DNA of 64,000 bases. Source: Heterodontus francisci (Eukaryota). Numbering within the stretch: position 1 is the first letter of the stretch; each line of letters starts with the position of its first letter. The position numbers and the translations under genes are program-made. This document shows, piece by piece, positions 1 to 64,000 of the stretch. Location of the stretch: NCBI RefSeq assembly GCF_036365525.1, contig NC_090409.1, positions 31,444,437 through 31,508,436 of the forward strand, written 5' to 3'. Below the pieces are notes generated by a model. The model did not search any database, had not been told where the DNA came from, and was given only the letters and a program-made list of their open reading frames with translations.

Positions 1-463
1 GATAGACAGATAGACAGATAGATATATGGACAGACGGGTAGATAAATAGACCGAGAGAGAGGCAGATAGATAGAGCTAGAGAGAGATTCTGAAACCGCAA
101 TTGTTTCTCTGAGGGACATGATAACCGCTTGTCTCCCATGTCCTTGTTTAAAACAGAATGTCACAATTATTATATATTAGTGTTTTTCTTAAATCTAAGA
201 ATACATACCACAGAAATGAAGGACTGACTATTTCCCCCATTGTAAAATCGTGCAACAATAGAACAACGGAAGTAGTTAAATGTACTACAATTCTATTTAT
301 TGGTTTGGAAATATACTTGGGCAAACATAATGTTATTTGCAGTTCTGCACAATTCCGTTTCTTGTGCTTTATAAAATTTCTATTCACCAATGGACCTCAT
401 TATAAAGTGACAATATAGCAAACTTTTCTCTGATCACTTGTAGCAATTTCTTTTCCTGGTTAG

Positions 464-581
464 ATCCACCGGAAGTGACGATTACAGGATATGACGGAAA
501 CTGGCACCTCAACAGACGCAAGGTGAACCTCAGGTGCATTGTTGAGGCCAATCCTCCAGCAACAAGCTATCGCTGGACAAT
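464..581 (+). CDS. Nectin/PVR-like Ig receptor: exon for the first half of the membrane-proximal Ig domain (gene begins upstream of the window)
   Basis: ttttcctggttag|AT ... ACA AT|gtatgt. Translates (Y)PPEVTITGYDGNWHLNRRKVNLRCIVEANPPATSYRWTM, matching the nectin domain-3 pattern YxPEVxIxGYDxNWY...LxCxAxANPP...YxW. Confidence 0.9.
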
Positions 582-1044
582 GTATGTAGGCTTACAATAT
601 ATGTGATATGACACTGTGTGTAATTGTAAGGTTATATCAGGCATCTAGAGCAGAATGAAAATCCAGTACCTATTGCAAACAGTTAACCCCTCTCATATCC
701 CAGAGAAATATTTAAAGTCCTCGAACATTCTGCATGAGAAAGTAACAACATTTTTGAAGTTATCTATCCATCAGTTGATCTGTTTCTTTATCTCTCTCTA
801 CCTCTAAATCTCTCATTATTTTTCTGCCCCTCTCTTTCTATCGATATCTCTGTCCCCGCCTAATCTCTCGCTTGCTCCCTCAACCTCTCTCTCCAAACAG
901 CTATACATCCCGCACAGGAAAGATTTAGGTATTGAGATTTCAATCAGCCCGCATTACTCAAAACTAATCGTTGTTGAAAGATAGCTGCAGTCCCTCTCCA
1001 GCTAAAGGCAGGTTATTAACTGAGGGCCGTGTCTATTCATCTAG

Positions 1045-1214
1045 GACCACAGGACCAGTACCTGAAAATGCCCGAGTGGAAGGAAATCATCTATTTATAC
1101 GACAAGTCGATTACTCTGTTAATGGGACGTGGGTCTGTGAAGCAACAAACGCCGTTGGAAAAGGGAAGGGTGAAATTGCAGTTGTAGTGAGGGAAATGGA
1201 CGCACTCAGCGCAG
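1045..1214 (+). CDS. Nectin/PVR-like receptor: second half of the Ig domain
   Basis: ctattcatctag|G ... GCA G|gtacac. TTGPVPENARVEGNHLFIRQVDYSVNGTWVCEATNAVGKGKGEIAVVVREMDALSA contains the F-strand GTWxCEATNxxG motif. Phase is compatible with the previous exon. Confidence 0.9.
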
Positions 1215-1375
1215 GTACACTTCCACTATGTTATTGTGGTTTAACGGCGATGTTGCTACTACATGGAGACAAGAAGAGGTTTATAATGTTGCATGGACAT
1301 GCTAACGTGCACAAGGATTGATTACTTGCATATGCAATAACATTGAGAATACTTTCTTTGTTCAAATGTTTATAG

Positions 1376-1489
1376 GCGAGTCCTTTGGATCCACCGTGGT
1401 GTACATTGTCATCGGAACAGTCATTGGGGTCTTGTTCATTGCTGTCTTACTATCCGTTGTGATAGTCAAAAAAAGACGGACAATCGATG
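1376..1489 (+). CDS. Nectin/PVR-like receptor: transmembrane exon
   Basis: tttatag|GC ... GAT G|gtaagc. GESFGSTVVYIVIGTVIGVLFIAVLLSVVIVKKRRTID is a hydrophobic helix followed by a basic stop-transfer sequence. Confidence 0.9.
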
Positions 1490-1534
1490 GTAAGCAATAT
1501 AAAATGTTTATGGGTCCATGTACAATTTCACTTT

Positions 1535-1980
1535 GCGGAAGATGCAGGGTTGGTTGATCAATTGCGATTTGGCAGTCGCATAGCCAAGGGCCCTCTGTAT
1601 GGTGAAGTAGCCAGGGCCAGTGGGCCGGTGGGGCAGCCGAAGGTCTTCTTCAAGGATGCTTGCAGGTGCGACATGAAGGCCCTAAATGTCACCTATTGGG
1701 ATTCTCCAACTGGCAAACGAGGGGAATGGCGACACATCCTGTTCACTGGTGTGTACTACCATGATGACCAGTTGCTACAGCAGCTTGGTAACAGGCGCCA
1801 ACATCAAAAACACTTCTCACTGCATCACTCAGCAGCTTCACATGCGGCACTTGTGGCAGAACCTGCCTCTCGAGGATTGGCCTTAACAGCCATCAGCAAA
1901 GGTGCACCAGGAGAAGACACCCCACCTCAATGGATTGTTTGCTGAGTGTTCATCATCTTGCATAGATGGACGACAACCAA
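1535..1980 (+). mobile_element. RTE-clade LINE 3' fragment (intronic, degenerate)
   Basis: RIAKGPLYGEV...GQPKVFFKDACRCDMKAL...W...EWR, plus a downstream CGRTCLSRIGL zinc-finger-like remnant, as in the C-terminus of the RTE ORF. Confidence 0.7.
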
Positions 1981-2890
1981 TTTGGCCTTTAACCACTGAG
2001 ACCCGAAGCTCTGGAGTTCCCTTTCTAATCCTTCCTGCCTCGCTACCTCACTATCCTCCTTTAACATGTTGTTGTTGGACCAAATGAATGTCGAAAAGTA
2101 TTGATATCTGGTGTCGCAATTTGGGATTCATTTGCCATTCTTTGGACAAAAAACGATTTAAAAATGTGAAGCTGCCTAAAAGGTGTTGGCTCTTCAGGGC
2201 AGTCTACTTCTGCTCTGGTCAGGTAAGTGAATTCCAAGTGGATTCTTTCAGATGCTAAAGGATAGATTGTTGTCTTCTACTCTATCATACTTTCCTTAGA
2301 CAATAGTGAGAAGTAATGAAGGATCAGAGGCTGATTAACAGTCTGATAGGCCGCGACCTGAACATGGCCTTAACCATCTTTATACCTTCCCATGGGGTTA
2401 TTCATCCTAAATAGTGGGAGGGTGTTACGGGATCTCACAGCCTAAATGATGGATGCGAGGGCATCCACTCCTATCATTCTCCAGGATCCCACTGGATATC
2501 AACCCAGAAATCAGAGCGATTCTGGCCCCCACCTCCCTGGACTGTCTGCTGCAGAACCCAAATATGGTTAATTGTCACTCTCCCATTGTGCGAGCAGGTA
2601 TGGGACAGTGGGAGTCAATTTCCTTAAGAAGCAGGGCATCTGACCACTTAAGGGGGCAAATGACACAACTGAACTTGATGAGACACTTGTGATAGACTTA
2701 TAAACGTGCTTGGAGATAAGTGGCAATGCATAATCGACTTCCTGTTATTGAAAGAATTAATTATTAACAAGAGCGATTGTCATTATTTTAGTCATAAAAC
2801 TGAAGGAAATGTGAAGACCCAGTATAAAAATGAAACTCAGTGAGGGCAAAGAGCTGTCACTAATTCTATTCCTTATCTTTCCTTAAGCAG

Positions 2891-2925
2891 ACACTAAACC
2901 AGAAGCGAAGCCTTCTCCACAGCAG
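2891..2925 (+). CDS. Nectin/PVR-like receptor: 35-nt cytoplasmic exon
   Basis: Pyrimidine tract ccttatctttccttaagcag|AC ... CAG|gtatg. Encodes DTKPEAKPSPQQ. Phase 1 in, phase 0 out. Confidence 0.7.
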
Positions 2926-3109
2926 GTATGTTGAAATGACCAACTGAATAATGTACTAGTTTAGGGAAGTCCATTGACAGTTCAAATCAGGAATCTCTTA
3001 ACAGGAAATGGTGCGAAAGGAGATTTCAAATATTATACACTTATTACTTTATCCAATCGCCTATTGACTAAGAATGCCTTGTAATCATTCCACTTGCTAT
3101 GCACTAACT

Positions 3110-3485
3110 TGCAAATTCATTAATAAATCTGGAATAAAATGTTAGTCTCATTAATAATGATCATGAAACTAGTGGATTATCATAAAAACCACTAATGTCC
3201 TGCAGGGAGTGAAGTCTGCCGGTCTTACCCAGTCTGGCCTATACGTGGCTGCAGATCCACAGCAATGTGGTTGACTCTGAACTGCCTTCTAAAATGGCCC
3301 AGAAAGCCAATCGATTGTACCAAACAACTACATAAAAAAAAAGTACTGTGTATGTACCTACACCCCAAGGACTGCAGTGGTTCAAGAAAGCGGCTCACCA
3401 CCACCTTTTCAAGGGACAGTTAGGGATGGGAAGCAAATGCCTGGCCTTGCCAGCGATGCTCACATCCCAAGAACGAATGACAAAA
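3110..3485 (+). mobile_element. Internally deleted, SINE-like derivative of the CR1/L2-group LINE family (leader body joined to 3' tail)
   Basis: Body matches the reverse complement of 23230-23460. Tail 3345-3485 matches the LINE 3' end at 4140-4285. Confidence 0.65.
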
Positions 3486-3509
3486 CAATGGGGGGTGGGG
3501 GAATGGGTC

Positions 3510-4285
3510 CAGGAACATTCGTGCCACAGAAGTGCCCGGCAATGGCCATCTCAAACAAGACATAATATAACCATCTTCCCTTGATGTTCAATGGCATTTC
3601 CATCACTGAATTCCCCACTATCAAAATCCTGGGAGATACCATTGACCAGAAACTGAACTGGAGTAGCTACATAAATACCGTGGCTACAAGAGCAGGTCAG
3701 AGGCTGAGAATCCTGCGGCGAGTATCTCACCTCCTGTCTTCCCAAAGCCTGTCCACCATCTACAAGGCACAAGTCAGGAGTGTGATGGAATATTTTCCAC
3801 TTGCCTGGATGGGTGCAGCTCCAACAACACTCACGAAGCTTGACACCATCCAGGACAAAGCAGCCCGCTTGATTGGCACCCCATCTACAAACATTCACTC
3901 CCTCCACCACTGACATACAGTGGCAGCAGTGTGTACCATCTACAAGATGTACTGCAGCAATGCACCAAGGTTCCTTCGACAGCACCTTCCAAACATGTGA
4001 ACTCTACCACATAGAAGGGCAAGGGCAGCAGATGCATGTTCCTGCAAGCTCCCCTCCAAGTCACACACCATCCTGACTTGGAACGATATCGCCGTTCCTT
4101 CACTGTCGCTGGGTCAAAATCCTGGAACTCCCTTCCTAACAGCACTGTGGGTGTACCTACCCCACAGGGACTGCAGCGGTTCAAGAAGGCAGCTCACCAC
4201 CACCTTCTCAAGGGCAAGTAGGGATGGGCAATAAATGCTGGCCTGGCCAGCAATGCCCACATCCCATGTACAAATAAAAAAAAGT
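3510..4285 (+). mobile_element. CR1/L2-group LINE, 5'-truncated (RT C-terminus plus 3' UTR)
   Basis: IKILGDTIDQKLNWSSYI...YKAQVRSVMEYFPLAW...LDTIQDKAARLI. Ends in an A-rich tail. Confidence 0.85.
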
Positions 4286-4795
4286 AAAATTGCTCTGTGT
4301 ACAGCGGAGTAGGAAATGAATTTGTGGAAAAATCCGGTTCACTTCACTTCAAATGAAATTAGCAACCCGTCATTGTTAGGCGAGAAACCTCAACCATAGG
4401 TACCTTTATCAGCGACCAGTGCAATTGCTTCCCCCAGGGAGCTTACGAGCAATACTGACAATATCCACTCGTGATTGTATGTTGGCACCATTTCATATTT
4501 GCTCTCCTAGATTCGCCATTTCTAAGAAAGTGATGATGCAGGAAAATTGCTTTGAGAAAATGGGTTTGAGATAATCTGCCTGTTCCATCTGCAATATCAT
4601 TACAAATGTAATTTATTCATATTGTTAATGTTGTTTGGAAAGTATTAAAAATTTCACACTTCCTAACATACATAAATAGAAAATATAAGGAGGTAGAGCT
4701 TGAAAAACCCCATCAGATACGCATTCACATATTTGCCTATATTAGACTTGAAATGTAATCATTAATGTCATTAAAACGGTATCATACTTTCTCAG

Positions 4796-4942
4796 CAGAG
4801 AAGCCAAATTACTGTGTTCGCGACTCTCAACCTCAACGTGTTGGATACTGTTAATTCTTCAACGAGAGAGAATCATGAAAGAGAAGCAACAATAAACGCG
4901 GATGTTAATATTAACCAGACTCAGACCTCCTCGGTGAAATAA
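4796..4942 (+). CDS. Nectin/PVR-like receptor: cytoplasmic (putative last) exon
   Basis: catactttctcag|CAG (NAGNAG acceptor), phase 0. QRSQITVFATLNLNVLDTVNSSTRENHEREATINADVNINQTQTSSVK*. Confidence 0.65.
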   Translation, partial: QRSQITVFATLNLNVLDTVNSSTRENHEREATINADVNINQTQTSSVK

Positions 4943-5394
4943 TAGTTCACTCGCTAATGTTTCTCGATAATCGGATATGTACCAACGCAAGCTCGATTTT
5001 GTTATAACTACTCAGTAACTAGGCACAGTCAAAATGTTAAAACAAACTCTTCATTCCTGTCGTGTTGGCTAAACTGCACTGGACTCAAATGCAACCTTTT
5101 TTTCTGAGCATATATAAACCTGTATCTGAACATCATGCCCCAGACTGGTGTGTGTGAGTGCCTCGTTCTTATATTTGGTGACTGTTCATAGTCCTTTGTT
5201 GTCGTTTTTCATTCATTTACCGATCAGAAAAAAAAACAGACGTGCATTTCTATGGCGCCTCTCACGATCACAGGATGCCTCAAAGGGCTTTACAGCCAAT
5301 GACATACTTTTGAAGTGTCTTCGCTGTTGCTGTCGGAAACGCAGCTGCCAATTTGCACGCAACAACAACAACTTATAGTTATATAGCACCTGCC

Positions 5395-5836
5395 ACATTA
5401 ATTCTCCACCTTGCTCCCACACTGACCTTTCAGTCCTCGGCCTGCTGCAGTGTTCCAATGTAGCTCGACGCAAACTCAAGGAATAGCACCTCATCTTTCG
5501 ATTAGTCGCGAGACAGCCTTCTGGACTCAACACTGAGTTTAACAATTTCAGAGCATGAGCAACACTCCCATTTTTTCCAGACAGTTAGTGATATTTCTAC
5601 TGTTGCCATTTCCACCTTCTCCAGAACCATCTTATATTTCTTTTCATGTCCCGTTAGCGTTCACCTTTTGCCTGGTGCCATCATCCCCTTTGCCTTTCAC
5701 CCTATCTCACACATTCCCTTTTGTTCCTCCCTCTCATTGGCCCATTTCCCTCCCTCTGTACTTGCCTAAACCCTGTTGCATCTGTAACTTCTTCCAGTTC
5801 TGATGAAAGGTCAATGACCTGAAATGTTAATTCTGT
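5395..5836 (+). mobile_element. Old Penelope 3' fragment
   Basis: cctgctgcagtgttccaatg...cgcaaactcaaggaatagcacctcatc...aacaatttcagagcatga is similar to the ends of the Penelope copies at 12 and 26.8 kb. Confidence 0.75.
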
Positions 5837-6209
5837 TAGGAATGGAGTGAGACGAGTGGTGGGCGTAGAACAGGGAGGGAAGGCCGGGTGGAGCGCCCAT
5901 CGACTTCCCGACTCTGTCCAATTCAGTCAGGGGTGGAAAAGGTCGGGGGATGGCCTTCCCACCCAGAGGCCAATTGAGGCCCTTAAATGGCCCTCCACCA
6001 AGTGGGGGAGAATGCTCAGTAAAAGCTGGCAGCATTCCTGCAGCACCCCGCCCCCCCCCCCCACCCCACACTCTATCCTCACCAACGACTTGCTCCATCT
6101 TGCTGGTCCTGGATGGCTGCTGGGACTGAAGAACCCTCTGATTGGCTGGCAGCTCTTGGAGGCGGGATCTTAGCCGTTAAAGGCAGTGGAGACCCCTAAG
6201 CCAGGCAGT

Positions 6210-6775
6210 TAATTGCACCATCTTTCTAATGACACTGAGTCCCCATCTCCCATTGTCAGGATTTCCACGAAGAGCAGGGGAATTCTCCCCCTGCGTCCTG
6301 GCCAATATTTATCTGGGTACTGCCTGTGTGGAGTTTGCAAGTTCTCCCTGTGTCTGCGTGGGTTTTCCCTGGGTGCTCCGGTTTCCTCCCACAAGCTAAA
6401 AGACTTGCAGGTTGGTAGGTAAATTGGCCATTATAAATTGCCCCTAGTATAGGTCGACGGCAGGGACAGGTGGGGATGTGGTAGGAATATGGGATTAGTG
6501 TAGGATTAGTATAAATGGGTGGTTGATGTTCGGCACAGACTCGGTGGGCCGAAGGGCCTGTTCCAGTGCTGCATCTCTAAAAAAACTAAAAAAAAACACA
6601 CGATCTTGGTCATTATCACATTGCTGTTTGTGGGAGCTTGCTGTGCACGCACTGACTGCCTCCTTTCCTGCATTACAACAGAGACTACACTTCAGAAAGT
6701 ACTTCATCGGCTGTAAAGCGGTCTGAGTCGTCCGGTTCCTCGTGACAGGCGCTATTTCAATGCTAGTCTTTTTGA
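6210..6775 (+). mobile_element. Deu-type SINE interrupted by a 5'-truncated HE1-type V-SINE (6312-6597)
   Basis: The Deu-like body (gaagagcagggg...ctggccaatatttatc) resumes after the V-SINE A-tail (tggtcattatcacattgctgtttgtgggagcttgctgtgc). Confidence 0.7.
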
Positions 6776-7263
6776 AACAATGAAATGCAAGCGTAAAACA
6801 GAACTGCGGTTTGCTGTATGCCTTGTTTGTCATCCACAATTAGGGGAAGTTAAGTCATAGCATTTTCAATTGGATTTATATATTTATTTCCTTTGTAAGC
6901 ACCTCTGATCTAGAAAACGTAATACTCGAGGTAATCAGAATTATTTAATGTTATATAACGGAAAGCTTAGTAACGGAAAGCAGTCAGGACACTCAGAATT
7001 ATGTGAAACGTTTACTAAAACAAAACAGGGGTGATATTTAAAACAGAGAAAGGTGAGGTCACTGCTTCAGCACGCTATCGACATCTGGTTCAGTCGAGGT
7101 TTATGGAAGAGGATGAATAAACTGGGATGTTTGCTCCGGTTTTATTATTGCTTCGTGTTGAAGAAACAAAGCGTGGCGCTGTTAATACTCCTGCACGCCT
7201 ACTGGAAATGCAGAATTGGAAATTTGGCTGTTTTCCTCACGGTTCTGTAATTAATGGGACACA

Positions 7264-7506
7264 ATGGAAAGTGATTTGATGATTATTCTAACAATTATTG
7301 CTACTGTTTGGTTTGGAGTATTTTATATTCAATGGATTTATCTTTCCCGATTGAAGTCAACTGAGATAAAGAAAACTCAAGTGAGGCCACAGCAGCAAGC
7401 GACTAAAGCGACTCCACACGGGACATTGACGTACTGCAGCCTCGTTTTCCCAAAAAAAACGTTTATAATGGGAGAAAGCCCATGCCGGATAGCACTTTCG
7501 TTTTAG
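7264..7506 (+). CDS. Putative TM plus ITIM microprotein, or ITIM-bearing distal exon (7357-7506) of the nectin-like gene
   Basis: Kozak acaATGG, hydrophobic N-terminus, LTYCSLVF ITIM at 7426-7443, in-frame phase-0 acceptor tttatctttcccgattgaag| at 7356, and AATAAA at 7880. Confidence 0.4.
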   Translation: MESDLMIILTIIATVWFGVFYIQWIYLSRLKSTEIKKTQVRPQQQATKATPHGTLTYCSLVFPKKTFIMGESPCRIALSF

Positions 7507-8741
7507 TAATAGACAATGTCCTGCATCTGTGCTTTCGCTGTCTTTAAAATGCACCTTCTTGGAACTTTCCACCTTCTGAAGCCCCCGAAAGTGGCAGCTG
7601 CTGTTCGGGCGTGTTTGATCAAGTGAATTGAAAGCGAGGGACTGATGCTGCATTTGAGCTGCAGGCGTCCGCAATGTGAGAGGAAATCAAAGACCCTTCG
7701 GTCACAGGGAAGGAGAAGATAATGTGTACGCCCAACATCACTCATCCCCTGTTATATGTTCAAAGACTTCACGAAGAGACAGTTCACACAGGCTTGAATT
7801 TGTACATTTGTCATCATAAGTATAGCGTTGGGCTCTTAACTTAAATAGTTAAGACTACAAAAGAGGAGAAATAGAAGAGAATAAACAGACGATAATGCTT
7901 ATAAAGTCACACCCTCATGAAATAATTGGAATCGTGCAACAGGTCGCCCTGTGTGAAGTGATATAAAATGCACCGGCTGTTATGTATGTTTTAAAATAAT
8001 AATATTGAGACATAACATAATAGTGATTCGAATACTTTGTGAAAACGATCTTTTAAGTAGCAGCTGCCTGAGATTCAGAACTCTGAGCTGCAGTGACAAA
8101 AAGGGGAAGAAAGCAGAGTTAGCCGCAGGGTACTCAGGACAAAAAAAAATGAAATCCAGGGAGTGTTCTTATGGTTACTAATGTTCTACCTGCTGCTCGA
8201 TTATCTGACATTGCCACGGTCTGGTGTTCCATTTGCTACTATGCCCGTAAATAAACACATGCTCATTATTGCCTCACGTACACAATTGAGCACCTTGGGG
8301 AGTCTTACAACGTTAAAATATCTGTATCAATAGAAGCTGCTGTTGTTGGGGGTAATGCCCACCCATGGTGTGAAATGGCTGAAGTAGATAGTTCTGAAAT
8401 TGGCTGTGGAAAAAATGAAACCATTTAGAAAATAGTTCTAATTCATCAGACATCTGAGACAAGTCACGATTGATGCACAGCTTAAGGACTACGCTCAAGA
8501 TCTTCCCTTTGTACAGTGAAATCCAAACCCAGGGTGATAACCTATTCTGAATATTTCTAATTGAGTTGGAAACAATACTATTTTGAGACATCTTCGGGGC
8601 CTGACTGTATCAGTCACCGGAGGAATTCCTGTCATTAGCCATTTACCACCAGAGTTCCCTTTGGGAAGGCTTCTTACCTTCTCTCGGTGTGGTGACATAA
8701 TTTGTGACCTTTATTCTGATTCCTATTTCAAGTAAATTATG

Positions 8742-11240
8742 TACATCTGCCACAGGGCCTGGTCTGCGACTGCATGACCGAGGCGGGACTCCAGGTCGAG
8801 GACCTCCCTCTCTAAGCGCCCGATCTCGGCTTCCCGCCTCTTGGTCGACCCCTTCACGCACTCCGGACAGAGGACACAGATGTGAGTCTTGCCCAAATCC
8901 CGCCATAGCCTCGAGGAGGGAAAGCCCCCCCCCCCGCTTCCTTCTCCAGTCGGCCCAGAATGGACAGAAGGAGTCCCGGAATCACTCGGCCTCCAGCAGC
9001 CAGTTGTTAAAGTGCCAGTAGGTGGATCCCGTCCACATGCGGAGTGGAGTGAACTCCGCCCACATCAAGTGATGGTCCGAGCACGGCACCAGCCGCATGG
9101 AGGCTGCCGAGATGCGGGAGATGCATGCCTGCAAAATATAAAGGTGATCGATTCGAGACCCTCCTCCTCCAGACCTCCAGGTGATGGAGTCAGGATGGAG
9201 ATTCCACCAGATGTCCACCAAGTCGAGGGAGCTGATCAGTTCCCTCAACCTCTCTGCTGATGATTGGCCACGCTGGGGACCAGATCAATCCCTCATCGCG
9301 GGTGTAGAGTTAAAATCACCCCCCCCCCCCACCCCCGAGGATGATGCACTTGCCGCTATCGATGGAGATCAAGAGAGCAGGCACTTTTTTTAAAGAGGTA
9401 CGCCTGCAACGCACCGGGCCTGGGTGTGTAAACATTCACAAAGTGGAGATGCTCGCTACCCAGATGAATGACAACATGTAGCAAGCGACCCAGCAAAAGC
9501 TCCTTGACCCCCAAGATCTCCGGCTGAAAAGTCGGGGCCAACAAGATCGCCAACCCCATTAGAAATAGGGGTGAGGTGACTCATGTAGACCCCACCCTGC
9601 CACTCCAGGAGCCAGGTGGCTTCGTCTCCTGGAACGGTGTGGGTTTCCAGCAGAAAGCTCACTTCATACCTCCCTTCCCTGAGAACTGAGAGATTGTGAA
9701 ATCGGCGGAGAGACCTCTTGCTGCCGTTGATGTTGAGGCTGGCTGTGGTAATTTTCATGTCATAAGTACTTAGATCCCATCACCGACATCTTACTGCAAG
9801 GAGGGAGCAGAAATGCACCTCGCCTTCCAATACCCCAGCAACCCTTTGAGAAATGCTTTAAACAGGCACCTCTCAACCAGTTTCATGCCCGCACCCTACC
9901 CATGGTTGGCATGGATGGATGATCAGCTCCAGATACGACCACCAATCAAGGGCCAGATGAACTTTATTGCGGCAACCCATGCAGGCTGAAGATTGACCTA
10001 CACGCCACACGCCGAGTCCCCATCCTCCTCCAGATCATCAGAACCAGTGGTCGACACACTCACCATACACTGTGGGGCGGACCCACTTCCATCACAATCT
10101 CATCCCCAGGATCGAAGGCGGAGGAGTCCTCTCTGGGTTCATCTATTGGTCTGGCGCCTATGGCACTCAGCAGTTCAGGACCCCCACTCTTTCTCTGTCC
10201 CCGGGCCAGTGAGCTGCCCAGGGGACATGGTAGTCCCTGATTCTGGAAATCCAGCTGGAGCCGGGACTGGAGACAGAGAGGAGGCCATCTCTCCTCCTGC
10301 CAGTGCCCACAGGCCCAGCCGACGGGGCAGCATTATCAACCATAACTGGGTCGGGTACATCCTGGTCGGGAGTGAAGAGTAGCTGGGAGGGCCAGCCCTT
10401 CGGGGCCTCTCCCTCCCCTCCACTCAGGACACCTGACCCAGTGGCAGATGGGGAGGCTTCTTCAGGAGCGCTCCCAGGCTCCCCACCACAATCAGTGCTC
10501 CACTTACTCGTTCAGAAGGGACTTATTTTACAGGGATCTCCCCCTCCCCTCCATGCTGGGGGTTAGGGAGCTCCTGTCCAGGCCTTACATTCTTGATGGT
10601 GGTGGTGGCAGGGGGAACCTGGGGACCCAAACCAGGAGAGAGCTCCCCTCCAGCAGATGGGCCCTTCACTTCAGGGCCCTCTGTTACTTCTGTGGAGGGG
10701 TGCCGTCACCTCTTCTTCCCGCTGGGATGCGGATGCACAGAGACCTCCATGTCATCTGAGGCCTCTGCCTCCACACCCTCCTTTTGCCTCGTTGTCCTGG
10801 GCCTGAGCCCAGACCTGGGGCCGGTGGGTTCCCCGGGATTGGGCCTTGACCTGAGTGCAGGGTCGGGATGAGCCACGGTATCCAGGGAATATGCCTCTCC
10901 GTGTTTATTCTTTTACCGTGCCTTCCTTCCAACCAAATCTTTACCACCCTCATCTTTACCAGAGGCTGTGAATACCAACGCCTCTGGAACCACCTCTGCG
11001 GTGGCAGCTATGGGTGTAGGAGGAGTAGGCAGGTGGTGCAGTGCCACCCTGGGCTGCTGAGGTGGAGTTGGCGGCCGGGAGGTTGGGGCAATTCTACTGA
11101 TCGTGCCCCACCCCTTTACAGGCATGGCACCGTGCTCTGTCCAAGCTCCAGAAGACATGGTAGGCCATTGTCTGGAACTCGACATTAAAGTGGTGCTGTG
11201 CGACCTCCTCCCGAGCCAGCTGCATGAATAGCTCATGATA
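8742..11240 (-). mobile_element. Tx1-clade non-LTR retrotransposon fragment (ORF1 remnant plus ORF2 endonuclease), frameshifted
   Basis: ORF1 zinc knuckle RCHACKGVGHDQ*NC (~11086-11130). ORF2 MKITTASLNING...FLLETH...GVAILL...FVNVY...GGDFN...SRIDHLY...SDH...YWHFNN matches the Tx1/L1 APE endonuclease. Confidence 0.9.
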
Positions 11241-11552
11241 CTTCACTCACCACCTGTGTGGAGACCAATCTAGCAGCTAGGCAGAGATGTCCTTCCAGCC
11301 TCGGTCAACTCTGTTGCTGATGATACCTCCGAGCCCCTCTAGGTGATGGATAATGAAAACAGAATAACATTACTGCTTCCACCAAGTGGCGTTCAAACGG
11401 GAGGGTGTTGAGTCATCGGATGATGCAGTGTGCTTGGTGGCAATTAGAAGGAGCTTTCCTCGCCAATTATTGAACTCTGTGCATATGATTTTACAGAGAC
11501 TGGACAGAATGTAGAAGGGACGCAGGGTAAAGTCCATCTCATGGGAGAACTA

Positions 11553-12951
11553 AAATAAAAACAAGAAATGCTGGAACCACTCAGCAGGTCTGGCAGCATC
11601 TGTGAAAAGCGAAGCAGAGTTAACGTTTCGGGTCAATGACCCTTCTTCGGAACTGACAAATATTAGAAAAGTCACAGGTTATAAGCAAGTGAGGTGGGGG
11701 TGGGGCAAGAGATAACAAAGGAGGTGTAGATTGGACCAGGCCACATAGCTGACCAAAAGGTCACGGAGCAAAGGCAAACAATATGTTAATGGTGTGTTGA
11801 AAGACAAAGCATTAGTACAGATTAGCTGTTAATGCATTGAATATTGAACAGCAGCAAGTGAAAAACTGAAAAAAAAAAACAGTGGGTAAACAAACTGAAC
11901 AAACTAAGATGAAATGAAATAAATGCAGAAAAAAAAGATTGTAAAAAATGCAAAAAAAAGAATGTAAAAAAAAAAGAAAAAAAGAACTAAAAATGAAAAA
12001 TGTCATGCTCTGAAATTATTGAACTCAATGTTCAGTCCGGCAGGCTGTAGTGTGCCTAATCGGTAGATGAGATGCTGTTCCTCGAGCTTGCGTTGATGTT
12101 CACTGGAACACTGCAGCAATCCCAGGACAGAGATGTGAGCATGAGGGCAGGGGGGAATGTTGAAATGGCAAGCAACCGGAAGCTCAGGGTCCTGCTTGTG
12201 GACTGAGTGGAGCTGTTCCGCAAAGCGGTCACCCAGTCTGCGCTTGGTCTCCCCAATGTAGAGGAGACCACACTGTGAGCAGCGAATACAGTATACTGCA
12301 TTGAAAGAAGTACAAGTAAATCGCTGCTTCACCTGAAAGGAGTGTTTGGGGCCTGGGATAGTGAGGAAAGGGGAGGTAAATGGGCAGGTATTACACCTCC
12401 TGCGATTGCAGGGGAAGGTGCCATGGGACGGGGACGAGGTTGTGGGGGTAATGGAGGAGTGGACCAGGGTGTGACGGAGGGAATGATCCCTTCGGAATGC
12501 TGACAGGGGAAGGGAGGGGATGATGCGACTGGTAGTGGCATCACGCTGGAGGTGGTGGAAATGGCGGAGGATGATCCTTTGGGTATGGAGGCTGATGGGG
12601 TGGAAAGTGAGGACAAGGGGAACCCTGTCGCAGTTCTGGGAGGGAGGGGAAGAGGTGAGGGTAGAGGTGCGGGGAATGGGCCGGACACGGTTGAGGGCCC
12701 TGTCAGCCACAGTGGGGGGAAATCCTCGGTTGAGGAAAAAGGAGGTCATATCAGAAGCACCGTCATGGAAGGTAGCATCATTAGAGCAGATGCGTCTTAG
12801 ACGGAGAAACTGGGAGAATGGAATGGAGTCCTTACAGGAGGTAGGGTGTGAAGAAGTGTAGTTGAGGTAGCTGTGGGAGTCGGTGGGCTTATAATGGATA
12901 TTAGTAGACAACCTATCCCCAGAGATGGAGACAGAGAAGTCGAGGAAGGGA
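11553..12951 (-). mobile_element. Penelope-like element, 5'-truncated (RT thumb plus GIY-YIG)
   Basis: PFLDFSV...YKPTDSHSYL...CNRRRCNTC...NAVYCIRCSQCGLLYIGETKRRLGDRF...GLNIEF. Confidence 0.93.
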
Positions 12952-14599
12952 GAACTATGCGTGTATGGTGATTGAGGTCTCTGAGGTACAATTCTGAGAC
13001 TTTGACTGTGTCCGCCAGTTGCTAGACTTTGACGGTCAGCTGTCCCACTTTTGAGCATGTCAGTGAGCAGGACTTTGCACGATCGACTGGCTTGCTACAA
13101 TAAAGTGGGTTCCTCATCAGTTAAGGATCAAACATGTTGGGAATAGAACTGGAGTAACATATAGGACAGACTGGGTGAGGGCGGCGGGTTTTCTTTCCTA
13201 AAGGATATTCCTAAACCTGTTGAGTTTTGACTTCAATCCAGCAGCTTCAATGCTCCCCTTACTCATGTGTCAAGAATTTTTAAAACTGAGTCACAAACTT
13301 TTTCGTGATATTTAGATATTTTGTCTTGTTCTATTAGCCCAGTTGTCATAATATTAGTCGAATAGCAGCCACTACACTATTGGGGTCTATACTCTCCATT
13401 TGCCTCGATTCCTACGATCCTCATTAGACAAATCATACCTGTGACATTATTGCATCTTGAGCTTTTCTGTAAAAGTAGTTGGCATCGGATGAGTTCTGGC
13501 AGTTTTGCTAAATACACAGGATGGATTGCAACGCCATAGAATACAGTGGAGGAAGAGAAAACAGCAAAATGAGTTAAAACAATGTCGGGATTGCAACTGA
13601 AGAAGCATATCCGGTTTGGTGATTTGCCATTAAAATCGATTTGGAATGAATTCGATGTCGTGTTGCTTTGAATTTGCCCATTAACTGGAAGTGGAATGTG
13701 AAACTGCTTGACTGTTAAGCTTCATGCACTGTGATGGGCTCCGATCTCTTTGCAGGGACACTTCTGTGCAATACCAGCGGTGATTAAAAGATTACTGCTA
13801 TATTCGCCATGGTTGTCACACATAATTCTCACTTATCACTGTATTATAGAAAATGGTCACTAATAAATCCAATAAAGCGTTCAGGAGACATTTCTTTACT
13901 CAGAGGGTATTCAGAATGTAGAATGAGCGTCCAGAAATTGTGCTTTCTTAGAGGTTTCACGTTCAGTAATCAAACTGAGTGTTTGTTGACCTACTAAATT
14001 GTTTATTTCACTCATATACCGCATATATTTTAGAACGGATATAGCTGGAATCTCAAGCTCATTTCTATGTGAGCCATTGGTTTCTGTCCTAGAGACGGCA
14101 CATGAACACACTCAAATGCCAAGACGTTTATTTATAGACATTGTGATGGAATAAATCTTCGCCTCTCAAAGGCCCAGCTTAAACATTCTGTGGCCTTTCT
14201 TAATCACTTTTGTCAAGTAGACCTTTAAGGCTACACCAGGTCACTGCCAAAAATTTTTCATTCTCCGCCCCATCGGGAATTAAATATCAGATGGGGCATC
14301 TCAACCAATCTCATAGGGTTCCACCTCGTCTTGTTCAAACAAAGTAGGATTAGTTGGGTTAAGTTGCTGTTAAAGTACTCTAGAAGGTTAAAGTCGTAAC
14401 AGGATAGTTTTAATTTAGGGTATACCAAATATATTTTCTTTGAACAAGAGAGGATTAATGTCAGCAGCTCGTACTGTAAGAAACCAATAGTCCCAGATCA
14501 ACTGTACAAATTATTGGTCAAGAGCCAACGAGTTTAAAACATGACTGCCGATTCACTATAGCCCAAAGCCACTTTTCTCCCAACACAATGACAACTAGG

Positions 14600-15070
14600 T
14601 TCACTGGGCTGATTCCTGGGATGAAGGGATTTTCATATGACAATAGTTCGAGCGGATTGGGCCGATGTTCATTGGAGGTTGGAGGAATTACACCTTATTG
14701 AAACAAATCACACTCTGAGGGGACTTGACAGGGTAGTGAGGATGTTTACGCTCGTAGGGGGATCTCGAATTAGGGGGCACAGTTTCGAATTATGGGTCTT
14801 CTTAATGCAGAGATGAGGAGGAATTTCCTCTTTCCAGGTGGTCATTATTCTTTGGAAGTCCTGTTCCCCAGATGCAGTGGCGGTTGGGTCAGTGAACAGA
14901 TTCAAGGCTGAGTTGGACAGATTTTTGATCTGCAAGGGAGTCAAGGGTTATGGGGAGCCAGCAGGAAAGTGGAGTTGAGGCTACAATCAGATCAGCCATG
15001 ACCGCATTGAACGGTGCAGCAGACTAGAGGGGCCGAGTAGCCTACTCATACTCCTATTTCTTATGCTCTT
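14600..15070 (+). mobile_element. CR1 LINE 3' fragment (degenerate)
   Basis: ggctgattcctgggatgaaggg ... gggccgagtagcctactcatactcctatttcttatg resembles the 3' end of the CR1 at 33.3-34.1 kb. Confidence 0.8.
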
Positions 15071-15884
15071 TCGATATTACAACAGCAATTCATGAAGAAA
15101 GTCGCCATTTAACCAGTTTAAAACATGTTCAAGGACATCTCAATGACTGTTTGAACCCCTCTCTGAACTTCTTCTGGATCACTGCATAAATGCACGTGTT
15201 TGTGCAGCAACTCAAAAGGAGGAGTAAATACCCAGCTTCCTGAAGGATATGAAGAGGATCATTGTACCCAGTGTAACTGTAACCGCTTGTAATTCGGAAA
15301 TATAAGTAATGTACGGTAAACATCATCCACAAGAGGAAAACTTCCTGATATAGCAAGAAGTAAAATTATGGATTTTCTTCTGTTTTCCATCCCGGGATCA
15401 TTTTCATCTTCACCATATTTCTTGCCATGGAGTCCCCTTCGAATCCTATTGGCCACTATAATTGATCTCACTGAGAGTGCATTCAGAAGCAGAATTAAAA
15501 CCAAATGTAAGAGTGGGGTTTAGATCTTGGAAAGGTGCGAAAATGCTAACCACAGAGCTATTGTGAAATAGTCAGTTTGTAGAACCAGGGCACATTATTC
15601 ATGATGGATAGAGGTTCTATTGTAAAGTACCGAGGGATGTTTCCTAAACAGCTCAGCAGATACATCGTTCCCACAACGCCACATGCTGTTTGTTTGCTGT
15701 AATACTTGTTTTCAGTTTCTGGCAGCAAATGGCCATATATCGATCAAAGGTGAATGTGACCGTTAACCAGACAAAACTGTCTTTGGCGGTGTGAACCAGT
15801 AAGGTTTTCAGAGTGCGCACAGGGATAATAGACAGAAAACTGGGAAATAAAGAATAATTATTCTAATAGTAGCAGGAAATATCT

Positions 15885-16157
15885 TTTGTTTTATTTGTTC
15901 ATGGGATATTGGCATCGCTGGCTAGGCCAGCATTTATTGTCCATCCTTAATTGCCCTCGAGAAGGTGGTGGTGAGATGCCTTTAACCTCTGTAACCATGT
16001 GGGGTAGGTACACCCACAGTGCTGTTAGGAAGGGAGTTCCAGGATTTTGACCCAGCGACAGTGAAGGAACGGCGATATAGTTCCAAGTCAGGATGGTGTG
16101 TGACTTGGAGGGGAACTTGCAGGTGGTGGTGTTCCCATTTATCTGCTGTCCTTGGTC
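15885..16157 (-). mobile_element. 3' end of the CR1/L2-group LINE (same family as 3510-4285)
   Basis: Reverse complement closely matches 4020-4285. Confidence 0.85.
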
Positions 16158-16210
16158 CTTTTTTTTAATTGATGAAGGAGATTTCTTGCCTCAGTTTGTT
16201 GCACGGCATT

Positions 16211-16560
16211 TAGACCTGGGTCTAATTCCATTCTACCAGAACCCGTGCTAGGTCCCACTACACCAGACCTGGTGCTAAATTCCACTTCACGAAACTCGAT
16301 GTTAAATCCTAATCTCCCAGACCTATGACCCAGTCCCACCTCCCCGCACCCGAACCTCATTCCCCCAGGCCCAGTGATTTTTCACATTTTCCCCATGTCC
16401 GGTTCTCAGTTCTACTCGCCCAGACCCAGTACTCAATTGCATTTCCGCACACCTAGTGCTCAGTCTAATTTCACCAGATTACATTGTCTTCCCCTCTGCC
16501 CCAGGGCCACTCCTCAGTTCTATTCATGTACACCCTGTGCTTGGTTCCAGTCCCTGAGAC
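16211..16560. repeat. Degenerate ~27-bp minisatellite
   Basis: Recurring units such as agacctggtgctaaattccacttcacg, agaacccgtgctaggtcccactacacc and agacctatgacccagtcccacctcccc. Confidence 0.55.
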
Positions 16561-17932
16561 TGTGTTCATTGTGTCCGAATCATAATAGGTATATCCTGGC
16601 TGGACAAAATCACAAATGTGGCGGTTCTCTCAAAGGCAGAGTGTGTTGCCTCCCTGTTATGAACAATTTCTTAGTATAATTATTTACCTGGTATACCGAT
16701 GACTGCAAGAACAGCATAGTAAAGAGCATACATCAGACCACTTTCTGGATCATGCATTTTTCTTTCAGTTGTGATGGCCCCTGTCAATGTTGGAATGACA
16801 GGCTCTGAAACGTGCTCATGAGTCATTTGAAGACTCTTTAATATATCCTTGAGTGCAGCCTCGTGTGACACAACTAACAGGGACATTAGCTACAGTTATT
16901 TGAACAAACAAACTATGATAGGTGTTGTCATGTTTTATTCAGTAATGTAACCTGATACGTATATTTCAACCAAAATTAACATTTAAGTATCCATACATGT
17001 ATTTATCATAACCATGTATATGTTTGCATATATGTTTCTACATATGTGTGCCTGTGTGCGTATGTGAGACAGAGAGAGAGAATATCAGACAACTTCCAGT
17101 GCCAAGTAACAAGCTGTTTGGACATGTGCATTATGCATTCGAATGAGATAGTCCACGTCTGGGATGAAGCTGAGCTCAGGGTTAAGCAGAACGTCCAAGG
17201 TTACACACATTTAGCCTTCGCTTAAAGACGATTGTATTGGAGTCACGGTAAAATGCATCCATTGAATCTGAGATTTGTTTTACAAATTCATATACACTCA
17301 ATTACCAAAATCATAATGATGGTTTTAATTGTAGCATGATAGTGTCGTGCAATTATTATTTTACATTAACTTGATTGAAAAGTGGACAATATCGCAATGG
17401 TTCATTATTCGACTATTATATGCAGAAAGAGGTAAGCAAGCATCAAATAGAGCTTGGAGAATTAAAAAGCGACAGCGTATATTATGTTCTTTTTAATAAA
17501 TTCAAACCGTGACAAAACACTGTTTCTTTAAATTTATTTGCATGGATTGAGGGTGGAATTACTGCTGCGATGGAGACTCTACCCCAAATGCTTGTTGAAA
17601 GTTAGCGCAATCAAGACCTTTTACTTTCATTTCAACCAAGTCGCTAAAATGTAAGAGCACATCTGCTGGTCTACTTGAATATTTACTAATCTAAATTGTA
17701 GAAGTGACTGTGATGTATGTAAGGATATCATGTTTAATTTCAGTTTTTTCTTTCTAAATTTGAGGATTGCTTGCTTTTTATGCTATTTATTGACTTGCTT
17801 CGACAGACATCAGAGTAATATCATCAAATATCACACAGCACTGTGACAAGGCGGGGTAGAGAGCACAGCATCTCAAAATTCCAACTTGAACCTACTCCTT
17901 ATCCTTTATTACCTCAATGCAGGCACTGTGCA

Positions 17933-18150
17933 ATTTTTATTTATTTTTATTTAGAGATACAGCACTGAAACAGGCCCTTCGGCCCACCGAGTCTGTGCCG
18001 ACTAACAACCACCCATTTATGCTAACCCTACAGTAATGCCATATTCCCTACCACCTACCTACACTAGGGGCAATTTACAATGGCCAATTTACCTATCAAC
18101 CTGCAAGTCTTTGGCTGTGGGAGGAAACCGGAGCACCCGGCGAAAACCCG
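17933..18150 (-). mobile_element. HE1-type V-SINE, 5'-truncated
   Basis: Near-identical to the 3' half of the SINE at 21002-21344. Confidence 0.9.
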
Positions 18151-18857
18151 AAAAATTTGGAAGGCTATTTGGAAGAAGGAGGAGTTGCAGTTTCGGGGGA
18201 AGGTGTTATTATAGCTGTAGGCTTATCAAAGAGGGGGTTAAGCCTGGGATGGTGGCTGAAGTGTAGAAAAGTCCAGGACTACTGAAGGGGTGGGGTTGGG
18301 ATTTGGGCATACAGAGTACCAGAGAGGAAAGATATTAAAGGAGGGTAGAAAATAATAAAGTGGAAATGGACGTGATGGGTTCTGATCCAGAGCAGCAGCC
18401 AAAGTGCACAAGCAAATGGACATGGCGAGTACATAAGTTTCATAGCCTAAAGAGAAAATGGTGGGGCCATTATTGATGCGAATGGGAGGAGAGGTTTTAG
18501 CTCAGGGTTGTCCAAACTTTTTGAGTGAAGGGGCGCATTACGCACTGGGGGTGGGAGGGGGGGGGGGTGCAGTGAACAAAGATAAAGGCATTAAAAATGT
18601 ATCTTACTAATAAAAACAACAAATGTGCATTTTTGTGAAGAAGCTTTAAATGAGAAGATGAATCCATTGACTTACTTTCCCGTCACTATGTTGAAAACTG
18701 ATTTAGTGACCTACCATGCATTGTTTTTTCTTGTATAAGTAGTCAATCTCTGCCCACACATTTGATGTATCGATGCAGAGTATTCTGGATAGATTTCCAA
18801 ATGTCAGGAGAGACCTTGATCTCACTCCCTGCATTCTGTGTTGCATTCTCTCTTCCC

Positions 18858-19153
18858 CAACCCCTCCCCTCCAGGACTAGGGGACACAGTCTAAAGGTTT
18901 TGGGCAAAAGATGCAGGGGGAATATGAGCAAGCGCGTTTTTACTTATCGGGTGGTAATGACCTGGAATTCGCTGCTCACAAGGGTGGTGGAAGTGGAGAT
19001 GATCAATGACTCCAGGAGGAAGTTGGATGGTCACCTGACAGAAACAGACTTGCAGGACTCTGGGCTTCAGCCAGGAAGTGGGACTGACTGCATAGCTCCT
19101 TGGAGAGCCGTCATGGACTCGCTGGGCCGAATGGCCTCCTTCTGTGCTGTAAG
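18858..19153 (+). mobile_element. CR1 3' fragment
   Basis: SRTRGHSLKV...VFTYRVVMTWNSL, followed by the ctgggccgaatggcctccttctgtgctgtaa tail. Confidence 0.8.
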
Positions 19154-19169
19154 CAAATGATTCAATGGC

Positions 19170-19405
19170 TCTGCCTCCCCTCCTCTCGCTCCCCTTTCTG
19201 TCTCTATCTCTCTGCCCCCCCGTCTGTCCCCCTCTCCCTGTCTCTCTCCCTGTCCCTCTCTGTCCCTCTTTCCCCCTCTCTCTGTCCCTGTCTCCCCCCT
19301 CTCTGTCCCTCTTTTCCCCTCTCTCTGTCCCTGTCTCCCCCTCTCTCTGCCCATGTCTCCCCCTCTCTCTGTCCCTTTCTCACCCCTCTCTCTCTCTCTC
19401 TCCAG
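19170..19405. repeat. CT-rich low-complexity tract
   Basis: (ctctgtccc)n-like sequence. Confidence 0.9.
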
Positions 19406-19559
19406 CACCCCGTGTCTTCCGTGTTCCCACTCCCTGTACAGTACTCCCCGTTCCCCACTCAACCTTCCGGGTTCCCCGCTCAATGTTCCCGCTCCACGTT
19501 GTGTGTGTACCACTCAGTGTGCCTGGTTCCTCGCTCCATGATCCTTGTAGCAGCCATTC

Positions 19560-19900
19560 CAACGACCGGATAGTTACCATGCCTGTTTTATTTAAGTTGG
19601 GCCGAGTGGAGGCGGGAACCCGCCCAGCGTGCAGGATACAGGACATTTACTGAATAGCGCGAAAACAACAGGAGCGGCCGATCCGAGGTACCTCTGCCGA
19701 ATTCCACCAATCAGCGCTAACGCTGCCTGGGCAGCCCCTGTCAGTCACAGGGATTGACCAATCACAGACAGGTTTTCCCTTGTCCGTCAGACACAAGTTC
19801 CGCCTTGACGTCCATGGGAGCGTCAATCAGAGCTGAGCCATCGGCAGATAGGCGGGCCGGAAGGAAACCTTCGGCCGGTCGGATTCTGGCCGGCGGGCCT
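19560..19900. promoter_or_regulatory. CpG-rich, promoter-like segment with CCAAT boxes
   Basis: CCAAT at 19707 and 19758, TGACGTC at 19806, GC-box-like ggcggg motifs, and many CpGs in an otherwise CpG-poor region. Confidence 0.4.
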
Positions 19901-19902
19901 TA

Positions 19903-20520
19903 TGTTGGCCAACCCAGGTATAGAATATAAGAGCAGAGAGGTTTTGCTGGAACTGTATAAATCATTGGTTAGGCCGCAACCTGAGTACTGTGCGCAGTTC
20001 TGGTCACATCATTACAGAAAGGATGTAATTGCACTAGAGAGGGTACGGAGGATGTTACCAAGACTGGAAAAATGCAGCTATGGATTGAATAGGCTGGGGT
20101 TGTTCTCCGTGGAACAGAGAAGGCTGAGGGGAGATCTGATCGAAATGTACAAAATTTTGAGGGGCCTGGATAGAGTGGAGCTGAAGGGTCTATTCACCTT
20201 AGCAGAGGGGTCAGTGACGAGGGGGCATAGATTTAAAGTGATTGGTAGAAAACCTAGAGGGGAGATGAGGGAATTCCTTTTCACCCAGAGGGTGGCGGGA
20301 GTCTGGAACTCACTGCCTGAAAGGGTAGTTGAGGCAGAGACCCTCAACTCATTCAAAAGGAGTCTGGATATGCACATCAAGTGCTGCAATCTGCATGGCT
20401 ACAGACCAAATGCTGGAAGGTGGGATTAGAATAGGTGGATCGTTTTTTGGCCGGCACAGACACGATGGGCCAAGTGGCCTCTTTCTGTGCCTTAAACTTT
20501 CTACAATTCTATGCTTCTAA
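19903..20520 (+). mobile_element. CR1 LINE 3' fragment
   Basis: YKSREVLLELYKSLVRPQPEYCAQFWS...RRLRGDLIEMYKI...TRGH...FTQRVAGVWNSL. Confidence 0.92.
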
Positions 20521-21001
20521 ACATTGTCAAGAAGAAATAAACTGCTTTGAAGTGATTATTTTTTTAGGGACAACCCAGTTTTCTGTGGTCAATTTATAAC
20601 AGACATATCAATATTCTAAGTTTCATTTTTTTTAAAGTATGTGTAATTTCTTAAAGAGCAGCCTTTGGCAACAGTGTTCTTCCTGGTGGAGAAGTATGGA
20701 TCGATTACACTGTACAGGTAACAAAGTTGACATAAATAAACGGATGTATGGATAATTTGTCCTGATGGAAAATTGTATACGGATATATGTGCAGCAGAGG
20801 TTTTCAGAGAGCAAATTTTGCTGCTGTTTTAATGCCAAAGACGGATGTCCTGTTTTGAGATGCCTGATGTGTTCTTAATATATTCCACTTTGCACGCTGT
20901 TCATTTCACATGTGAACACAGAGGGAATATGAAAACGTGAAGACAGAATTTCGGGGTGGTGTATCACATTGGGTTTTAGTGCATCAGGCGGTATAGCAAC
21001 A

Positions 21002-21344
21002 GGCACAGTGGCGCAGTGGTTAGCACCGCAGCCTCACAGCTCCAGCGACCCGGGTTCAATTCTGGGTGCTGCCTGTGTGGAGTTTGCAAGTTCTCCTTGT
21101 GTCTGCGTGGGTTTCCTCCGGGTGCTCCGGTTTCCTCCCACATGCCAAAGACTTGCAGGTTGATAGGTTAATTGGCCATTATAAATTGCCCCTAGTATAG
21201 GTAGGTGGTAGGGAAATATAGGGACAGGTGGGGATGTGGTAGGAATATGGGATTAGTGTAGGATTAGTATAAATGGGTGGTTAATGGTTGGCACAGACTC
21301 GGTGGGCCGAAGGGCCTGTTTCAGTGCTGTATCTCTAAACTAAA
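21002..21344 (+). mobile_element. Full-length HE1-type tRNA-derived V-SINE
   Basis: A box tggcgcagtgg, B box ggttcaattc, V-domain tgtgtggagtttgca...gtgggtttcctccgggtgctccggtttcctccca, and CR1-like tail gggccgaagggcctgttt. Confidence 0.93.
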
Positions 21345-21574
21345 CACCCCACCAGATAGTCAATGACATTGACTGCAATATAGCTGAATATCAGATCGGG
21401 CTGGCCGATGTGATACTGTCCATTTGTTCCCTACCATCCAAGATGAAACTCTAACTGTTGGACTGCACAAGGACTGGTTGGTGCAACCAACCAATGATGT
21501 CAAGGCTTTTCTCTCTCCCATTTCTGCACTTCCCCTCTCTGTTCTTTCTCACAAGCCGTTAATGGTCAACACTG

Positions 21575-22730
21575 GTATAATGTAAAATGTGGAGCAAGAA
21601 GAGAGGCCTGGGCTCTTTGTGTACAGATCTTTGAAAATAGCAGGCTAGATTTACAGAGCAGTTGATAAAGCATATGGGAACCTGAGTTTTACTGATAGAG
21701 GCATAGAGAACTAAAAAAAAACCCACAGGAAATCACGGTAAGCCTACAGCAAACACTAGTTGGGCGCCAATTGGTGAATTGTGTCTGATTGTGAATGCTG
21801 TACTTGAGGAAGGACGTAAAGGCTTTGGAGAGGCTACACAAGAGATTTCCTAGAATGGTTCCAGGGATAAGGCGTTAGTTATGTGGGATAGACTGGAGAA
21901 ACTGTGATTGTTATCCTTAACAGAGAGCAAAGAAAGAACAAAGAACAGTACAGCACAGGAACAGGTCATTCGGCCCTCCAAGCCTGCACTGATCTTGATG
22001 CCTGCCTAAACTAACACCTTCTGCACCTCCGGGGCCCATATCCCTCTATTCCCATCCTATTCATGTATTTGTCAAGATGCCTCTTAAACGTCGCTATCGT
22101 ACCTGCTTCCACCACCTCCCCCGGCAGCAAGTTCCAGGCACTCACCACCCTCTGTGTAAAAACCTTGCCTCGCACATCCCCTCTAAACTTTGCCCCTCGC
22201 ACCTTAAACCTATGTCCCCCAGTAACTGACTCTTCCACCCTGGGAAAAAGCTTCTGACTATCCACTCTGTCCATGCCGCTCATAACTTTGTAAACCTCTA
22301 TCATGTCGCCCCTCCACCCCCGTCGTTCCAGTGAAAACAATCCGAGTTTTTCCAACCTCTCCTCATAGCAAGCTGAGAAAATTCGACAGAGATGTTTAAA
22401 ATCATGAAAGGTTTAGTCAGAGTAAATAAGGATAAACTGTTGCCAAAGGCTGAAGGATCGATAACGAGAGGTCACTAATTAATGATGATTAACATAGAAA
22501 CCTAAGGCGACATGAGGAATAACTTATTTGTGCAATGAATGGTTAGGATTTGGAGTACACGTCTTGATAATGTGGCGGCTGGATTTCAATAGTGGACTTC
22601 AAAATTAAATTGAATAAATACTGTAAGGAGAAAAAAGTGCTGGAATATGGGTAAAAAGTGTGGGAGTGGGAGTAACTAAATTAGCTTTTGAGAAACGTTT
22701 TGGCTGAATGGCCTTCCTTTGTGTTGTATT
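21575..22730 (+). mobile_element. Old CR1 fragment (host of the nested element)
   Basis: Degenerate CR1 ORF2 3' sequence continues on both sides of 21931-22368. Confidence 0.7.
21931..22368 (-). mobile_element. Young CR1 3' fragment nested in the older CR1
   Basis: LEKLGLFSLERRGWRGDMIEVYK...FTQRVVSAWN. Nearly identical to 42935-43350. Confidence 0.92.
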
Positions 22731-22967
22731 ATTCAATGATTCCATTCTGTGATATTGCCCAGTTCTAATGAAGGATATGGACCCGACATGTTAATATGCT
22801 TCCTGACCTGATTAGTATTTCTATCAGTCTCTATTTGTGTCTGAGATTTGCAGCATCTACCATTTTCTGTTTCTTGCCCTACTGTCTGCAGGTACATTAC
22901 ATGTAACACCAAATCACTCAACTCACAGGCCAGTGTTTCCACATGATTTAGGGACAGATAGCAGCGT

Positions 22968-23563
22968 ATTTTTTTTAATTCATTCATGGGATGTGGGCGT
23001 CACTGGTCAGGCCAGCATTTATTGCCCATCCGTAATTGCCCTTGAGAAGGTGGTGGTGAGCTGCCTTCTTGAACAGCTGCAGTCCATGTGGGGTAGGTAC
23101 ACCCACAGTGCTGTTAGGAAGGGAATTCCAGGATTTTGACCCAGCGACAGTGAAGGAACGGCGATATAGTTTGTCATTTCCGGTGGCTAGGTCGATGCCG
23201 GGTGGTCCGGCTGGTTTCATTCTTTTTTATTGACTTCGTAGCGGTTAGATACAACTGAGTGGCTTGCTAGGCTATTTCAGAGAGCATGTAAGAGCTAACC
23301 ACATTGCTGTGGATCTGGAGTCACATGTAGGCCAGACCAGGTAAGGACAGCAGATTTCCTTCCCTAAAGGACATTAGTGAACCAGATGGGTTTTTACAAC
23401 AATCGACAATGGTTTCATTAGACTAGCTTCTAATTCCAGATTTATTAATTAAATTCAAATTCCACCTTCTGCTGTGGTGGGATTCGAACCCATGTCTCCA
23501 GATCAATACCCTGTTCTCTGGGTTACTAGTCCAGTGATAATACCACTACGCCACCGCCTCCCC
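22968..23563 (-). mobile_element. tRNA-headed element: Pol III head, central body and LINE 5' leader joined to the LINE 3' tail
   Basis: Head has ggtggcgtagtgg (A box) and ggttcgaatcc (B box). 23172-23376 matches 52510-52715. 22968-23170 matches the LINE tail at 4085-4285. Confidence 0.85.
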
Positions 23564-24513
23564 ATATTTGCAAGAAATCGAATGGATATAACGGCCATGA
23601 AAGATGGCTCTAGCTGTGGAAAAATGAAGGCGTTTGAGTGAGGGTACACGAAGGGAATATGTTTCACTCGAGTGGAGAGTCCAAAACTAAGGGTCAGCAA
23701 TATTATCTAATCATTAGTAAATCCAATAAGAAAATCAGGAAACACCTCTTTATCCAGGGATGGTTAGAATGTGGAATGTTCGCAATATTGAGCACTTGAG
23801 GTGAATAGCGAAGATGCATTGAGAATTGTCATTAATCTTTCACTCAGGTTTAAAAGCCCATTCACCCGAAGCAATTCCCCCCCCGCCACAAAACCCACAA
23901 AAAACTGGCCACGCCTCCGGGTCGGCATGGCGAGTTTCCACCGATCGCGCCCGTTTTGCGGTGTTGCACCAAGAATGTAGGGTGCACAGGCACCCGTGGT
24001 CAGATGAGTCTGGAGTTCACACAATTCAGTGACCGGCAGTTAAATCATAGTAAATCTGTCTGAGGTCTGTTAATTAGGACAGAGCAGGGCACAACAGGAT
24101 AACTCCAATTAACTTATGGTCATAGGTCTTATGTTCAAGGGCAGATTAAAACAGTCAATTGATGTGAACTCAATGGAACACCAAGAGCCTTAAAGCAGTC
24201 AGTTGAAGAAAGTCTCCTTTCCCTGTCAATCCTATTCCTCTTTCTGCTGCCAAAGAGTAGCAATACCAATTGATTACAATCAATTACGCTGCTTGCTGAT
24301 GTTCCTTCTTAAGAGATTTCCCCTGCGACATTACACCAATGAATTTTGCCTGAAAATTTGAAGCAATTCACCTCAGCCAAACTGGCACAGTGTCCGGTAC
24401 ATTCTACGTGTGATTGGCCCAAAGTGCTTCCCAGCGGACAGTTCATATCACAGTTACTAGACAGAGAGATTGTAAGAGACAGGCAAAGGGTGAGCAAGAG
24501 AGGTTGTGGACTC

Positions 24514-24546
<33 letters not shown>

Positions 24547-25244
24547 GGGGTAAAGAGAAACTGCAATTATCAGGAAAAGGCAAGATACAAATCGAGAAAT
24601 GAACGGTAATAAAAACAATAGCTAATGTAAAGGAAACATGTCGTTGGGTGGCAGGGTGAGCAGATTTCGTTTCTTCAGAAACCCAGTGAAGGAGGAAAAA
24701 TTAGGACTAAATCTGAGACAACTCAAATCGATTAGAACAGATTAAGGCTTTGAGGACCTGGAAAGTGCCAATTGAAGGGAAGGTGGGTGAGGTGAGTACT
24801 GGAGATTTTCACTGTTTTGGATCTTGGGAAAGAATGTGTTACAGTGGAAGATGGGGCAATGAACCTTCCATTGAACACACCGAGGATGCCGGGAGTACTG
24901 GTTAACATCCCATTTACTACTCACGTCGCCCTCATTGCCATTTCCTGGAACACTCTGCGAATTAATCAGAAATACGCTGGTGCATTGGTTTGAAAGTATG
25001 CCCCATCCACTGTGTGGTGGAATGTATGATCTCATTGCCTAGCTCGCTGTTAGTGGTGGGTGGTGGAATAGGTTGTGTGTGGGGGTGTAGACCTCTTTTC
25101 AACACTTGGAATCTAGTAAAAGAACCGAATATACCTTTGGTTTCTGTTTTTCATCAGAACTTCAGTTCTGAGCAAAGGTCACAGACATGAAACGTTAACT
25201 TTGTTTCTCTGCTGCCAGAGCTGCTTAGTATTTCTAGCAATGTC

Positions 25245-25612
25245 ATTGTTGTAGCGCCTTTCATGATCTTAGGACGTCTCAAAGTGCTTTAAAGTCAATT
25301 AAGAACTTATTGAAGTACAATCATGTGGTAATGAATTTCCACATAGCCCTCTTGGTCCTCTGAGGATAAATATTGGTCAAGGCAATGGGAGAAATCCCTT
25401 GTTTCTCTTTGAATAGTGGCATGGAATCTCTTATATCCAGCTGAGAGGGTAACCAGAGTCCTAGTCTCTGAAATAATATGCCTCCAACAGTGCAGTGCTC
25501 GATACTGTTCTGAGGTGCAAACCTTGATTTTGTGCTCAAGTCTGTCGTAAGATTTGACTCTATAAATCATTTGGCTCAGAAGTGTAAGTGTTACCAATTG
25601 AACCACGATAAT
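25245..25612 (-). mobile_element. Deu-type SINE, degenerate
   Basis: gcgcctttcatgatcttaggacgtctcaaagtgcttt...ggataaatattgg...aatagtggcatggaatc...cagtgcagtgctc pattern. A similar remnant lies at ~30265-30620. Confidence 0.65.
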
Positions 25613-25661
25613 AAGGCAATTATTTGAAAGTATTGGATTACAATGTAGATATATTCCACGA

Positions 25662-27370
25662 TTCAACTCCACTCACTTCCTTCAAGTAAAAGGTGTTGCT
25701 ATGGGTGCCCGCATGGGTCCTAGTTATGCCTGTCTTTTTGTGGGACGTGTCGAGCATTCTTTGTTCCAGTCCTACTCAGGCCCCCTCCCCCAACTCTTTT
25801 TCCGGTACATTGATGACTGTATCAGTGCCGTTTCCTGCTCCCGCCCTGAACTGGAAATCTTTATCAACTTTGCTTCCAATTTCCACCCTTCTCTCACCTT
25901 TACATGGTCCATCTATGACACTTCCCTTCCCTTTCTCGACTTCTCTGTCTCCATCTCTGGGGATAGGTTGTCTACAAATATCCATTATAAGCCCACCGAC
26001 ACCCACAGCTACCTCGACTACACGTCTTCACACCCTACCTCCTGTAAGGGCTCCATTCCATTCTCCCAGTTTTCTGTCTCTGACGCATCCGCTTTGATGA
26101 TGCTACCTTCCATGACAGCTCTTCTGATATGGTCTTCCTTTTTCCACAACAGAGGGTTCCCCCTCGCCACCCACCCCCCCCCCCCCCCCACACTGTTGTT
26201 GACAGAGCCCTCAGCTGTGTCCGGCCCATTTCCCACACCTCTACCCTCACCCTTTCCCCTCCCAGAACCGTGACAGGGTTCCCCTTGTCCTCACTTTCCA
26301 CCCCATCAGCCTCCAGATCCAAAGGATCATCCTCCGCCATTTCCGCCACCTCCAGTGTGATGCCACTACCAAACGCATCTTCCTCTCCCTTCCCCTGTCA
26401 GCATTCCGAAGGGATCATTCCCTCCGTGACACCCTGGTCCACTCCGCCATAGCCCCCACCACCTCGTCCCCTTCCCATGGCACCTTCCCCTGCAATCGCA
26501 GGAGGTGTAAGACCTGCCCATTTACCTCCTCTCTCCTGACTATCCCAAGCCCCAAACACTCCTTTCAGGTGAAGCAGTGATTTACTTGTACTTCTTTCAA
26601 TGTAGTATACTGTATTCGCTGCTCACAATGTGGTCTCCTCTACATCGGGGAGACCAAACGCAGACTGGGTGACCACTTTGCGGAACACCTCCGCTCAGTC
26701 CACAAGCAGGACCCTGAGCTTCCAGTTGCTTGCCATTTCAACACTCCCCCCTGCTCTCATGCTCACATCTCAGTCCTGGGATTGCTGTAGTGTTCCAGTG
26801 AACATCAACGCAAGCTCGAGGAACAGCATCTCATTTACCGATTAGGCACACTACAGCCTGTCGGACTAAACATTGAGTTCAATAATTTCAGAGCATGACA
26901 GCCCCCCATTTTACTTTCATTTTTAGTTATTTTTTCTTTTTTCTTTTTTTTTTACATTTTTTTGTATATTTATTTTAATTCTTCTTAGTTTGTTCAGTTT
27001 GCTTACCCACTGTTTTTTTCATGTTTGCACTTGCTGCTGTTCAATTTGCAGTCCGTTAACACCCTATCTGTACTTTGTCTTTCAACACACCATTAACATA
27101 TTGTTTGCCTTTGCTCCATGACCTTCTGGTCAGCTATTCTGTGACCTTGTCCAATCTACACCTTCTCCTTTGTTACCTCTTGCCCCAACTCCGCTTTACT
27201 TGCTTATAACCTTTGACTTTTCTAATATTTGTCAGTTCCGATGAAGGGTCACTGACCCAAAACGTTAACTCTGCTTCTCTTTCCACAGATGCTGCCAGAC
27301 CTGCTGAGTGGTTCTAGCATTTCTTGTTTTTATTTCAGATTTCCAGCATCCACAGTATTTTGCTTTTATA
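25662..27370 (+). mobile_element. Penelope-like element (RT plus GIY-YIG), frameshifted
   Basis: QVKGVAMGARMGPSYA, FFRYIDDC, PFLDFSV, YKPTD and VYCIRCSQCGLLYIGET. Its 3' UTR is shared with the 11.6 and 49.5 kb copies. Confidence 0.95.
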
Positions 27371-28855
27371 TTCCAATATTGATGTTCTGAGCTGTTACTT
27401 TGCTTTTACAGATTCAACAAATATGCAGTACGTACTTTAACCGGATGCCGCCTGACCACAACTAACCCCATTCTGTTTGCACTGGCCAATAAAATTCACA
27501 TCCAAGGACGTCACAGATGGCAGGAGCCAGGTGGAAAGCAGTAACCACAACTGGGCTCGAAATAGAACGGAATATTTCACAACTCCGCACTGGAGCTGTC
27601 CTGGCACTCGGTGTAAATATACAAAACAAAAGAACAATAAGTGAGACACTAACTTGTTCCTAATGTTGACAATGGGAAGAGGCTGAAGAGCATCACATGA
27701 GCAGTCAGTGTTAAAACCAAAATTCTGCCTCGGATCTAAAAACATATCCAAAAAACTAGTTAGTTAACCAAACACTGGGCACAGAATGATAGACATGTCC
27801 GGCACAGAAGGAGGCCATTTGGCCCATAGTCTCTGTGCCAGCCAAATAAAACAGTTACAAAAACAAGAAATGCTGGAATCACTCAGCAGGTCTGGCAGCA
27901 TCTGTGGAAAGAGAAGCAGAGTTAACGTTTCGGGTCAGTGACGCTTCTTCGGAACAGCATCCAGCGGTATTTTGCTTAAATAAAACAATTATCCAGCCTA
28001 AACCTCACTTTTCATCTCTCGATCCATAGCTTTGCAGGTTACTGCACTTCAAGTGCTTCTGTCTCGACTGCCTTTTCAGGAAGTGGGTTTTAGAACCCCA
28101 ACAGCTACGGTTAAAATTCCACGATCTTCTGCACTGGTTGCGGCGATTCCGCCCGGATTGGTCCGATGGAAGGAGACGAAACAAACAGAATCTCGCGCGT
28201 CACGGTGGGTGAGCGGAAAACGGACTCGAATGTCCTGGGATTATTTGCACAGATACGCAATCCGGGCTCAAGTCAGATAAGGCCAAATAAATTACCATTT
28301 ACAATTGTCTTGTCAACAACTCCACAACGGATAATCATGACTCCACTTACAGTTTGCAAAGTCTTCTCCTCGAATTTCCCGAAGTTGCGCTCGCTCTCTT
28401 TAAATTAGGGCAGGATTTTTAGGCGGAGCAGGAGATAAAGGAAATTTCTAGTGTATTTGTTGCATGTTGCGCTTTTGCAACATAGCTCCCGGTTGTGAGA
28501 GTCCATATTGTGGGCCAATGCAAATTAACAGTCAGTGATGATGTTGGAAATGTTTGGTAACATAATATTTTGTCACGATATCGAGAAAACATGTTGAGGA
28601 GTTACATTTAAAGTCATACATTGTATTCAGTCACTAATGTACTCCAACTAACTGGAGATTGTGATGGTATATAAATCATTCCACCTATCTTCTGAAAATC
28701 TCTATTATTGTCATATATTGTCAACGGTGTCTGTGTCACCTCATAACATCAGGTATGTTAATATATTGTCGGTTTCAAGATCATCCACGCTGACAGTATA
28801 TCTCCTGTCAAGTTTCTGTTTTGTGTAATTGTTGCATGTCGCACGTGTCTCCATT

Positions 28856-29203
28856 TTTTTTAGTTTAGTTTAGTTTAGTTTAGAGATACAGCACTGAAAC
28901 AAGCCCTTCGGCCCACCGAGTCTGTGCCGACCATCAACCACCAATTTATACTAATGCTACACTAATCCCATATTCCTACCACATTCCGACCTGTCCCTAT
29001 ATTTCCCTACCACCTACCTACACTAGGGGCAACTGCTAATGGCCAATTTACCTATCAACCTGCAAGTCTTTGGTATGTGGGAGGAAACCAGAGCACCCGG
29101 AGGAAACCCACGCAAACACAGGGAGAACTTGCAAACTCCACACAGGCAGTACCCAGAATTGAACCCGGGTCACTGGAGCTGTGAGGCTGCGGTGCTAACC
29201 ACT
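28856..29203 (-). mobile_element. HE1-type V-SINE
   Basis: Reverse complement of 21002-21344. Confidence 0.92.
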
Positions 29204-29599
29204 GGATATATCATTCATGCTTGCGGAGGTTTGGGATCTTGATAGTTGCGTACAAAATCGTTTCATTGTGATCTGGATTCGTGGATTGCAGGGCGCCAAG
29301 ACCGGCGTATGTACACTGATTGTCATTCTGTAACAGAAGGTTACAAGTGTTAGTTTGTAGAGCTATTGCAGGAATGCAGCTCAACGCGCGGCGTGAGTGT
29401 AATGCCTGCAGCGGCGCAAACCGAAGGTCAATGAGATGAGCGTTGTTGAGATGCAAGAAATAAGGATCTTGCCATTATACATGCGGATGAGGCGCCAAGG
29501 TTGTCGTGTTGGACTGAAATGGATAGCACTTTCAAAACGTCGGCACAGACATGACGGGCCGAACGGCCTCATTCTGCTCTGAAAAGTTCTATGGTTTCT

Positions 29600-30250
29600 A
29601 AGGCTCCTAAGACACGTTGGATTCTGGGTACTATAAATAGAAGTTCAGAGTCGGAAAGCAAGTAATTTACTTTCATAAATTATTGCTTAGGCCTCGGCTG
29701 GTGCATCGTCTCTAACTCTATGGACACTACTGTCGGAAGGAAGTCAAGGCATTGGAGAAAGTACTGAGGAAAGGTACGAGAATTATAGGAGGGATAAGGG
29801 ACTGCACCTAAGCTGAGAGTCTGGAGAAGCTGGGATTGTTTTCCTCGGAGTAGAGAAGGTTAAGGGAATGAGATAGAGGTGTTCAAAAATCTTCCGGGTA
29901 TTAATACATACGAAAAATAAAGTAGAAACTGTTTCCATTGACTGTAGCGTCGGTAACCAGAGTGCACAAATTTAAGATAATTCCCAAAATAATCAAATGG
30001 GGTTTTTTTTTTTTAAAAACATAGCGGGATTTTTTATTTGGAAAGCACTGTTTGTGAAAGTATCGAAAACAGACTTGACAGTAACTTTCAAAAGGGAACT
30101 GGATATAGGCTTGACAACTTAAAAAGAATCTCTGGTAAGGTAAAGGAAGTGTATTGTGACGAATTGAACAGCTCTTTCAGTGAACTAGCAAATACACAGT
30201 GGGATAAATGGCATTCTCCTGTACTGTACAGTTCTGTGATTATTTAGACT
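29600..30250 (+). mobile_element. Old CR1 fragment
   Basis: Degenerate ctggagaagctgggattgttttcctcggagtagagaagg (LEKLGLFS-like) and a CR1-like tail. Confidence 0.65.
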
Positions 30251-30716
30251 TAAGTGCTGCGAATCAATTCAGAACGTTTGAAGTGCAGTCGCTGTTGTAG
30301 AAAAACACAGCAATCAATGAATTCGAGAAATGGAGAATTCATCTGTTTTAGATGGTGTTTATTAAGGGGAAATTGCTCACAAGCAAACTGGGAGAGTTCT
30401 CTTCCGTTCCTACAATGGGACCATGAGGCCGGTTGACCATACAGGAAGGAGAAAACTGGACCTCCTTTTAATATCTCACCCAAAAAAACTGGAAATTCAG
30501 CTATTTTGCACTCATTCAGTGCTGTGCTGAACTTCCTGCTTAGATTATCTGTTCAAATACGGGAGCACGGATTCAAACCACAACCATTCGACTCCAGGAT
30601 GAAGACCAACCCGAGCCTATCGAAGGTAAGATGCAATTCTGACCTTGGACATAATCCTGAATAACTGAAATGTTCAACACTTTTGGCTTTTCTGACACCT
30701 TGTGACCTTGTTGAAA

Positions 30717-31340
30717 ATGCTTGCCTTCATCGGCCGAGGCATTGAGTACAAGAGTTGGGACGTCATGTTACTGTTGTACATAACGTTGGTTCGGCCGCAT
30801 TTGGAGTACTGTGTGCAGTTCTGGTCGCCACACTACAGGAAAGATGTGATTAAGCTAGAGAGGGTGCAGAAAAGATTCACAAGGATGTTGCCTGGTTTGG
30901 AGGGCTTGAGTTATAAAGAGAGATTGGATAGGCTGGGTCTGTTTTCCCTGGAGCGAAGGAGGCTGAGAGGGGACATGATAGAGGTATATAAAATTATGAG
31001 AGGCATAGATAGGGTAGATAGCCAGAGTCTATTTCCCATGGTAGGGGTGACTAAAACTAGAGGGCATAGATTTAAGGTGAGATGGAGGTGGTTTAAAGGG
31101 GATAAAATGGGTAAACACAAAGAATAGTGGGTATCTGGGATGAGCTGCCTAAGGAGGTGGTGGAGGCAGGAACAGTAGCAACATTTTAGAGGCATCTGGA
31201 CAGGTACTTGAATGAGCAAGGCATAGAGAGATATGGGATTAATGCAGGCAGGTGGGATTAGTATAAATAGGCATTATGGTCGGCGTGGAGGCGGTGGGCC
31301 GAAGGGCCTGTTTCTATGCTGTACGTCTCTATGACTCTAA
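30717..31340 (+). mobile_element. CR1 LINE 3' fragment
   Basis: LAFIGRGIEYKSWDVMLLLYITLVRPHLEYCVQFWSPHY...RRLRGDMIEVYKI. The tail gggccgaagggcctgttt is shared with the V-SINEs. Confidence 0.93.
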
Positions 31341-31886
31341 AATTTAACCATGAGTCTTAGTGGGCTAGGGGGTCAGATGGCACTGAAACAATAAAAAAGT
31401 ATTGAAAGAAATATATAAAGAAATAAATACTGAAAATGCTGAAAATACTCAGCTGGTCTGGCAACATCTGTGGAAAGAGAGGAAGAAGTAACGCTTTAGA
31501 AGGCCGACCTTTCTGCAGAACCGGAAAGAGTTAGCAATGTAACAGGTCTTAAAGGAGTACAGAGGCAGGGAAACGGGCGGGGGAGAGGAACAACAAACGG
31601 GAAGATGTATGTCTGGGTGGAAGGCTGAAGGGGTTAAATGACAAGAGGGACGACGGTGCACTGTAAAAGGGACTAGTAATGGGGCAGTTAATAAACAAAG
31701 GATGTGTCTAGAAGAGGTGTAAATGGCAATAGCAAAAGAATTACCAAAATCTGTCCGAAAAATATTGGAAGTAGTAGTTAAGATCCGACCTTTTCAGGAA
31801 AGCAGCTGTTGGGAAGGATTTTGCTTTTGCTATTTGCACCTGCTCTCGCCCCATCTTATGTTTCTTTAGTGTTCCCATGACCATCC

Positions 31887-32231
31887 ATTAGATTAGAGAT
31901 ACAGCACTGAAACAGGCCCTTCGGCCCACCGAGTCTGTGCCGAACATCAACCACCCATTTTATACTAATCCTACATTAATCCCATATTCCCAACAAACAT
32001 CCCCACCTGTCCCTATATTTCCCTACCCTCTACCTATACTAGTGACAATTTATAATGGCCAATTTACCTATCAACCTGCAAGTCTTTTGGCTTGTGGGAG
32101 GAAACCGGAGCACCCGGAGAAAACCCACGCAGACACAGGGAGAACTTGCAAACTCCACACAGGCAGTACCTGGAATCGAACCCGGGTCCCTGGAGCTGTG
32201 AGGCTGCGGTGCTAACCACTGCACCACTGTG
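31887..32231 (-). mobile_element. HE1-type V-SINE, flanked by old Penelope 3'-UTR fragments (31425-31790 and 32232-32505)
   Basis: Reverse complement of 21002-21344. Confidence 0.9.
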
Positions 32232-32647
32232 CATATTTACCTTGCGTTGTTATCCCTTTCTTCATTTAATGTCACCTGCCTTCTGTCCTGTCACAGACCT
32301 TGGCTCCTGTTCTTTCCGACCCTCCTCACCTCCCTTCCTCAACATTTGACCAAAAACTGCTTCATCTTTCACTTTCTCCAATTCTGGCGAAGGATCAGCG
32401 AATTCAAGCGTTAACTTTGTTTCTCTGATCACAAATACCACCTGCTGAGTATTTCCAGCATTCTCTATTTATATTGCGGACGTCAAGCATCTGCATTATC
32501 TGTTTCTGTCCTTATGGAAAGAGCATGTGAAAATGATTTCGCAATTTCATTTGCGAAGCCATTGTAGCTTTCGTCTGTCGTCATACTTAGTGAAGTGAGG
32601 AGGTTACTCCTCACTTAGAAACATCGGCCAACAAGTTTCTGAAGCTC

Positions 32648-32831
32648 CTAATTATTTGTTGACTTTTGCCTGATATGGGTCACTTCCTGGTTGAAAACAT
32701 AACAAACATCCTGCAATTGCCAATAGAACTCATCGTCACTTACCTCAGTGTTTAATGCGTTCTGTACCGAACTGGAAATCAGGAGATCATCCTGCATTTC
32801 GATGACACCTGCATCTTCTTTCAGTTTCTTC
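32648..32831 (-). CDS. Siglec/MAG-like receptor: cytoplasmic exon (32831-32744); 3' end of the gene uncertain
   Basis: ttgttattcttcag|G is a phase-2 acceptor matching the TM exon. Encodes KKLKEDAGVIEMQDDLLISSSVQNALNTE|gtaagt. The frame stays open to TAG at 32650-32648. Confidence 0.7.
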
Positions 32832-33306
32832 CTGAAGAATAACAAATGCAAATGACCCATTTATCATGATTAACTGAAATGTGTCTTAATGCATATTGCG
32901 CCTGTATGATCAAGGGCGTTCACAGGTTAGTTTCCGAATTAACACAGGCTTTAATCGAACAGGCGCCCAACCAAGGACAATATAGTTGATTTCAATTGCA
33001 AACTTCCTTTGTGATCTGTTGAAGGACGGGTTTGATTTGCAGAACATATTAAACCGAGCAGGTCGTCACTTGAATTAATTTAGAACCAGTGACATTTTTG
33101 AAGATGGCTTTCAGCCTTTCCATTTCAAATCAGGGAGTCTGTCTAGAAGTTCAAATAGGCCAAGCAAGGCCAAATAACTGAAGTAACAGGTAAGAACAAG
33201 ATAGCACATAACAAATTTCGATTATAGCCAATCAGTACTATCCAGTTTTTAAACATAACTTTACACTCCTGGACCTAAACAGCAATAAAACGACTTTAAA
33301 ATATAA

Positions 33307-34135
33307 TATGCAGTATAATGTGGATAAATGTGAGGTTATCCACTTTGGCAGCAAAAACTGGAAGGCAGACTATTACCTGAATGGCAATAAACTGAGAGAG
33401 GGGAATATGCAGCGAGACCTGTGTGTTCTCGTACACCAGTCGCTGAAGGTAAGCATGCAGGTGCAACTGGCGGTAAAAAGGGCAATTGGTAAGTTTGCCC
33501 TCATAGCGAGAGGATTCGAGTACAGGAGTAAGGATGTCTTGCTGCAATTATACAGGGCCTTGGTGAGGCCACACCTGGAATATTGTGTGCAGTTTTGGTC
33601 TCCTTATCTGAGGAAGGATGTTCTTGCTACAGAGGGAGTTCAGCAAAGGTTTACCAGACTGATTCCTGGGATGGCAGGACTGACATATGAGCAGAGATTG
33701 GGTCGGTTCGGATTATATTCGCTGGAGTTCAGAAGAGTGAGGGGGGATCTCATAGAAACCTATAAAATTCTAACAGGACTTGACAGGATAGATGCAGGAA
33801 GGATGTTCCCGATGGTGGGGGAGTCCAGAACCAGGGGTCATAGTCTAAAGATACGGAGTAAACCTTTCAGGACTGAGATGAGGAGAAATTTCTTCACCCA
33901 GAGAGTGGTGAGCCTGTGGAATTCGCTACCACAGAAAGCAGTTGAGGCCAAAACATTGTGTGTTTTCAAGAAGGAGTTAGATATAGCTCTTGGGTCTAAA
34001 GGGATCAAAGGGTAGGGGGCGAAAGCGGGAACAGGTTACTGAGTTGGATGATCAGCCATGATCATAATGAATAGCGGAGCAGGCTGGAAGGGCCGAATGG
34101 CCTACTCCTGCTCCTATTTTCTATGTTTCTGTGTA
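33307..34135 (+). mobile_element. CR1 LINE 3' fragment with an open 235-aa frame (intronic, antisense to the Siglec-like gene)
   Basis: MQYNVDKCEVIHFG...LYRALVRPHLEYCVQFWSPYL...FFTQRVVSLWNSLP. Confidence 0.95.
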
Positions 34136-34609
34136 TGTAACCTTACTTTTACTATTTATTTTCTTGTTGTTTTAAAGTTTCATGAACTAACTGGATAATT
34201 AGAACTCAATTAACATTCTAGTATAGTGTTGTTGAGATACCTTCACAGAAGAAGGCTCCAGGTGGAGAAAAAAACTGAACAGGGTTCTATGCCTATTCCT
34301 TAAACACACTACAAACTGTACCCAGATTACCGGAGACTGAAAAATGTCTGTTTTGAATAAGGGAAAGCATGGTCAGTAATATAATCGGCAAAATGTTAAA
34401 CAATCGATTCAAGCGTCACCTGACATTGCAATATAATTGGTGTTGGAGGATACAAGTCATTGTTTAGGGGACTGCTATCTCTTACATTCCGCACCAGTTC
34501 CGGCAGATGCTCACTGTTCTCATGGGGTGATCATTTTAAAACGAGGTTTTGATACACGGATTTTTTGATGCTACAGCTACATATTTTGCAATTAACAATC
34601 GGCACATAC

Positions 34610-34703
34610 GTTTGATTCTTCACCATGATCACGACTGAAATTAAAACAAGAAGTCCAGAAGCACCTCCCAGGATCATGAAGACGATTTTCCAGGACGTTA
34701 TTC
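34610..34703 (-). CDS. Siglec/MAG-like receptor: transmembrane exon
   Basis: tattatag|GA ... CAA AC|gtatgt. GITSWKIVFMILGGASGLLVLISVVIMVKNQT has no charged residue within the helix. Confidence 0.88.
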
Positions 34704-35355
34704 CTATAATATTGGCAAAACAATACTGTACATCAGGATATTTGTGGTTAAAACAGCAATAGTGTAAGAAAGAAACTTTCCTTTATGATGGAAGGACAAA
34801 GCTAAACACAAATTAATGACACATCTTGCCCAATCTTGTTGGTCCTTCCATAGAAGCATTTGCTTCCTGTGTTCTACCCTGGTCCAACAGAATTGAAGAT
34901 ACCCTTCCTATTTTGGTGTGTTGACCTCAAATTGAATGTCGTCTTTCTATACTAAGGAGGTTCTGAGCATGCTCGAACTAAGAGTGTGTGTGCAAAGAGA
35001 TAAATTAGTTTGCCATCATGTTGTGAAAGGAACTGGGATTGCTAAAGGATTTATCTGAATTCAGAAGGAATGATTCTCTCCTAAGATTACTAACTAATTT
35101 TGTTGCTGACATCATTCCATTTTATCCTGACAAACATAAATGCAGCAAGTTTCAGAATAATGACATTTAACATGGATAATGCACACCTCACCGTTCAGTT
35201 GGGGATGGAACGTGTTCCTGACACTATTTTATGATATATTATGTCCTGACCTGCCGACCCATATTTGCTGACACCAACACCGTGCAGTTAGCAAATGATC
35301 AGATATGTAGCAACCCCTTTATAGTATTTAAATGGCAAATAGATTGAGAATGTAC

Positions 35356-35643
35356 CATCAGAGTGGAGCTGGTATCTGCCGACACAATCACCGTGCTCAT
35401 TTGCTGCAACACACGAGATCACGTTTCCAATTCCAGTTGGGTGCGCCAGTCTCAGGGAGCTCTGCACATGGGAACTGTTCACTTCCCAAGAAATCACTTC
35501 CACCTCTGACCTGTTCCCAGTGATGACGCTGTCATTGACTTTCCAAGTGATGTTTGCCGGTGGATTGGCACTGATGGTGCACGTGCAATTTGTCCAATTC
35601 TCAGAGCTGATGCAGGTCGGGCCTCCGACTATTGTGGGTTTAT
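35356..35643 (-). CDS. Siglec/MAG-like receptor: membrane-proximal Ig exon
   Basis: tttttttttag|AT ... GAT G|gtacat, 288 nt, phase 1-1. YKPTIVGGPTCISSENWTNCTCTISANPPANITW...VISCVAANEHG shows the C..CxC..NP pattern of the last MAG/Siglec domain. Confidence 0.9.
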
Positions 35644-35763
35644 CTAAAAAAAAACAGTCTCTTAATTACGAAGTTATTATGTCCAACAGGGGAAGCATCC
35701 AGGTACAATTAATTTAATTGTGGAACTAACCGTAATGTTTCTGGAAGATTTTACTTTAATATA

Positions 35764-36104
35764 TTTAGAGATACAGCACTGAAACAGGCCCTTCGGCCCA
35801 CCGAGTCTGTGCCAACCATCAACCACCCATTTTTTATACTAATCCTACTAATTCCATATTCCTACCACATCCCCACCTGTCCCTATATTTCCCTACCACC
35901 TACCTATACTAGGGGCAATTTATAAAGGCCAATTTACCTATCAACCTGCAAGTCTTTGGCATGTGGGAGGAAACCGGAGCACCCGGAGGAAACCCACGCA
36001 GACACAGGGAGAACTTGCAAACTCCACACAGGCAGGACCCGGAATTGAACCCGGGTCGCTGGAGCTGTGAGGCTGCGGTGCTAACCACTGCGCCACTGTG
36101 CCGC
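35764..36104 (-). mobile_element. HE1-type V-SINE (intronic)
   Basis: Reverse complement of 21002-21344. Confidence 0.93.
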
Positions 36105-36875
36105 CCATATGGAACACTTTATGTTGCACCCGTTGAGAGCTTATTATATTTTCACTTATAACAGGTTAGCACGTTACATAACAACTCCATACTGAATTCA
36201 AAGTGTGTTCTATCCGAACGTTTTTTCCCCCTGCTGATCCTGTGGGGTTTTCCTCAGACTAAGGAAGCTCAGAGTGGCAATTAAGTATAAGACGGTCAAA
36301 ACTGTGCCTCACATTCCAGTGGTTTCAAAGGTCAGGCCAATATTAATTTCTTAACTAGGTGACTTCTTCCATGGTAAAGGACGTTGACATTTTCCTACTG
36401 GAGATGACCATGCAACACGTCGACGTTTTAAAGGATCGAGTCTCTGAATCGGACATTGCCAGCTCAACATTAGTACTATTACAGAGATTGGGTTATCATC
36501 ATTTTGTCAAATGTTGTTTTGGGTGGAATATTTGTGATCATCGGGTGCTGCATGTATGTCCTAAGGATAGAAATTTGTTTAATCCAGGATCCAACGTTAA
36601 TTATGAACAATTATATATGAAGTGACTATACTTCTCTCCGAACCAGAACAGTGCCAACATCTGGATTTATATTTCACTGCAACATCTTCAACTCCTGTCA
36701 CCCTGAGCGTGATGGCCATATTACTTTCCATTAATAGGGCCAGTGAGTTTTGTTTTGGGCGAAATGTGCACGGATCTGACGGCACTGCCCCAAACTCATG
36801 CCATATTGGTTCTTGGCATTTGAAATTTTTATCATGAATTCGTGAGATGAAATTTCGAAATTCATGCATTCTTAC

Positions 36876-37129
36876 AGTACAGAAATCTGTGTGGTTCTAT
36901 TTGCAGTACCCGTGTTATTTTCAGCCAGACACCAATACTCATCATCATCTTCAGAATATGCGGTTGTGGAATGTCTGCAATAGTTCATCAAGGGAAGATC
37001 TGCCAATCCCTTTACCAATATTCGCCCTTGTAAACAGCAGAGGATTCCACCAGGTTGTGAAGTATAAGATTAATGATCTGCCCTGTAACTCTACTATTGA
37101 GGAATTGATGGTAAGATATTCTAGTCCAT
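36876..37129 (-). pseudogene. Decayed Ig-domain pseudo-exon inside the Siglec-like gene
   Basis: gtgtcag|AT, then (Y)GLEYLTINSSIVELQGRSLILYF..NP..., a frameshift, and SEDDDEYWCLAENNTGTANRTTQISV|gtaag. It is 254 nt, has an in-frame TGA at 36953-36951, and lacks the first Cys. Confidence 0.75.
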
Positions 37130-37626
37130 CTGACACATGCACTAATGCAAAATGTGAATGTCACATGAGCATGATTTTGCTCTAAATGGAAACATTATAT
37201 TGGGAAAGAAGATTACAAACGTATATGTTTTACTGCCAGCCGATTAAAGTTGCATAAGATTTTTTTTCCTCATTTAAAATTTAGTCTCCTCTTTCACTGT
37301 TGTCTGCTTGGTTGTTTATGCACGTTGAGTCGTGTCTCATTCAGAACAATTTTGACGCCTAACCAGGATCTGATATCAAAGCAGAAACCAGTTTTAAAAA
37401 CCTTACTCTGCATGGCGTTTTTATTTGGCTTCATGCTGAATAAACTCAGCATGTCACTGATTGGGAGTCGGCTAAGTGCCATTTCCATTAATTGATTCTC
37501 CGTGTTAGTACTCACATGAAAGAAGCCCATGTTTTCTCAATGCGTTGCATGATGGCATTCAAAACACCTGTTAAATTGTGTGTAATGGAAGTACAAATCT
37601 TTATTGCATTTAGACAAAACACTTAC

Positions 37627-37938
37627 ATTTAATCTCCAAGGCAAGCGTCTGTGGAGAAGACGTTTGGAAGTCACCAATTATAATTGTGCATCCCAGAATT
37701 GATCCCTGATGAGCAGATGATGGAATCAATGTGAGCACGGATGAAACTGTCTGAGACCCTGAAATGTCATTGATAATTTCTGCTCCATCTTTAGTATCCC
37801 ATGCAAGAGGAAGGGACATGTTGTCATGACTCCATTTCACTTGCAGCTTGCTATTCGGGCAGTAGTCGGTGACTGAACAGGTCAGTCGTGCTTTGCGTCC
37901 AGCAACCATCGCCCGAAACCCTGAAATCCGTGGTTTTT
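37627..37938 (-). CDS. Siglec/MAG-like receptor: C2-set domain 2 exon
   Basis: ctcctgcag|AA ... AAA T|gtaagt, 312 nt. EKPRISGFRAMVAGRKARLTCSVTDYCP...W...SSVLTLIPSSAHQGSILGC shows the Siglec D2 signature LxCSxxxxCP ... SxLTxxP...HxGxxLxC. Confidence 0.92.
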
Positions 37939-38350
37939 CTGCAGGAGCAGGAGAAGACTCGCGTTAGATTCATTTCAATTTGAGAGCAGGAAACAAATCT
38001 GTTACTTTTAAATTGGAGAACGAGCCTTTGAAAAGTGTATTGTATGTGTTTTGCCAGCTGTGCATGGCAAGTTAGTTCTCTATTCTGTATTATTCCTTGG
38101 AGTTATAAAGTAGTTTAGTGCCTCACTGTGCAATACATGACCTTGCTTAATTAATCATCAGTCGTTTTATCACCTACGTTATTCAAATCATCACAAAACC
38201 ATTTCCATGTTTTGAATATGTATCATTGCATCTTTTAACAGTATCCCTGCATCCTATGTGTCAACAGCTCATTATAATAGTTACCTAATTTGTACATATA
38301 ATGATTCACATTGAAAGAATGGACAGAAATGTACAGAAGGAAGAACTCAC

Positions 38351-38722
38351 CTGAAACAGAAAGAACGACTCGAGAATGTTCAGAGTGCTGGTCTGCAGTT
38401 TGCCCGAATGTCAAGATGAATTGATATGTGCCCTCATCGCTCTTTCTGATACGCTTTATCAGGAGGGAGCATTGCCTTTCTCCAAGGTTGCCGGTGAACA
38501 CAACTCTCCCGCTGTAGTTGGCGTGCTGCTTGTGTGGATCTTTCGAATTATAGATCACTGAGGCACTGGGGTTACCAACACTGGAGCTCATCTTTATCCA
38601 AATACCGTTTGGGTAGCTGTTATTGATTACATTATCAAAGGTGCACCGGATATCTGCACATGAACCAGCCACCGCCGACATAGATTCTGTCAGCACCACA
38701 GAGCATTTTGCTGTAAAAACAA
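38351..38722 (-). CDS. Siglec/MAG-like receptor: V-set exon
   Basis: ttttgtcag|TT ... TCA G|gtgagt, 372 nt. SAVAGSCADIRCTF...GIW...YSGRVVFTGNLGERQCSLLIKRIRKSDEGTYQF carries the Siglec-specific Cys pattern (CxxxxC and E-strand CSL). Confidence 0.93.
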
Positions 38723-39329
38723 CTGACAAAACAAAACAAAAAACCTGCTTTAACGTAGTTGTCAATTGACGAATAATCGCCCATCACAATAACAATTTAG
38801 ACAACAATTAAGACCTTTTCAAAAATCAAGTAAACTACCAATTAAATAGCAATAGCACTTGCAGAAAAGTTAAATTGAATACCTATTTTGTGTGAGACTT
38901 ATAAATAAATATCATACATATTTAATATAAACCAAAACTAAATACAAATGCACTAATAAACAGCAGAATGTCCAATAAAATGCCCAAGTATAAATTACAT
39001 TATTGATCGCAATATACATTACACATCTATTCATTCTCCCTTGTATTTTCAATAGTTATGAGTTAAAATGTTATTAAAAGTGCGTGATAATACTCATATA
39101 TTTCATACTAATAATATAATTTGCAATGTACAATATTTAAATATGATCTTAATAGGCAGCCAAACGCAACAATGCACCGACAAATAATGCATTAACCAGA
39201 CACGTAGTTCCTATTTCCAATTATTCTAACATCAATCATCGAAAATCATTTCTATTAGGTACTGTTCTTAACTATTCCGGAAAAATGCAATCAACTGCTG
39301 TGTACATTGTAAAAAAAAAAGAAATGTAC

Positions 39330-39366
39330 CTGTTGTCAATGTCATGAGAAAAACAAACGTCATCAT
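39330..39366 (-). CDS. Siglec/MAG-like receptor: signal-peptide exon
   Basis: aacATGATG ... ACA G|gtacat. Encodes MMTFVFLMTLTT; 37 nt, phase 1. Confidence 0.75.
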
Positions 39367-41022
39367 GTTTGGACACAACTGCCGATTTCACTCTCAAGAT
39401 GAAGAACACTTAAGAAAATTCAAGTTTCTGCATTCTTCGTGTCAGTCACATTTTGGTTTTATTTGCTATTCAGCATCGGACAATCTAGGTAGGAAGTATT
39501 CGGTGTCGATGGATCTGTAGGGACAGTGGGTCTACAGTAAGGTTCCTTGGTGATGTAGACAGCTTGCACACGGGCTGCCTGTGACTGGCTATTAATGAAT
39601 ATGTTTACTGTATATGTAACAGTTGCTAAAGAATACTTACTACCGCAACAACATAGATCTGTCTCCCTCAAACACAAACGTCAAATGTATTGCTATTTAT
39701 GCAATAATATTTGGCATCTGTATCAAGACCTACGCTGGCTGACTGTCATTTCACACATATTTAACTTGCCAGCAGCTTATACGAGGTGTATGTTGGAGAC
39801 TTGTGACTAAACAGTTTGGTTGCTGCAGTCTGGAGAAGTGCGGTTTCGGCACCTTCCTTAATTACTGCCCTCATACTCATCTGTGACATCAGAGGTAAGA
39901 GCTGTTTCAGAGTAAACCGTTAGAGGCTGTGGTTGACAGCTTTCTGCCGAATTCATTTAACTCTTTACATTCACAGTCAAGAAATTAACCAAAATTCTGC
40001 TCAACTTGTTGAAGTACTTTGCGTTTCAAATTTCGGTATGAGGTTTGGGATGTTTGAAATGTCTTTGGAGTTTTGTCCCAAACACAAATAGTGCTGGGAA
40101 ATACATGGAAAAAGATGAGGGAACCAACGGGTCCAACCAAACTGATCAGTTTGGCAAAATCCTGGACACACAGTACTTGTCATTTGTGGTTAATTGTGTT
40201 CACTAGCTCGGAGACAGAAATAGATTGAAGCGATTGCCGGCGCAGACTAAGAAATTCTTCCAGCAAATTCCTATTGTCGCTCAAAGACGGAGAGCAGAAC
40301 ACATCTCTCCGATGCATCCCCACTGCAGAAAGTCGTGAATTCGTGGGATCAGGTCACGTGGTTTAGCGTACTTCTCATCTGCAACTATCTTTATGCAATG
40401 ATTATTATTTTATAACAAAAATATGCATATCACATTGGTACAGTAGAATGCGGTTTTGTGAGGCTGGGACTCAAATGGTGTGTGTGAGAAAGTAAAAGAT
40501 TTCAAAAAACGTTTTATTCAACTGCTTATCTGAAACTTGTCAAATAAAAATCTAAATAATTTTGCCAGGCTAATTTCCATCCCTGCCCTCCTCGCCTTGA
40601 ATGCTTTAACTATTATTCATTGGGGTTTGAAAACTGTCGAATACCTTCTGTATTGTGCTATCAATCATCTCGCTACGTCAATAGCAGGCAGTCTAGCCTT
40701 TCATAAACTGTGACTGCTGTTAGCAATAATTTCTCAACATCAATTATGCCCAATCGTCCTTCCAAAATGTGAAGGAGTAAGGCAGCACCTTAACCCCTTG
40801 TGAATTCCGGCAGTAATTATACAGAGACATTTACGTGCAGCGATGCTATTAACTTGCAAAGAAAATTTCATCAAAATTTTAACCCCAACCTGTTAGCATT
40901 CTGAAAACTAATGGCAATATGTTGGAAAGTGTATGGGATTGCAAATTAAATATTTCAACCAACAAAAATGAAGTAATCTGTGCCGTGTCTGAGGTGGGCG
41001 GAGTTATATCAAACTCACTGCT

Positions 41023-41053
<31 letters not shown>

Positions 41054-42367
41054 CTGTGTTTTCAGTTCGATATAATTGCTCCAGTGTCACGTGTCTTCAT
41101 GGCGGATATATCCATCACCTATCCCAGTAATGAGAACATTCCAATTGTGTACATAATCCTTTATTAACAACTGGATTTGATTGCGAGAATAAACTGCAGT
41201 TCCACTTCTGTATATCCGTCGTTAGCCTGTAATGCAAGCACTGGGAATGGAGTTAATCCCGGACGGAACTCAGTAGAATGCCGACCAGAAAATGGAATCA
41301 AAGCTGTTGCCCTCTTACTATTTGTTCAAGGTTTATATATATATATATATATATTGCTGAATTACTTGCATAATGTGCAGTTCATACAGTCACAACGTGG
41401 CCTATATGTCTGTGGAATCACTCTGGTCGTTGTATGTAGATCAGTTGCAATTGCATTAGAAATATTACCTCTGGTTCTTATTTTTCTTGTGTAGAAAGTG
41501 ATCGGAGAAAGACTGGTATGACTCCATGGCCTCCAACAACCATAATCATTTTCCTTTGTGCCTGGTATGACTCCAGTCAGTAGAGCGGATTCGCCCTACT
41601 TTCCATGATCCACCCACTCCCATTGACTTCACTTCTTTTTGGGCTCCTTGTGGCCACATTTGGTCAAATGCAGCCTAAACATCAAGGCCAGTCACTCTCA
41701 TCTCACTGTTCTATGAAACTGAACCCACAAGTTCTTCCACATCCTTCCACATTACCAAGCTATTCAGCATTCAAACTAAAATTTACCACTTCACACTCTT
41801 TCGAAATTGAGTCAGGACTTGTTCGGATAAAATGGATGTAGGGCTGATTTTACTGAGTTGCTTCAACTTAGGAAGCAATGGGACAAAGGGGATAGAATAA
41901 CACTGAGTGAAAACATTCCAGATCAATTGTTCATTCCAGCAACCGCCCAAGTTTCATTTAATTTGCTGTGATTGGGAACACTGTTTGTTTTCTGTATAAG
42001 ACGTACAGCCAACAACGGCAGTTTTACTTTTGGCCAATGAGTTGAAAGTAAATCCCTATGTGAACATTTAAAAATAGGTTGCAAAAGTGGTTGAAGGCAA
42101 CTAGAATAAAGGGATTTGGAAAGTGAGCAGGAGCATATGATTAGGAGTGATGCTCAGGTGAAGTATGAACAGTAACAGAGACTGGCAGGGCTGAAAGACC
42201 TGTTTTGCCGCTGTAATTTCTGGACATTTCTGTGTTCAGGATCTGAACCACTGCATCTCTTATCAGTACGCCTGCAACCTCCAAATATTTGTCAACTTGG
42301 CACATAAATTGATTCATGTTAAAACACAGGTATTACAATAAACACCAAAAACAAAGGGAAAACTCAC

Positions 42368-42644
42368 CTGAAACAGAAAGATAAACTTGAATCCCTGAGT
42401 GTAGTATTTCTTTGCATAACAGCACAAGCACAAAGGGATTTCCTAATATTGCCTGCATGGATCTTTCGAATTATAGATAATGGAGACACCGGAAGTGCAG
42501 GAGCAGGGCCTTGCTTCAACCACATTCCATTTGGCTTGGCCTCATCGCTTAGATGATCAAATGCACACCGTATCTCTGCACATGAACCCAACACCGCCCA
42601 CACATCTTTTGCCATCACAGCAGAACAGGGAGCACCCGAAACAA
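42368..42644 (-). pseudogene. Siglec-like V-set pseudo-exon of a tandem paralog
   Basis: ttttcctcag|TT VSGAPCSAVMAKDVWAVLGSCAEIRCAFD...PNGMWLK, then frame shifts through IIYNSKDP, NIRKS and FVLV...VYLSVS-G|gtgagt. Has internal deletions relative to 38351-38722. Confidence 0.88.
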
Positions 42645-42934
42645 CTGAGGAAAATGTTAAACGCTCATTACTTCGTCATTCTAAATATAGTGCAACATTT
42701 TAAGCATCCATTGATGTATTTGTTAATTGGAAAGTAATCGGCCATCACAATAGCAGTTTAAATATCTGATAAGTACTTTCCAAAATCAAGCAAAATTCTA
42801 ATTATATTACAATCATTAGTGCTACTGAGAGGTCCATTGCATTATGTATTCGTTAGGTGTTCTAGGAACTAATAACATACACATTTAATACTCATCGCGA
42901 AGCCAAATACATATTCACTAAGGAGCAGGTGACA

Positions 42935-43672
42935 ATGAACAAAGAACAGTACACCACAGGAACAGGCCATTTGGCCCTCCAAGCCTGCGCCGATCTTGAT
43001 GCCTGCCTAAACTAAAACCTTCTGCACTTCCGGGGACCATATCCCTCTATTCCCATCCTATTCATGTATTTGTCAAGATGCCTCTTAAAAATCGCTATCG
43101 TACCTGCAAGTTCCAGGCACTCACCACCCTCTGTGTAAAGAACTTGCCTCGCACATCCCCTCTAAACTTTGCCCCTCGCGCCTTAAACCTATGTCCCCTA
43201 GTAACTGACTCTTCCACCCTGGGAAAAAGCTTCTGACTATCCACTCTGTCCATGCCGCTCATAACTTTGTAAACCTCTATCATGTCGCCCCTCCACCTCC
43301 ATCGTTCCAGTGAAAACAATCCGAGTTTATCCAACCTCTCCTCATAGCTTATGCCCTCCAGACCAGGCAACATCCTGGTAAACCTCTTCTGTACCCTCTC
43401 CAAAGCCTCCACGTCCTTCAGTTAGTGTGACGACCAGAAATGCACGCAATATTCTAAGTGTGGCCTAACTAAGGTTCTGTACAGCTGCAGCATGACTTGC
43501 CAATTTTTATACTCTATGCCCTGACTGATGAAGGCACGCATGCCATATGCCTTCTTGCCTACCTTATCCACCTGTGTTGCCACTTTCAGTGACCTGTGGA
43601 CCTGTACGCCCATATCTCTCTGCCTGTCAATACTCCTAAGGGTTCTGCCATTTACTGTATACTTCCCACCTG
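42935..43672 (-). mobile_element. Young CR1 3' fragment
   Basis: GVQVHRSLKVATQVDK...LYRTLVRPHLEYCVHFWS; EALERVQKRFTRMLPGL. Confidence 0.93.
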
Positions 43673-44304
43673 CTGTCTAATAATATCCAGTTTAAATATA
43701 CATTAAAATATTACTTGAAATATACATTAATCGTCCATTGATTCTCCCTTGAATTACTCAATAGATATATTCCTATATGCTTCTAAGGGCTGAACTTAAT
43801 GTGGCCGTTTGAAGCGGGAATGGAAGCATGATGGGCGGGAAAATAGGGTCGGATACGTTCAGCCGGAAATCCAGCGTTGTGACCTCAGTTCCGGTCTTAG
43901 TCAGCTGCGGGAAAGCACCAAGGCCTCACCCACCCGACGCGATGGGACTGTAGCAGTCACTTATAATACATTTGTATGAAATTGATCACAATGCACTCAT
44001 GGGGCTTGGGATTAAGTGAACGACAGGAGGCCCTCATGTGCCTTTGGATTCTCGGCCATTGAAAAGTGCTGGCCCCGATGTAGGGAACTCACTAATCTGA
44101 TGGGTAGGCAGCCATGACCATCACTGAACAGAGGAAGAGGGGGGAGTGAATCTCCCCTGCTGGCCTGTAGTGCTGTGCATTCTGCATGGGTGGGCTTGAT
44201 CTCGGGTGGCCGTACAGGTGGGCATGGTCTCAAGTGGTCAGCACAGGTCCACTTGGTTTCAGGTGGCAGGGCAGGATGGGCTTGGTTTCCGGTGTTTAGC
44301 ATGG

Positions 44305-44505
44305 GTGGCCATATTGTTGGGTCATCTGTACTTGTGGCCATATTGTTGGGTCATCTGCAAGGGTAGCCATACTATTGCATGAGTCAGGTGCCCAAACCGG
44401 TGGGTCAGAGGGTCTGGTGGCCATACTATCGGGTGAGATGGTTAGGTGGCCATACTGTTGGGTAAGAGGTCTGGGTTTCCATACTATTGGGTGAGAAGGT
44501 AGGGC
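44305..44505. repeat. ~29-30 bp minisatellite inside the Harbinger relic
   Basis: Repeated ggccata(c/t)t(g/a)ttgggt units. Confidence 0.7.
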
Positions 44506-46640
44506 ACTAAAGGCTATCAGTGCATAATCCGAGAGAAGTAGCATTGGTGAAGATGCTAAGGCAACTTCATCTTTGCAAGGACAGTGGTCTGGAGGCCTAT
44601 TGATCACCTGGCATGGGCCTCATACACCCTTTCTTTGTGGACCCCATCCCATTTCCCTTGAAGCTCCATGACAAGCACAACAGCAGCCGGCCAAGCCAAG
44701 AAGAGCACACCTGCATCAGAGAGTTTACTGGACTCGCCTCAGCTACCTCCAAATGTCCAAGTGGCATTGACAGTGAAGACTCCGGCTCTGCAGAGAGTCC
44801 GTCACTGATTTATATGCCATGCTGCAGGACAGGTTGTGACCTATGGGACTCTGTGGTCACCTGATGCCAGTGGCCCTGGATGTCACAGTGGCACTCAACT
44901 TTTATGCATCTGGATCTTTCCAGTGAATCCGCCAGGTACATATATGGGATCTCCAGGCAGCAGCCCACTGCTGGATCAAGGAGGTGACCAATGCCCTTTT
45001 TAAGAGGGCTGGTATTATGTGCACTACCAGAGGGATGTTGACAATCAGGCAGATGGTCATCAGCTTTGGGGCCACTGCTGGATTCCCCCAGAGGAAAGGT
45101 ATTGTATGCATGTGACTATCAAGCCTCCGATGGACCAGGCAGCCACCTTCATCAATATGGATTTCATTCCATCGATGCTGAACTAGTCCGAGACCACCGA
45201 AAGCATTTCCTGCAGGTGTTTGCCCATTTCTCGGGAAGCAACCATGAAGCCGAGATAATTCGACAGTCCCAGGTGCTACAGTTTTTCAGGTTCCCTACTT
45301 GACATAAGGGATGTATTCTCCGAGGCACGGGCTACCCAAGGAATACATATCTACTGATGCCTGTGAGGAACCCTCTCACTGCAACAGAGGAGAGGAGCAA
45401 TACTTGCCATGGGTTCAACTGAGCGACCATTGACCAGGCCATTGGGCTGCTAAAGATACAATTCCAGTGTCTGGATCAATGCAATGGATCACTGCAGCAG
45501 GATCCAGTGAGGGCATCACGTATCGTGATGGTCTGCTGTGCTCTGCACTATCTGGCCCTGCAGAGGGGTGAGGCCTTGCCTGAAGGTGACATGATTAACC
45601 ACCAGTCCTCAACCGATGAGGTGGATGTGGAAGAGGGTAATGAGCAGGCAGTTCCGGATGTTTAAACCCTTGCACCAGAGGCCAGACACATCGAGCAATG
45701 GGGTGAGGAGACAAGAGACAGCCTCATGCTTACCTGCTTCCAGACACCATGATGCCTCTCAGAATGCAAGCAGTAATGACATAATTAGAAGCATTCAGTC
45801 TGTTGTCTCCTTTCTACTTGGGTTCTGTGCCTAGTGCCCAGCTTAACCACATGCTGTGCCCCATGTCAGACGTTTACCAAATGGGGGCTGTCCCTACCCA
45901 GCAGCCCATTAAAGAGAGGGGTGGAATCAGCAGATTACAGTTAAGGCATGAAAGAATAAACATTTTCCACAATAAATGATGATTCAATCATGAAAACAAC
46001 TTGATCCACAAAACAAATGGCAAATGTCAAACACCCGTGAAACCCCAAGTATGTCTAGATGGTTTCCTTTATATATTTTTGAGTGCTTCCATGTGGTGTG
46101 ACCCCCCCGCCGCCCGCCCTGCACTAGAAGCTGGGCTGGAGGCAGGCTGATGATCAGGCTGCCCCTTGGCCTGTGATGACGTCAATGGGCACCCTCTGGC
46201 TGCCTGAGGCCTGGAGGACCCCAGCTGCCTGACGGTTTCCCGCACAAGTTCAGGATTCTCCTCAGGCATCGGCGCAATTGGTGCTGGGCTCACTGGCAGA
46301 GGGGCTGAGGAGTCCATACACAGAGCGCCCTGAGGTGTGCCCCCAGATGTGGAGGCAAGCCTCTCTTCCTCCCTTTAAAGGCTCACTTGAACCTCCCTAC
46401 TGACAGAGAAGGATGAGCAGCTGAAGGAGATTCCAGGCACCTCATCCTTCTCTCGCCTTGTCACTGCTGCATTGAGCTCATGGCCAAGGCAATGATATTC
46501 ATGTCTGCATGCATCTATGGGATCTGGGTCTCTATGAGGGTTGCCAACCTCACCATGGAGGAAGCCATGCGCTGGGACATGGCAACACTCATGGCATGGA
46601 TCCTCCATCATCCACACATGACCTCTGGCATCTCTGCTAG

Positions 46641-46988
46641 ATATTTATTTATTTAGAGATACAGCACTGAAGCAGGCCCTTCGGCTCACCGAGTCTGTGC
46701 CGACCATCAACCACCCATTTATACTAATCCTACACTAATCCCATATTCCTACCATATCCTCACCTGTCCCGATATTCCCCCTACCACCTACCTATACTGG
46801 GGCAATTTGCAATGGCCAATTTACATATCAACCTGCAAGTCTTTGGTGGTGGGAGGAAACCGGAGCACCCGGCGAAAACCCACGCAGACACAGGGAGAAC
46901 TTGCAAACTCCGCACAGGCAGTACCCAGAATTGAACCCGGGTCGCTGGAGCTGTGAGGCTGCGGTGCTAACCACTGTGCCACTGTGCC
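46641..46988 (-). mobile_element. HE1-type V-SINE nested in the Harbinger relic
   Basis: Reverse complement of 21002-21344. Confidence 0.92.
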
Positions 46989-49534
46989 TCCCACTGTTGC
47001 CTCAGCTCGCTTTGCAACTCCAGCATATCCTGTGCTGTGGAACCCAAAGGCTTTTCATCAGCCTGGGGCTCAGAATGCACCTGAGTATCCACAGTCCTGT
47101 GACAGCCAGAGGCCTCACCTGTCTCAGTCAGTTGTTCGGATGCATGTGTGGTGCTCTCACCAGTTTGTGACCCTGATTCTAAAGTCGAGCATAAACCTAC
47201 AAAGGTGAACGTATCTGCACTGGTGGAAGGTGCAGGAGAGTCATGTGACACTGCAGCTTCTGACTGCTCCTCCACATACGTTGACTGCTGTCCGCCTTTG
47301 AATGGTGTTTCCTGTGAAAGCCGACCTGTATGAGAGAACACAAAGATGTGTGGGTTAGGCTGTGCAGAATCTCATCATGATATTTATGCACGGTGGATCT
47401 CCAGGAGTGTACGTTTTGGATGTCGACTGAAGACAATTCGCACTCTGTTGCATGGAGACTCAAGTCTCACCATCCGCTATTGAGTGACTGCCCTGGATCC
47501 CCGCTAACTCCAGTGCTTCATTGTCAGTTGCTGAGAGAGTCCAGGAGTCACTCGAACAGCAGTTTCAGCAGTGAACAGCAAATGACTCAAAGCAAGCAGG
47601 GTTTGCAGGTCTTTAAAAATGGCACCGGCAACTGCTCTGGAGTCAACTGACACTGCATGCAGCGCCTCGACTCTCATCCCCATCGCGGAACTGGACGGGA
47701 CCCGCACCCCAATTATTGGAATTGGCTGCCCACAGCATGACTGACTTGGGCCCGCCGCACATGTGAGGAGCGGCAAGGGCGCCCAATTCCGGGGTCCGTC
47801 GCCGGAGACTGAATAGAGAACACTGAACACAACACTCAATGTGCATTGAAATATTCATTAAACGTAATTTGAGGAGCCCAATATTTAAATGCTCTTTCAA
47901 CAGGATTGAAAACGCGATAGAACATGGAATAAAGTGCGAGAGCCATTCATGAAATTCCCACTTCACGGGTTTGAAAAACTGACCAAAGCTTCCATCTATT
48001 AGGAGTTGTCCTGTACCTGCCAACAACAGCTATTTCACAATGAAGACCAAACCTGTTCCCGCTTGTGTCACATCACATCAGGCGACTGAGGAGGTGAAGT
48101 ATTCGGTGCCAATCGATTTCTTGAACTTTGCTTACTTATTCAGCAACCGTCCTTGAAACAGCTGGTTGCACATCGTACATATGCGCTCCGTGTGCTCAAC
48201 TGTTACTGAATATGCATGGTATATGGTGAGTTGCTAAAAATGCTTAATACAGAAACATCTCTCCCTCTCAAAAACACCCACACACACAGACATATACAAT
48301 CGTACAACTATTTATGACTTACTTATAATGTTTTGGAATCTGCAACAAGAAGACACTGACTGCCCTTGCTTGCAGACACCTCCTCCTCACTTATCACACT
48401 TTTGGAGTTAACACGAGATGAATGTTGGGGATGTGCAACTGCAGTTAGTTTCGTTGCTGCAGTCTGTTGGTGTGCAGTTTCATCACTTACGCTGAATAAC
48501 GGTGCGATTGAAGTGTTTTTGTCAGTCAGCCATTTGACACTGCGGCAAAAAAAAAAAACCCATTCCAAATGCCTTAACTATTTACATTCAAATTCCGGCT
48601 CTGTAAACCTGCTGAAATTGATCAATATTATGCTTCATCTGTTTCAGTGCCTTTCATTCTCATTTAGGTCTGAGATCTGGGGCATGTTGAGGCTATTGTA
48701 AATCGAAATACCGCTGGAAAATATACGGATGTTATTCACTGAATAACAGAAATGCAGAGGATAGATATGTGTGTTCTCAGCTTTTGTAACCAACCAAATC
48801 TTTGTGACGATGATTTCTGGAACTCTTCCCATATGCATTGTGAAACCGATTGTTTCTTGATATGATGCTATGATATCACGAATTATCAGGAATAATTAAG
48901 ACAGACTCAGAAACACTGTACACACACACACATCAAATGCACAGTTGTTTTCTTAAACATAATATATTAGAATCTGTGACAGGAGAGATCTGTCCACGCT
49001 TGCAGGCGCCTCTGACTAAATTTTCACACACGTTAAGCATTTTCGCACTCATACAAGATGAATGTTGGAAATACATAACTAGGGTTAGTATTGTTGCTTC
49101 ATTCTACAAACCCGTGGTTGCACGGCTTTCTTTAATTCAATGCCAATAAACAATAGGGACAGTTTGTCAGCAAACAGCGTCACATGATGGGAAACATCCT
49201 TCCTTTTAAAGTGATTTAGATATTATCGCTCCGTTCCCAGTTGTATAAATGTGTTCAAATTAATCAAAATTTTAGCCTATTTGCAGCAGTCTCTTCTCAT
49301 TTAGACCTCTCCTCGAGAACGTTTGAAATGAATTTCAGAGAGTGCAATTGGTTTTCAGCGATGGAAAAAAAGCGATGGAGAATCGATATCGGTTTCTAAA
49401 TCCCACCCCTGTGTTTTTTTTTCAAAATGTTATGTTTTGCCTTCTCAAAAACCTTAATAGAGCATGATTCAACGTTGGCTCTTATTGGTGGCAGTGATTT
49501 AACTTTATTCAGTGCAAATAAAGCTCGATACATG

Positions 49535-61765: not shown

Positions 61766-62344
61766 TGAAATTGCGTTTTGAAAGTTCCTGTTGAATCTGC
61801 TTCCAGTGATTGATATAAATTGGATGAGTGAATGCAGGAACAGGGATTAAAGGGATAAGCGGACAGGGAGGGTCATTGTCAATGGAACGATTTGCTCCTG
61901 TGGGAAGGTTAAATGCCAACACGTGCTGGATGGGCCGAGTGGCATGCTTCTGTGTCGTATCAAATCCGTGCGTGAGTATTCCTCTGGATTTCCAATGTCT
62001 TGGAGTGGTCTGTTACCCATAGGGACACAAAGCACTGCAGGTATGGCCATTCGGCCCATCCGGTCAGTGCCGGCCCCCCCCCTTCGCTTGCAGGAGTCTC
62101 ATCCACACACACACCCCACAGTAACCAGGCACTGAGTCACAAAGAGAATCACATGAAGTTCCCTCGTGTCGGCCATTCCTGCTCCCGCTTGGAGCACGAG
62201 AGACATTTACCCTCCCCTCCCCCTCCTCCACTCCCCGTCCCCACCTCTCCCCTCCCCCACTACCTCTCCCCCACTATCGCTCTTTCTGAAGCTCCGCCCT
62301 CTCGGCGCACCTTCTAAACGGTCATTGCCGGCAGGGAGGGGGCC

Positions 62345-62752
62345 TTTCATTCTTTCATGTAGTGTGAGATCCGCTGGCAAGGTCAGCATTTGTTGCCCTT
62401 GACAATTTGCTGGAATTTGTTGCCCTTGACAACTTACTGGGCCGTTTCAGAGGGCAGTTAAGTGTCATCTCCATTGCTCTGGCTCTGTAGCTACACGTCG
62501 GCCAGACCAGGTAATGATGGCAGATTTCCTTTTCTGAAGGGAATCAATGAACCAAGTGGGTTTTTCCAAAAATCACTGATAGTTTCACAGCACCATTATA
62601 CAGACTAGCTTTCAATTGCAGACTTCTATTAAATAATTGAATTTAAATTCCAGCATCTGCCATGGTAGGATTTGAACCCCAGTCACCAGGCCATTGGGCT
62701 GGGCCTCTGGATTACTAGCCCAGTGATATTATCACGACGCGACTGCCTCCCC
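62345..62752 (-). mobile_element. tRNA-headed SINE, short form of the 22968-23563 element
   Basis: Head ggggaggcagtcgcgtcgtg...ggttcaaatcc, the same body, then directly the last ~60 bp of the LINE tail. Confidence 0.75.
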
Positions 62753-63219
62753 AATGGACGTGTACAGTGTCTGCCCCCGAATATCACCCACAGTAATTTC
62801 AAGACTGTAACACTGAATGTGGTCCCAAATCAGAGACTCAAAATTCACATTTTAACTGGGAAAGCAGAAACAGAGTGAAACAGAATTGCTTTTGTCCCTG
62901 GATTCAGTGTCCACTGCAAACAGATCAGTTACATTTACAATAGAAACACCAGGAGTGAACAAGGTCAATACAATGATATGCAAAATATACATGACGCCAA
63001 AAATAATTGTAGCATCCATCCAGAATGAGTACAGATTTCAGGTTTATTCCCGAGAGAGGTCTTACTTCGGAAATGTCATTGACATCAAAATGATTGTGTT
63101 TTATCCACCACATTATTTACATCAGAGTCAAAGATGATGATGTAATCTGTTTGTTCAGGTGAGTGTAACTAATAGTAATGGTCAGGGGTATAACCATGTC
63201 AGTGGAGACTTATCCCCTG

Positions 63220-63225
63220 TATAAA
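63220..63225 (+). promoter_or_regulatory. TATA box ~90 bp upstream of the GPR139-like ATG
   Basis: TATAAA. A TATATTAAA lies at a similar distance before the ATG of the 16.7 kb paralog. Confidence 0.4.
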
Positions 63226-63310
63226 TCAGGACCCATTGGAATGGATCAGCTCAGAGTGCCTGCTGGAGCTGTGGATTCCAGGCTAACAAAAGTCTCTGCT
63301 TCTGAGAAAA

Positions 63311-63380
63311 ATGGTATATCCAGTAATACATCAGGTAGAACGCATTTACTATCCTGTACTTGCAGCAATTGGAGTTCCTG
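63311..63380 (+). CDS. GPR139/GPR142-like GPCR: first coding exon (gene continues beyond the window)
   Basis: gaaaaATG MVYPVIHQVERIYYPVLAAIGVP-G|gtaagc. 70 nt and phase 1, the same length and phase as exon 1 at 16757-16688, with the shared YYxVLAxIGxP motif. Confidence 0.85.
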
Positions 63381-64000
63381 GTAAGCCAGTATCTCAGCTG
63401 TTAATGGTGTAAATCAGTGTTAACTGTGCTGCTGTACTCGGTATTATTTCTCACTGTGTGTCTTACACAGCCACCTGTTCTTTTCCAGCAATTTACCGAT
63501 GGAATCTCCTCATTGTCTACACTTTCAGTCTTGCAGCAGTTGTCTGATGTCTTGAGTGGTATTGTTTTAAGTAACACTGGTATTGTTGCTGATTTATTCT
63601 CTGTATTGAATGTATTTGAATGTGATGTCTCAGTCAGAATCAAGAATCCCGCCATCAGGAGATTTTAACAGTTTCATGATTGTGGATCCAACCGGTCCTG
63701 GAATATTTTTATGGATTTTTTTTCAGTGATTGATAATGAGACATCTCAAAATCTCAGTGTTACAAGGGGACAGCACAATGTCCTCCCTTCCCAATAACAT
63801 GTCTCAGTTTAACTGGAATTTCAATGTATTTATTGGTTATCACTGTTATCAAATATTATTTCATTCTGTGTGTGTCTAATGCTGCTTCACAGGTCTGGCT
63901 ACTGAACTGAGTTTGCTACTGAGAATTTAACATCTCCTTCTCTGCTTCACTGTGGAGCCTTCACTCTCACTGGACTACATTGTAAAATAGAAAGTATTGA

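Follow-up and report, generated by a model that had tools for sequence, protein, structure and literature searches.

Comparative evidence that a conserved elasmobranch nectin-family gene has lost both its ITIM and ITSM tyrosines

We analysed a window of 64,000 nucleotides from the horn shark (Heterodontus francisci) genome (C39:31444437-31508436), which contains the last exons of a nectin-family gene, here called gene B. Comparison with a neighbouring paralogue, gene A, and with orthologues from other species indicates that this conserved elasmobranch gene has lost both tyrosines of an ITIM and ITSM tail. We lean towards the explanation that gene B encodes an intact, spliced, single-copy three-Ig protein of the nectin family that, having lost these tyrosines, is predicted not to recruit SHP-1/2; its conserved outer domains would probably give it a role in adhesion or as a ligand, without braking the cell.

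The gene B protein (P0001, XP_067874536.1) is already modelled in RefSeq, under the name nectin-1-like isoform X2 and with no comment on its tail. It is built of a signal peptide, V, C and C domains, a single TM segment and a tail, and it gave Pfam V-set and C2-set matches. Its exons are listed in Table 1 together with other features. The 2925-to-4796 junction was found in contigs of all four runs (X1 and X3 from a first organism, X5 and X8 from a second, three studies in all), where the contig end before 4793 corresponds to exon 2891-2925. The last letter of that exon differs in the contigs of the second organism (X5, X8), and the Phe and Asn codons described below show no difference there. 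One contig each of runs X1 and X7, the latter from the second organism, joins 464-581, 1045-1212, 1374-1488, a gap of 33 letters consistent with the small cytoplasmic exon, and 4793-5141/5144; the long X1 contig has 0 differences to the window. Runs of the X1-X8 type are marked only 'RNA?' or '?' in their records, none as RNA, yet their contigs lack introns, which shows them to be spliced transcripts. A preliminary description of the sequence had proposed that the exon at 4796 is spliced to the upstream exons and that the Ig and TM exons are intact, and both proposals hold, given the junction, the open frames and the spliced contigs.

Gene B is single-copy: a search of the genome with its tail matched itself alone (1 match among 2 candidates), as did a protein search with the tail, which matched P0001 (1 of 8 candidates), and its relatives were reached via the V domain and via the tail of paralogue A. 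The same last exon is present in all four horn shark RefSeq isoforms, and tblastn with the shark nectin-2 tail against the window and the 200 kb upstream of it gave no match that would indicate an alternative last exon of afadin type. Tandem NAGNAG acceptors lie at 2888-2891 and 4796-4799, at both cytoplasmic exons (the contigs used 4796), and explain RefSeq isoforms X1-X4, which are one residue apart at each acceptor. Among the other features of the window, a Siglec/MAG-like gene is convergent with gene B, and a short hydrophobic frame resembles what we take to be the first exon of a shark GPR139-like receptor expansion.

Table 1. Features of gene B and of its surroundings in the horn shark genome. 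Positions given without a contig name are those of the window.
Feature	Position	Strand	Remark
Gene B, signal exon	C39 ~31437732-31437779	+	5' of the window
Gene B, V exon	C39 ~31440276-31440623	+	5' of the window
Gene B, second Ig exon	C39 ~31442990-31443289	+	5' of the window
Gene B, third Ig (C2-type) domain, first half-exon	465-581	+	joint 581-1045 GT..AG in 4 of 4 runs
Gene B, third Ig domain, second half-exon	1045-1214	+	joint to TM exon in 3 of 4 runs
Gene B, transmembrane exon	1376-1489	+	TM helix without charged residue
Gene B, small cytoplasmic exon, DTKPEAKPSPQQ	2891-2925	+	contig evidence and RefSeq isoforms
Gene B, last coding exon	4796-4942	+	homologous exon in paralogue A, with ITIM+ITSM: C39:31434051-31434164
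Site 1, TV-F-ATL	4811-4828	+	Phe codon TTC 4817-4819 opposite Tyr TAT of A IVYASL
Site 2, TI-N-ADV	4889-4906	+	Asn codon AAC 4895-4897 opposite Tyr TAC of A TVYADV
Gene B, 3' untranslated region	4943-5141	+	at least to 5141; spliced contig of run X1
Short hydrophobic frame MHDPESG…VIGIPG	~16690-16760	-	followed by a likely donor
Possible tail piece of the Siglec/MAG-like gene	near 29250		ILYATI
Siglec/MAG-like gene	~34500-42700	-	two V-type exons, C-type exons, TM exon
Upstream gene, V exon	C39 ~31273261-31273610		PVR-type
Upstream gene, tail exon	C39:31391979-31392095		IVYASL...TIYGVV
Expanded A-type gene cluster	C39:17.9-19.9 Mb, C1191, C1465		ITIM+ITSM tails
Nectin-2-like last exon	C39:36649771-36649947		ends GMYV; 81% identical to Heptranchias P0042

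Read in the plus-strand frame from 4796, the last exon of gene B encodes QRSQITVFATLNLNVLDTVNSSTRENHEREATINADVNINQTQTSSVK followed by a stop. The cytoplasmic tail contains no tyrosine, matches neither (S/I/V/L)xYxx(I/V/L) nor TxYxx(V/I/L), the ITIM/ITSM consensus, and ends in SSVK without the afadin-binding (E/A)xYV. At two sites spaced 26 residues apart (F384 and N410 of P0001), the codons are each one base away from TAC. The preliminary description had already pointed out the exon, the two codons and the absence of the afadin-binding end, and rereading the frame reproduced them. In 20,000 shuffles of the exon, the ghost pattern in a loose form, [STIVL]x[FNHCDS]xx[LVI], occurred twice in 50% and as a pair at 15-35 residue spacing in 28%, and a strict pattern set post hoc occurred twice in 0.01%. 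With its loose form so common among shuffles, the motif pattern was rejected as stand-alone evidence; a motif call made from the window alone is within chance, so that the proof of ghost sites is carried by the paralogue and the orthologues. The horn shark tail ends 8 residues (QTQTSSVK, 4916-4939) beyond the stop of most B orthologues. Paralogue A ends in QS, with which the first two residues of this extension align; the extension may be ancestral or a read-through. Two lamniform B records have a different extension, of 35 residues.

Gene A (P0035) lies directly upstream of gene B on the same strand and has the same V-C-C-TM plan, with its tail about 10 kb 5' of the window. This tail, ...IVYASLDFNV...ERTVYADVKYSQS, contains the motifs IVYASL and TVYADV. 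Alignment of the last exons of A and B as DNA gave a score of 40.0, which was reached in 0 of 1000 shuffles (mean 22.2, maximum 36.5). In the horn shark assembly, 11 A-type tail exons carry tyrosine at site 1 in 11 of 11 and at site 2 in 10 of 11 cases; they amount to 5 distinct sequences, several being identical and some lying on unplaced contigs, and the eleventh shifts frame. The A orthologues of Heptranchias, Stegostoma and Mustelus, few in number and taken from a 50%-cluster search, have both tyrosines (3 of 3). A search with the A V domain returned itself alone (1 of 226 candidates), and the control covers sharks only, no batoid A orthologue having been recovered. The A-type control for tyrosine retention is thus clean, if small.

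The expanded A-type gene cluster includes several identical copies, one tail whose frame shifts downstream of its first motif, and matches to the V exon that contain internal stops. The upstream gene of Table 1 matches the first part of Heptranchias P0036, which reads there as a single V domain, TM and tail, a plan that we take to be TIGIT/PVRIG-like; this single-V gene is a candidate receptor for B. Its TM exon was not located in horn shark. In Stegostoma (P0184 and P0186) and Mustelus (the first half of P0002, and P0194), A-type ectodomains occur with a second, different tail, whose motifs in Stegostoma read …TYTSV…SVYSDL. The Stegostoma A protein and its second-tail partner have near-identical ectodomains (branches of 0.0065 and 0.014 in a quick tree), a likeness that resembles paired receptors held alike by gene conversion. 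RefSeq contains fusions of neighbouring genes in Mustelus P0002 (A and B) and Heptranchias P0036 (upstream gene and A), which confirm that the gene order is conserved, yet hide the members from name searches.

Among 15 orthologues of B, both tyrosines are present in one, a single tyrosine in three and none in 11. The states at site 1/site 2 are Y/Y in the sevengill shark Heptranchias (TVYATL, TVYADI), Y/N in Mustelus, H/Y in two skates, F/N in Heterodontus and two Scyliorhinus, H/N in two lamniforms, F/H in Pristiophorus and Pristis, L/V in Mobula, F/V in two stingrays and L/H in Narcine. Left out of these counts were isoforms, duplicate Logan skate records, Mobula hypostoma (states as in M. 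birostris) and P0027, a cluster member of 48 aa that is unrelated. The three replacements at each site are F, H and L at site 1 and N, H and V at site 2; of these, F, H and N can be reached from a tyrosine codon by changing one base, and L and V take a second step. Mapped on the species tree by parsimony, the tyrosine columns took 6 changes at site 1 and 4 at site 2, compared with an average of 3.5 in the other columns of the exon, and so behave as unconstrained. The B-only parsimony root is F at site 1 and H or Y at site 2 and does not fix a tyrosine; the case for tyrosine as the ancestral state rests on the outgroup, A and the upstream gene, which has it. The comparison indicates that both sites descend from tyrosine-bearing motifs and that release of the ITIM and ITSM tyrosines is clade-wide, reached via several different substitutions and not a horn shark accident. 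The homologues of the TVYATL/TIYADV type that the preliminary description had proposed to look for are found in paralogue A and in the Heptranchias orthologue, and its historical claim of a former inhibitory tail is strongly supported: tyrosine stands at these sites in homologues, and the exon is spliced.

None of the 15 orthologues has an xYV end, and the TM segment is uncharged in all of them. The species examined have open, full-length B frames, the record for Narcine being an isoform without part of the second Ig domain, and the Ig domains share 58-67% mean pairwise identity. Among Heterodontus, Heptranchias and Mustelus, the V domains of B share 62-82% identity and those of A 48-59%. B was recovered in neither orectolobiforms nor holocephalans, which is weak evidence of absence.

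In a tree of 24 ectodomain rows (4 of A, 7 of B), the A and B clades were each supported at 100/100 and grouped as sisters at 90/93, below the tool's star. The pair stands beside a nectin-2/PVR clade at 92/92, and outside it; that clade (94/89, unstarred) includes the sharks' own nectin-2, and both mammalian PVR rows group with horse nectin-2 at 100/100. By this tree, whose deep nodes are unstarred, B would be an orthologue of neither nectin-1, nectin-2 nor PVR. The best solved-structure matches of the B ectodomain were nectin-1 (E 7e-78), nectin-2, PVR and nectin-3. Nectin V domains carry the lock-and-key motifs (V/I)(S/T)Q, AX6G and T(F/Y)P, and at these places the P0001 V domain has VVQ, AVYNPHFG and VFP, AX6G being exact and the other two one residue off. 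Shark nectin-2 with an xYV end is represented by P0042 and P0045, and a horn shark nectin-2-like last exon is given in Table 1. A nectin gene on C22, presumably nectin-1, was a stronger match to the nectin-2 query. Excerpts of PMC7286890 report nectin-1, nectin-3, necl-1 and necl-2 in shark, trace the origin of nectin-2 to tetrapods and that of PVR to placental mammals, and mention no shark nectin with an ITIM.

The flanks of the two motifs (-2 to +3) have changed less than their surroundings. Over the whole tree they show 1.9 changes per column, compared with 3.5 in the other columns of the exon (P=0.0007), and in 14 species, Narcine being left out, their maximum-likelihood site rate was 0.53, compared with 1.48 elsewhere in the tail (P=0.002). 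In the 15 orthologues, Ala+1 and Thr+2 of site 1 and Thr-2 of site 2 are found in 15 of 15, and Leu+3 and Asn+4 of site 1, Asp+2 of site 2 and V/I/L/M at its +3 in 14 of 15. Such near-invariance would be expected if the tail had been repurposed, with the flanks as a tyrosine-independent docking site, a possible but rather unlikely explanation that is compatible with the loss of SHP docking. The best candidate partner would be a SAP/SH2D1A-type adaptor gripping Thr-2 and the hydrophobic +3 of site 2, and a partner in trafficking or scaffolding, binding the invariant ATLN block at site 1, is another candidate. SAP binds non-phosphorylated peptides (excerpts of PMC7337045, PMC3507883, PMC3134462 and PMC3418226; three-pronged mode in the first two), and excerpts of a single-cell study of a cartilaginous fish (PMC11372145) report T cells expressing a sh2d1a-like gene; the main text of that study makes no mention of nectin, TIGIT, CD226 or CD96. 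The SAP consensus as excerpted retains the tyrosine, however (T/S-I-Y-x-x-V/I, PMC3134462; T/SxYxxV/I/L, PMC3418226). Inside wholly tyrosine-less clades, the flanks have 12 changes where 17.1 would be expected, which is not significant (P=0.09; P=0.06 at site 1 and P=0.32 at site 2). P ranged from 0.12 to 0.59 in four tests of single clades that left out Narcine, and in Narcine both motifs have decayed (VVLATV, TEHSET). A tyrosine-free SAP consensus, T/S-x-x-x-x-V/I, is said to have been given by Hwang in 2002. A 10-taxon flank test (site 1 P=0.0007, site 2 P=0.07) was given no weight, as it omits Narcine and covers branches that may have had tyrosine, and at site 1, which lies near the acceptor, a splice-enhancer constraint could mimic protein constraint. 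On these sequences, early tyrosine release with another job for the flanks and late, separate losses before decay both fit, and it is the count inside wholly tyrosine-less clades (P=0.09) that would tell them apart. We think it unlikely that, across sharks and rays, repeated tyrosine-specific losses turned an ITIM+ITSM tail into a phosphorylation-independent docking module such as a constitutive SAP-type site, so that a brake once gated by kinases would now be an adaptor site, always on, of a nectin-family receptor. The most specific candidate for a role of the flanks is a grip of SAP type on Thr-2 and +3 of site 2 that needs no phosphorylation.

B might also be a decoy or dominant-negative twin of A, which binds the A ligand or an A-exploiting pathogen, or pairs in cis, and so blunts inhibition. 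The tandem same-strand arrangement, the common V-C-C-TM plan and the homologous tail agree with this, the repeated loss of tyrosine would be expected from selection against an exploitable brake, and the ITIM-less PZRb isoform, compared with PZR, is an analogy. However, A and B are only 39% identical in the V domain and 50% in the C domains, whereas true paired twins are near-identical outside the cell, as the Stegostoma pair is. In addition, the B V domain is slower than that of A, unlike a pathogen-chased decoy, and the tyrosine columns are not clearly faster than the spacer. We consider a twin of this kind improbable, and the 'decoy' form named in the preliminary description is not supported by the V-domain comparison. 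Activating partners in paired-receptor systems usually lack ITIMs, as B does, and the decayed Narcine tail would suit a gene becoming a pseudogene, but both ideas were already disfavoured and appear very improbable given that a charged TM residue is found in 0 of 15 orthologues, that there is no ITAM-like tyrosine, that full-length frames, the Ig domain identity noted above and spliced contigs in two organisms persist, and that the ectodomain is far from near-identity to inhibitory A.

A ligand or adhesion role for B fits better than a decoy or activating twin because the gene is single-copy, its V domain is slower and shares little identity with that of A, and its TM segment is uncharged. The course of events that we propose would begin with sister genes A and B and a common tail exon, both tyrosines being found in A-type genes and sevengill B, and would continue with the loss of at least one tyrosine in 14 of 15 B orthologues (both in 11, with three replacements per site). 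SH2 docking of SHP-1/2 on ITIM-type motifs requires phosphotyrosine, and a tyrosine-free tail would be unable to dock SHP-1/2. After the duplication, A, which is fast-evolving and has expanded, would have retained the inhibitory job, and selection on B would have kept the ectodomain and released the tyrosines. CD155 and CD112 engage TIGIT and PVRIG, and the B V domain may engage a conserved host partner in trans, possibly a neighbouring ITIM-bearing relative. In PZR, the phosphotyrosines of the motifs VIYAQL and VVYADI are described as essential for SHP-2 recruitment (excerpts of PMC7290418). The preliminary description had suggested a signalling-null form, which is likely but unproven: phosphotyrosine-dependent SHP docking would be lost with the tail tyrosines, and the flanks are conserved over the whole tree, unlike the prediction for a fully inert tail. 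B may signal in the 4 of 15 species with one or both tyrosines. The sister support of A and B, below the tool's star, also counts against our preferred explanation.

Searches of open-access titles and abstract starts on shark nectin ITIM, cartilaginous fish TIGIT, degenerate ITIM and ITIM paired-receptor evolution did not return gene B among the matches listed. The locus suggests a nectin-2-related shark family with an ITIM tail, apparently gained independently of mammalian PVR, one member of which then shed its tyrosines. Its 15 orthologues form a natural series of one motif pair (Y/Y, Y/N, H/Y, F/N, F/H, L/V) that bears on the role of a tandem ITIM/ITSM tail with one or no tyrosine and on a tyrosine-free job of the flanks. 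Motif scans and the 'nectin-1-like' label misread gene B in both directions.

Compared with known systems, B shares its fold and top ectodomain score with classical nectin-1, the source of its RefSeq label, but lacks the afadin-binding PDZ end of nectins 1-4. The gene A family, also 'nectin-1-like' in RefSeq (P0035 and relatives), is its sister clade, with an adjacent gene and a homologous last exon; A has both tyrosines, is multi-copy in horn shark and has a faster V domain, whereas B is single-copy and tyrosine-poor. PVR/CD155 (Necl-5), of the nectin-2 lineage, has a V-C-C ectodomain in common with B and, like the gene B lineage, an ITIM-type tail without a PDZ end (excerpts of PMC7286890). 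In contrast to PVR, the B tail has two motifs, from which the tyrosines were lost, and the tree does not support orthology between the two. PZR has a single P0-like Ig domain, and its likeness to B is one of motif resemblance alone. Its motifs, as given in excerpts of PMC7290418, closely match IVYASL/TVYADV of A and TVYATL/TVYADI of sevengill B. PZR drops its ITIMs via a separate isoform, whereas B is a duplicate gene that has dropped the tyrosine residues alone.

Follow-up and report, generated by a model that had tools for sequence, protein, structure and literature searches.

A Siglec-like receptor gene of Heterodontus francisci whose V domain lacks the essential arginine, a state conserved across shark orders

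Introduction

Siglecs bind sialic acid through an essential arginine and an A-strand aromatic residue of their first, V-set domain. A 64,000-nucleotide stretch of the genome of the shark Heterodontus francisci, here called the window, contains an exon for a Siglec-type V domain in which both residues seem to be replaced. This raises the question of whether the gene is decaying, whether it binds sialic acid in some other way, or whether, as an earlier note made from the sequence alone suggested, it belongs to a Siglec-derived subfamily that was repurposed for a different ligand. Here, we follow this question from the gene model and its transcript to the age of the arginine loss and the residues that surround the former binding site.

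The gene and its transcript

The gene model consists of a signal exon, a V domain, a second Ig domain (D2), a domain resembling Ig5 of MAG, a transmembrane segment and two cytoplasmic exons. It comprises 1308 nt with a single stop and encodes 435 amino acids, and its length and exons agree with the H. francisci RefSeq protein XP_067874876.1 (P0005), which carries the automatic name 'sialic acid-binding Ig-like lectin 13'. The features are as follows:

39330..39366, minus strand: coding part of exon 1, signal peptide (gene model; the transcript contig joins 39330 to 38722 and continues to 39450, where the compared region ends)
38351..38722, minus strand: V-set exon (D1), Siglec/CD22-type first domain (Pfam Ig_CD22 and V-set; PDB matches)
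38703..38705, minus strand: Cys19 (TGC), at the A-strand Trp position (W22 of MAG), from profile, structural alignment and codon reading
38415..38417, minus strand: Ile115 (ATC), at the essential Arg position (R118 of MAG), from phmmer and profile; same in the spliced contig
37627..37938, minus strand: D2 exon with Cys163, the expected partner of Cys34 (pairing inferred from C37-C165 of MAG)
36876..37129, minus strand: decayed Ig exon, skipped; 254 nt, with a frameshift, B-strand Cys and C-strand Trp gone
35356..35643, minus strand: membrane-proximal domain like Ig5 of MAG, with C251, C260, C262 and C318 and an extra Cys327 (HGDC)
34610..34703, minus strand: transmembrane exon, no charge within the helix (residues 341-370 in the model); contig joints
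32744..32831, minus strand: first cytoplasmic exon, with the proximal Tyr motif of the family lacking its Tyr; contig joint 32830-34609
29211..29327, minus strand: last coding exon, ITIM-like ILYATI and stop; matches RefSeq P0005; beyond the contig-checked region
42368..42644, minus strand: dead paralogous V exon, with Cys at the Trp slot, a one-base frameshift and about 95 nt deleted

Four sequencing runs were compared with region 32650-39450. Run X1 yielded a 1276-nt contig that contains five exon pieces with no differing letter and a joint to a sixth exon; its joints are canonical and lead from the signal exon through the first cytoplasmic exon, and the codons of both Cys19 and Ile115 are unchanged. 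Since this spliced contig covers the V exon, which lies between AG and GT and has a single open frame, without a single other letter, the unusual codons are not sequence errors. Two of the joints are also present in run X2, which derives from the same sample, and runs X3 and X5 had no coverage of the exons. Expression is thus documented by runs of one sample whose tissue is not on record; the runs are not annotated as RNA and were taken as such because they contain spliced joints.

The gene harbors a further Ig exon, which has decayed. Tblastn matches it in two frames to intact domains of P0014, P0015, P0173, P0027 and P0077, and its inclusion would lead to a stop at codon 300. The contig joint 35643-37627 leaves this exon out, and inclusion was rejected on the basis of zero contig depth in the exon body; a short joint at its 3' end, which differs by three letters, is best read as the transcript of a paralog. 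The corresponding domain is absent from all proteins of the ortholog set described below and is kept in paralogs of Heptranchias, Narcine and Mustelus. The Heterodontus paralog P0015 carries it in place of D2, which indicates that the number of domains in this family changes by exon loss. The frameshifted exon and the dead paralogous exon 4 kb upstream could suggest that the whole gene is a decaying pseudogene, or that the altered codons are assembly errors; however, the spliced contig omits the dead exon and is identical to the DNA at every letter, and seven other species share these residues, which makes this reading extremely improbable.

The cytoplasmic tail retains one tyrosine motif, ILYATI, which we take to fit the wider ITIM consensus. 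Two other tyrosine motifs of the family are gone from the studied gene: the proximal one has lost its tyrosine, and the stop and a SINE truncate the tail before the terminal one. The SINE (28864-29204, minus strand) breaks the family reading three codons past the stop (28815-29213), and beyond it lies a decayed remnant of the terminal motif of the family. P0015 stops at nearly the same residue as the studied protein. Elsewhere in the window, positions 465-1489 of the plus strand contain apparent 3' exons of a nectin-like gene, namely a split third Ig domain, for which the Pfam I-set match is weak, and a transmembrane exon; nectin and Siglec genes adjoin in mammals too. An assembly gap (N run) at 55732-55894 is followed by around 6 kb of CT-rich simple repeat.

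A Siglec-type V domain without the residues for sialic acid binding

The V exon exceeds the cut-off for two Pfam models, Ig_CD22 (44.3 bits) and V-set (40 bits), and the top phmmer matches among PDB sequences are sialoadhesin, MAG and CD33. In these alignments, Ile115, encoded by ATC at 38417-38415, stands opposite the arginine of sialoadhesin (YNFR), MAG (YYFR) and CD33 (YFFR); the family profile and the spliced contig agree. Isoleucine in this column goes beyond chance, since 51 of 69 V domains from outside the family keep the arginine there. The A-strand tryptophan, W22 of MAG in the family profile, is replaced by Cys19 (TGC, 38705-38703); the structural alignment pairs residue 17 of the model with residue 20 of MAG, which puts C19 at W22 if ungapped. 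Y127 on the G strand of MAG aligns with His125 in the profile and with Asp123 in phmmer, so the register is unsure, and neither residue is Trp or Tyr. Both replacements had been claimed by the earlier note and hold, as does its statement that the Siglec cysteine pattern is kept: C34, C39 and C97, together with C163 of D2, align with MAG cysteines in the profile, and we infer an intra-sheet B-E pair (C39-C97) and a D1-D2 pair (C34-C163). MAG itself has an inter-domain bond C37-C165 and an extra pair C421-C430 in Ig5, as given in an excerpt of PMC5150538. According to the same excerpt, the exchanges R118A, Y127A and T128A abolish ganglioside binding of MAG, and mannosylation of W22 gives no help to binding (PMC5150538). 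With the equivalents of Arg118, Trp22 and probably Tyr127 gone, canonical sialic acid binding would be impossible. A Siglec-type V domain and the Siglec cysteine pattern are thus present, the essential arginine and the A-strand aromatic residue are absent, and the protein is best classed as Siglec-like, probably outside the Siglecs as defined by their function.

In the sequence alignment of the ortholog set, no conserved substitute for the arginine was found near the site: R130 is Glu, Ser or Met in the seven other orthologs. R85 and K56 are common to the whole family, and R85 presumably has its usual structural role in V domains. A sialylated ligand might still be bound through a non-canonical pocket, as described for Siglec-6, whose R122A variant retains Arg-independent binding of ganglioside liposomes through the V/C2 interface (excerpt of PMC10122656). 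Arg92 of Siglec-6 is discussed there for a non-canonical sialoside pocket, and its equivalent R85, as well as the D1-D2 cysteines, is kept in the shark protein. However, the excerpt also describes Siglec-6 as the only Siglec with Arg-independent binding, with the arginine conserved in all Siglecs (PMC10122656). A structural role of R85 and the lack of a conserved arginine near the canonical site likewise speak against such a pocket, which we consider very unlikely.

An AlphaFold2 model, built from a 60-row alignment, has a mean pLDDT of 77.4; a single-sequence fold of the V exon reached a pLDDT of 49.8 and was set aside. The top fold match is MAG (Foldseek E 8e-23, TM 0.76 on target; VIA Z 22.1, rmsd 4.8, 303 residues aligned, about 23% identity), a comparison of aligned ranges and not a residue-level superposition, and the next is CD22 (Z 17.5). 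MAG, Siglec-8, Siglec-5 and CD33 lead the ranking with the family profile, in which the last domain aligns to Ig5 of MAG, and matches in the ESM Atlas were CD33/CD22/MAG-type clusters only. Among solved structures, MAG is the closest to the family.

An elasmobranch family in which the arginine was lost early

One homolog search yielded four proteins, another the best 150 of 274 representatives and another 32 proteins; broadening the alignment in a further search brought in no member of the family. The 379 domain hits were reduced to 101 non-redundant V domains (score at least 55, length at least 95 residues), of which 32 form an elasmobranch clade separate from the other Siglec-like V domains in the sample (support 99/99, 68-row tree). 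The same clade is obtained if the trait columns are omitted (30 rows, 99/98) and from D2 (88/81). Species names were taken from source labels, and two rows of the family are either fused models or without a name. Among the named matches there was no member from a chimaera or skate, which is weak evidence for their absence. Four Heterodontus members were among the matches of this non-exhaustive search, and all lack the arginine (Ile in three, Ala in one).

Arginine is missing from 21 of the 32 family V domains (Arg 11, Ile 14, Ser 2, Thr 2, Leu 1, Ala 1, Lys 1). Cysteine occupies the Trp slot in nine family rows, all of them without the arginine, and also in 4 of the 69 non-family rows, which have Arg or Lys at the site; the change from Trp to Cys alone is therefore not unique. 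Using all columns, a clade of 17 rows without any arginine is supported by 99/88 and covers 13 species labels, including Heptranchias, Pristiophorus and the ray Narcine, which forms a long branch. Without the trait columns (39 rows, nine of them outgroups; P0038 and P0124 omitted), this clade is still found in the best tree, with a support of only 75/65. The D2-only tree (32 rows; P0015, P0016, P0030, P0038, P0124, P0178 and models without a V domain omitted) contains a set of 13 shark rows with no arginine (87/92) and leaves Narcine unplaced. Since Heptranchias P0014 combines Trp with Ile, the arginine was lost before the tryptophan.

Within the 17-row clade, an ortholog set from eight species (Heterodontus, Rhincodon, Stegostoma, two Chiloscyllium, Carcharodon, Cetorhinus and Mustelus) is supported by 100/96 with all columns and 99/95 without the trait columns in the V trees; it does not resolve as one clade in the D2 tree. 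These species span four orders, which split roughly 200 million years ago. Isoleucine is present in all eight orthologs and cysteine in seven, with Pro in Mustelus; pairwise V identity between orders is 48-55%. The Arg-less state is conserved across shark orders. As the set shares Ile and Cys and has its own invariant residues around the site, the loss is old and conserved and does not reflect decay. Scoring the V-domain phylogeny for the arginine, a check proposed in the earlier note, supports a Siglec-derived subfamily without the canonical site, and the orthologs carry the claim that the change predates the local duplication better than the dead paralog from which it was drawn.

Outside the 17-row clade, 11 of 15 family rows keep the arginine. 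The remaining four have Ala, Lys, Thr and Thr, which corresponds to at least four changes on the tree. Repeated loss would be in line with an arginine given up, in the studied lineage once, to escape sialic acid mimics without gain of a new ligand. The receptor would then be a ligand-poor co-receptor or cis partner, and its conserved face would be needed for folding or for packing onto a second chain of the same cell. Escape from sialic acid-mimicking pathogens was proposed as the cause of the arginine loss in human Siglec-XII (excerpt of PMC13358205), and an exon and two tail motifs have been lost from the studied gene as well. However, an isoleucine in eight of eight orthologs and the fixed positions in its neighborhood are unexpected under simple loss, and we regard this alternative as unlikely.

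Several other members of the wider group deserve mention. P0034, P0181, P0182, P0030 and P0060, Siglec-like proteins of sharks and rays that do not belong to the Ile lineage, show more apparently independent arginine losses (Ala, Thr, Lys, Glu). The ray proteins P0068, P0179, P0180, P0183 and P0184 keep the arginine, lack the tryptophan and have, on the F and G strands of the V domain, two extra cysteines (columns 113 and 130), which likely form an extra disulfide beside the sugar site. P0019, P0049, P0074 and P0089 constitute a separate Siglec-like group that likewise has Cys in the Trp slot; it carries additional N-terminal cysteines and others on strand C, and its residue at the site is Arg or Lys.

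A probably remodelled C-C'-F-G face as a putative ligand-binding surface

Among the eight orthologs, 32 of 121 V positions are invariant. Seven of these, I55, A66, T111, Q113, F118, H128 and S129, are rare in the 11 family rows with arginine, and all seven lie on strands C, C', F and G (7/7 versus 13/31; hypergeometric P ~0.0007). Position 115 was excluded, strands were taken from the predicted model, and the test considers strand assignment irrespective of side-chain direction. When each order is represented by a single row, the count is 7 of 10 (P ~0.013); controls with Arg-bearing sharks and rays gave 4/14 and 8/23, and six other Arg-less rows gave no strand signal (1/2). Because the test is post hoc and the rows are related, the result is a lead only.

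A receptor lineage that lost its key arginine and kept this loss across sharks probably recognizes something other than sialic acid. The reading that we favor, and hold to be somewhat more probable than all others together, is that the C-C'-F-G face was fixed in a new, more hydrophobic form, comprising I55, A66, T111, Q113, I115, F118, H128 and S129, which would bind a non-sialic ligand; a protein surface is the most likely one. The gene, intact and spliced, encodes a single-pass receptor with a V domain, two C2-type domains, an uncharged transmembrane helix and one ITIM-like motif, and its elasmobranch family would derive from MAG/CD33-type Siglecs. Ligand binding would lead to phosphorylation of the tail tyrosine and recruitment of SHP-type phosphatases, thereby damping cell activation. 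It is tempting to speculate further that early in sharks, possibly before the split of sharks and rays, one branch of an ITIM-bearing Siglec-like family gave up sialic acid, took a conserved protein ligand on this face instead and was kept beside its Arg-bearing sisters, and that one sub-branch gained an N-terminal cysteine and became a covalent dimer; this fuller scenario is tentative and, taken as a whole, rather doubtful.

Cys19, Cys327 and the dead paralog

The cysteines of D1 and D2 (19, 34, 39, 97, 157, 163 and 220) are odd in number. The earlier note proposed that the extra cysteines of D1 and of the last domain might form novel or intermolecular disulfides. The cysteine of the HGDC motif is real, but it is not kept together with Cys19: of the six ortholog-set proteins with this domain, five carry Ser in the Cys327 slot, and several paralogs carry Cys there regardless of whether they have Cys19. 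The slot appears to be one for small residues, and Cys327 was rejected as the general partner of Cys19.

Cleavage sites of signal peptides are scored by the -3/-1 rule. A site three residues upstream of Cys19 fits 14 of 19 family rows and a site right after Cys19 fits seven of the eight Cys-bearing rows tested, both including the studied protein. Cys19 may thus be the last residue of a shifted signal peptide, and cleavage behind it would remove it from the mature chain, which weakens the disulfide proposal further. Alternatively, Cys19 could sit as an unpaired thiol close to the start of the mature chain and connect two receptors, or a receptor and a partner, through a disulfide. The odd number of cysteines, the presence of Cys in seven of eight orthologs and two other rows, and the family-wide upstream cleavage site are in line with such a thiol. 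However, the cleavage site just behind Cys19, the Pro in Mustelus and the exclusion of Cys327 as general partner count against it, so that we consider it possible, with the balance somewhat on the other side. A homodimer prediction for residues 17-242, in which the alignment was not used, gave a score of 0.01 and speaks neither for nor against a dimer.

The earlier note credited the dead paralogous exon with Cys at the Trp slot and apparently Val at the arginine site. The Cys stands; the Val cannot be relied on, as the FVL from which it was read lies directly behind the deletion of about 95 nt, which spans strands D-F. Tblastn with eight family proteins detected no further exon of this paralog.

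Comparison with known Siglecs

Arg-less Siglecs are known already from primates; a conserved Arg-less lineage in sharks appears to be new. The literature searched yielded no shark Siglec-like family scored for the arginine, although reviews on Siglec evolution may mention shark Siglecs. The known cases are recent primate exceptions that are read as escape or decay, whereas the loss in sharks is old and widely shared, and Arg-bearing sister genes of the same family provide built-in controls. The family thus offers a testable case of an I-type lectin becoming a receptor for something else. If the fuller scenario outlined above is true, it would represent a stable switch from lectin to protein receptor on the Siglec scaffold and a sialic acid-independent self-recognition checkpoint in cartilaginous fish. 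The lectin names given by RefSeq are probably misleading as to the function of these proteins, and the number 13 is a similarity label.

Like MAG (Siglec-4), the studied protein has a V domain and D2 with an inter-domain cysteine pair and an Ig5-type extra cysteine pair near the membrane. It differs from MAG in having three instead of five domains in the spliced product, in the replacement of R118 by Ile and of W22 by Cys, and in the absence of the WxxW mannosylation motif; without five Ig domains and R118, it does not qualify as a MAG ortholog. The CD33-related Siglecs (Siglec-5, -8, -10 and CD33) are the next-best profile matches after MAG and resemble the shark family as tandem, fast-changing genes with a variable number of C2 domains and tails with Tyr motifs; they differ in the arginine, which the studied protein lacks. 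Our trees contain no named MAG or mammalian CD33-related rows.

Arg-mutant primate Siglecs (human Siglec-XII with R122C, and chimpanzee Siglec-5 and -14) share the Siglec scaffold minus the essential arginine and do not bind sialic acid, as stated in an excerpt of PMC6288428. They are recent and lineage-limited, and SIGLEC12 is gaining null alleles; the shark state, in contrast, is found under 13 species labels (sharks and one ray), with further residues of the site replaced and conserved. Siglec-6 illustrates that loss of the canonical arginine need not abolish sialoside binding; unlike the shark protein, however, it has kept its own arginine, and a second pocket in the shark protein would be hypothetical. 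The transmembrane segment is uncharged. The final Ile of ILYATI departs from the strict ITIM signature given in an excerpt of PMC7226832. The same excerpt, from a study on teleosts, states that fish genomes are devoid of inhibitory CD33-related Siglecs (PMC7226832); against this statement, sharks carry an expanded Siglec-like family whose tails contain tyrosine motifs.
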